This document shows, piece after piece, positions 1 to 64,000 of a stretch of 64,000 nucleotides of DNA (position 1 is the first letter of the stretch; every line of letters starts with the position of its first letter). The position numbers were made by a program, and so were the translations under genes. The stretch spans positions 4,588,001 to 4,652,000 of the forward strand of contig CM068756.1 of the NCBI GenBank assembly GCA_035084275.1, given 5' to 3'. This stretch comes from Hydrolagus colliei (Eukaryota). The notes beneath the pieces were generated by a model. It was not told the origin of the DNA and made no database searches. It was given only the letters and a program-made list of their open reading frames with translations.

Positions 1-112
1 GAAATGAACAAATGGAATATCACAGTAGTTGAAAGAATCATTTAGGGTCCATATAATGAATCTTTTCAATTTGAAGAGCCTTTTAAAGAACAGAGCACTT
101 TTCTGTACATAA

Positions 113-351
113 CTAGGGCATCCAGTTCTGTCTGAGATGAAACATTTGGGCACTAGGTGTCTCTCTCAAGTCAACACATGAAGCACAAACTCTGACAGGC
201 CTTCTTCTCTCCGTATCTCCTTCTGCACTAATAGATGTTGTGCTGAATGTACATGAACGTGGCTGACCATCGCGAAACTCCAGGAGGCGGGGAAACCAGG
301 CTATCTTGGTCAGTGAGGAGTTATTCGGATAATGGCCGAACTCCTTTGCTC
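113..351 (-). CDS. Putative terminal coding exon of an unidentified minus-strand gene (G-AKEFGHYPNNSSLTKIAWFPRLLEF...SAQMFHLRQNWMP*)
   Basis: Acceptor ctgtgttttgtactgtcag|GA. Only one of three frames is open (phase 1), ending at TAG 115-113. The phase matches the upstream phase-1 exons. Protein not recognised. Confidence 0.6.
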
Positions 352-737
352 CTGACAGTACAAAACACAGCATTAAGAATATCTAGGGTGTTCCCAAAAG
401 CAGTCTCCTTCTAAAGAGGATATGTAGAAAATTCATCTGGTCAATAGGAAGTGCTTAAATATCACAGGCAGCTAGCTGTGCCTGCAGAGGAAACTGCTGG
501 CTTGTAAACCATGAACACACTTCAAAGGCATCAGCAGTGAATGATTTTACTTCCAACACAATAGCACCACAATCTGCAGTATTTCAACAGTAAGTGGAGA
601 AGATTTCCCTGTACAGAGTTCACTCGTGCCACTTGATGTATGAAATTGACTCACTTGGGCTTGACAAGCTGCTCTCCTCATAAATAAAATGCACTGGATC
701 TTCTGCAACACCCTTCACATCTTCAATAACTAAATCC

Positions 738-757
738 TATAAACTTATAAGTTTATA
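738..757. repeat. Perfect 20-bp AT-rich palindrome
   Basis: TATAAACTTATAAGTTTATA is its own reverse complement. Confidence 0.9.
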
Positions 758-3700
758 AGACCAATTGGCCCTGGTCAACGATCAATGAGGATGGAATCAA
801 CAACAACTTGCATTTACATAGTGCCCTCCATTTGGGAGTAATGTCTCTGATCGTTTTAGATCTGTGGTGGTGACTGATACCAAGGAGGGGAAAGGAGACT
901 GAAGCCATGGTCATAGAAGTAAGTGTATATGTATTAGGGGCAGGTGGGTGAGAAAAGGATTTCTATGAGGAGTGTCAGCAAGCAAGGCTGAGAGGAGACT
1001 ATTTTCTTTACTATTTACACTATCAACAACAACATTGATTTATATAGCGCCCTCCACGCCAGACGACACTACTCATCTCGGAGAGAACATTCAGCTCACA
1101 TGGCTAACATGAGAAAAACAAAAACCCTGAAGAGTTCACGTCTCACTATTTCCCCCTCATGCAAATAAATGTTATTGTGGTACTTCTAAGGTAATCACTA
1201 CCACACAGTGACATAACCACATTGGTTACTAACCACAAAGGATTTACATTGACAAATCATTATCACCCCAATCTACCAGGCAGCTCACTATTATCACAGC
1301 TCGGTGGTTGCATCTTTGGATTGAAAAAGCACTAAACAGGAGAGAACAAAAACCTTATTTGATTATGATAAACAATTCTTAGAAAAGTCCACCTGTATCC
1401 TGACTTTTACACGTGAAAGAAAATGCAGAAACGCAATACAACGCAAGCAATGTTTAAATTTTTTTAATATCTTGCTTGAAACAGTGTAGACTAATTTTGT
1501 GTTCCGTTTGGAAAAAAGTCCATCTTAAATCCCTTGTATTTGTCTGTGACAGAGTTATAATAACAATCCTTGCATATGATATAGCGCCTTATCACGTCTT
1601 AGAGACGTCTCAAAGCGATTCACAGAATATACTGTAAGGTGAATTGACCGTACGTTTTGTGGGTAAAATGTGGTCGCTAATTTGCTGTGAAGTCTAGTGT
1701 CAGTGCATCTGTAAACGAACACTGCAGCCAATGTTCAAACAGCCGTGAGGTGAATGACCAGTTTTATCAAAGCTCTCTCAAGACTCACACTCTCTCTGCA
1801 AGTTACTGAAAGCCCTGGGCCCAGCTGCGTGAGCACTGCTTGAGCAGCATCATTTGATTTCCCCTATCAATGTGTCTACTTCCTCATTTAAAACTCATGT
1901 GCAAATTTTACTGAAATGGGTAAAGAGCCAATTCAACTGCTTCACACATTGGGTTAGTGGATCACAGAGGCTGGAGTCTATCATCATATTTTGGGATCAG
2001 CCTGCTGTTGATGTTTTTGCCCGGAATTGTTAGTTCTGCAATTCAGCGAAAGATCTCCCTTGCAATCAAATCAACTTTTTCCTCCACAGAATTTTATCTT
2101 CGCTCTTACATTTTCATTTATTTGTTGGTAACTTTTTTTTCTTTCAATTCTCCCTCCAATCCACCCCCACCCACCTCTCAGAAAACATTAATGTGGGCAA
2201 AGATGTGGAGACAAACACATGAAAGACTGCAGCTCTATGCAAAGTGCAGGGAAACAGCAGGAAGTTCACTAGACAGGGCTCACAATGCACTTTGGGGGGC
2301 GGGTTAAAGGCAAAGTCCAACAGTAGCTCAACACACATTGAGCTGAGCCTTGATTCTTGCCAATCTGAGCCTAATTCGCTCCCCCCGCCTTGCGGAGAAA
2401 GTGCTATATTATATTTATATACACTATATACAGTATATACATATATATGCATGTATGTTGTAATTAGGTAAGCAGGGTGCACCACTCCAGAGAGACTGCA
2501 TACACCATTCCAGACACAGTGAAAACTCCATGTTCAGATGGCATACTTATGGCTTGCATACTCCTAAGTACACCCTCATGGTTTTCTTATGTGTCATACA
2601 TCCGGCTGTCCAAAAAAATACTGTGGTAATCTGTTTTCTACATACTTTTATAGAGAACAGGAAAGGAATTCAGTATGTGAAGAGCAGAAATCACTTTTAC
2701 AAGTTTGATTAACGCACCCACCTCAAAGTCCATTGAGTGTTGGCAGATAACCAAAATACAAGAAAAACAAATCACCCCTCCTTTAGTACTCACTGGCACA
2801 GGGTGGAGTGAGTGTTAAAACATCAATATGATAAAACAAAATTCAACACTCAGAAAGGTATTTCAGTAGGCGGTTGCATCAGTAAAACAAACAGCAAAGT
2901 TTTTGCTTTAACTTCTATTTCACAAGAGCACTTCCATTACCATATTTTAAACAGTTTGAAAGGCAATAATTTTTTTTAAGGTTGCAAATGGTACGATTTT
3001 TAAAACAAATCTTTAGAAGTTGAACAATGTCTCCTTTGAAATGTTAATATCAAGAGCCTACCTTCGCAGTAAATGGTGCAATTGGCCAAATCTTCATTCA
3101 CAGTTATTGGAAACTTCCTTAACCAGCAGCGTTCATCTTTCAGCTCGAGAAGTAGTACTGTAGCACTCTGTTAATTTAAAGAAAAATAATCCATTTAGGA
3201 AATGGTAATAACATTGGCAATCTTTGAACTTGATACAGCCCCATTCACATCAGAAACATTTCTCAAAGCGCTTCCTAGAATTAACTGTAACGACATGGCA
3301 GCTTATTTATCCACACCAATTTTCCCACAAACAGCTATGAAGTGAATGACCAAGTCTAGGATGCTATCCTGCTTGAGGGATGCTTATATAAATGCAAGTT
3401 GTTGTCTAACACATTTCTTGGGGTTGTGTTTTGGTGAGCGTGGTGTTTGATATATACAGAGACTACAACAACAACGGTAACAAATTGCATTTACATAGCG
3501 CCTTTCATGTTGGGAGGATGTCCCAAGGTGCAGAGTACCTGTACCAGATGTTTTAGTTACACATGCTCCCTTACGTGAAAAATCTTGTTCCAGAATAACG
3601 TGTTCAGCCACAAGGTGGCACCAATGACATGCAGATCTCTGTATTTCTAGGTTTTGTTTTGCTCAGCTAACTGTTACAAGTCGAAAGCTTCGGTTTTTAG

Positions 3701-6700
3701 TTGGACAGCAATAGGTTCACATCTGGTTCAAGGCACAGTTTTGCCACAAACAATATGGAAGGGTGTCTAATCATAACAGTTCCTCGGGTAGAGATACATG
3801 CCATTTTCAAGGTACAGCTGGAAAAACAATCCTGGGTTTCATACCTTTTTCCTCGTTTTATAATTTCTATAAAAACCCAATTAAGTGTAAATAACACACA
3901 TTGGTGCATTCTATAAAAGGACCAAATTTCCTTACGCAGCTGTCTGTAACGGTTTCTTGGTACCTGCCTTTCTTAAATTATGATTATCTGAAATATTTGG
4001 GAGAGTGGGACTTTGAGGAAAGAGATGAACTGAAAAATAAATTAGCTTCAAAAGTAACTGAGATTTATATATAGAAGTGGAGTTAACTATTTCTACGACT
4101 ATGTGTACTAGAAGCCAAGGTGTGATCAAAGGCAAACATACTGAAAATAGATGTCTCATCAATTGATCCTGGTGATGGTTGGATGTACACAAAGACAAGA
4201 GATACAGCTGTAGTGCAATAACAGACAAGCCACAGATATTATACAACCTCCACATATCCTCCAGTACACTTACACTTTTAGTCCCAGTATCCCTCATACA
4301 GGACATGTTGACAGAACAAGGACCTGTCTGCAGAGTGTTACCATAGCAAAGACATTTGATATTAACTTGCAAGAGGCTGATGAAGGGTTCTGCAGAGGAC
4401 AATGTATGCAAGCTGAGCTGGATCACCCACATCCACAGAAATTCTAAGTCTTAAAATGTTTAACCTAAATTGGATAAACCATCAGGGAGACAGAACTCTG
4501 TGATCATTACTGTGGTTTCTTGTCTAATATGCTCTACAATGAATACAACATTTGCAACCAACCAATTTGGTTTGTAAATAACTACTGAGGCACTGGTCCA
4601 TGGGTACTTTGAACAGTCTGTTCATTCTCATGGAAAGACACCTTGTTTCAAAAGTATCTGCTTGTTTGGTTAATTTCTCCCAGAGTTGATACTCTCTTGT
4701 GTGAGTTGAGGATGGAGCAAAGCTGGGTGAATGAAGCTTTCCTTTCTCACGTGGAAGCACTTATACTTAATGAAGCAATGTCAATTTGATACTGAACAGA
4801 ACTTATTGAGTAAATGTTTTATCCTCTGCCTTTAAATGCCTTGTATGATAACCCCGCCCTCCGAGTCCTGTCTGGTAAAATGAGATTTGGGTCTGAAAAC
4901 TAACTACCGAGTACGTTCCACGAATCAACTTGGACCCATCACTTGGATGGTGTTGGATATCTGTCTCATCAGATACCATGCTACTTGGAAAGGGGTTCGG
5001 TAGAGACAGTATCTCCGAGATAGTCCAGTTGGAATGAGATAGGAGCTGCTGTTACACCACGGTGGCACCTGATGTTTTTTTTAAACCAGCTCAGGCTCCT
5101 GCTAAGTCTTTGAGATGATCTTTAAACATAAAAATCACGGTATAAGTGTAAATTGTTGTTTAAGGTGAATCTTGCACTGCATCAGCAACCAGGTATTCTT
5201 GTAATGCTGTGTCAGTACAAGTTACTCTCTACTGTACATGAGGGTAAACAGGTAAAGATAGACTAGCTAGGTTTTCTATTACCGTATGTTGCATGCAAGA
5301 CAGCTTGATTTCTGAGTCAATTTCATTATCCAAGTACTCAGTGGATTTACCCCTTTATTTACTGAATAATCTTATTAATCCAATATTGATCCATCATTAT
5401 CAATAGATTTTCAAAAGCCCAATTTGTAAATCAAGAATTAATTTTGCCTCAAATCCCAGCAGAATTGATGACTTTTTTGGAAAGGCAAGACCTCATCTCA
5501 GCCAGTCTTTCCATTTCATCTGCTTCAGAACTGATTCAGTGCTTAACAACAGTGCTGAAGTCTGCAATCCTAAAATCTCTCACATCCTTTTCCTATGAAT
5601 GTTAATGATGGTGAAAATTTTAATCTGGGATGATCCCTGAGCTGTTGCTATGTTGATATGAAATCTAATTATTCAGCCTCAAACCAAGAGCTACTGAGAA
5701 CTCATCAGTACAATAGTCAAGAGTTCAAAGCCAGATGCAACATCCAACATTTACTGAAGAACTGAAAGTTTTAACAAAAAGGCAGTCTGATTAGCTCATG
5801 CATCCTATAGGGAACAGCAGGTCTTGATTTAGTCCAGTGAACTGAACTTGATTACATTTTTTTAAAAAAGCAGTCTGGACCAGAAAAAAATGGCTTTTTT
5901 TTGTTGCAATTTTGGATAGGAAGGTGTATAAATAAATTGTTGCTTCCATATTATAGCAGAGCAAGAGATCGATTCTATGCGAGTTATAATAGTACAGTAA
6001 TAAGAAGCTTTGCATTTGATAAGAGCGTTGTTCGGGATGAAGTGGATTGGCCAATTGACTATGTCACTTGCCTACAATTACAGTCACTACACTTGTGTAA
6101 GTGCTGTGGTTTCAAGTCCCATGCCAATACTCTTGAATACTGCTGTGCACAAGTCGGATTATTATTATTATTATTGCTACTACCGTAATCTGTTTTCTAT
6201 ATAGGTTCTAGTATTCTAAATATAATTGATGGGTGCACACCAAGTGTGAAGAGTAGACACTAATTTTGGAACAATGTTTAGGATTTCAGATATACTCCTT
6301 AGCTGCTTTCAGTCAAAAAAACAACTCTTCAGACCTTAAATGTACTTGTGGTGTACTGGCCAGGAAAGGGCAGGGTTTTTTTTCTTGGAGTTGAAGGAAA
6401 AGTATGACATGAGCTTAGTGCAGCTAATATTAACCAGACCATCTCAAATATATATCATGCAAGAACACGATCCACACCACATCTTTATCATCTACTTATC
6501 ACTAATTTATCAGGCTTCTCCTCAATGCACAAGGGGCTAAGATACTTAAGACTCGCTGAGCTGTTTAATTTATCACACTTTGTAGTTCTGGAAAGCATCC
6601 ATCAAACGGTTCAGTCCCTTTAGAAGGAAAATAAATTTTAAGAGTTTTTTTTAAAAAAGGAAACTTCATAGATAACAGGGAGAGAGAACATTTAGCGGCT

Positions 6701-8199
6701 CAATAATATCAAAAAGTTTGGATACAAAGCAAGATGGCTCATTTGTGATAACCAGCAACTCAATAACAGGAAAGCGGACTGCCAAAGGTACTAAGCAATG
6801 ATTAGACACATGATTCCAACAAGGTCTAAACAGTGGACTTCTAAAGCAGGCTCGTCAAATGGTTTAGTAACATTACCTTATTGCTGCATTTTGTACAAAT
6901 GGGGTTTCAAGCAGAGCTCCTTTAAGGATCATGTCATCTAAATGTCAGTACCATTAAAACTCACATCACAAATGTCCCAATTACAATGACTCCCTATTAA
7001 TCCTTTGAATATTTTGGTTGAAATTAGCAACATCAAGAAAACAGCTTTAACTTAAACATATATAAAAGACTTAAATGTTACAGCAGACGGCAAAGAAAAT
7101 TTCATAAATCCATCACACTGCTTTTTTTTTCTTAATTGACCTGAAATGCCCCACAATAATTTTAAAAAATTTAAAAAATGGGTTGGAAGATAAAGATAGA
7201 AATGATGCCAATGATTGGAGTGAGATGCCGTGGGGATAGCAACACAAAAGCCTTTCATAATCTGCTTCAGGAAACTGCACCAATCCAGGATTTGCAAGGA
7301 TTATTATTATTTACTAATTTACTTAAAAGAAAATCTATTTAACCATCACTCTTGATTCTTTTTGGAGTAGGCACATTTAATCATTTGATGATAACCTTAA
7401 AGGTATGTTTTTTTAAATATATATATAATCAGGCTGCTTTCAAGTCCTCTTAAAATCCAACAAACCTATGCATCAAAGCCTCTTCCTTTGTTGTTGATGT
7501 TTTTTCCTGTGGCGACTCAGACCCATTGACTCTTGCCCTTGACCGTATGATTTTGTAGTGATGGTGTGGAAACTTTCAAGCAGCTGATAAGGATTTGTAT
7601 AGAAAACCAGAGTCTATTAAGACTTAGTACTACTCATCTTAGGGAGGCCAGTTTGAATTTTTTTGCAGTACAGCTTAATCAAATGGGAATATGATGCAGT
7701 CTTGCAGCTCAGACTCCAAACTATGGCAGGAAGCACATTACATCCTCTGGTGTTGTAGTTATTAATGGGGGCAGGCGGAATTTGGATTTATGCAGTTATA
7801 TGAACATTATGAATGAACAAGGGCTGTACGATTTGGATGTCGATCTTCCTTCGCTCTTTCTTGGTGAAAGTACAAAGATCGCAGAGCTGTCAAACCGAGC
7901 ATTTAGAATTTGTTAAAAACCACCCACCCAGAATTTGTCAAAAACAGCAACCAGTTAACAAGGTGGGTGCCCACTCTAAGGGATATAGGAGCAGCAGCCC
8001 ACAGGTGTTCTCCTGATGTTAGTTAACCTGAGTGTTGCTGTAAGGGGCATTCAACATTTACAGAGACAGGCGCCTGATCATGTCATTGAGATGTCTCAAA
8101 GCGCTTCACAAAATATACTGTAAAGTGGATAGACTGTATTTTGTGGACAAACCGTGACAGCCAATTGCTGTTTTTAACTTGCATTTGTACAATTCTCTT

Positions 8200-8415
8200 C
8201 AATTGGAATAGATTCTTGGTGTGCTTCACAGTGATGGTGTCAGACACCGACCGAGCAAGGAAGAAGGGAGAGAGACAGGGTGGACATACCATAGGTACGG
8301 TCATAGAGGTAGATCTTAAGGCAGTACTAGACAAATAAGAGAGTGGGAGGGAACGAGACAGAGGGGTAGAGGAAGGCAGTTCCAGAGGTTAAGGCTATGG
8401 AATCTGAAAGTCAAA
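8200..8415 (-). mobile_element. L2 LINE 3' fragment
   Basis: Degenerate end-of-ORF2 pattern (ctctggaactgccttcctc...ccttaagatctacctctatgacc) typical of L2. Confidence 0.55.
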
Positions 8416-8869
8416 AGGCAGATAATAAATGCCTTGAAGTACAATCACTGGACTGGAAGGGTTTTTGTAAAACAATAACCATTACAATAAGAGGAAGGCT
8501 AGTTCCATATCTTCCATTAATCATCTGATGAATGAGCTATTAACTGAGAAATGGTTACGTCCTCACTAGACTAAAAAGTGCTGCTGTTCCTCAGAGCGAG
8601 AGAGAAAAAAAAGAGGCTGATAAGCACAATGCCGGAACTCAACAAAAATGTAGATAGAAGTTAAAATCTTGGAAATGAGTGTGTATCAGCCAGAAATCAA
8701 TCATTTTGGACTTGGTGTACCAACAGCCTCCCAGAAGCATGGCGCCTGAACGAGATAAGTCCAGACTAGAGAGATAAGGGTTAATCTGTATTTAATTCAA
8801 GGAGATGATGAACAGGACATTTAATGAACTCAGAAATATAGAATTTTTTTTTCTGTACAATTGTGTTTT

Positions 8870-8909
8870 GTTCGTACATGGACCAGACAACCTTGGTCCA
8901 TGTACGAAC
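8870..8909. repeat. Perfect 16-bp inverted repeat with 8-nt loop
   Basis: GTTCGTACATGGACCA-gacaacct-TGGTCCATGTACGAAC. Confidence 0.95.
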
Positions 8910-10395
8910 GTACATTAATTACTAGCTCAACAATTTATACATATCAGCAATGTTTGTTTGACGGGACATTTACATAAAAATGCTGCCAAAGCATACAAGA
9001 CAAAAACATTACACTTGGGTTTGTCATATTTAATGAATGTTGCCATAGAAGCCAACCGCTAATTGTTCAATTCATTCAGTTTCATTCTTTTTCTTTAGCC
9101 AATTTTTTAAACAGTTTAAAAGGCAATTAACAGGTGAAAGCTAAATTAGATAACATGGAATAAATTTGTCACTTGTATCATCTAAAATGTAAAATATGAA
9201 CTCCGTTCAATAATGAGCATTTTGGTAAATTATAAATACTCAAAGAGTAAGCTGCAGAACAAGTGTGACACACAATATGTTTATTTCATGATTTAATTCT
9301 ACATCAGAGCAGGTAAATGCAACCAGCTTTGTGTGAATAGGTTGGTTTATGCAAGTTTTATATCAAAGCAGGTTATTCTAACAGGGATTATAGCCACACA
9401 GGCCCTGCGGATGCTCAGAACACTTTGCAGCTGGCAGTTTGCTTCTAACCAAAGTCTTTGACTGCCATGTTGGAAGGATGCCATGTTGGAAATTGCCCAT
9501 GTGGAAGGGAAGATGGAAAAGAGATTAACTGTAGGTTCCAAACACAACTTGGATGTACGATTCCTTTGCAGCGATCAATTGGGACCTGACCATATTATTT
9601 TTTTACAAAATAGTGGTGGGGGGAAAAATGACGACTGCCAAGTTGATAATATGAGGTGAGTGGTAAAAAAATTACTTTGATCATTAGCTTGTTTTTTTTT
9701 TAAAAAGCACTGGATTATAGATTACTAGAAATATCACTGGATAGTACACTAGTCAGCACTGAAACAAATAGCCATTATATCAAGACATCTCATTTTCAGT
9801 CAACTTGTTCTTTCTGAAGTGGCACTTTGAAACTTAGGCAGTCTGTTATCTACCAAAACACATTTTATGAAATCAACCCAAATCTTGGAAGTGTACTGTT
9901 AATTTAAGTCACGGAATTGAAGGACAGTCATTGGCAGTTTTTGACCATTTTCACAATTCTTAAAAATATTGTTCATCTTTCTATCTTACATTCAATTACA
10001 TTCTCAATACTGGGCTTGTTCACCTTTGCCAAACATGTTCAATGCGATGCTGGCAACACACTGATCCCATACCCAGAACCACACTTTTTTTTATGATTAA
10101 GGCAAAAAGCCATTTAACAGTCATATTCAGCAGCTTTGCAGGCTACATATTAGCCACACCTCAAATTACTATTGATAACATATTGCAATTTAATAATTCC
10201 CTTAAACAGAGCAATACATTGCAATCAACATCAGTTCTACCTCTCCACTCACAAAACCCCCTTTCCTTAAGATACTTCACTGTACTTACATTGAAGGTTG
10301 AGGAAGCTGCACTTAAACTGGGCTTATAGTTGAATAAAGGAAACCAGCTACCTGTGGCTGCAACTCATTGGGGCGGTGAATGAGCCAATGCATTT

Positions 10396-10721
10396 TAATA
10401 ATAATAATACTTTCATTTTGATATAGCGCTTTTCATATCTTATCGACGTCTCAAGGCGCTTCACAGAATATATGCTGTAAAGTGAATTGACTGTATATCT
10501 GTGGGCGAAACGAGGTACCCAATTGCGCACAGCGGTGTCCCATAAACAGTCGTGGAATGAAATGACCAATTTTTATTATCGTGTTTTTTGGGGGGATGGA
10601 TTATCATTAGGCATGTGGAGTAAGAAAACTTGCCCAAGGTTTCACCCTGATCTGCCTGGATTCGAACATAGGTCTCACGCTTGAAAGGTGAGTGCTCTAA
10701 CCACTGAGCTACAGGAGTTCC
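10396..10721 (-). mobile_element. Full-length tRNA-derived SINE with L2-type tail and (TAT)n end
   Basis: Minus strand: A box TAGCTCAGTGG, B box GTTCGAATCC, motif CCTTGGGCAAG, tail CTGTGAAGCGCCTTGAGACGTC...AGCGCTATATCAAA then TATTATTAT. Confidence 0.9.
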
Positions 10722-10886
10722 ACAAAGCTCCTTATGCAAGTCTCACAGGTCACTAAATATTTAGTGATAGCGCAAGTTGGTGGATCATAATTTGTGGATG
10801 GCATCAAACAATCGGAACAAATTTATTTTGCACATTCATGAATACCAATTATACATCTGCCAAATACTGTCAAACCAGTTCAAGTA

Positions 10887-11629
10887 CCGTATATCTCCGC
10901 GTATAAGGCGCACCCGCGTATAAGGCGCACCCCCCGTTTTTGACCTTTTCTTGGTGAAAAAAACCGGAAGCATTTTCAATGATATTGCCGGCAGAAGGGA
11001 GGAGAGACAGGTAGGTAGGGAGAGAGAGAGGGAGAGAGGCAGGCAGGCACGCAGGCAGGGAGGGAGGGAGGGAGGGAGAGCGGCAGGCCGGCAGCCCGGG
11101 AGAGAGAGAGGGAGAGAGGCAGGCCGGCAGCCCGGGAGAGAGAGAGGGAGAGAGGCAGGCCGGCAGCCCGGGAGGGAGAGAGGGAGAGAGGCAGGCCGGC
11201 AGCCCGGGAGAGAGAGAGGGAGAGAGGCAGGCCGGCAGCCCGGGAGAGAGAGAGGGAGGGAGAGAGGGAGGCCGGCAGCCTGGGAGAGAGAGAGAGGGAG
11301 AGATGCAGGCAGACATGCAGGCAGGGAGGGAGGGAGGGAGAGCGGCAGGGAGAGAGGCAGGCAGACTGGGTTCGGCAGAAGGTAAGCACAGCACTGAAGT
11401 CCGCTGCTGCTGCCGCTGCCCGGGCGGCCGACGCCGAAGCCCCGTCACCCGCTCCTCCCAACCCCCGCCGGACACTGACCAAACCCCGGCTGACAGCGCG
11501 CCGGCCGCCCCTCCGGTTTACTGTATTTCCGAGGCTCAAAATCTCTTGTATCTGCGTATAGGGCGCACCCCCAACTTTCGAGATCTTCCGACCTGAAAAA
11601 ATGTGCGCTTTATACGCGGAGATATACGG
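10887..11629. mobile_element. Tc1/mariner-pogo (Tc2-like, CCGTA termini) MITE, 743 bp
   Basis: 27-bp TIR CCGTATATCTCCGCGTATAAGGCGCAC with 1 mismatch. TA TSD at 10885-10886 and 11630-11631. Internal repeats of GCGTATAAGGCGCACCC near both ends. Confidence 0.9.
11085..11290 (+). repeat. 36-bp GC/purine-rich minisatellite (~5-6 copies) inside the MITE
   Basis: Unit GGCCGGCAGCCCGGGAGAGAGAGAGGGAGAGAGGCA. It explains the repetitive ORFs at 10870-11596. Confidence 0.9.
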
Positions 11630-12849
11630 TAATCATCTCCATACAGCAACCATTCCCTGTTAACAACCACCCTGGAATGGTCCGGGCAGTCCAGTTCAAA
11701 CACCAATGAACCCTTACTCTGAGGCCAACTCCTCCATGAAGGCCACTTTGGTCAAGTCCCCCGAGTGGTTGTTGAAGACCGTATGCATCACTACACTCAA
11801 CAGCAAATCCTGTGAAGCACTTTGAGATGTCTCAAAGTCACGATAAGGTACTGTATTGAATGCGAGGATTGTTCTCGTTTCTAACCTCTGTAATGTAAAT
11901 GTTAAAATGTTTGCCAAATTTGGGGCAATTTTGTGCCTGTTCAGTCAGAGTGAGGAGGGATTGGCTGAGAATGCTGAAAGTCATTTCATTATCACTAAAA
12001 CGAAACATAAAATAAAATAGATGAGATAACCCCTGAAATACTTCCCTTGTGGGAGTAGGGCAGTCGACAAGTACTGGAATGATACCAAGTTGTTTTGTTA
12101 AAAGTTTATTGACCATAACGCATGTTCAATGGTCAGTTGCTGCTTAAAAAAAAGTATGCATCACCCTCTCACCAAGTGAGTCGCTCTGAAAACATGGAAA
12201 ATGCTGAAACATTAAAATGCAGAAATATATTAAAATGCAGAAACTTGCATATATTTACCTCAAAGTCATGGAATCAGTTTCTCCAGTCATGCACACAAGT
12301 TGATCTAATTTTTATTATATGAAAAAAAAGCATTTGACGAACAATTCCGACATACAGAATTAATTCCTTACCAACTTATGAAGTTCTTTAGTACTTTTGT
12401 TACTGCTATTAATTGATCCTTCATATGGACCCCAGGAGAAGCCTTCTGACAATGTCTGACAAGCTCTCACTTGTGATTCGCTTTCCAAGTGGTTTAGCTC
12501 CAGTGACTCTGTAAATGACACAAAATAGAAACATAAACATTAAAAAAGGCACAGTATTTGCTGAATAGCTGTGATGCGGCACGCAACAACACAGCAAATG
12601 GAAAAAAAATGAAGCAATGTAATTTTCATCAATAACAGTTTAGCTACCGTGAAAATCAATGCTATCTTACAATCTTCGTTCACCTCAGTGTACAGGTGTA
12701 ATTTAACAGCCACCTTTAAATTACAATGACAAGCCTGATCCACTTGTGGGCTAGGCTTTTTATGTAGACAGCAAAGGCAGAATGAGAGAAGGTTAACTGA
12801 TTGGAGAGTCCAATCCTTTCCTCAACTGTTGTCTACTCATGTGCACATA

Positions 12850-13055
12850 GCAGTACTGGATAGCAATCAGGATCAGGCGCCCTGGCTGCTTTATCCATCC
12901 CTGACCTGGGGCGTTGAGGCAGACGGACAGTTGCAGTGCCTACTTGTAACCTGGCTGAGAGCAGCTAACTCCGCACTGACTGGGATTCAAAGCTGCTATC
13001 TTCCAATTTCTATGATTTAGTCCTGCCTTTACCCATTAGCCCACAGGGGGAGCTT
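12850..13055 (-). mobile_element. Ancient tRNA-derived SINE (related copy at ~62560-62715)
   Basis: Both loci end in tttacc(c/t)a(t/c)t(g)agcc...gg(g/a)gag-like sequence (revcomp tRNA head) with a ga(t/a)tcaaa B-box remnant. Confidence 0.5.
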
Positions 13056-16000
13056 AAAACAAGAGCAACATCTTGAAACGGGTCAACATGCATAATTCGG
13101 CAGACGACCCAGGGAACTGGATAAAGGAATGCACATTATTCATTTTTAGGCAACTCACTTTCTAGAATGGGAAATTTGTCCCCTTAAGCACAGGCACCAA
13201 ATCCACAATGGTTTGAATGATGCATTTGAATCTCAAGTTTATTCAGTCTAGTAATAAAAACAACCGATTAAAAATAAACATTTCAGAACGCAGCTTTATC
13301 CAACTATTATTGTAAATTGTCAATGCCGCCATCATTTCGAATTTTTAAAAAATAGTTTAGTAGCTCAATTATCAGCATGTCTTGCCTTTTCAATGCTCAA
13401 ATACTGGAAGATTGCACCAGCACTGATCTGTGCAGCTGTGCACAATAAAGGATTTGTAAGATATTGCCGACTTGCACTTTGTTACAGAAAGGACAAAGAC
13501 AGAGGTTAAATACTGTATGGTTAGCCGTTCTTGACACGCTGCACAAAGTAACGTACCCTCCATCTGCCAATAACAGCGCCATCACCTCCGTTATGCTGCA
13601 CCCAGTCTTGTCCTCAGTTCATCACTCATTCCAGGTCAGGATACCATGGTGCAGAGATAAGAATGTTTGTTCGACATGCTCCATGTCAAAACACTCATCT
13701 ATCTTCTATATATCAAACCCCACCAGAGCAAAACGCTCTGCGAAAGATAAACGAACCTTCCCAGCCAACAGGGAAACTAGTAAACTCTTCCACAGCTACT
13801 GCTACATCACTTTTTCCTTTCTACAGTACTAGCTAAGCCCAGTTGTCAAATGGTTTTATAGCCCCTGATGGACTATTGTTCCAAAAAAATGTAAACAGGA
13901 TACCAGTGAATGACAAATTAACCTCTGCAATGGGAGCTTACAATATTTTCATTGGAATGAATGAACACAGAAGTGACATCTTGAATACCACTACCAGGTT
14001 GTGTAGTGGTATTCAAGATGTCACTTCTGGATTCTTAACCTGGATTCTTTAAGGGGTGGTATTAAAATATAGGGTTATCACCCACCCCCATTCCTCTGTT
14101 TCAATAAAGTCTAAGATATTGCTTTAAATCAGGTACAAACCCTTGACTGTCCCAGTCAGTGTCTTGGAAACATCGCCTGACATGAAAGACTCTATATATG
14201 AAATTTTATGTAGTTATTGAATCATTTTGTTTTCATTTTCCTTGATAATTTCTCTCCACACATCCCCATCCATCCCCATTTTTTCTTATTTAAAAAGATT
14301 CCAATTGCCAATATCAAATTTTTAATTAAAAAATCCCACAGAAAAGGTTTGTTCTGTCAACATCACTGCCCATATTTCTGATGTTTCTGATGTTTCTGAT
14401 TTCAGGCAATCTCTAACCACCAGTTTTGATACTTTCCAATCTTCTAAAATTGAGGAATGGCTCTAATCTTTCCAAATAAGCAAACTTATTTATTACAAAT
14501 CTTTCTACACGTTTCCAGATTTTTTGGGGATGGTCAGGAGTTACATCCCACTACTCAATGGTGGATGACAGGAAATATATCCTGCTGTTACCTAAAGGAA
14601 ACTAATAGGTTGATCGCAAAGGTTAAGATCCAAACTGCATGACAAATGCCCTCTTCATGTTTAAGCGAAATTCATCACTTCCAGCAGTAAAAGGGATTAG
14701 AAATAGGAAGTTGTGTTCAAATTGCTCCAAAGTCTTGCCCTATCCAACCCCTTCAATCCCCTGAACCCAACAGCCCCAACCGCACTCGCTGCTCAGTATA
14801 CACTGGCCTGTGTTACGTTCCTCAGCTGACCCCCTTCCCCATCGGTGGGCAAGATTCTGGAGCTCCATTCTGCTTGGACATGTCCTCTTGCCGTGAACAG
14901 TGTGATCTCAAATGCAAACAATAAACTCAGGATTGCTGTGACTGGCTTTCCAATCAAGGTCACTATCTTTCAAATATTTCTGAGGCTTTGGTGCAGTTGA
15001 ATGAACAGTGGGGAGGTTGAGGGCAGAACTTGGCTAATAAAATGCCATGTATCCACAGGTTGCCAAGAAAATGCTGAAAGGATGGCAGCCCTATTGGAGA
15101 GGTTAGGCACCTCAGGAATAAGTTTTTTTTTAAAAAAATACAGGTTTTTGAAGTACTGTATTTCAAAATACTTACGGATAAGAATATTGTAGGACGCTAC
15201 CCGAGATAACTATTTGGAGTTAGCCGTGCCAAATCAGTGCATGCATAAAACAATACAAGCCGTGTAGAATTCCAAGCATGCTTCTTAAAACAGGAGGAAC
15301 AATTGATGAAACAAAGCCCCACATGAAATTTAGTAAAAAGAGGATCAAACGTAAAATTACTGAGGTATGAAATTAGTCCTTAGCAGATGAATAAGTGTCT
15401 CTCAACTGTGAAATAAAAAGCAATCCAAATATCCATCTGTCAACCTCTCAATAAGAAATTGGGAAAATGCCTCAGATTTGTTTTTAGTGTTAAAGGTTAA
15501 ATCGGAAAGTTTAATCTATATATTAAGAGGTATAGTCCGAGTCCTGGCCTTTGCCTGGCGGTCTATGGCCGGGTATTCCTGTAAGCAAAGCACATCCTTT
15601 AATCCATCAGAAGAGAAATTACCTGCCTGCCCAATCATTTTCCTGGACTGTATCAAATTTACACACTCACCACTAGATTAATATATATCAGCCGAGAAGG
15701 TGGCCATCTGGAAAATAGTTTCCAGTAACTTTCTTTTCTAATGGTGCCAATCAGGCATTTGAGCCAGCCAGCAACAGTTACTGATGCTAGGATGAGTTGG
15801 GTGATTGTCCTAAAGCATTCTAGGCTTAAACAACAAAGAGGGGGGAAAAAGACTTACCATGACAGAAGTAAAGGTGAATGACAAACGTGGCTACAGTTAC
15901 TAAATCAAGTGAGGTCTAGTGAGCAAAGTTCATTCTGGCTAACGCGGAAACAAATCAAAATTAGTCATTTGTTTTTCGAAGAAATAGTTTTTCAGCTAAG

Positions 16001-16101
16001 CATACGTCGACGAGTACTTTAAGGGTTAAAATAAGTAAAAATAAGTCATGTTTTTCTTAGTTCTTGTTGCAGACAGACACATGGGAAAGGGAACCTTATA
16101 C

Positions 16102-16281
16102 CTTTCATGTTATTTCCCTGCCTTTGTGGTTTTCTTGATGTGAAACTCAATGATCCATTATCTGCAAGAATATTGGACACTACTAATAGCTGAAATGATC
16201 TTTCATTATCAGCTGTAACAAAGTCCATTTTGCTGCCTATCTCAGTGTCTATAGCAGTCGCTGATTTGTTTGCTTCACTAC
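16102..16281 (-). CDS. Possible internal coding exon (G-SEANKSATAIDTEIGSKMDFVTADNERSFQLLVVSNILADNGSLSFTSRKPQRQGNNMK-G)
   Basis: 180 bp, symmetric phase 1-1, open frame, ttaatgcag|GT...AAAG|gtataa. Both splice sites are weak. Confidence 0.35.
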
Positions 16282-16994
16282 CTGCATTAATGCAATTTGG
16301 TTATCTTATCTCTCCATCAGCCCCGAGTCTCTCCATCCAATTGGACCCAGTTCCATCATCTGACCCTAAAATTATCAGAATAATTCCTATCACTGGGATC
16401 ATTAACCAAATACTGTAAGATATCCAGGCTGTTTACTTTTGATAAAGTCGCAGAAAATAGCAGTGACTGTCAGCACCATTTATCTAAGAAATAGATTTCT
16501 TTTGTTCTCACGCACGTTCAGCGCTGTACAACAGAAATATTTCTGATAAGTTTATTTCTGAATCATTTTAAAGTACCACATTTAAAAAGATCAAGGGGCA
16601 AGATTAAATGGGGCACATCAACCTTGCAAAATGGGTCAAGCTTTTTTTTACATGGGAAATAAGTCAAAATGAGGTTTAGTATTTCAGCACAATGTAGGAT
16701 GTGTATCTTTAATCCTGTCACTTCCAGTTACAGTGAATAATGGGTTTGTTATTCCCTCCCCCCAACTCCAAACACACACACACCCCTCCCACCTTTTCAC
16801 TTAAGGAGTGATCATTGCATGAGCAGATAAAAACCGCAAACAGTAACTATCCATTAACAATGATAGAAGCCAGCTCTACAATGGATGCCACAATTGGCCT
16901 CAGTATCTTTGAATCTTTGAGAGGGTAAGGGGAAAAATGGGGGGGGGGGGGGGGGGAGGAAATCTAGGGTTCCTGACCAACTGTACAGTGATGA

Positions 16995-17213
16995 ACACAG
17001 AAGTTACTGGGAACACAAGTCAGGCAGCATCCATGGAAAGAAAATTTGTTAACGTTTCAGGTCTATGACCTTTTCGTCAGAACTGAAGAAAGGTCATAGA
17101 CCTGGAACGTTAATTCATTTTCTCTCTCCGTGGATGCTGCCCAACCTGCTGTGTGTTCCCAGTGACTTCTATGTTAATACCAGATTTCCAGCATCTGCAG
17201 TACTTTGCCTTTC
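16995..17213. mobile_element. Penelope-like (PLE) non-autonomous palindromic element with two back-to-back minimal hammerhead ribozyme cores
   Basis: ~90-bp imperfect inverted arms centred at ~17081. Minus core CTGACGA-AA-AGGTC.ATA.GACCT-GAAAC-GTT-AAC; plus core CTGAAGA-A-AGGTC.ATA.GACCT-GGAAC-GTT. Tail cagatttccagcatctgcagtactttgc resembles chondrichthyan PLE termini (from recall). Confidence 0.75.
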
Positions 17214-19569
17214 ATCTACTATTCAGGGACCCTACCCGGCATTTATGGATTTCAGACTAGGACAGAACCTGGCACGACCGTTCTGTTGTTTGCACGTGAA
17301 GAAAACTGTAAACACCCGGAACTTAGGCTCAAGCAGTGAAATGGAATCGTGGACTAAATACCAGAGGTTTGTTGGCTCCCCAAATAGGAGCCCAGCAAGC
17401 AAGAGGCACTGGCTTCAGGGGCAGTAGAGAAGGGGTGGTGGGGGGTTGCGGAGAAAGGAAAAAAACATGCACACACACATACAACACAAATATAAAGACC
17501 TCACCAAGAACAACACTGCTAAGAGGCTGATGGGGCAAAAAAAGCACACTGTGTAATAAAGTGAAAGTTGATGTACAGATGTTATAAATAAACCGTGAAG
17601 GGCAGACATTCAACAACTTTAAGTGATATTTTCAATTAAAAAAATTGAGCCAGGTGTTTGAGCCCCATTTTCCCACCGTAAAATCAAGATTTGTGTATAG
17701 TATTTCACAAATGGACAGCTCACATCAAAACTCACTCCGAATGGTTTTAAATGTTTTAAATGGGGGGGTGGGGGTGGGGGGGGAGGACGGGGAGTGAGGG
17801 TTGGTGGGTGGCAGGGGAAGCACATAAAGTGGTTCAAAATTGAAATATTCTGCTTATTTATTGGCAAGACGAGTTAATGTTAAATTCTAAACAGGCTAAA
17901 TTCTGATTCAACACGTTCATTCGCATATGGTCTACATAATCCATGTGTTTGTTTGCGTTTAGGCTATTTTTCACTTGCCCACTTACTGTAGGCAGCATTC
18001 GCATCATGCTCCTCCAGGTTAGAACAACTTCACAGTTCCCTCAACTGCTTATTGAGAAATTCCCTACCAATCTCTGTAATGATATCTTCCAACGAGAGAG
18101 AGAGAGATAGTGCATTCACCAATTTCTCTTTGTGTGGTTGGCTATACTGGAGGGCACTAGCATGACATGGTTTCCCAAATCCTGTACCATTGTTGGGGTT
18201 TGTACCGTGACATTTTCTTACCAAAAAATCCAGAGAACACACAGACAGATGGTCTTTCTCCCACTAAAAAAAACAACCGGACAATGACCTGGACATCTTC
18301 CAGGTCATCTTCTGATATCAGCAACCTGACGACCTGGATGTTGGTCTTTTTTTTAGCTAGCAAAAAAGCTAGGAGGCATTTTGAAGTGTGCAAGGAATAT
18401 TGGGTCCCATCAGAGCACTGCTTAGGATTTTATGGCACTTTAACCACCACGATATAACCTGGCTCCACTACAGATGATAGAGATCCAGCAGACATGGTCC
18501 AAGACTGCAGAAGCACCAAACCTGCAGTAACCCCTTCAAACATGGCTGCTGAAAGCCAAGAACATGCCTCTTGAAAGAAACTAATCTTTTCAAAGTCAGG
18601 GGGAGAAAGAGAACTCAAAGCCACACGGCCATGAATCCACAGTTCTAAGATAAGTTGAAATGCTCTGGTTTATGTCGTCCAGTCCTCGTGATTACACGGC
18701 TTTAAGAACTTTTGAGAACTTATCTCGAATGACTCGACACAAAGTGAGCGTGTTTGAATATTAAAATGAAGTATCTAAAGGCATACCTCGGGACAGAAGT
18801 GTGAGGCAGATAGGAGCTTAAGATTGCTCTTAAATTAAGTGAACTTTTCTTTCACAAATTCAGGAACAGGTTCAAATATGATGATACCCTCCAGATTTAT
18901 TTTCAAACAAAATACACTTTTCCTTTACAATCAAAGTCCTTTAGGAAATACAAACGCACATGCACACACGTATTAAAACACAAATCTTCAAGACAAGTGA
19001 AACAAAATATAGGACCTGTCCCCAAAAGGCGACAGAAAAGGGATTGTTTCAACCTGAAATGTGAGTCAAGAGTCAGACAACCAATCCTCAATTACTCCTC
19101 ACCCCCAACAATGCTCTCACGACATTAACTTGAATCAATGAGTGTCTCTTCAAACAGCCTTACCCAAATTCCAAAAAGTTAAACTTGCCGTCATATGTCT
19201 CTGCCAATAATGCCAAGGCGACTCGGGAATGAAAGCATCAGTGAAGTTTAAACCACACCATCTGAACAAGATCATTGTGCTCCACTTGGCTTTTTGACTT
19301 CTTTGCAACTGGAGCTTTTCCTTTGTCCCGTCCATTTCCCTTAACTTACCAGATAACAGTAATGTGATCAGCATTAAAATCTGCCTTTTATTTTCTTGGT
19401 GATAGTGCGTTGGATAAAGAATTGAGTTGCTGCTTACTGCAAGTGAATTTCCCTTAACACATTGGTTTTAATATTATCCAATTAATAGTTATTCCAGGTA
19501 AATGGTAACAGCAGTTATTACAAGAAAAAAAGGAATATATTCTATTTTTAAAGACACTAAAAGGAATTA

Positions 19570-19930
19570 ATAGTAATAATACTTGCTTATCATGTTATCA
19601 AGACCTCAAAGTGCTTCCCTGGATTTTACTGGGAGGTACAGTGATACATATTTGTAGGTGATTACAGCAGCAAATTTGCCCACAAGAAGGTCCCACAAAT
19701 AAAGTGAATGAACAATTTATTTTGGGGGCTGTAATGTCCACTTGAACAAGCAGGTGGTATCTTGCTTTAACATCACAACAGAGGACAGCACCTCAAACAA
19801 TGCATTACACCTTCAGCACGACATTAGGAGGGGGAGGCTCAGGCGAAACAGAGTTCAAAGTCCTGACGCAGATCTTGAACCCACAACTTTCTGCCTAAGA
19901 GCCAAGATTGCTACCAACTGAACCATATTG
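19570..19930 (-). mobile_element. Old Deu-domain SINE
   Basis: Minus head tggttcagttggtagcaatcttggctcttaggcagaaagttgtgggttcaag, with a degenerate Deu core and tail. Related fragments lie at about 35300-35400, 38140-38250 and 61140-61360. Confidence 0.65.
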
Positions 19931-22900
19931 ACAGCTGGGTCGGCATTTGCCTTGCAGTACACCAGAGGAACTTTCCTACACAAGATAGTCTTGTAATAGT
20001 TACAATATACTGAAGAGGAATGGACTGTCTGTGTCTGAGATCACAGAAAAACAGGAAATGGAAGATAAATGATGCACGTCAAGGAAGGAAGAGATAGAAA
20101 GTCAAAAGGAATAAAGGAAAGGGAAATAATATAACAGATGGAGATGAACAGACAACATTTATAAATAACCTGTTTAATGCTGCATTTTAAAAAACTAAAA
20201 CAATAGTTTTAAAGCATTATTTCCATTTCATTTATTTTTTTCTCTCAAATCATTTGATTTTAATTTGCACTGATAAGATAAGGTTTTTATTTTAAAATTG
20301 CATGCGCACAAGTTGTTTCCCCCCTAAAATCTGGATAAGCAGAATTAAACATGTAACATACCATAACTATAGCCTCAAAATAGTCTATCTATTTTACAGA
20401 ATATCCTGTGAAGCACTGTGAGATGTCTTGATGTGATATCGTGTTCTATCATATGCAAGGATTATCATTAATTAAATATTACTCCTTTATAATGTATGTG
20501 TCCTCAAATTTATATTGCACTATACAACAACTGCACATTTAGTTTCAGATGAAACAAATTGTGTTAACCCATCACAAATATATATGCACAGAAAATTGAA
20601 AAAATAGATGCATCCAAATTGTATAATGTTCCATTTTGAAATTATAGAAACGTAAATTTCCCTTTATTAATAATGTATTAACAATTAGCACTTCAACTCC
20701 ATCTTTATCCATCCAGAATGTCGCTCCCCTGCAGTTTCACAGTTATATTTCTAAAGGGTATATATTTGACAATGGTAGAGAAGAGAATTAGCAGACAAAT
20801 GGTGAAACTGATCTGCAGCACAGGAATGCATACAACCTTTAGCACTTCCCACTATGGAGAAGGTTGGTATGCTTATTCTGGAACATACTAGTTAACCCTC
20901 AAGACATTTCTGTTTGAAAATATATTTTCTGACAATTGATGGTCAACAAATGGTTTAATTAACAGTTCTGGCATGTGTCCAAAAATGTTTTAAAAATAGG
21001 ACAAACCTTTTATTAATATGGGATTGAAGTAGTTAAGGAATTTCTAAAGCCAGTAGCTCCCCAGTATATGTATGCAATACAGGGGTGCTTGTGTTTTGAT
21101 TTCTATCAACCACAAAATAGTTTCTTTGTACCTTAGTCCTTGTCTATTACACAATCCAGTCTCCTGTCCCTTAACAATGTAGGGAAAATAGAATTTATAG
21201 CCCAGAAAATGGGAGCAGCAATTCTAAACAACAGTATCTTTATTTCCACCAACCTCCCACCTGCCTGCGTCTGATCTGTAGACGTGATTAAGTTTCAGAT
21301 CAAGAATATTTCAGAAAGGTAACCCCTTCAGCGGCACAACCCAATAACTTGGTTTGAACCAATGTTCCCACATGTGCAAAGTATTGTGAAAGAAATACAA
21401 AGTAGTCTTAATTGAACTTGGTAAAATGGTGCTTAAAATCAATTCAAAGGAAACGCTGATCACTGAAGCATACAGATTTAGGTGCCCACTACAATAAATA
21501 GGCCTACTCTTTAAAATTTCAATACAAATTATTCCTCAAATAATGTTCTACTTTAAAGAGGAAGCTACATTCGGACATCTAAACTTCTATCAGCTCGACA
21601 TATCTTTTATTTAGAGAACAAAAAGCATTTACCCCACACGGCGGCATTAAATCAGTTTTTTTCTGCATGTTCTTTCAAATTAAAATTGAGCAACGCACAG
21701 AGCAGGCCTCTTGTTGCAGGGGGTAGAACACATTTAACCAAAACAAAGTCACAGATCAGATTGACATCACTGCCTGGGATTACGCCGTCCACAAACATAC
21801 AGTTAATTAACTTTACAGTATATTCTGTGAAGTGCTTTGAGACGTCTAGAAGACTTGAAAAGCACAATATCAAATGCAAGGATTATTATTATTATTATTA
21901 TTAATATAACACAGCTCTGGGAGGCTGATCAGTTCTTGCTCTTCAGCATTGCCTTTCTTGCTTTGCAGCTCATGGCGAGGCACGGTTTCTGACCTACGAT
22001 GCTTACTGGGTGGGGGGTGGAATCACTAGGAACATCCATAAACATGGAAAATAAGTGAATCAGTTTACCTTTACTCTCAAATACTTTAATTTTGGATCAA
22101 GCTATCAGGATTATTATTTTTACATTTTTTTTAGCAAACAATCTTACAAACTGTTTGCGAAACTCCCATTTTTTGGTACAGGCACAAATTGCACACGTCA
22201 ATCAAGCTGGAGGGTGGGTGGTATCTAAACCAAACAAGCTTTCAAGATTAAGTGGGATATCCTGTATAAGTATCCTAAAAGTCCTTTTCCACTGAACTAT
22301 CAGATTTCACATTTAGACAGAGACGCTTCTATGATGTTCCATCTGACTGGGCTCCTCTGCAACCAACAAACAATTCTATTCTCGGAAGCGCATCTGTATA
22401 ACCTGGTTAGATATCCTCAGTCGCCCTATAATGTGCTTCAAAATGATTTAACTTTACCCTCTTGTGAATCACACAATCAGATTATTCCAAAGGTAATAAC
22501 TGCAACACAATAGCCCAGCCTAATTATGATTGCATATTACATTTAGCTGCCATTATTAAGGTTCCAACACTATAATACATTTGTAGATATATATATCTCA
22601 ATACACAAGAATACAAAAGATCTATCAGTGAATATTGGAGGTTCAACTAAAACATTCCCTTGGTTCAGCTCATTTGAATTTATGAATTACATTACAGTCC
22701 CATTGTAGATTGTCCCATTGATCTAAGGAATGATATGTTGAACTGCAAGTTGCAGGTCACATTTCACATTGTGAGGAAATGCATTAAAAAAATCTATAAT
22801 TCTGTAGAAATTTGGCTTTTAAAATATAAACAGGCACAAAACAGAAGACTCCTCACTTATTACAATTACATCAGATGTTTTTATTTCCCTCAATCTTTGA

Positions 22901-24159
22901 GTGCTCCAAGCGAACACAAGATCAAATCTGAGGCAAGGTTAGTCATGGATTCATTGTCCCTAGTTATACACGTCAGGTTACAGTGCCCTGGTTGCACCTA
23001 GTTATACATTAGTCATGATTACACTGGCTCTAGTTATAAATTGATCTTGATAAGTTAATAGGTTATCTCTGTCAGCAACAAGTTATATGTGCGACATTTG
23101 TCCTTCCACAACTAAACAAAACAATGCACAACTGATCAAAAATCCACATCATCAAACTGTACCCCTTAGGAAGCCCAAATCTTCATCCAACAATTCAATA
23201 TGCAGAGGAAATATTCTAACTGTTGAGGGATGTCAGAAGGAAGTGTGAGAGGAACTGGGATCTGTGATTAGCCTGTCAAAGATATCATGACTAAGACCAC
23301 TGCAATATCCTTTGCTGAGGAAATGTTAGTGACGTCACTGAACGCAACATGGGGATGGATACAAAATACTCCCCCTCCTTCCTCCAATCTACAACGAGAA
23401 CTAACAGTGATGGAAAACAGGAAGACAGGTGTCAAAGTAATTTCTGGGAAAGGAAAAACAGATCCAGGAAAACCAAAACAATATGCATGTCAAATGAAGA
23501 GTACAAATGGGAAGTTACCAGGCACATTGCTGTAACTGATTCAATATTCATAGCTATATCAAGTGCAAGGATTATTATTGTCTCCAATAAACTGTACACT
23601 TGGACATATGCGATTGGATTACAATGGTTATTTGGTAACCAGTTTTTAGCTTTCTAATGAACTTCTATATATTCCCCACTTTAGTTTTGAAACCAAGTCC
23701 TTGATTTTGGACAGTGCAGCAACATAAAGAGTTAAAACAACAATGAAAGGGAGTCATTCGCTTGACACATTAGGTTCTTACTCAGGATCCAGAGCCACCA
23801 GTTTCATTTCGATTCTGCCCTGGTAGCAAAATTCCGAAATTTCTGAAATGCTTCAAGGAAATCTTGCCTTAGCAACTTCCTCTTTTAGTCATCTCAAATA
23901 ATCACGTGCACTTTCGGGGTTATTTGGGTTTCCCCTTTCTCATACTCTTTCCCTGCTCCCTCAAAGAATAGAATTATCTTTGTCTCTGAGCCATAAGAAC
24001 ACTGATCCTTGTTCATCTCTTTCCTCCCTACCACAAATATCTTTACATTTTTATAAAGACACTATGCCAAACAATAGAGAACAAAGTTTGGTCTTACCAA
24101 TTCTTCTAGAGAAATATAAGAATCTGCTTTGTCTTGTTTTATGGGCCCAAAACAGGGCA

Positions 24160-24373
24160 AAACCATGGACAAGTTTTCTTACTCCACACACCTGATAATA
24201 ATCTCTCAAAAAAAACCAATAATAAATTGGTCATTTCAATCTAGACTGTTTACAGGACAATGCTGTGCGCTATTGGCTGCCGTGTTTCGCCCACAATATA
24301 CAGTCAATTCACTTTACAGTATGTATATTCTGTGAAGTGCTGTGAATCAAATGCAAGGATTAGTATTATTATT
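24160..24373 (+). mobile_element. 5'-truncated copy of the same SINE family
   Basis: Body and tail match 10396-10721. Further 3' fragments lie at about 1560-1770, 8080-8170, 11805-11870, 20395-20470, 21790-21905, 37205-37300, 37995-38130, 45370-45480, 46280-46400, 47925-48060, 51880-51980 and 59270-59365. Confidence 0.85.
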
Positions 24374-27300
24374 ATCAAAACAATCTATGTGTCTCGATAT
24401 TGTACAATACAAATCTTTCATGGTTTTGTCAACTCATACATCGGAATTTTCTCCTGTACCTGATCCATATCCATTCATCATACAACTAAAATGAAAGCAG
24501 AGTTAAGTCTTACCTTATATTTCACAATATGAAATGCGATTTGCCATTAAATCTGGCACATTGACAGTCCAAAGTGATGTGGGTCAGTGACCAACATTCC
24601 ACAGAGAATCCTGCTTTCCCACACATCTTGATACACATTTCACTAACATTTAGACAGAAAAAAAGTATGAACATTAATTGCACTCATCACAACTATCTAA
24701 TTGGATTTACACTCATTGATAAATGCTTTAACTTTTATTTAAAAAAAAATTATGTTCTAATCCTTTCCAGATTAATTCAATTCCTTTTTTAAAAAAAACT
24801 GGTAAATGAAAATTCACATTTTGTTTTTGTGCAGCAACCTTTACTGGTACTGTACATTGTAATAAATGTTTTGAACAAGCTTCGTCTGTCCAAGAGGTCT
24901 TGCCTGTCGACGGTGTAGCCCTGTTGGGTGTTTCTTGATTGGATAACCAGTGAGGTGGAGATAATTAAAGACCAAAGATACTATGTCTATCTACAGTCCA
25001 GTCATAATGAAATTCTCTATCGTAGCTGGGCATCTTGAACTAGCAAGGGCTGCACAATTTGTAAGAAAGATAAAATGGCACCCTGCATATCAGCTCTGTC
25101 CTTTGATCAAACTTTTTTTTGTTGAAACAGCTTTCACTGAAAAAGCAGCAGTAAAACTCTTCTGCACATCCAATGACTAAATATAGACAGTTACTTCAAT
25201 TTGATCTCTTTCAAAAAGGCAGCAGAAAGATGACAGGATAATACCTAGTCAACTGTTCCTAGTTAATGTGGGAAAGTTATGTAGTTAAAACGCAGTAAAA
25301 CCATTGCAGTCATTTGAAGGTTAGCTTAAATGTAGTTTTTATGCTGCATTTGAACTATACATTGCATGCATATATATTACAGTACAACAACAAAATTACA
25401 TTTGCATCATGCTTTTCACGTAGGGAGGACGTCCCAAGACGCTGGACAGTCAGTGTTTCAGATTTGAGCTGAAGGTTGGGATCGGGAATGGTGGATCCCC
25501 CCAAAATATTAAATACGTTTTTAAAATAATCCAATTGTTTTTACTGTATATAGCATATTCAGAGCATTCCTATATCTCTTTTCTTTCTCTCTCTCTCTCC
25601 CCCTGCTTTGTAATACTGTATTGGCAGCAGGAAAAAGTGCTATACTGTATTATTCCAGATTTAAGCAAGGAAAGAAAACAAGACTCCATTAAAGATAGGA
25701 TCTTCTTGTAGCAGCAGTGTCTTCTGACAAATTGCTGTCTTTTTAAATGTCTCTGTCATCAATACTCACTGCATACTACTCTAGTCACGTGTTTTATGCC
25801 GAGGGATTATTTGAGAACCTATGAATAAAGTTCCCTTTCTCATTTTGATAAAATTTTGATTGACAGCTGCACTATATTTACAGCAAATAATGGCAGACGT
25901 GATTGGATTTACCAGTCATCAGATGCTGCATTGCATGATGGGCAGCAAATGAAAATGAAAACTACTGATCAACCTGAATTTGTATTGAAGATTTCAGCTG
26001 ATTTCCTTCTGTCCTTTCCTCGTCTGAAGTCAGCTCTTGAATCTTTCCTCAACTACTGTGTCTGAGGTCAAACTTACAGCCTTCCAGGTGCACAATGGCT
26101 CCGTTTCAATGCCTTTTGTCACTGTTTTCAAAGTGGGGGGGGGACGGGGAGGACTTTTCTAGGTTGTATCTATCACTTCACACTGTTATTTGTCAGAGCC
26201 TACAGGTGTGATTTGCAAGAGAGAATGGGCTAACAATCCCCCCACCGTACCTACGCATACATCCCCCGCAGCAGCGTGAAAAAAAATCCCAAATTGGCTG
26301 AGGGCAGACAATTATGTCTGGGGTCTATAGCTATAAATTACACTTTATTGTAATGTGCTGCAGCCGTACAATGTGCAGGTTAAGATGTCTACTTCTCTTC
26401 TGAAGCAAATGCAAAAGCAATGTAAATTAAAACATTTTAAATTGAACAATTTACAGAGTCCTTTGTAGCATATCAATGATCAAGTAGAATTCATATTGTC
26501 TAAGTCTTTTTTTTACAAATAATCTTCAAGTTTTCAACCATTCACTTTGAAACAGTGGGGTGGCAATATTTAGAAATTATGGCCAATCGATTTATTTATA
26601 TAACTCTTAATTGCGGTCCCATGATAGTGAAAATTCAAAGATAAAGTACAAAAGAAAAGCTTTTAATGCAGACTTTTTTTATTACTGCCCACCCCTCCCC
26701 CACCCTCACCCCCAATACACACATACTCGATGAAAACAACCGTGAAATTAAAAGAAACTACATCATTGATTCCCATCCCACACATCTGGCAGTGTACAAA
26801 CGAAAGCATCTGAATAATCTAAATAATTTATCCCTCTTGCCGCATCAGAACAACTCGTACAGCCACAGACTGTAGTGTTCTCTCTGATACCAGACCTTGG
26901 GCTTTTTTTGGAAAACAGATCTCAGGGGGAAAAAAAGGGAGTGAAAAAGATAAATGAAGAAACAAAAAGAGTTTTCATCTTTTAATATAATTCCCTGAAT
27001 GCAGAGAATATTCCCAATATTCAGTTTGCGTTTGAGACTGTATCCAGAAGTGCATTGGGAGAATAAAAAATACCTTTTTAAATCCTTGAGCATTTCAGAC
27101 ATAAGTTGTAGATATCTCAAGTCTCCCTTGTTAGTAGAGGTGGCTGTTCCAGGATTTTGCCTTCTCCATATCAAAACTTGAGCAAACCTTATCTTTTGGA
27201 AACTTTCCCACCTCCCCCCAACCCTCACCCCGCATCCCCTCTCCCACCCCGAGATTCATACTCTTAGACATTTCCTCTCTTAGCTAATATGGTGGGAGGA

Positions 27301-28599
27301 TCTGCACTTTTCCTTACTCACAAAATCAGAGCAGGCCTTCATTGGTTTGAATTTTCCGTTTAATATTATTATTAAATTTTCCCCCTAGATACTGTACAGC
27401 ACAGGCTTAGTGTAATGCTCTTTACCTAGCAACCTGCCAGCAACTGGCAAACTGACACATTGAGGGCAATTAATCACTTCAAGAATCAAATCGGAACTTC
27501 AGCCCTCTGGCTGAAAGTCATTGATTGTTCCACCTGAGTTACTGGGCTCCATCTACGATCCGATCCGTTTTCCCCCTGACCTAAACTTTAAAGGCAATGA
27601 AAAATGATTCTCATTACCAGGCTGACTGACCATCCCTGCTACTTTCTCAGTTCCAACATCAGACCTGGGTTGATCTCTCATCTTTGGCATCTTGAATTAT
27701 GTATATTGGTGCTAAAATGCATCTTAACAAAAAGTGCATCAATCCTCCTATCAAATTTCTATTAAATACACAGCTCTCCTCCTTCTCCTGGAAGCCACTC
27801 CTACATTTAACCTTGGCTAGATCAATTGGATTCAGAAGAACAATGCTTGGCAAAACCTCAAAATACAGCAATAATCAGGTTTATAATATCAATGTAAAGC
27901 ATCTTTTAGTCATTACATCAACATTAAGATGTGAAGATTGAACAATAATCATCAAGCTATCAAAGTGTATATATGAAAAAAAATCTTCCTGGATGAAGTA
28001 AATATTAATTTTGTGCTCCCTGAATTGATAGTAAGACAGATTGAATGTTAAAAACAAAGTAATTCAAGGTATATGATGAATGCTGGTGAGGGTTTCAAGC
28101 TACACCCTTTTTCAAAAGAGGATTCATTTTCAAAATGGTCATAAGGTTCAAGGATAAAAAGATCTGGCAAATCTCAGCCATTAGACACAATTTGAACTCA
28201 AACTTCCCTTTCGTCTACATAACTCCTGTCTAACTACTAATAAGACACAACTCTGCTGCAGAGATTACACAAAACTCACATCGTTCAAGGAGTTGGATTT
28301 GCAAGATTGCAGTGATTCTAACCTAAATGGTTAAACATTCCACTGCAAGTCAATAAGTTAAGGTTTGGAATCTCTAGACTGTCACCTGAACCGCTGTGCT
28401 AATCAGCAGATATTGTATATATATTATATTACACACACAGATAAGCAGTTACACTGGGCTGGAGTGTGGCAATCAACATAAAGCAGTTAAAAAAAGTTGG
28501 AAGAGAGCGAAAAGAGAACAAAGGCTTCTGCTGCACTGTACAATCTGCTAGCTCACCGCACCTTTCCGTTCCCTGCCACCATCTCAAATATAGTAGCCG

Positions 28600-28990
28600 T
28601 GTGTCCTTTGAACTCAAGGATAATATTGACAATAATGAAAGGAGCATAAGTTCATGATAGATGCATGTGTTGATGCCTCTACAAGCCATTACGTGGCAGG
28701 CATTTGTCAACCGCATGTCTCACATAACCACGTTTCTGGAGGAGTCCCCCGTTGATCCCTATGACATTGCCGAACTTTCCATCGCGCCTCCACACTGGCA
28801 CAGTTGTTCCTCAAAGCCCTTGACTCCTTCTCTCACTGCAACACCCCGTTGCTGTCTATAGGAGGCCAGGGTTTCCCAAGAGTCAATGATCATGTTGCAT
28901 TGCGTTTACGTGTATCTTAGTTGTCCTTGTAGCATCTTTGTTGCCCATCCCACTTTTGTTTGCTATCCATTGGGCTGGACTTGTCAGATC
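28600..28990 (-). mobile_element. RTE-clade LINE 3' fragment, degenerate
   Basis: Minus-strand frames give KQKWDGQQRCYKDN, QCNMIIDSWETLASYRQQRGVAVREG and a broken C2H2 finger (WLCETCG...CLPRNGL*RHQHMH), resembling RTE ORF C-termini. Confidence 0.7.
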
Positions 28991-31900
28991 TGCAAACATA
29001 CCTATATCCTGAACCCAACCATTGTTATTCCATCTCCATTTGGTATCTAGTATCATTCAAGTGTATGACACAGTTGACTTTACCATTAATGTGTGAAATC
29101 ATTACTGTCAAACCATGTGCTGTATAAATGACTGAAACTTAATGGAATAAATGTAGCACAAAAAATAGAAGTTCTCAACCGAATTTTAACATTTGTGTTT
29201 ACTTTTTAAGACAGGAAGGGTGGAATAAGAAAGAGAGAAAAATGATCCTGAAATTGAACAGATGCTCAACTGCTTAATAGGAATGTATCAATTGATTGCT
29301 TCAGTCAGGGCTGAGTGCATACCATTAAAGAATTTCAGATTGTTGTGAAATGGGCAGAAGAAAGGAAACAGTTAACTGATCTGTTAAGGAAAAATGAAAT
29401 GGAATCTGTAATGCATTCCATCAAACAATACAAATTCCCATACATGCCATTATGGGGGAAATAAATGAACAATCTGTAAATGACCACACTAATCTTTAAG
29501 CTCTGGAATGCGATGGTAAGGAGTCCACTAAAGAGAAATCAACGGGAGCAAAAGATAAAACGATGACAGGTAAGATCATTAGTTTGTAGATCGTACGCCA
29601 ATTAAAGGGTTTCTATGCCAAAGAAAGGACTGTCCTTGAGTTTAGCACAAACCAAAAAACTCGAGACAAATAGGAAAGTGATAGCAATATGAATAGGCGC
29701 AAAATGTTTTTCAACGCAATCATTATTTTTTTTCTAAAAGCAGGCCAAAATTTATTTTCATTTATTCATTCACTTTCTTTCACAAAATGCTCGCTGTACA
29801 GCAGCTTGAGTCCCTTTCAGAAACAATCTCTTGCTCAGTTTTGATAAAGGAACTTGTTCAACTGCTACCTCACTCATTAGTGAGTCACCCATCCTGGGGA
29901 TTTTTTTTCATAATAGAACAATTCAAACATTAGTCAACATTCATATCATCCACATCTCCGCAATGTCACAACCTGTTTTTAGTGAATCATAAAAAAACAG
30001 AGGAGTATCCAACCACTGCTAACAGCAAGTGCAATCGCGCAGATCAAAGACTTTCTAAATTCTGTAAATGTGATTATTTTGTACAGTTAAAAATCATGAC
30101 TGCTTTGTTTTGGTATTTGATTTTTTTTTTAAAAATTCACTCTTTTCCCACAGTTCCACAATAGAGCTCAACAGACTCCAATAGTGGAGCCATTGACACA
30201 AGTGGTCAAAACAACATAAGGTAGTGAAGGATTTACATTCTATCCCCTTTTTTCATAATACTTCTCACCCAGAAAATGTAAAATTATGCATTACCTTCCC
30301 TCATGGGGTTGGGGTTAGAAGGGGGTGGGTGGGGGGGTGGGCGCTGCTTTTAAAAAACTGTTTTTAAAATGAATAAGGTAAATATTAACAAATAATAGCC
30401 ACGATTTCCAAGTACAAATTACTGATCTGCGGAGCTAGATGTACAAATAATGAAAACAAAGACCCTCTTCCCAATGTCAGATAAGAACAGATTGAGAATT
30501 CACAATCAAAGCCAGGGTACTTGTCCCTGTAGATAAATTTTCTCTGTGTTGTCAAGTAAATCAAACACTGGTTTTGAAATGCCCAAACAGTATGTGGGAC
30601 GACGAGATCAGCGCAAAGTGAAAGACCTCATTTGGTCAGATGAGTATCTGAAACAAGCCATACTTGAGAGTGTCCACCCCATTCTTAAGGGGTTCCAGAC
30701 AGACTTCCTCAGATGCAGGCTCTCTATGCATAGAGATTTCCCCTTGTCTGGAATGGAATGGAATGCGCATTCTCTCCTTGGGAGGATCGCATCCTGCTTT
30801 CTTCATTCTATTAGAGTATTAGGCGCAGAAATCTGGATTTCCTCCAGAATGTCCACAGAGGTACTGCTGCTGGGGTTCAACCAACTAAAATGGCACAGCT
30901 TGCAACTGTAAATAATTGGAGCTTCCTGCAGATTTGTGTTGTCTTTGGAAGTTGTGTTTAATTGGCTGGACAGCAATATTGAAAATAAAAGATTTGTAGG
31001 TCTGTAGATGTTATTTTGGAGGACACAGACTCAGTCTAGTTGGCCTCCCACAACCCCAGCGCCCAATCACTTCCTGATCTGAGCTTCTCAATTGTGTGCT
31101 TGCTGGAATAACTAGTACTGATAAGGGTAACCATTTGAAATACCACATTTAAGAAGAGGATACCCCAGGTCTACCAGGCCTGGAAAAGACAAACATGTGT
31201 GTCCAGAGAAAGAATAAGTAGGAGATAAATGTAGCCCTCCCTTCTTGAATGAGATGCTGTTCATTCTCATTAACTCTTCATTTAACCTCGAGGTGAAGGT
31301 TTAACCCCACTCATTTGGTCGAATTAGGTTTGAATTGCTTCTCAGATTATGCTTCCCGATTACATTTGTTGCTCGTTCTTACATGTAAGATGTCTTGGCC
31401 ATGTATTAAATCAATCTTGTTGTAAGTCTGCTACAACAGAGAAGAAAAAAAATCAATAAACTACTCGACCCCCCAAAAAACACAAAAAAAGTAAACCTCA
31501 GCACAAGGCCATGTTTGTAAATAAATTGTTCTATTTTGGTGGCAGAGCAATTTCAGCAATGTGTGTATGTAATTTTTTTGTGTGTATCAATGAGAAAGAG
31601 CAACATTTACTTACAAGATAATCACATACTACAAGTATCTCGACTTCTTCCCAGATAAGAATTGCTTACTTCTGAAACAGCTTCCCTGCACAGACCAAGG
31701 AATCAGCCTCAACTGTCCATAGTTTTAGACAGTCCTGAAGGCCCTTCAGTTCTCTCACGGTGCTGATTATACTTATCAGCTCTTTGCATATCAGAAAGTT
31801 CTGAAAAATATTGAACCCTCTGGCATACAAGGTTATTTTGAAGATTAAAAGGAATACTTAAATTCAGTTTGCATAACTTAGCTCACATTTTAATGGATGT

Positions 31901-32025
31901 ATACAGAGGCTTCATTATTCACCCAATCTCAATCATATGTTAACTTTTAAATGACTTCACCAGAGGAATTACCGACTTTCACAAACCGAAGATTAAAAGG
32001 TCACTGTGCTTTTTGATCGTCTCTA

Positions 32026-32367
32026 TAATAATAATAAATAATAATTCTTGCATTTGATGTAGCGCTTTCCACATCTTATCAACGTCCCAAAGTGCTTCAC
32101 AGAATATACTGTAAAGTTAATTGACTGTATATATTTGTGGGCGAATCGTGGCAGCCAATTGCGCACAGTAGTGTCCCACACACAGTCGCGGATTGAAATG
32201 ACCAATTTTTATTATTGTGGTTTTTTTGGATGGATTATTATTAGGCGTGTGGAGTAAGGAAACTTGCCCAAGGTTTCCTGATCTGCCTGGATTCGAACAC
32301 AGGTCTCCCCAATTTGGTCTCCCCAGCCTGCAAGACAAGTGCTCTAACCACTGAGCCACAGGAGCTC
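32026..32367 (-). mobile_element. Full-length copy of the same tRNA-derived SINE
   Basis: Colinear with 10396-10721 over its length. A and B boxes present. Small duplication GGGGAGACC-AAATT-GGGGAGACC in the head. Confidence 0.9.
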
Positions 32368-33962
32368 TAGCATATTACTAAAAATATAAAAGATGACTAA
32401 AAATTCATGGAACAAAGCAATGAAAGCTGGAATTTGTATGTAGCGGCTAAAAAGGAAAAAAAATTAAAGTAGGGTAACCACGTTTAGTAACTTATAACCG
32501 ATTATAACAACCGAGTTGTTTACTACCACAAGTTCTGCGATTTATATAAGAGACTAGTAGGCCTCAAAGCCACCATTAAGTGTAAATTAGAATGCATGTT
32601 TTGATGTGTTCCAGGTCAACCTACACAAAATGCCACTGCATCTTGAGGAATTTAGAAATAACACCACTTGAATTTGTACAATGCCTTTCATGCAGAATAA
32701 TTTTTTTAAAAACAAAGTTTGATGGCTGCAAGTGAGGTGTCAAAAATGGACACAGGTACAATAGAAATTAGAAAGTTTGCTGAAGTGTTTTGGACTTGAA
32801 ATCCTTATTGAAAAAGGCTCAAAGGATTCCGTAGTGTTACAGATGAAAAGACAAGCACATCAGTGTGTGTTCCACTGGGAAATAACTGCTCAATTGTAAC
32901 AAGGAACAGCAACAGATCAGGCACAATGAAATTCTTCAGTGTCTGGTCATGTAACGCAAGTGAAACATAACAGATAGGTACATAACATTGGAGAAGCCAG
33001 GAAATGTTTAGTAGGAATGGGCCACAACTATGCCTGTCACAACACATGTACACTTCACACCTCTGAATTGTGGACTTGAGGTACTCACAGTGAGGTGCAG
33101 ATAAAAGGAAAGACCTCGGTTTGGAAATTATACATTGAAAATCAATTTGGGCAGAGACTTGAAAGCTGTCAGAATAATTTTTTTAAAAATTATCCCCATA
33201 GTGACTATTAAGAGACAAAATACAAAGGGTCAGGAAGGTTCTTTACAGAGAAACAGAAGAATATTTCCCTCACATTATTTTTTCATTTAGTCTTCTTGCT
33301 GTTTGTGAGATATTGTTAGTGTTGGCGTTGTGATTGTCTCACAACAAAAAGCAACACACTGCACAAAAATGCTTAACATATTTCAATGTGGTAAGAGGAT
33401 TTCAGGCAAAAGTAACCGTTTTAAAATTATTTTCTGATCAAATTAATTTGTAAGGAGATACAGAAAACGAGCTTGAGCTCCCAAGTCATTTACAATTATA
33501 ATGACCGTTAAGATCAGAAGAAATTCCAGGTGGCAACACATTTAAGTCAATAAAATGTCCAGTCCCTATCACTCGCATCTCCCAGTAACACAAGTCACAA
33601 CTGCAAGCACTGACCTCAAAAAAACACCAACTCTTTCCCCGAATCCCTTTAGCTGATAAGTGAAATGGCTGGAATGTGGTTGATAGCCAGTCTATTACAA
33701 CGGGGAGGTTTGAAATACCCACTATCATCCAATGTATCATCATCCTCCCATCAGCTCCAGACCACAGAACAATTAATATTCAGAACAATTGCTGCTGCGA
33801 TGGCAGGCTGTGAGATAGTGATATGATTCTGCAACACAGTATCTTAATAATAAATACTCAAACCCTTTCATTGGCCCATTACTTTATGGTTGTACTTGTT
33901 TTTCGGTCTGCCTGTTAAGAAATAGTTGTCTTAGTTTCATGAGTTTTAGTTTCATGCCCTTT

Positions 33963-34816
33963 AAAGATGGTGGCGGCGGCGGAGGAGGATTAAGTGCCGC
34001 CGCTCACCGAAACCGCTACCGAGATTTGGGCCGGTTGTGCAGGATGCAGAGCTACACACCACCGTGCGTCTGCGGGGAGCTGGGGCAGGTCCGCCTGACC
34101 ACGGGCTTTTCATCGTCATTGGCCATGGACGAGGTGAACTCGCTCGACAACGACGTCTTCGGGCAGTTCCCCTGCGAGGTCTTTCACCCGGTCCGGTGCT
34201 GCAAGTGGCGGATCATCTCGTGGAGGGAGATCCAGACGGCGATCGGGCTGCGGCTGTGGCTGCTGCTGTGCGGACTGGTTTTGGGGCCTGTTGCCACACT
34301 CTGCCCTGTTTCCCAACGTTTTGAAAATCGTCCGGGCGGGAGGCGGGGAGAAGGAGCGGTTGCTGGACTGTTGTTAGTTGTTGATTGCTATTATTTTTCT
34401 CTTCCCCCTTATCCCCTTCTCTCCCTCTTTCCTCTTGTCCCGCTTTCTCCCTGATTTTGCCCCTCACCCACCTTTACCTCCCTCTCTCCTTTGCCCCCCC
34501 TTTCTCCCCCTTCTTCCTCCCTGACTTTGCTCTACACCACCTTTCCCTCCCTCTCCCCCTTTGCTCTCTTTTCCCCCTTTCTCCCCTGGCCCCATTTCTG
34601 TGACTGTTTGTGGGACACTGCTGTGTGCAATTTAGCTGCCGTGTTTCGCTCACAAATATACAGTCAATTTTCCTACTCTTCTTCGTCCTGCCGCAACCCC
34701 TCCCTCACCTGCTCTTGTCCCTACCTAACTGTACAGCGCCTTGGGACGTCTTCTCGATGTGAAAGGCGCTATATAAATGTAAGTTTTGACTGATTGATTG
34801 ATTGGTTGATTGATTG
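33963..34816 (+). mobile_element. Chimeric non-autonomous retroposon: GC-rich 5' part with H2B-derived segment, CT-rich spacer, SINE body fragment, L2-type tail and (GATT)n end
   Basis: Sharp GC/CpG contrast with the flanks. 34593-34670 matches the body of the local SINE family. 34730-34787 is the tail tgtacagcgccttgggacgtc...gtgaaaggcgctatataaatgtaag, followed by a GATT microsatellite. Confidence 0.65.
34041..34256 (+). pseudogene. H2B: Diverged histone H2B-derived segment (histone-fold core) within open ORF 33939-34454
   Basis: RMQSYTPPCVCGELGQVRLTTGFSSSLAMDEVNSLDNDVFGQFPCEVFHPVRCCKWRIISWREIQTAIGLRL aligns by eye to canonical H2B [70 protein letters not shown] (29/72 identities, two single-codon insertions, REIQTA intact). 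GC-rich histone-like codons. No Lys-rich N-tail, no alphaC helix and no histone stem-loop. Confidence 0.85.
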
Positions 34817-37800
34817 TAAAATTTAAAGCATAAAATGATTCCTGAAAATTAATGTGGCCTGTTAATTAATTTTAGCCCATTTTATTCTTAATACTTATGA
34901 GAAACAAAATTTCCAATTCCTTACCTTTCAGAATGGGGTAGGTACAACCACAGCAATTTGATACAATAAATTTACATAAAAAAGGGTAGATATTGCGGTT
35001 AAAACATATTCAGAAATATACATTTAAGACATCAATGCAATTAAGGAAAGGCCTGAGCAATCCTCAAGGTGTGAGATATTCCTCAGTCATTAAGTGTGGG
35101 TCCAAAATGGAATAATATAATTTTTGTTTCCATTTCAACAACATACAGTATTGTGCAAATCATGGTGAGAGGAATTGGGAGCTCTATTATCAGCAGTTCA
35201 TTCTATAATTAAATATTCTGCCATATAATCAGTTTCACAAAAATAAATGATATTCAAATTTTATGTCTTTTAAATGTCTTGTAACATAATAATATGCATT
35301 GATCATATAAATGTCCCACAAACAGTCACACGGCGAATGAGCAATTTTATCTGTGGGGGATTGTTGGCCAGGATACTGGGAGAAATTCCCTTGCTGAGTT
35401 CCATCACTCTTGACCCAGCTCTGGGGAATATGATGCAATCTACTGTGGCTGAAAGCTCCACTGACACGATAGCTCCACTACAACCATCAACTGTATTTTA
35501 AGTACAGATGTATTGGACAATCCAGGACTGCCCCAACTGTGTGTGTATATCATACACAGGTCAAGTCTCTGACAGAATCAGAAAAGGGTGAAATTGCATT
35601 TACGCACATTAGGCTGTTTAACAAAGCTTGTGAATAACTGTCAAGTTTGTGTTCAGACAGGGCTTGTTGACTCTTCCTAGGGGTATAATCTGATCCTGCT
35701 AATATGTGCCCCACCTCCTTTGCAACCAGTTTCTGTTCCCCAGGATGATAGCTGTTGCAATCAGTGATGAAGCTTTGCTTCAGTGCTTCCTCCAAGTTTA
35801 TTTACTGCAGCAGAATTGATACTGAGTCTGTAACTGAAACATCCCGTTGCATCAACCACACAATGATTGCTGGGTGCCAAAGTTCACTGGATCCACTGTA
35901 GAATAATTATCTCAACAGGCATTTCACTCTACAACAATTCATGTTACTACCTTGTTAAAGACAATGTGGAGAAATATACACTGTCTCTTAGTTGATAACA
36001 CTTTAAATGGCAATTCAGATATAATTTTCACATGCTTAGTTTGGACAACAATCAACCTATCAGTCACTTGTTCTCTAACACATTACATTTAACCAATAAT
36101 CTCATGCACCAAATTTCATTCTGATGCTTATGGTTTATTATGGTAAAACGATGCAGTTATTTCATTTGGTATAAACAATAGCACACTAAACAACTCTTCA
36201 AGCATTTTGATCCAAACTAATTTGCATGCAAGAGAATAAAGGAACTAAAAACCATCCTAAGCCTGGTTACGATGGATGAGATCTAGAAAGTAATTTAGTT
36301 ACTTGGTGCGAAACATTATTTAAAATACTCCTTGCCAACTTCGGCATGTGTTATTTCCCAGGCTGTATTAACATAATAAAATGAAATGCTTATCAACAAC
36401 ATAATATTCAAAAGATATAAGCCTCTGTATATAAACTGAAGCCTGGAATCATATTTGCTAGTAAGCATATGCTCCTCTGGGCACGGGGGAGGGGGGAAGG
36501 AAAGAAAAAATAGTTCTGTAACTCAGCAGAAAACTAGATACCTTTACTGTGTTTTGAACATAACTTGATAAACAAATGCTTTAAATGATGGACTGCCAAT
36601 GTTTTCTCATTTGCATAAGAAAGTCATAGAATAATCAATTTAAATACCTGGTGGTGGAGTATAATAACAACAACAACATTACACTTGTATAGCGCCTTTC
36701 ACGTCAGGAGGATGTCCCAAGGAGCAGGAGACAAAAGACCCAAATGCAAATCCCAGGCCAAACTGACATTGAAGGGATATTGGAGGATAAGACTTTACTG
36801 AAGCCTTATCCTTAAGTACTTGTTTGAAAAATACAAGCTTTTTACATGCATTTGGTTTTAAAATGGAGCACAGACCTGTATTTTTCCACTCAAGGATAAA
36901 TTTACCATAGGATCTTATCCTCAAGCATCCCTTTAATGTTAACCAGCCTTGTGGGTTTTGCAAGTTCTCTGTTTGCACTCTGTGGGCCCGTTTACAATGT
37001 ACAGAATCGCATCTTGTCACTCGGCCTGTCACTGAGTGGCAATAGCAGTCAGAGACACGTTACCAGCTTCAGATTGTCTTGAAATGTCAGTGAGAACTAA
37101 CAGGGTGGGTTCTTGTGGTTATTTTAAAATTTCCGCCCTGTCCAGAGGTTGGGGGAGGGAGGCGGTAGGGGGTAGACAGAATCTAAACACAACTTTTATT
37201 GATAATAATTAATAATAATCTTGTGTTTGATATAGCACCTTGTACTGCAAAGTCTCAAAGTACTTCAGAATTTCCTGTAACGTGTAGTGCACGTAAATTT
37301 TGTAAGTGAACATAATTTTTTAAGACTTCAAACAGCAATATAGAAAGCGCATACTTGGATAATCTGTTATCCACATTCATTTGCCAAGGTCACACAGCAC
37401 AACTGTGATGCAATTATAAAATTATAAGGTTATAGTATTTAAAATATAAAAACTAACTAGTGTTGAAAGTGCTGCATTTCAAAGTCAACACAGCAGCAAA
37501 TTCACTTGGCTTAGCAAATGGAGAATAGTCCAGAGTACACATTAACAATCCATGATACAGTGAGTGATCCCCCAGGAGCCAAAACTAAGCTGTTTACAAA
37601 CATATATTCCTTACAGCAAGGACGCTGGGATGGTAGGAAGTGTATCCCTCGAAAGCCACCGTCGAATTCCCAAATCACTCGACCAGTAAAGAGACATTCT
37701 TATCGCAGTATCCACACAGATCCTTATAAAACCCAAATAATGGAATGCCAAACCACCACAAAATACTTCAAAGCGTTACAGAGACTAGTATCTGAGTTCA

Positions 37801-38932
37801 AATGCCAGCCATGATTTGGATTTCAAATCCAAGGTCTCTCAACATAAGATGCAACACTGTACAGCTTCAAAGACAGGCCTTCAATATATGTACTGTAATT
37901 GAATTTTTTAAGTGAAGACCTTTCCTGGCCAATACATAAAGATACAGCACACTCGATTTGTATCACAATTTATAATAATCATAAATAAAGAATAATGATC
38001 TTTGCGTCTGATATAGTGCCTTATCTCATCATTGAGATATGTCAAAGTACTTCACAGATTATACTGTAAAGTGGAGAGACTGGGTATTTTGGGGGTGAAA
38101 CACAGCAGCACAACATTCTCCCACAAATGACTAAGTTGTCCAGGATGTTAGGAGAAACTCCCTTCTATTTTCGAATCGTGGCATGGGACCTTTAACATCA
38201 ACCTGAACAGGCAGTCGGGACCCAGTTTAATATTTCATCCAAAGGACGATCGGTTATGACAGGTTATGACTAGATACGATGGACAAAATTGATGGCTATA
38301 CTTCCATTCTGTCTATCCCAGTCAATCAAACCCATACTTTAAAATACTTCCAATCTTAGAGCTCTCAGTAGAGTACTTCAAATCATGGCTTTTTAATAAC
38401 ATGTTTTCAATGTTCAGACCAGTATGACAGATCTTATATACTGTATCTGCCAGAGATCTTAGCACATCTGTGTTGGTGCCACTCATTAACTTTTGACTAC
38501 ATCTACCCATCTAGCACATTATCCCTCTCAACAACGCAGCTTTTTGCCAAACAGCTTTTTGTATAATTGAAAAAAAAGTATTAACCACTATCAAATGCAC
38601 ACTTGGTATTAGTTGTTCAGTTCATAGCCTCAGATCATGAGGCTAATTCCTTTTTGGTTATAATCTGGCCACAAATAGAACAGGTCATAAAGGCCATTTA
38701 TATTTATTTTAAAAAGCAAGGACTGTTTGGCTAATCCAAACCGTCATTAGGAACAGCTGAGTTTTAAAACCCAATGAAGGTCCATTTGTGACCCAGGATA
38801 AAATGTAGTTTCAGTTTTATTTTCAATTGAATCTTTCTGTAACATTCAAATACATTCAAATACTGTAACATTCAAATGCGCAGAAGACTCATTCTAACTG
38901 AAGCTGAAGTTCTCACAATCCCACGATATTAC

Positions 38933-39013
38933 CTGGCATCATCCATAGGGCCAGCTCCTCTGGGTTCTCTTCTGACCGCTTTACTTCTGGTCCTTCAGGA
39001 GTCTCTGGTGCCT
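38933..39013 (-). CDS. Internal coding exon (E-APETPEGPEVKRSEENPEELALWMMP-G)
   Basis: 81 bp, ctatattttag|AG...CCAG|gtaata, phase 1-1. The other two frames have stops. GC-richer than the flanks. Confidence 0.6.
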
Positions 39014-41997
39014 CTAAAATATAGATCACTGGTTACTCAAAACAGATTCAAAACTATATTTTTAAAAATGGTCAACATCATAAATAACATGCATCAGATT
39101 TAATAAGGTTAAATGCAGTACAATACTTGTTATTATATATATTATCTAGAATATGTATGTACACTAGAATGTTTCGAAATAATGCTCATCACTCATGTTA
39201 CTTTCAGAGTTTATCAGACAACACAACACCAACTCCTTTTGTGATATAAAGGCTTGTGGCCACTGGTCAGCACTTTATCGATGGGAAATAGAAGCCATAC
39301 CAGAAACCAGCATAGAGAATTATAATGCACTCTGTGCCTGTATGAGAACTCCATTGCAACCATTCATCATCACAGCATCGCAGAGTATAAATGGCGGAGA
39401 GAGGGGGGAGATCCCTACTTGTACCTACAGCGCAAGGAAAGCCAATGAAATAAAGAATTTTAAAAATAGAATGCTATTTTAATGTTCTCCAGATCACAAC
39501 TCAGCTGTTGCATGTAAGCAAATATACATTAGCAGTTTGTGGTATACATGTACAATACCGATTTTAGATCAAAATAGTTAGATCTCATTTATCCGATTAA
39601 AGACCTTGCATCAACTGCACTTCAATTTGAAGCACAGCTTGTTTCTGTAGCAAAATGTGATGTGGAATGCATGGACATATGCAAGTTATTACCTTCCGTG
39701 AAGCTATCAACTAACTGCTGTATTGGACAATAACTGTAAATCACTGGTTTTCGATGAGTCATTTGCACTCGTCTCAAACTATTTCCATTTAAAAGCTTAT
39801 ATGAGAGATTACTGTGGCTTCTCTCTATGTTTACAGGATAATAAATATATTCCTAAATTTTCAATTCTGAACAACCTAAACTTTAGCATGAATTTAGCAT
39901 GACTTCAATATAGCATCCTCTCTATGAAGTGGATAATGTTGTTTACACATTAATTAACTAGCTCATGCTATCATTAAGACATATTTTTAATGGAAAAGGA
40001 TAAAACAGGTAAAAGCCAAAGTATATTTAGAATGTTCTGCACATTATTAAACATATCGAAACAGGATGACCCAATATATCACAACATGGTCTTTTTGCCA
40101 AAGGTTGAATGGGCATGAATCCATAAACACAAAACCGCATATAATTGGCACTAAATTAGCAATCTCGCTCAAAGGCCATAAAAATGATGGATTGTGGGAA
40201 TCACAAATGTTGCACTGACGCACCAGCAACAGGTGCTCTTGTGATGCTGGGGTTAAAGAGTTTGCTGGGACAGATTTTGCTAAATTTCTGCTCTTCACCT
40301 GGGTCAAGATATCCTGACCTTAATGCTCAATGTGGATACAGGCGCTTAAAGCAGTACGTTTTCCATTCCTCAGCAGGAACATCCATCATTTTGATGAGCA
40401 CAGAAAAAATAGAAATACACGCACACTTGGGAATCCAACTTTCCTGTGTCTTCCTAAACAGTGATAAGTGTTGTACATAAATATGCAAGAGTAATAGATC
40501 TTAATATATTGCACTCCCTCTCTCTCTCTCTCTCTTGCTGTTAAATAGGTTTATTTAGTTCAGAAAGAAGCCCAAAGTGTTTGGAAACCCCATGTGGTGA
40601 TTAGTGTCTCCACTAATATAAACGTATACGTTTCTGTTTGCTTGTTGAAGAGTGCACAATCTCTCCGTTGTTAATGCAATAGTACAATAAACAATTACAT
40701 CAGTGATTAACACAATAAAGAAATAAAATTAAGGAAAATATATTTGTTCGGTAATCGTGGGCCACAGGCAACCCACCCAACAACAATCTCTGATAAGCCA
40801 AACACTCTTTGGAGAAATGGAAAGCCAATTTGCAAAAGTAGTGTGAAGCCAAGTTGGTTAGATATTAGGTAGTTCATGTCAAATATTTGACATTTTCCAT
40901 AATAATAAAAAGATTGGCGGAAATGAGAAGATGGTGTATCAGAGCAATGAACTGAATGAAGCATTGTGCTAAAAGTGCCAATAGTTGTACCCACATGACC
41001 TCACATGGTGACTGTCTGATCTCAGATTCAAGAAGCATCATGGAAAGCTAACAAGAGTTCCTCTGCAGAGAACAGATCCCGTTGACAGTAATTCCAGTAC
41101 CCAGCACCAAAATCTCCTCACCTTGATTACAAAGCTCACCAATTTTTGTTTTTGAAATATTAGGAATACAAGATTACCTCAATTAAGTGTTCTTTACAAA
41201 CATGGCTATTAAAAAGTATTCAGGCAGACTTCAAGGATAGAATTATACATATTAGAGAACTAGCAAGCCAACTAATTGAGATAATGTACTATAATTATTT
41301 GTTTAATAAGTTGAGTAATAGCGTACCTTAACAACAAGGCACAATGCGTCTTCATAGCAACTTGATAATTTTCTCCATTTATGACCCTCAGATTTATTTG
41401 ATAAGATTACTTGGTTACCTGCATATGACAGTTCTATAGATTATCGCCCAAAGGGCATATTTGTCTTTATATTGAAGCTGCGATAACTAACATTTTCAAA
41501 TCAATACGGGTCATAAATACACATTCTGTTGCGTCATTAACTTTTGGATTATCAATATGGAAGGATAACAAAATGATTAGCATCACACAAATTGAAATGC
41601 TTTTAACCTTTATCAATAGGGTGTCACAGCAAAAATGGAAATGAATGACGTTTGCATCTTTCTAATTTTAGGAAACGTTTAAGGATTACAAATTAAAGCT
41701 CCCCCACCCTAATATTGTTATCTACTTATCTACTTTGTGAAACAAACCTGTACCAGGTGTAGCAATCTTATCAGTTTCCAAACTCCCTAACCCCAACCCT
41801 ATCCAAGCTCACATCTGATAAAAGTGCACTTCCCTTTTATACAGAGTACAAAGTCTGGTGAAAGCAAGCTGCCTTTTCTGGAGCATTTCCAAATATTTTT
41901 TGCTAAACTTTGGTGTATAATCAGAAAGGAAAATGGAGTATTTGTGGGTCTATACAAATGTAATTTTGATGTTATTGTTCTCCTCAGAAAAATACTA

Positions 41998-42208
41998 CAG
42001 TAAAAGCCCGTTTATCCAGCACCCGATCAACCGTAACTTTCGTATAACAGGCATCGCAAAAAAAGTTTGCATTTGAGTAACCGGAATTTATCTGGAAAAA
42101 TGCATTGAAAAATTATTATGTTTTGTGTATTTTTGGCCAAATATCCGGCAGGCGCTTTAACCGGCATTGGCCAGGTCCCGAGGGTGCCGGAAAAATAGGC
42201 TTTTACTG
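41998..42208. mobile_element. Tigger/pogo-like MITE, 211 bp
   Basis: TIRs CAGTAAAAGCCCGTTTATCCAGCACCC and (revcomp) CAGTAAAAGCCTATTTTTCCGGCACCC. TA TSD on both sides. Confidence 0.85.
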
Positions 42209-44164
42209 TACAAAATTCCACCAATGATGCTTTGATGTCCATTTCATATCCACTACTCGCAAATATCTGATAGAAACTCTTTAGGAGTCACTTTACTACC
42301 ATAAACAGGAGTACAGATTTTCTGTGAGAGAATGAGAGAGAATGTCTACTGAGAAGGAAATACTTTTACACTGTACTGTCTCTTAAAGAAGATGCTAGAT
42401 GCTTTAAAATTGATAACAGTATTTCCATACTCGGACGTCTTTCATTCATGGGCACAACAAACATTCCCTTTAGTCCAATCTGATCTGGCAACAACACAAC
42501 TGTGTTGCTGAATCCAATCTTTTTCCCAACTTTTTGTCTTCATCAATACAAAAGTGGATAACCACTACTAAAACTGCTTACCACTAAACCACAATATAAC
42601 ACATGTATTGAATTGCAGAATACATTTCAAGAGTAAATTACAAGCATTATGGAGATAGTGAATAAATACAGTTGAAAATACAGCATACCCCATATCTGAA
42701 TCTGTATGATTTTCTCAATGTGTTTAGATGTGAACTCCAGTAAACGTTTTTAGATTTAGGTTCCAGGTTCAGTATGAAATTGAATAATAAATGAGTAAAG
42801 GAGTATTAAGCAGTCAGATGTGACTAAGATTTATCTCATTGCAAGGTATAGGACATTTTGAACCCATTACAGTGGTACAGAATAGTTTTAAAATTTTAAC
42901 AGAAAAACAAGTACAGTAAAGAAAGACCAATAAATTTGTTCCACTCAGTCAAGGACATGACTAAAGCTTCACATGATGGAATCAGTTTGTTACAGAAGAG
43001 ATTTGTTTCAAAGATAATACTCTCAATGAAAGAGCAATAACTTGCACACCTGTAGAAGCCAGTAGGAAAGAGAGGGGGAAAAAATTCAAAAGATCAGTAC
43101 ATGGAAAGAATTTATGCGCAATGTGAACTGCGAATCACGACAAGACAAATAAGAGCAATTTGGTGATTTATCTCAAAACAGATGAAGGATTCACAGGAAA
43201 GTACAATAACCTTTTTTTTTTAGTTTAAAGTGAATTCATATGAAGCCAAAAAAAAACGATCAATCGCACACATGGTGACTTCCAAGTCCAAGATTTAGAT
43301 TGGGTTTATTTCCTGGATCATTTGCAAACCTGATTTTAAGGGCTGATTTGAAAAAAAGAGGAAACAATTCAAGACAACGATAGCAGTAACCAATATTGGA
43401 TACATTAAATAACACAGCCTGCGAGACCCGACCTGAACATCAGTAACTGAATTTCAGAAGTGAAGAGGTATGGTTTGCTGTTCACCCATCATCAGAAAAC
43501 CCAAGATTTAATAACCGGCCTTGTAAGTTTAAGATTGTTTGTTTTTAGAAAAAATAGCACCTTTTCTTTGCATTGTTCAAAAACAGACAAAATGGACAAA
43601 TCAGAGGTTTCTAACCCACTTCAGGATGTACTTTGAACATTGTGCAAAGCAGTTCTTCAAACAACGATTCAGAAAACGACATCATAAGGAAATGAATCAA
43701 TAACTTTTTTTTCCTTTACCAGACCGTTACTTATCATTAAGATGATCAAGTGATTATTAATTTTTCAGTTTGCAGATGTTGGTTTAAAAGATTTTCGGTT
43801 TATTCTGAGAGGAACTTGGATAAGAACAATATCAATATCTCAGGGGGAGGGTGGCGGCTAATAGGGAGGGAGGGGGTGGGTGGTGGGGGGCGTATTATTG
43901 ATGAGTTGATAGGAATCACATCAATTAACCTTGAACCCAACCTTCAAAAAAAAATCTATAAAAAAGTTCCATTACTTATGACTATATCTGCTCTTGCCAC
44001 GAGATTAACACCTGACATTTTTCCAAAGCATTTCAAAAATGAAAAACAACTTGGTAGAATTCACACAAACAAGTACTAAGCTAAATGGTACAATGTCAAA
44101 ATGCTTATCATTATTGCACAACATCTGAAGTCATAAACAGTAACCATGTGTTTTAAGACCCACC

Positions 44165-44480
44165 GTAGAATGTTACAGATGGAGGCCATTCAGTGTATCT
44201 TGCCTGTGCCAGCTCTTTGAAAGAACTATAGTCCACTTTCCCATTCTAACTCCATAGACCTGCAATTTGTTTCCTTTTCAAGTATGTATCTAATTTGCTT
44301 TTGAAAGCTACTTACTACCCAATTTTCTTCCAACATTTTTTCAGGCAGTGCATTCCATAATGTAACAACTCTCTTGGTAGATAAATTTCTCCTCATTTCT
44401 CCTTTGGTTCTTTTGTCAATTATCTTAAATCTATATCCTCTGGTTAACGACCTACCCACCAGAGAAAACCTATAAACCCC
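44165..44480 (-). mobile_element. CR1 LINE 3' fragment
   Basis: ORF 44226-44483 reads TRGYRFKI...RRNLSTKRVVTLWNALPEK (CR1 ORF2 C-terminus), followed by a 3' UTR with gaatggcctcc. Confidence 0.85.
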
Positions 44481-45826
44481 CATTATAGAAGAAATTTAAA
44501 ATCTAGTCATGTGCATTTTGAGATGATACAAATTTTAATTACAATATTTGAAGAGTTAAAAATCACTCGGAAATATAAAAGCACCTGATCGAATCCTTGC
44601 TCTTCACACTTCCCAAAGTATAGTACATGTATCAATTGATTGTTTCGTGATAGTTTGCTCAAGCACAAAAGAAAATACTACAGACACCAAAATTCAATTT
44701 GAAATGATTGCAACATGACTTTAAATATGGCACAGCTGACGGATTTACTGATCAGCAAGTGCTTATGTTCAATACATCAAGTGCTCCAACGATAAGGCAA
44801 CAAAAAAGTGTTATTGAGTGTAGCTATCGAATTCATAAATTACTAAATCATGACATGGGCCATCAACCTGAAAATGGATTGGCTGAAAAATAGTTGTGCT
44901 GTATCTTATGAAGTGCAAACGCTATAACGCTATATATCCTTTAGAAGTGAAATTTTCTTTTTTTAAAAAAGACACTTTTCAACCCTGCCCCGACTAGATT
45001 CATTCCCAGCAACTAAAACAAATGATTTACAGTTACAAATTCCTCACAAGCTTTATTTATCAAGTTTATAGATGTTAAGAGTTACATTAAATAATTTTTC
45101 CAATCCCATGTCCATGTTCTCACTCCTCCACCACCATGAACCCAAGTCATTCGACTCTGCCTATTAATGCTAACCACAATTCTCATCACCTGCATATTGT
45201 TTATCCTGATTTTGTTAAATAAGAGTGAATGCCCTTTATGAACAGGGTACAATATCTACATTATAAAGCCGCACAATGTGCACACCATGATTGGTCAGAA
45301 AAGTGTTTTGGTAATCCATTACCACTAACCAAACAGGTTTCCTTTCAATAATAATACTAACAATAATAGTTATTCTTGTATTTGATATGAACCCTTATCA
45401 TGTTGTCTCAAAGCACTTCACAGGATATACTGTAAAGTGTAGTGACTGGATATTTTGTGGGCGAAACTCGGCAATTAGTTTATGCATGGCAAAGATTGTT
45501 GTTTTCGCAACAGAATGATTTTGTATTAAGGCAGATAAATTATAATACCAAGTTTAAGAAATGTGATTTACAGCTTAAGATCAAGACAAGTGGAATAATT
45601 TAGTGCAGTATCATCCAAACACTAGGACAATAATGTCGAGAGGGGTACTGGGAAAAACCACATCTGGTTCCACCCAAAAATAATTATTCTAAGAATATTA
45701 ACGTCACCCTTGAAGGGATGGAACACAATTTATAAGATTTGAATTCTATATTTTTCTACTGTTCTAAATATACAGTTGTTAGGACAACAAAATCAAGTCC
45801 AATGATGAGGATGAGTGTCAAATTAC

Positions 45827-45952
45827 CTTCACTGTGAAAAGAGTTGGAAGTATTACAGTCTGTTGAGTCATCCTGGTTTGAAACACCAGCTTTTTCGGAC
45901 ATGCTGTTATCAGTGACATTCTCCTCACCTTCCTCCATTTCGTCAATGGAAC
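45827..45952 (-). CDS. Internal coding exon (SIDEMEEGEENVTDNSMSEKAGVSNQDDSTDCNTSNSFHSE)
   Basis: 126 bp, gtcttttgcttaaag|GT...GAAG|gtaatt, phase 1-1. Acidic protein-like sequence that splices in frame to 38933-39013. Confidence 0.65.
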
Positions 45953-48743
45953 CTTTAAGCAAAAGACAGCGCACCAGTAAATTTCCAAACTTTGCTTTTC
46001 CAAATAATCAAATATTGCATAGAGATCAAAAGCACTTCCATCCCACCTGCTTCATCAATGAAATCTGCGGACCAGATTGCTTCCGTGGAATAAAAATTAC
46101 AAATCTACTTAGAACCTTATCCATAATTCTGCAAGCGAAACGCTTTCATAATAAAGTCTTAAAATGGATAGAACTGAGTTTTTGTGTTTAAATTCAATCG
46201 AGGCAGTAGGGTTACAAACTTATAGGCCTGCCCTTTGTGTCCCAACTTCACAACATTGATAACCTGAATTTGATCATTTACAATAATCCTTACATTTGAT
46301 CTGAAGCCTTTCATGGTCATCTGACAGCACTTGATAGGATTTTACTGCAACACATGGTGACTGTGTATTTTATAGGCAAACGTGTTAGCCAACTTGCCCA
46401 CAGCAAATTTATACCTGGAAATATTTCATTATCAAATCTGCATGATTGATGCCTTTAAACTGTACATTATCTCAGTAAAGTGTAGAATCTGAAGTAAAAA
46501 CCAATTGCAGAACTGCTGAGAGGGATACTGGGAAATGTACTGTTTAAATTGTCTGTCCTATGTGGTTTTCTGATAAAGTAACTGTTTCAACAGGTGCATT
46601 TTGTCATCATGGAAATCAAGGTGATTCAAGATTACCACGTTCAGCTGAAACACACCAAATATTGATATACAACTCGTAAACCTTGCCCAGAACTGGTGCA
46701 ACATTAATCGTTCCATTATGTACCCGATGCTCCCAGATCATCACTGAATCCAAATTCAAACAGAAGCCAACTAAAAGGTAGTGTTTGGGAGGGCAAAGCA
46801 AAACCCTCTAAGAGCAAAGGAGAGGAAATACATGTCCAATATTCCACACTTATAGCCAAGTTCCTGGTCTTAAAGAAGTAGATGGCAGTGCCAAATGGGA
46901 CCAGGCATTTCTTCACAAAATGACTAATATTTAAGGCAGGAGAGTTAGGAGAAGAAAACACATCAGTTATCCTTAGTCAGATGTGATACCATTGAGAGAT
47001 ATGTATTAGGAATTGCTGTTGCTGTACCAACAGGAGGAAAACAGAACCACAAAACTTCCGCAACACTTACTGCGTAACAAGCCAGTAAGGTGGGAAAGCC
47101 TCTTGGTCTTGTTTGTAAATTATAAATATGGAGCCTTATTTGGTCAAGGCTTTTTATCAATTCAATAATGGAAATATGGACAGATTCTCCTTGGTGGTTT
47201 CATCCCATTTATATAAAAGAGACCTATATGCATCACAAAATGGAATCAGTACCAGATTTTAGATTTATGTGGAGTTAAATTGCAACAGCATTTTATAGTA
47301 GAAAAACAATATTACCAGCACAAACAATTTTCACAGAAGGTGTCAACCCACATCCCATCCTATTATCACCTACAAAGGAAAGAAAGCTTAGCACCAAGAA
47401 AGGCAGTTCACCAACTGCCAACAAGTCAGATTTCTTGGACTTTGTCACTTCAAAATTATCAATCAATTGTATCTCAAACTCACCCTCAGCTACTTTTTGA
47501 TACTAAAGGGCAATCTCTCACATTCACATCTACACAAGAGTTTGATTAAACCTTTGAGATACCATGACAGTATCATTTTTACATGTTTTCAACAACCAGC
47601 TCCATCTGCTGTATACTGTATAATGCCGTCATCCCAATGTAGATGACAACAGTTGATAAAACTGATATGCATCTAAGGAATCTGTGTAACACCTCTCCCT
47701 CTTCCATGCAACCTTTGGCGACAGCCAGCATGACTACCACTGCATGCTGGGGAAATCAAAATGTTCTTAATATCTCAGAGAAAATTATATACTCAGTTCG
47801 TCTCAGACTCAAAAAATAAAGATATAGAAGATCTGATGGTGCAGTATAGCAGACAGAGCTTACAGACAGGCAAGGCAGCGTATTGGTTTAAATAACAGTT
47901 TGTGATGTGTTTTCTGGCCTCAATCCACAGCTGTTTGTGCAACATTGTTATGCGCAATTAACTGCCTCTCAAAACATATACGGTCAATTCACATTACAGT
48001 AAATTCTGCGAACCACTTTGAGACGTCTCAACACAATAAGGTGGTATATCAAATGCACTTACCCTAACCCTATCCTGCCCACCAGGGTCATATTCCCTGC
48101 CTCATCTCATAGGATTTAATAATGGATTTGTGAATCATCAACCACTCCACAGTGCCTTTGCTTCACCCTCTGCCTTGCTTCCTTCAAGGACCATCTCAGG
48201 ACCTTGCTATTCCACTGCATGAAAATTGGGAGGTTAAATAACATAAAATAAAATACAACACAACCAATTTGGAAAACCCACAGCATAAATTTGAGTAATT
48301 CTAACATTAATCTAAAGTGATTCCATGTAGCAGGGAATTTAGTATCAGTGAGCTAAACAATGCCATGAGAAACTACACCAAAGACTTTACCACCTGAACC
48401 ATACATCAAGCTGGCTCACAGAAACCAGACTTCGATTATGCACACGAAATTACCATGTTGGCCTTTTGCAATACCAAGTTTAAAGTCTTTAGAATGGGAA
48501 TGTCCGCTAGATTTGTATCCAATTATATACTGCAAGTAAATTGATTTGAAAGCTAATTACCCCTAAAGTTTGCTGAAAAGTCCATTAAAGTTATACTGCA
48601 TTCCATATATTTTAAACACATTTCCTCCTAACCACTCAGGTTGCTCACTGAAATGGAAGAATGAAATATCTCTCTATCCGAGATAACTATTTTGACTGAC
48701 GTGGTGCAATGTATGCAGCAAAGGAATAAAAAGCAACTTCAAT

Positions 48744-48909
48744 GAAATTAAAATCATGTGATTCCAATAATTCAAATTAAAAAATAGAATAAAAATTACA
48801 TTTCTTTTCTGAAGCATATTGCTTTGGAAATTAAAATCATGTGATTCCAATAATTCAAATTAAAAAATAGAATAAAAATTACATTTCTTTTCTGAAGCAT
48901 ATTGCTTTG
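48744..48909. repeat. Perfect 83-bp tandem duplication
   Basis: 48744-48826 is identical to 48827-48909, with GAAA microhomology continuing at 48910-48913. Confidence 0.95.
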
Positions 48910-50382
48910 GAAAGTACCATTATGTTCATTATTATTTTCATAAAAATGCCAAAGTCATGTAGCTTTCACGTTCAAGATCAAATAAATAGCAAATACTGGC
49001 ACCAAAAATAGAAAACAATATGCATTTAAAATATCCAATACAATTAATGAACAATTGCTCTCTCATGGTCAAATCGCAAGCAATTAATTGAATATTACCA
49101 ATCAAATAGTTTTTTTGTGGGTATGGGGAGGAAGAGTTTGAAGGTGCGGGAAGAGAAAGATTATTATTGATAAAAGATATCATGCAGTTTTTCTGTTGAA
49201 ACGTCAAGCGAGAATCTGGATAATTGCTTCTGCTGTCGGAATACATTTGTTCTTTAGATTTATTGACGTTTAACGCTAACTGGATTGCTGGATGGATTCC
49301 ACAATGCCTGTGGAATATGTAATCGTACCTTAAGGGGTATTTATCGCCCTGACTTGGTTCCCTAGCACAGATATTCCATTCTTTGGTGACATCACACCTT
49401 CAGCACAACAAAATTTGACCGTTCAATTGATCCTGTCGGAAATGACTTTTGTGTTCAAGAGTTCATGATTAGTTATATTTGAAGTTGTATTTACTCATTA
49501 TATTTCAACTCTGGTGTGCACCTAAGGAAAGCCTCCAGAGTTACAGCAAGCTGATTGCACAGCTACAATTCAAGCAATACAGTGTGTTTTTTTGTTTCTT
49601 CCTGTATGCATATTACATTAAGGAGACGATAAGATTTATGTCACAAGCAGGCTGACAAGATAAATACCCGACTCACAGAGATGAAGCAGACATCAAGCAA
49701 CAGGGAAAGACCTTAAGTCATAAATAAACAGTCACAAGCCATGAATGAATGACTGTTCACCCCCACTTTCTAGTGACACTCTGGTTCTCAAATGCATTTT
49801 GTAATCGTAAGTTATATTAAGAAAAAAGTGACTCTATTGCAGATTCTGTGTTGTATCCATTGAACTTGAGGAATTTGGAGGAATTAATGTCGCTGATTGC
49901 TGGAGGCAGTGCAGGTCCAATTAATTTATCCTTTGATGACGTTTGAGCAGGCTGACACCAAAAGCAACTTTGCGTTTAAAATAAGTTCAAGGATGCAGAA
50001 TGTCATTTTCATGACACATGGGTATTGATGTAGTGGCATTACCACAGTAATAAAATAGGAACTAATTTTGCCAATCTGGCTTGTTATAGTTTTTTTTTTA
50101 AGTGTTGCAATAGTCAGATATGGGGAGTAGAAAATAGCCAAACCCGAAATAACTCCACTCAAGACTAATATTGAGATTTTAGGGTCTATCACAAGTGAAT
50201 CATTAAAAATAGTCTTTTCATTACTGTTTGCATTGGAAATCCCCCTTCTACTTTCTGATTCCAATTCAGCCGATAAATCAAATGAAACATCACTAGGTTA
50301 GCAAGATTTGTGTGGGGGAAATTTGTTCATAAGATGCCAGTGAACAGGGTGTGTATTTAGAAGGCAGTCAGATAAAGCCAGA

Positions 50383-50556
50383 ACAAAACGCAAAATACTG
50401 CAGATGCTGGAAGTCTGAAACAAAAACAGAAATCGCCGGGAACACTCAGCAGGTCAGGCAGCACCTATAGAGAGGAAAGTGAGTCAATGTTTCGGGTTCA
50501 CAACCCTTCATTAGACAAGTTCTGAGGTACTGTGTTCTAAAAATTTCTGTTTTATT
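50383..50556 (-). mobile_element. Second Penelope-like terminus with degenerate hammerhead core
   Basis: Same family as 16995-17213 (actgcagatgctggaagtctg...cagcaggtcaggcagca). Minus-strand core CTAATGA-AGGGTT.GTG.AACCC-GAAAC-ATT. Flanked by 15-bp direct repeat TCAGATAAAGCCAGA at 50368-50382 and 50557-50571. Confidence 0.75.
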
Positions 50557-53500
50557 TCAGATAAAGCCAGATATGGGTAGCAGAAAATAGCAAAAACCTA
50601 ATTGACCCCACTCACATTGATACGTTAATCTTGTCCTTACTGTTTGCAAGGGGATTCTCTTTGCCCCTTTCTGCTTCCAATTCAGTCAATACCTGTCTGA
50701 AACTGGCATAATTGCTTCCGTCCGAATCCATGAGCCAACACCCTCAGAACTGGAAATGTTTACTCGATAAGAAGACTCAAAGAAATGTGCTATTGGAAAT
50801 GTTAGGCTTTGACCTGAAAATAAGCTGGTACTTTAAAAACACTAGGAATGATGAGACCTAGGCACATGCATCATTTTTTTTAAAAAAAATACAAATTTAC
50901 CAAAAACAAATGTTTTATACTGTATGTTAAATACTGGTATTCCAATTCAGGTTTGCTGGATCAAACACTGAACAGCCAGGAAGAGGCACCGTGTAACAGA
51001 TATGGCGGCATGCTTCTTATGAACAAGTCAACAAATACAATGCTTTTCATTGGGTGGGTTAAATTAATGGTCCCAGCTTGAAGGAGATACTGTCTAATGT
51101 CTAGAGTTCCACTCATACAAAAGTCCATTAATATCCGATTGTGTATCAAAACTTAATTCACATTAGTAGCCAGTCATATATGGTTTAATTTAATCAGATG
51201 GCTAACCATTAGATTGCTCAAATGACAGGCTGTTTAAGCTCCCCTCGCTCCAGATGCAATTGAACGCCTGACACACAGAGTCAAAATTCAGACACATTCA
51301 GTATATGAAATAACAGGAATGACCTTAAATCATAACTGAACAGTCATCAACAATGGTTTGGCCTGTATTCAGTTATCCTTGGTGAAAAAAAAGTAACTCC
51401 TCACTCTGTTCTAATGTTCTAATCAAGTACATACCAAGATAGAAGATGGAACAGTTATCAGCAACAAAAAGTATAAAACCACCCTTTGGAAATGGCAAGA
51501 TTTGCAAACCATTAAAATATATGTGCAATAGTCACTGCAGTCATGTAGTTGCACACTCATCTACCAGCTCATCACTATCTTACATTTGCTGAATTAGAAA
51601 TTTATTGGTGCTGGCATATAATTTAAGCGCATCAGAATAAATCAAATAAGTCAACGATCTGTATCTTCTTTTTCAAAGCATTTATTTGAATGGTGTCTGT
51701 GCACTCCTCTGTTGGTAATATGCCACACTGTTCACTAAACTAGAAACAGCTAGTTTATTTTCTTTTTTAAAAACATATAAGAGTTCTACTGGAAGAAGAA
51801 TAGTGCTCATGGCAGGTGTCCACAATGTAATTACCATCAAAATATGGGAAAGGCTAAACAACAGTAATTAGCATCTTTAATGATAATAATCCTTGCATTT
51901 GATATAGCGCCTTATCAAGAGGTCTCAAAGAATTTCCCACAATATACTGTAAAGTGAATTGACTGTATATTTTGTGAGACAAGAAAAGCAATGCGTTTGC
52001 TCCTCCAATGGGAGGTAAGTAACTATGGACCGATTAAGCTGGTATCACTTATAGTCAAACCTGTTCCATAAACCATCCCCTGTTAACCAACTTAGAACAG
52101 CCTGATTCACAGTCCAACAAATCCTTTATTTAGAGGCCACTCTTATGTAAATGCCGCTTTGACCCAGTTCCATCAAGCCTTAAGACCGTGGTTTCAAAGT
52201 TTCGGCTGTGCATGCGTGGAAAGTACACATTGAATGGTCCAAAAGTGAGCAAAATGTCCAAGCTACAAAATGGCACAATGCGTTTTCAGTGCAACAGTGC
52301 AAGGTCAACTCTTTGGTACTTATCTGCATTCAATCCAACATTAAATGCCATATGATTTGATCTCATGCAATGTCACTGCAGAGATTCCGCTGTTACTTGT
52401 GAAACATACAAAAGCTGAGAAAGGAACAGCTTGCCTTTTGTATTTCTAGCACCTCCTTTATAATGAAACCAGCCTCTCTCACTATTCCTTTAAATTTTAA
52501 TAAATATTTTGGGAGTAATTGTGCTATCCTTGTGTACCAGAGCAAATGCATGCCATTCCTTACCTCCAAGGTTAAAACAGCTCATACTCTTTCATCAGAC
52601 AATTTATGACAGCTTGTTAAAATTCGATTGCGTTGGATATTACAACACCGCCTGGTCGCCATTGAAAGCTATCTGACTGTTCCTGAACTCAGAACTGTAC
52701 AACACTTCAGACTTCATTCATTAACATCAGATATTACAGCTGCTCTGTTTCTAAAAGATAAAAAAAAAGCAGGTGGTGTAGTAGTGATCTGTCCAAAGTC
52801 TCATATAAACAGAAAGGTTAAATATTATACTACGATAATGGCAACGTTGTCCATTGACAACCAGTAATCCCACTGATTCTCCGACAAATGAAATTCTGTA
52901 GAAAGGAGAGTAAATTGGAATGGTACATTGGAATCACAGTTAGGACACAATGCAGATCACAAGGTGACACTAACCCTGAGAACACAAAAAGTTAAGTCAA
53001 ATTTACATGGAGTTACATGCACATAACAGAAAATTGTGCCTTCAGTCTGCAGGTGCTTTTTCAAGGACAAATCCTACAATGGAAAGTGTTGAGCAATCAT
53101 GCCCTGTTTCTTCCCCTTTCCAGACCCCATTTTTTTTTACACACACACACGATTGAGACACAGAAATCACTTGTTTCTGGTCAAATGATACAAAAGCATT
53201 TAAACAATCATGCACACTTCCTTTCAAAATCATTCATCCTAACACCATTGCTTGAAATTTATGCAAAGTTTCTGCCAAAATGGTGTTATGGCAAAGAATG
53301 ATGCTCTAATGAAGCAAAAAATCACCAAACTTTTTAATAAATTGATTGGAGATTGTCAAAAAAAAAGAGTTTTCTCTTGGGATGGGAACGACACAGTCGC
53401 TCATCAACCAACTGAAAAGGCCCCTCTACATGAGATGAATCCTGTTCCTTCTCTGGAGACCAAAATGCAGCTTTTCTGCCATCAGAAGGTGCTGCACCTG

Positions 53501-55089
53501 GTGGCCCAGACAAGAACTGGTGAAACTTATTTATTGGCCAATTGGTTCAGAAATAACCTCAAGACCCTTGGATGGAGGACAATATTCTTTGGAAGAAACA
53601 AAGATGATCTTCAACTATTACTGGTGGCAAATGTGTTCCAAAATAAATCCAAAATAAATCCATCCAGTTTAAAAGTTTAAATGTGTGCAAGGGACATACT
53701 TTTACAGGAATTTTAAATTCGACCTTCAAAGGATTTGGGGAAATTCTATTTCAGCAAAAAATTTCCCAATGTTTTGTTCAATATTCTGAGTCTTTAGCCC
53801 AACTCTGACTGTAGGCATATATATTTACAGTCAAATAACAAAACAGTTGGTAATCTGTACATAGCACACAACAATATCCATGAATAAAGGTGCTCCAAGC
53901 AAGAGAAGGTAATTTTTCTAATTCTTCTAATTTCAGCTCGACTGCAATTAAAAGAGTGCCAGATAATACTCTGAAACAATTGGCTGCTGATAAAAAGCCA
54001 TCCCATGTAAATGAAACAGCAATGGGCTCATCTCTCCTTCCACAGCTTCACAGCTCCGTGCTTCCCAGATAAAATTAATCCGGCACTTAAGACTGATTTG
54101 ACTAGAGGCGTTATTCCTCTGGATTGCTGCAAGCCTCGGCTGGTTATCACGCCGTGCAGGCACGGCCAGTCAGCCTGATCTTTCTATTCTTCATTAAGCA
54201 AATACGCAGGAATGGAAATGAAAACATAATAGCTATTTGATTTCCATCAAGATATTTTGCATATTGGTTCGGGGCTGATAGTGGAATTTCATCAACTCGT
54301 TTCATGCTTTTAAACAAAAATTGCATCATTCAGCTGAGAAGTCGGCAGATTTCTTTACAACACAAGATGGGAGTTTTTTTTTGCAAAACGGACATCTCAA
54401 TGATAAAATATCCCTTTGATAACACTGCCTAAAAAACTTATACATTTAAGTTAAAGTGAGTCTTTTTGGTTCTTGGAAAAACTATATTTTAAGATTTTTA
54501 AAAGATGTGCAAGTCTGAACAATTCTAAGTGGAATTCAAAATCAAAAATGCTTTTTTTTAATATAAAGAAAAAGGATATTTCCACTCTTCTCAGGAAGTA
54601 GGTCAATGCATAAATTACTCTTCTTTCGAGACCCAGAACATTAAAATGTTAAGTCCAGTCCACCCAAAAAGCCTCCCATCAGCAAATTCAGAAAAAGTTC
54701 TGATTTTGCTTTGCTCATTTAAAACAAAATCCAATTTAGTCTTGCAACTTATTAGAAATGATCATTTTAGGATAAATTTATAGACCAGTACTAGTGGAAC
54801 AAGGTTCAGGTACCATCACATGGTCGTTGAGTAGTAACTGCATAAACTCCTCAAAGTCTATTCCCCAACCACTCACTCCAGTTTTCTAAACACTCAAAAA
54901 CTCATTGTTTCCAAAAACTGAACCAATGATACTGAATGATACACAAGATGCCAAAGCTGAGATAGACACAAAAAAATCAGTGGCAAACTTCACACAATAT
55001 TTGACTTATTTTGTGTTCATCGCACGAGCCACCAGTGTGCACTAGAGTTCCTGTGTGGGAGCAACGTACCAAACAAAGCTAAGTCCTTA

Positions 55090-56816
55090 GCTTGCTTGAG
55101 TCCTTAATTAAAGATGTCGTTATGGGATACCATAACAAGATTAGGCAGAGTCAGCATGGCTTTACAAAAGGGAAGTCATGCTTAACTAATCTTTCAGAGT
55201 TTTTTGAGGATGTATCTAGCAAGTTGGATAAGGGGGAAACCAGTAGATGTGGTATATTTAGATTTTAAGAAGGCATTTGATAAAGTGCCAAACAAAAGGC
55301 TAATGCACAAAGTCAAGGCCCATGGGATTAATGGGAACATATTAGCATGGATAGAAGAATGGCTAACGGGTAGAAAACAGAGTAAGGATACACGGGTCAT
55401 TCTCGAATTGGCAGGATGTAACTGGTGGAGTGCCACAAGGATCAGTGCTTGGGCCTCAGCTATTTAGAATTTACATCAATGATCTAGATGAGGACATTGA
55501 ATGTAATGTGTCTAAATTCGCGGATGACACTAAACTAGTAGGAGTCAGCTATGAAGATGATACAAAAAGATTGCAATGGGATATAGATAGGCTAGGGGAG
55601 TGGGCAAGTAGGTGGCAGATGGAATTTAATGTGGGGAAATGTGAAATTATTCACCTAGGTAGAAAAAATAAAAAAACTAATTATTTTCTAGATGGGGAAA
55701 GGTTAGATAGGGATTTGGGTGTCCTTGTACACCAGTCTCAAAAAATTAGTTTGCAGGTAGGTGCAGCAAGAAACTAAGAAGGCAAATGGTATGTTAGCAT
55801 TCATTGCAAAAGGTTTAGAGTACAAGAGTAGGGAAGTCTTGCTGCAACTGTATAAGGCCTTTGTGAGACCTCACCTAGATTATTGTGGGCAATTTTGGTC
55901 TCCTTATTTAATAAAGGACATACTTGCCTTAGAGGGGGTGCAGCGTAGATTCACTAGGTTAGTTTCTGGGATGAGGGGACTGACCTATGAGGATAAGGAT
56001 AGGTTGAATAAACGAGGGCTGTATTCTCCAGAATACAGAAGAATTAGGGGAGATCTTATTGGAACACATAAGATTATTAAAGGGCTGGATAAAGCAGACA
56101 GTGAGGGACTGTTTCCCTTGGTGGGAGAATCTATAACCAGGGGTCATAATCTTAAAATTAAGGGTCAGTCTTTCAGAACAGAGTTGAGGAAACGTTCCTT
56201 CACTTGGAGGTAGTGAATTTATGGAATTCACTACCCCAGAAGGCTGCAGATGCTCAGTCCTTGAACATTTTCAAGGCTGAGACTAGGGTCCGTCGATATT
56301 GAAATTTTCCGATATCGATATATCGGTTTGCCCATATCTATATATCGCCGATATATCAATATATACAGAATATCGATATATATCGATATCGCGGGGTATT
56401 TTTGTCCTGCGCATGCGCGCGCATTCCGGTGTGTATGCGCATTCGGATATTGACAAGGTAAGTTGAAAAAGTCTGCATTGTACCGATATATCGCCGGACA
56501 CGATATATCGATATTTGCGATATATCGATTTTTTTTTACATATCGAATTTTTCGATATATTGATATATTTTAAATTCCGATATCGGCATATCGATATGAA
56601 AATTATATCAGATATAACCGATATATTGATATATCGCCAGACCCTAGCTGAGACTGATAGATTTTTTTAAAAATAGAGGGATTAGGGCATATGGGGATAG
56701 GGCAGGTAATTAGAGTTAGGTCAGAAGATCAGCCATGATCTTATCAAATGGCGGGGCAGGCTCGAGGGGCCGAATGGCGTATTCCTGCTCCTAATTCTTA
56801 TGTTCTTATGTTCTTA
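55090..56816 (+). mobile_element. 5'-truncated CR1 LINE (RT domain to 3' UTR), frameshifted and interrupted by a hAT MITE
   Basis: Motifs QHGF..KSCLTNL, VYLDFKKAFDKVP, PQGSVLGP, FADDTKL and RPHLDYC..FWSP spread over several frames. CR1-type 3' terminal repeat (TTCTTATG)n at ~56795-56816. Confidence 0.95.
56284..56646. mobile_element. Non-autonomous hAT (Ac-like) MITE, 363 bp, nested in CR1
   Basis: TIRs TAGGGTCCGTCGATAT and (revcomp) TAGGGTCTGGCGATAT. Perfect 8-bp TSD GCTGAGAC at 56276-56283 and 56647-56654. Dense CGATAT/ATATCG subterminal motifs. Confidence 0.92.
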
Positions 56817-59800
56817 AGTTTGCATACACTCTCCTGCTGGATGGTTTCAGAACAATCAAAGGCATCCACAAGTAGGGGTCTGCTTCAGAAGATTGGCACC
56901 ATTTTGTTGCAAAAGACAGAGGCACATTAGTTTTAGATTTAAACTTCAAATTCAAAGTCAAAGCAATGATCAAGCAACCAGCAACCCCTCCAATAAATGT
57001 CCGGTCAAGATTAGTATATACAGCACAAAGGGATGGGTATGAATTCATGAAGCTGGATATTGTGGTTTTTTTCCCCTGGAATGGTCTACATCAGTTCTCC
57101 TTCGTATTACTAGTTTTCTAATACATGGATAAGTCTGCAAAAAGTCACTACAAATAGAGCACTATACATGAAAATAAGCTGATCAAGAAGATTCATGTGT
57201 ATGGGTCAAACAAAGATAATGGCAGAGATAAGCACAGTTGGCCTATTCAGATAACTGCTCCAGAACATTTACTTCTTTGAAGTAAATTGTGAATTCGATG
57301 GAGGCTGTGTTTTTAACAAAAAAGCCAACAACAAACAAACAAACAGGTTATCATGTGTTCACAAATAACATCAGAATTCAATGATAGAATTGTCATATTT
57401 CATGATAACATCCAATTGGAATCAAACACAGTTATGTGCAACACCATGATACACAAGACCTAGTCCTTTTTCAGTTGACTCAAGATCCCATTCCTGCTGA
57501 ATTGCAATATTGTCCAAATATGGAAACAATAAAAACAAGGATTTCAGTGGACTTAGTAAATTTAATTGAGGTTTAAATTTAATTTGGGTTTTATCCCCCT
57601 AAAATGGGTTAAAAACTCCACTCAGGATTTCCAACATCTCCCCCTCTCTCCGACCAAAAAATGTTGTTTGAACATTCATTCATCCTATATTACTAGCAAC
57701 TTGCAATCAGTTTGCAAGAAAACTTATTCTTAACTCATGAATCAATTAAGTCTTCATTAAAGATACTCTGCAGATTTCAGACTTTTTACGAGAGTAAGCA
57801 ATGCACAAAAACATTTTCAACCATTTGGACATAGAACGACAGACACTTGACTTTTAATAGTTATCAATGTAAATCAGTTATACATCACAGCTAACAGCAA
57901 TACTATGGAGAACCTCACACCAGTGACCAGGAAATCATTGCTTTTTTCTGCCATGAATTTCACGACAGTATTTAAGAAGTTGAAGACAGTTTTTCCAGAC
58001 TAATGTAGTTAATATTAATAATATTGTACAATAATGTCACAAAATAATGTTTTTCCACACACTGTCAGCATCAAGTAGCCCTACTACAGGTCGGCTTCAC
58101 AGTCTAGTTCAATCTGCTACAACAATCCAATAAAACTCCAGGCTCTCAAGTCCAATCTACTAACCCTACTCTTCCAGGCCTACATTAAATGCTTCTTTTT
58201 TATACAACAACTTGCATTTGTATAACACTCTTCACATAGGTGGCATCCTGGAGCACTTAAAACATCAACCATCCTTAACCCCTCTTAATCAAACTGCAAA
58301 TTTGATGTCAATGAATGTTGAATCACTGTCATCTTTGTATTCTGCTAGTAATTCTGCATTTACCGTCCCTAACTCAAGATTGGTGAGGGTTTCTGCTCCT
58401 GATCTTTATCTCCTCCTGCTGGAAGTAAGGATGTTGAATATTGGATGAGGACAGGGCTTTGATTTTCTTCATGGTCGTACAGCCAGCTGGCAATCACACC
58501 TGGGCTCATATGTGAAGAAAGGGTGAGATATTGCTGGGTGGCCAGTACCTTTGGATTGCACTCCAGCAAGAGACAGCACCTTCAGGGGAGGAGGGAATAA
58601 TATTAAATGAAATGGTAGAAAGAAAAGTTCACCTTAATGTAAAACTGTCTCATTCTTCCAAAGATTCAACATTTGCCACTGACTAAAAAAAGTTCTGAAT
58701 TGGACTGACTTTGGCCAAGTTTTTACACATAACTCTACACTCTTCGGTAATGTCTGAACCGTTTTTAAATTTGGCTCGTCAATGAACCCTGGACTGGAAT
58801 GAATTGCACATGACAAAAATGGAGCAAGTAAAGTACTGTACAAAAATTTATTTCCTGTTGAACAAATGGCTCCCTACTCATGAGAAATATTACTAAAACT
58901 AATCTAAACTGTGATGGCACAGTTTGGCATATCATGGACCTGCTGCAAATGCTTGATGCATCCGGACAATGTGAAGGAAAATGTATCGTGCAGGGGGAAT
59001 TCGGAGAGGGTTAATGTAGAATATATAGTAGGAGCGCTTAATTGAACTGACAGGTCAAATCTAATTATGTACATGAGTCAAAGCTACAAAGGTTAAATTC
59101 TCATGGTTGACCAACAGCTACTAGTATTGCAATGTAACAAAATAAACCACTGTTGCATGCTGCAAACAGTATTTACATTGGTTCAGAAATAGAAAAAAAA
59201 GTTTAAAAAAAGCAATCTGTGGACTGGAACAGAAGCAGTTCATTCAGTCCATCAAGGCTTCTCCCCCCCAGTTAATTTGCTTTACAGTACATTCTGTGAA
59301 GCACTTTGAGCCATTTCAAAGATATGATAAGGCTCTATATCAAATGCAACATTTATTATTATTATTTCATTAGATGACAGTAGTGCTCTACATTTTCAAT
59401 CCCATGAAGAATATATATAAACCAATGTTGTATGACAGACATCAATGGACTTTCTCCAATACAAGATATCCAACATGAACTTCACAGCCCTACCTCCAGC
59501 GTTAGTTTAGTTTCTCAGTTGGTAAACCACCCGAGGGTGACTTTTTTCTCCCCACTAAGCGTATGCACCTATGATTAAAAAATTTCATTAAAAATGCACA
59601 TCAAAGCCACTGTATTTCATCAGCAAAAGCAGTTTCTCACCTCTAATTTCCAGCATTCATTTTTAATCGAAATGTTAAGTCCAAATTTGCATAAAGTCTT
59701 CTAGCTTTTGCCTTTTAATATTTAACTCCTCTTAGCTATTCTGTTTAATCACTTATGCTAAGGGGTGGGGGCAGGGGAAAGCACTGCCAGAACCCAGACC

Positions 59801-61579
59801 ATAGACTATCCAGCCAAGCATGCAGACAAGAGCTCTACGATAAGGGTCCCGATAACAGATAGAAAATAGCAGCATGTTCAAACTTTCCCACAATCCAGAA
59901 ATCTTGAAACAAGGCAAGTGGCCTATCAGTCCCACTAACCCTTCTGAAAGCTCCCAGCCGTTCAGCAGCTCCTTTCCTGAACTTGACCATGAAAGAACAG
60001 GGGGGAGTGATCATGATGGAATGAACTTGCCACAAAACAGGTCCCCCGCAATTCACTGAACTTGATATAAAACAGATAATCTCTTTGTCCTTCAGACTGT
60101 TATCTAGTCTGTGACCCTGAATCCATCTTCAAAACTGAACGGGAAAAAAAAATAACACACTACAGATGCATTTTATTTCTTGGAAAGCTTCTGAAACCAC
60201 AATATCTAATGGCAGAATATCAAACCCATTTACAAAAAGGGTGGCTGGGCTGTAGCAGATCGGTCAATAATCAACTACTTCAGCAAACAAATCAACTTTT
60301 TCTGTTGCAGAAAGTAACATTTTAATAAGATTCACCATTTAAAATGGCAGGACAGTGTTTAGTTAAGGAGAAGTGATTATTTAAAAACACAATTCATGCA
60401 TTAATGTTATTGCAATAAAAGCTTTCACCTCTGATTTTGACATCGCTACCAGGATTTAAAAGTACTTCACTATTTACAGGACAAGGAAATTGTTGTGCAA
60501 TTATTGCACACATAAGAATTAGGCTAGAATATTGAAATTCAAAAGGCAGAGAAAAGATATACAAAGATATAGCTCAGACACTTACACTGAAGGCCAAAGC
60601 GATATTAATGTTTGGATCATCTGAATGCAATTCAATAGAGGAAAGGCAACTTTGAAGATAAAACCACTAGTGTGTTAAAGGGGAACACAACCTTATCTAT
60701 ACTTTAGTTTTTAAAAAGAAGCAAGACTCCTGAATACTTTATTTTTAATCCATCTCCTGGTCATTAAGGGTGCAGACACATGTGGTAAATTTCCAAGACC
60801 CATTAGGAGTCTTAATTGCAAAATGGGAATTTCTCCTCTTTGGATGGTTCAGTTTCAGTCACAAATATCCACCTAATCCCTCAGATAGACGAGCTGAAAA
60901 ACCCAATCACTGCAACACAAACTTTGCCTTGAAGGTTTTTATTCCTTTCTGATAACTTTCTGATATTTATTGTTAGATCCTGCATAAGACGAAGTCATTC
61001 ATAGTCTAGTGACAACATCTGAAGACTTGTGCATGTTGAATAATAATCGTAACATTTGATATATCTAGAATAGAAGGTCTCGAATGGCTTCCCACAAATT
61101 TGCTGTCAAGTGTAACACTGTGTACTCGTGAGCAGACCCAACAGTGAATTTGCTTGCAGTTTATTTTGTTTGCAGTATCCCACATTTTCATGTAAAAAAT
61201 GACCAATTAATTTGGAAAATTGTGTTGGGACACAGCATCACATAATCTTTTAATGTCTATCTGAACCAGCACTGTGACATCTCATCTGAAGGAAGGACCA
61301 TGCTATTTGATAACACAATGCTCCTGCACTACTGCACTAGAGTCTCAACATAAACTGTGAGCTATTTAGCATTACTTCATGCTCAAGCAAAAATAAACTC
61401 ATGCTCTTGTTTATATTTGAAATCAGGAATGGAGGCATTTAGCCGAGTGGGTCTTGATCATCCAAACTACTTTACATTATTTGTGGCCAACTCCCAAAGC
61501 TCAGTAAAAGTGTGTAAAAGTTCCAAACACACATGAATAATCAGACATGCAAAGGACTGCCACACAAACTACTGTATAG

Positions 61580-61950
61580 AACAACATCAACAAAATTACA
61601 CCTCACGCCAGGAGGACATCCCAAGGCGCTGGACGGTTAATGTTTTAGACCTGAGCTGGGGTCGGGGACAGAAAGGGGATGGGATTTGGGGTGACCGCGC
61701 CCTCCAGGCCCTGCTCCTTTCTACCAACTGCGTCTTGGTTGATGCTGGACAAGCCCTGGGAGTTCCTGACTTGTCAGAGCTCAGCCTGAGCCGTAGCCTC
61801 TCTGTGATCCTGGATGTCCTCGGGCCTGGGGTCTCGCTGCTCTGAACTTCAGTCACTCGGTGACGGCGGGAGAAAGGACCAGGATCCGGGCTCAGAGCTA
61901 CAGCACAGACCCCAGCAACATTGTCAACCTCTCCCCAGTATCCCCTCCCA
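61580..61950 (-). mobile_element. L2-type 3' tail/UTR element with (GTT)n end
   Basis: Tail aaccgtccagcgccttgggatgtcctcc followed by GTT-rich end. Short copies of this tail lie at about 800-850, 1025-1065, 3465-3530, 25385-25470, 36665-36730, 58205-58260 and 62790-62900. Confidence 0.6.
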
Positions 61951-63099
61951 TGTAAGTGCTTCATTCACGTTTTCCTGCTTCAGAAGAAGGAATGGGATAG
62001 TTGACCATATAGAAGTCCTCTACCAAACAGATTTACTGATGCACTCTTTCACACTGTGGTGCCATCAAAGTGCCAAACTCATTTCCGTGCACGTGACGCT
62101 CCAATTTGGGATCTCACACTACAACCCTGCTCCTGTATAATCAGATTACCATATCAGATCCACACACATTAATTGCACCACTCTCAAGCCTGTGTCATCA
62201 ACACAGCTGCACCTTTGTCCATGGTACTATTTGGTTTAGAGGTCAGTCTTTATTTTCCGCATATATATGCATACACGCACACAAACACACACATAAGTAA
62301 CAATGGAATAATGGAGCAGCAGTGGCAAGTCCTTTCAGCCTTTAAACAATTTTTGTTGAATAATTTTGGATCCATTTTTTTTCCTGAAAATACATGTCAT
62401 TCTGCAGTACAATTGCCCTGGTTGTGGTTGTAAGAGTGTTGCCTACATGGCTGCCCACAGCAGAACTGGCTGTGCAACAGTGAGGGTATCACAGGAACGT
62501 TTGATGCCTTCATTATTCCACACAGACATTTCATAAAGGATTACTATCATGATAAGCAACAGAAACACGGGCTAATTCTTCTCCCTCCCTAGCCCAGGGG
62601 GCCAACTCTTTCCCTTGGTGAAGAACAGGTAATTCCCTACAGGAATCAAACCTCTTATGGTTCACTAAGAAAAAGAGGCAATGAAATCCCTTTACCTACT
62701 GAGCCATCAGGAGATGTGGTCTATCTAACAGCTTACCCAGTCATCTACACAATACTTTTAATAAAGCTTGTATTTTGATCATTCGTACAGCACCTCCCCA
62801 CTCCTCGCCTGCCTCCGGGTGAGACTCCTCCACTGTCAAGTTCTCCGAGACAGTACCCTACATGAAGGGCATTATATGAATGTAAGCGTTTTTGTTGTTG
62901 CTGTTAAGTGTTTATCCATTGAACCCAGTTGGTCTCACCTCTATTTCATTAATCCAGTGTTACAGTAGATACTCTGTTGCTGTCCTGTAGATGGCAAGTG
63001 AAGCTAATGTTGAGTTAACACTGCACATTATTTTTTTAGCAAATCGTTGCCATTTTGGAAATCCAAATACATTCAGGGAATTGTCTTCACTGTTGTGTC

Positions 63100-63515
63100 A
63101 GTTTGGCTTAGCTGCCAACGTTTCTTGCCTTCAAGTTGAAAGTTCCAAGCTCAAGTCTCAAGTCGGGCCTTTAGCTCATCGTGTAAGATAACACTCTAAA
63201 ATAGTATTGAGGGAGTTCCCCACTGGCAGAGGCGCTGTCTTTCAAATGAGGCATTGAAACCAAGGTCTAGCCTGGCAGTTAGGCTGAATGTTAAGATCGC
63301 ATGACCCTGTCTAAAAAGAGAAGAAAGTTTCTCCTGGCTAATAATCCACAAGATGAACTGATCATTCACTTCATGGTTGCCACAGCAGTTTAGTTACTGG
63401 GGCAATGGCTGCAGCATTTCGCCTGCAAAACAGTTACAACACTTGCCAAGATAATTCTCTGTGAAGCACTTAATTCAGATGTTTCAAAGCGATAAGGCGC
63501 TCAATGCACACGTGT
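63100..63515 (+). mobile_element. Old Deu-domain SINE (SacSINE1/AmnSINE-like)
   Basis: Degenerate tRNA head, Deu-like core agtattgagggag...gaggcgctgtctttcaaatgaggcattgaaaccaaggtc, and L2-type tail. Recognised from memory of the consensus. Confidence 0.7.
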
Positions 63516-64000
63516 TCTTTTTCATTAAGGAGCTGATTGTGTACTGATAACAAAAAAAATTTGTCTTAACGAATTCACTCGGGCATTATTTTCTCACAAT
63601 CACAATATGATGCAGAGGCAGGTAGAACACTTGTGGTCCACACCACTCTACTGCTATTATTAAGTTTACTTGTTTACGAGAAGAATAAACTAAATACTGG
63701 ATAAATGAGTGTAGTGCACACTCATAGTGAAAACCGTGACTCTACAGACCAAACGTTTGAAATCGTCTTTTTTCAACCCATCTCACCAATATTCATACAG
63801 GACTCCTTCGATTTCTGCCCCTCCATTCTTCCCCCCCCAATGGGATAAGCAGACAGGGTTTACGGTTATAGTGCTGACAGAGTAAATCTTAGAACAAAGT
63901 ATTATCACCGGATCAATTTGGATGAATAAATCCCTTCCGATCTTATTGTTCCTTCCGGACTACCCGCCGTAGCTTCCCATCATCACACTGAACGTTTAAA

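Follow-up and report, generated by a model that had tools for sequence, protein, structure and literature searches.

The segment at 33963-34816 of the window (the whole 64,000-nt stretch of Hydrolagus colliei DNA that was analysed) is a single decayed, internally deleted copy of a dispersed family of non-autonomous retroposons with several hundred copies. In the reading that we favour, with a probability of about 0.85, the family is a non-coding composite of a histone H2B variant, a piece of RUNDC1 and a 3' part made of CT-rich, SINE and L2 sequence, in which the H2B piece was likely added by splicing and whose copying is likely carried out by an L2 reverse transcriptase (RT). The original prediction of a multi-copy, histone-bearing, non-autonomous retroposon with an L2-type tail was borne out by a DNA search of the host's own genome, by 22-mer counts and by the collinearity of the loci found.

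A dispersed family and its copy in the window

In the own-genome search, for which 40 loci were scored of 583 candidates, the module order of the window copy was repeated in 30 of the 30 best loci. A 22-mer from the middle of H2B matched the genome at 83 places with up to two mismatches (control, 0) and recovered 21 of these 30 loci, suggesting that roughly 120 copies reach the middle of H2B. With a 22-mer spanning the 3' joint of H2B (H2B/RUNDC1), 588 matches were obtained at up to three mismatches (control, 1), a figure in which sisters duplicated as DNA and differently headed descendants are counted. Of the 30 best loci, 16 begin with the AAGATGG-type motif, four of these being one duplicated locus, and most of the 30 end in the same tail. 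The flanks are mostly unrelated, only four flank-sharing pairs being detected among 89 loci.

Forty further joint-bearing copies were fetched, which were picked as not yet fetched and are thus biased to short ones; one was of full length, five were cut in the 5' half and 34 had lost over 200 nt from the start of the reference head, including three with a UQCC2 head in its place. This loss of heads is the pattern of LINE-type 5' truncation, and the family has the common 3' end with a microsatellite and the random 5' truncation of an L2-mobilised non-autonomous retroposon. When the tails of 103 dispersed loci were classified, 43 were GATT, 14 the ATT tail of the local SINE and one GTT, with six unclassified and 39 in which no tail was found. 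No excess of target-site duplications was detected in 23 copies (mean longest shared word 4.52 vs. 4.25 in shuffled sequence, with 30 of 300 shuffles as high).

The pieces originally described within the element were all present where they had been placed, and are listed in Table 1. The island that they form is rich in GC (0.57-0.64 at 34000-34599 vs. 0.29-0.44 in the flanking bins) and in CpG (observed/expected 0.94 vs. 0.36 across the whole window). About 75 bp of local SINE body and the L2-type tail were both confirmed, the latter extending over 34668-34804 when aligned to a host L2 copy with a 1110-aa RT/endonuclease frame. The CT-rich spacer also exists, but the RUNDC1 exon-1 remnant in front of it had been overlooked. 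The AAGATGG-type start, which we take to resemble a YY1 site, may have a promoter role, and the GC-rich head of the element may be transcribed by Pol II.

Table 1. Parts of the window copy and the open frame that overlaps them (positions in the window).
Feature	Position	Strand	Basis
5' end of the family: AAGATGG-type start and 8-codon uORF (33967-33993)	33963-33993	+	Motif starts 16/30 loci; uORF read from sequence
Histone H2B variant CDS fragment (end of N-tail and histone fold), heavily A>G-changed	33976-34278	+	Donor alignment; phmmer
Private deletion of ~72 nt, with loss of the C-terminal end of H2B, of the frameshift common in the family and of the joint between H2B and RUNDC1	34276-34277	+	Alignment to subfamily majority built without the window copy
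RUNDC1 exon-1 remnant, middle deleted family-wide in dispersed copies	34277-34368	+	RUNDC1 match of older copy L117; continuity across copy types
GTT-rich block, reduced by a ~133-nt deletion relative to the subfamily	34369-34395	+	Alignment to subfamily majority
CT-rich block, common to all stages of the family	34396-34592	+	Copy comparison
Piece of local SINE 3' body	34593-34669	+	65/75 nt identical to the SINE at window ~24230-24310
L2-type 3' end with stem-loop at 34730-34775	34668-34787	+	99/134 nt identical to host L2 L219; same fold
(GATT)n terminal repeat	34788-34816	+	Read from sequence; GATT class in 43/103 dispersed loci
171-aa open frame, judged accidental	33939-34454	+	Starts in flank; no Pfam match; family dN/dS 0.99

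Both junctions of the element were spanned by contigs of a DNA run (0 and 3 differences), which excludes an assembly artefact, although this run is probably of the same species or sample as the assembly and does not count as independent support; no junction skipping the element, as expected from an empty allele, was found in it. An Rfam scan of 33000-36000 gave one match at chance level (E 0.062).

Two other places in the window were noted. At 10840-11630 there is a GA-rich 36-nt tandem array with a repeated GCGTATAAGGCGCACC motif on its flanks, possibly a non-autonomous DNA transposon (a guess), and at 55367-56210 a CR1-like RT fragment is followed by AT-rich palindromic repeats at 56305-56571.

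The histone donor gene and a one-strand A>G drift

The 72-codon likeness to H2B that had been aligned by eye was reproduced by phmmer, in whose alignment residues 35-106 of the window ORF agree with H2B at 29 of 72 positions. The best E, 6e-9, was obtained for a chain with two copies of H2B, and single chains were matched at about 5e-4. The Pfam Histone model (PF00125), proposed as a check on the frame 33939-34454, did not match it, and neither this ORF nor two overlapping frames gave any match in a Pfam scan; PF00125 does match an older family copy (E 2e-13) and the donor gene.

As judged from alignments and a tree, the H2B part derives from one specific variant gene, L056 (G000:C194:23475-23918), and not from the canonical cluster. 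The window copy is identical to L056 at 202 of 270 nt, and in a separate comparison across genes the identity was 76% to L056 vs. 65-69% to seven other H2B genes. When eight host H2B genes were compared, L056 was the closest to all 20 loci on C28 and to 95 of 101 dispersed loci, with a mean identity of 0.78 compared with 0.70-0.72 for the others. In a tree with canonical H2B genes as outgroup and a bootstrap not fully settled, L056 was sister to all copies (support 97/80) and the dispersed family, set off by a 100/100 branch, was arranged as a ladder of subfamilies; some partly unrelated rows had been taken into this tree (long branches L176, L188, L179, L174 and L217) and were kept out of later counts. 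In L056 a TATA box is present, AATAAA lies about 245 nt past the stop codon and a stem-loop is found further downstream, the order of the last two making unneeded the earlier argument that histone mRNAs end in a stem-loop rather than in poly(A). Since its histone fold is 99-100% identical to two Callorhinchus milii variants ('late histone H2B.L4-like' proteins), the donor is a good stand-in for the ancestral state. Its N-tail is rich in Ser, Gly and Arg, and it belongs to a small cluster of divergent H2B variants (L056, L058-L060) at 21-54 kb of G000:C194. Decayed copies of other H2B variants, outside the family, were seen at C2:29.11 Mb (L212), C14:7.43 Mb (L216) and C3:19.32 Mb (L063); L212 and L216 were likewise kept out of the later counts.

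About 20 early copies with H2B and RUNDC1 lie on C28 (8.40-8.71 Mb; L099-L117, L120, L239-L250) within DNA-duplicated units of 11-15 kb. At this stage a 5'-shortened form with the AAGATGG start became the source, and one early copy was multiplied about 20 times on C28 by duplication of DNA. The units are tandem and inverted, 80-94% alike and without an obvious gene.

Base changes were counted at sites where old-type copies have the same base as the donor. On the sense strand, A>G was found at 12, 15 and 24 of 57 A in the basal, middle and window groups (8, 12 and 18 copies), compared with T>C at 2, 2 and 3 of 42 T (Fisher p 0.019, 0.004 and 7e-5, respectively); a second alignment gave 23/62 vs. 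3/42. Private changes were symmetric, with A>G and T>C at 0.0104 vs. 0.0130 in the window subfamily, 0.0062 vs. 0.0070 in 39 other copies and 0.0033 vs. 0.0076 in 18 C28 copies, and the bias therefore arose in the source lineage. The divergence of the H2B protein in the window is mostly due to A>G changes on one strand that became fixed step by step in that lineage. Such a drift explains what had appeared as a puzzle, a protein so diverged in a sequence that keeps so many CpGs.

On balance, A-to-I editing of RNA that was then written back into DNA would be the likeliest cause of the A>G changes that built up in the source lineage. Less likely, but possible, is that the changes come instead from misincorporation by RT, from transcription-linked mutation at the source loci or from selection on the source RNA, without ADAR. 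A cause of this kind would fit the near absence of private A>G clusters, which are expected from frequent editing, the small counts behind the neighbour preference (5' A 7/11, T 4/8, C 8/26 and G 4/17) and the lack of significant A>G bias in two short RUNDC1 remnants (0/13 and 3/11 A), but it is at odds with the size of the bias (42% of A vs. 7% of T) and with its absence from both the private changes and the DNA-duplicated C28 copies. GC-biased conversion would be strand-symmetric, which counts against it as the cause.

The insertion itself had been taken to be young, but the window copy was found to be 6.6% off the majority of its subfamily (722 non-CpG sites, the majority being built without the window copy), with CpG transitions at 12% of 117 positions; the members of the subfamily average 7.4% and 14.6%, respectively. 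With the rough clock of 1.0-1.1e-3 per site per My of PMC5499810, its age would be about 60 My, and it is thus not young. The long-evolving source lineage postulated at the same time was recovered as a ladder of subfamilies with cumulative changes.

The RUNDC1-headed precursor and its joint with H2B

In older copies, the stretch 3' of H2B translates to the N-terminus of RUNDC1; the segment from L117 matched C. milii RUNDC1 with an E of 1.8e-19 and 63% identity, and almost all named matches were RUNDC1. Copies without H2B were also found, in which the RUNDC1 5'UTR and start codon are followed by the same GTT, CT-rich, SINE and L2 parts. Therefore, RUNDC1-headed elements came first, and H2B was added to one of them rather than being captured directly onto a SINE/L2 tail, as had been supposed. 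The precursor consists of the RUNDC1 5'UTR and about 110 codons, followed by GTT, the CT-rich block, the SINE piece and the L2 end.

The longest precursor copy opens with 64 nt that share 89% identity with a CpG-island exon at C6:67604056, where the match stops at a GT donor, and its next piece is also found on C30, behind an acceptor-like site. This region of C6 holds a 1.5-kb inverted pair (L315 and L316; G000:C6:67573756-67575321 and 67603049-67604541), 28 kb apart and 90% alike, carrying the CpG-island exon with a AAGATGGCGGC start and a 5-codon upstream ORF, which supplied the 5' end of the precursor; a second exon of the C6 gene was not found within 200 kb. When searched with two protein queries, the full protein and its C-terminal half, the RUNDC1 parent gene was not found beyond residues 1-115, which may reflect an assembly gap or loss of the gene, and for this reason the RUNDC1 part cannot be polarised. 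Two tail-only L2-type stubs (hairpin and GTT repeat) were observed inserted inside the RUNDC1 piece (L120 and L300).

At the joint, the donor L056 reads CAGCT^GTAAAT, four of four precursor copies read GAG^GAGGAGCC and the fused elements read CAGCT-GAGGAGCC, this commonest core being present in 69 of the 98 copies in which the joint was found (128 examined). The joint thus falls exactly at a GT in the histone gene and at an AG in the precursor, following the GT-AG rule, and the cryptic donor site agrees with the usual splice consensus at five of the six intron positions. These data argue that H2B was probably joined to the RUNDC1-headed precursor by RNA splicing, in which a cryptic GT lying two codons ahead of the stop codon in a transcript of the H2B variant would have been linked to an AG within RUNDC1.

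Less in keeping with the data, and in our view rather unlikely, is an origin of the same family by template switching of the RT, from tail RNA to H2B mRNA and possibly back to the 5' end of the precursor. There is a 1-nt microhomology at the joint, SINE-tail swaps in 14 of 103 loci show that switching happens, and the precursor head also starts with AAGATGGCGGC and shares GCGGAGGAGCAG with the H2B donor. Splicing is further weakened by an AG acceptor lacking a good pyrimidine tract and by the absence of a RUNDC1-bearing precursor, once needed for cis-splicing, from the 67.5-kb contig of the donor, on which a search beside the histone gene brought up only a 5'-truncated late-type copy 17 kb downstream. 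However, GT and AG would both fall exactly at the joint by chance in about 1 of 100 cases (a rough estimate), the head match of the precursor itself likewise ends at a GT donor, and the alignment score of the old-type head is far higher with the donor (81) than with the precursor heads (23-27). A double template switch was also considered as the origin of the head, and is weakened by these scores together with the GT/AG joint.

After the proposed splicing step, a form with the middle of RUNDC1 deleted, the form of the window copy, spread through the genome as successive subfamilies that swapped their tails among GTT, GATT and the ATT of the local SINE. A younger branch, represented by three of the 40 newly fetched joint-bearing copies, exchanged most of H2B for an exon of UQCC2 (Pfam PF20180, E 4e-9). 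Identity among these three copies is 97-98.5%, and the joint and the RUNDC1 deletion are retained in them. The best tree (44 of 46 rows) places them within the H2B-headed family, although a placement outside it was not rejected by an AU test (p 0.17).

Probable partner LINE, related systems and coding status

Among 24 host RT loci, the L2-type copies end in the same tail of about 55 nt followed by GTT repeats, and their frame for RT and endonuclease reaches 1110 aa with the Pfam domains RVT_1 and endonuclease. A bulged hairpin of the same shape is formed by the last ~120 nt of the window element and by the host L2 end (z -2.8 for both). The partner LINE is accordingly judged a probable member of the L2 clade from its tail, its Pfam domains and an L2-like RT motif. 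It is likely that the host L2 RT copies the family by recognising the tail hairpin; for several LINEs it is established that the 3' end is recognised stringently (PMC3747384, in the sections cited) and SINEs of C. milii use an L2 tail (PMC5499810, likewise). Another non-LTR element, whose copies are near-identical and which has an RT frame of 1134 aa and an unrelated tail (L129-L158; C40, C15, C6, C23 and others), often in tandem arrays of ~6.8 kb, looks recently active.

The copies would very improbably be ordinary processed pseudogenes of one chimeric host transcript, made from a single source gene and not self-propagating, even though every part comes from host genes and the copy number is low for a SINE: the ladder of subfamilies has shared, cumulative changes that lead far from the conserved donor gene, heads and tails were replaced in sub-branches, and an intact source gene was not found.

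As for known systems, the family shares with classical SINEs a 3' tail common to a partner LINE and a dispersed, multi-copy, non-coding and uniform structure, but its head maps to H2B coding sequence and not to a tRNA, 5S, 7SL or snRNA with a Pol III promoter. It appears to work like SVA_F1 and the pt_SVA_D6 of the chimpanzee, but on an L2 tail, yet is neither an SVA nor a classical SINE. According to the sections of PMC6139936 cited here, in those two families the 5' part was replaced through splicing by a GC-rich host exon (MAST2 exon 1 and STK40 exon 1, respectively), there are about 84-94 copies, more exons were added 5' in sub-branches, and the exon trapped by SVA_F1 can act as an internal promoter. 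The chimaera family is likewise a non-autonomous composite retroposon with a GC-rich host piece as its 5' part and further heads in sub-branches. In contrast to SVA, it has no Alu, VNTR, SINE-R, poly(A) or excess of target-site duplications, its modules being H2B, RUNDC1, a SINE body and an L2 end; relative to SVA_F1 as described there, its partner is L2-type with a hairpin tail instead of L1, its captured piece, probably taken over via a cryptic donor, is from a histone gene without introns, its heads were replaced serially (RUNDC1, H2B, UQCC2), it is much older and it shows the strand-biased A>G drift.

Closer in host, CmiSINE (SINE2-1_CM/2B-1_CM) and SacSINE1-CM of C. milii are also holocephalan and non-autonomous, with a tail related to L2-2_CM and modules exchanged by recombination or template switch, but have tRNA heads with A and B boxes and CORE or Deu domains (PMC5499810, sections cited), whereas the head here is from protein-coding genes; 'histone' occurs once in that paper, in an unrelated sense. 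Pieces of host RNA on a stringent LINE tail were amplified also in snoRTE/PlatSINE1, SINEU, the SINE28 type and bird SINEs with GC-rich heads, although in the parts of PMC7245038 and PMC5499810 cited these heads are non-coding RNAs or GC-rich sequence and not, as here, identifiable coding exons. Processed pseudogenes mobilised by L1 are similarly mRNA-derived, 5'-truncated and subject to neutral decay, but need relaxed recognition of poly(A), whereas here pieces of mRNA travel on the tail of a specific LINE, and copies became sources in their own right (PMC3747384, sections cited). No description of an H2B/RUNDC1/L2-tail family was found among the papers listed in literature searches. New points are which gene was the donor, that there was a RUNDC1 stage, that the joint lies at GT and AG, and in what order the steps came.

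In the usual view, L2 and similar LINEs copy no RNAs other than those with their own 3' end, and for this reason copies of mRNA have been tied to L1 (PMC3747384, in the sections cited). The family represents a way round this stringency, in which coding pieces, including a histone, were added serially to an L2 tail and reached hundreds of sites. More tentatively, at somewhat less than even odds, it could be a lineage of L2 parasites, tens of My old, whose Pol II head was repeatedly renewed by spliced-in CpG-island pieces (the C6 exon, RUNDC1, the H2B variant and UQCC2) and whose evolution was driven mainly by A-to-I editing written into DNA. If so, it would be a second system of the SVA kind, independent and datable, in which germline mutation driven by editing has left a fossil record. 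Both the succession of captures and the A>G drift are open to direct reading and testing, since the donor histone has hardly changed and precursors, intermediates and descendants are all still present.

Regarding coding status, the predicted stop-free 171-aa ORF does exist, but the expectation that it might encode a histone-fold fusion peptide was not sustained. In 78 copies, left from 128 loci after removal of the 20 on C28, another 5, 14 duplicated sisters and 11 failing coverage, dN was 0.145 and dS 0.146 (dN/dS 0.99), a -1 frameshift was common to 58 and in-frame stops were present in 35; an automatic count gave a frameshifting gap in 78 of 78, some of these being possibly alignment artefacts. 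By this measure, the copies evolve neutrally after insertion, without purifying selection on the H2B frame. In the window, the frame starts outside the element, in its flank, and owes its openness to the private deletion of ~72 nt, which took out the frameshifted part and the stop, and no homologue was found for this ORF at E<=0.001 among 189 candidates in a protein database. A functional histone-fold/hydrophobic-tail peptide from the window copy is scarcely credible, since against a stop-free frame with an in-frame ATG at 34044 and whole-codon indels in residues 35-106 stand the dN/dS, the shared frameshift and the stops of the family, the lack of a Pfam match and a frame open through a private deletion. 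The low dN/dS of C28 copies compared with the donor (0.24-0.46) was discarded as a sign of function, as most of these copies carry stops or frameshifts and CpG decay strikes third positions. For annotation, more than 100 H2B-like matches in the genome of Hydrolagus colliei are repeat copies and not histone genes. One copy on C28, L099/L062, retains a 106-aa frame with a Pfam histone match.
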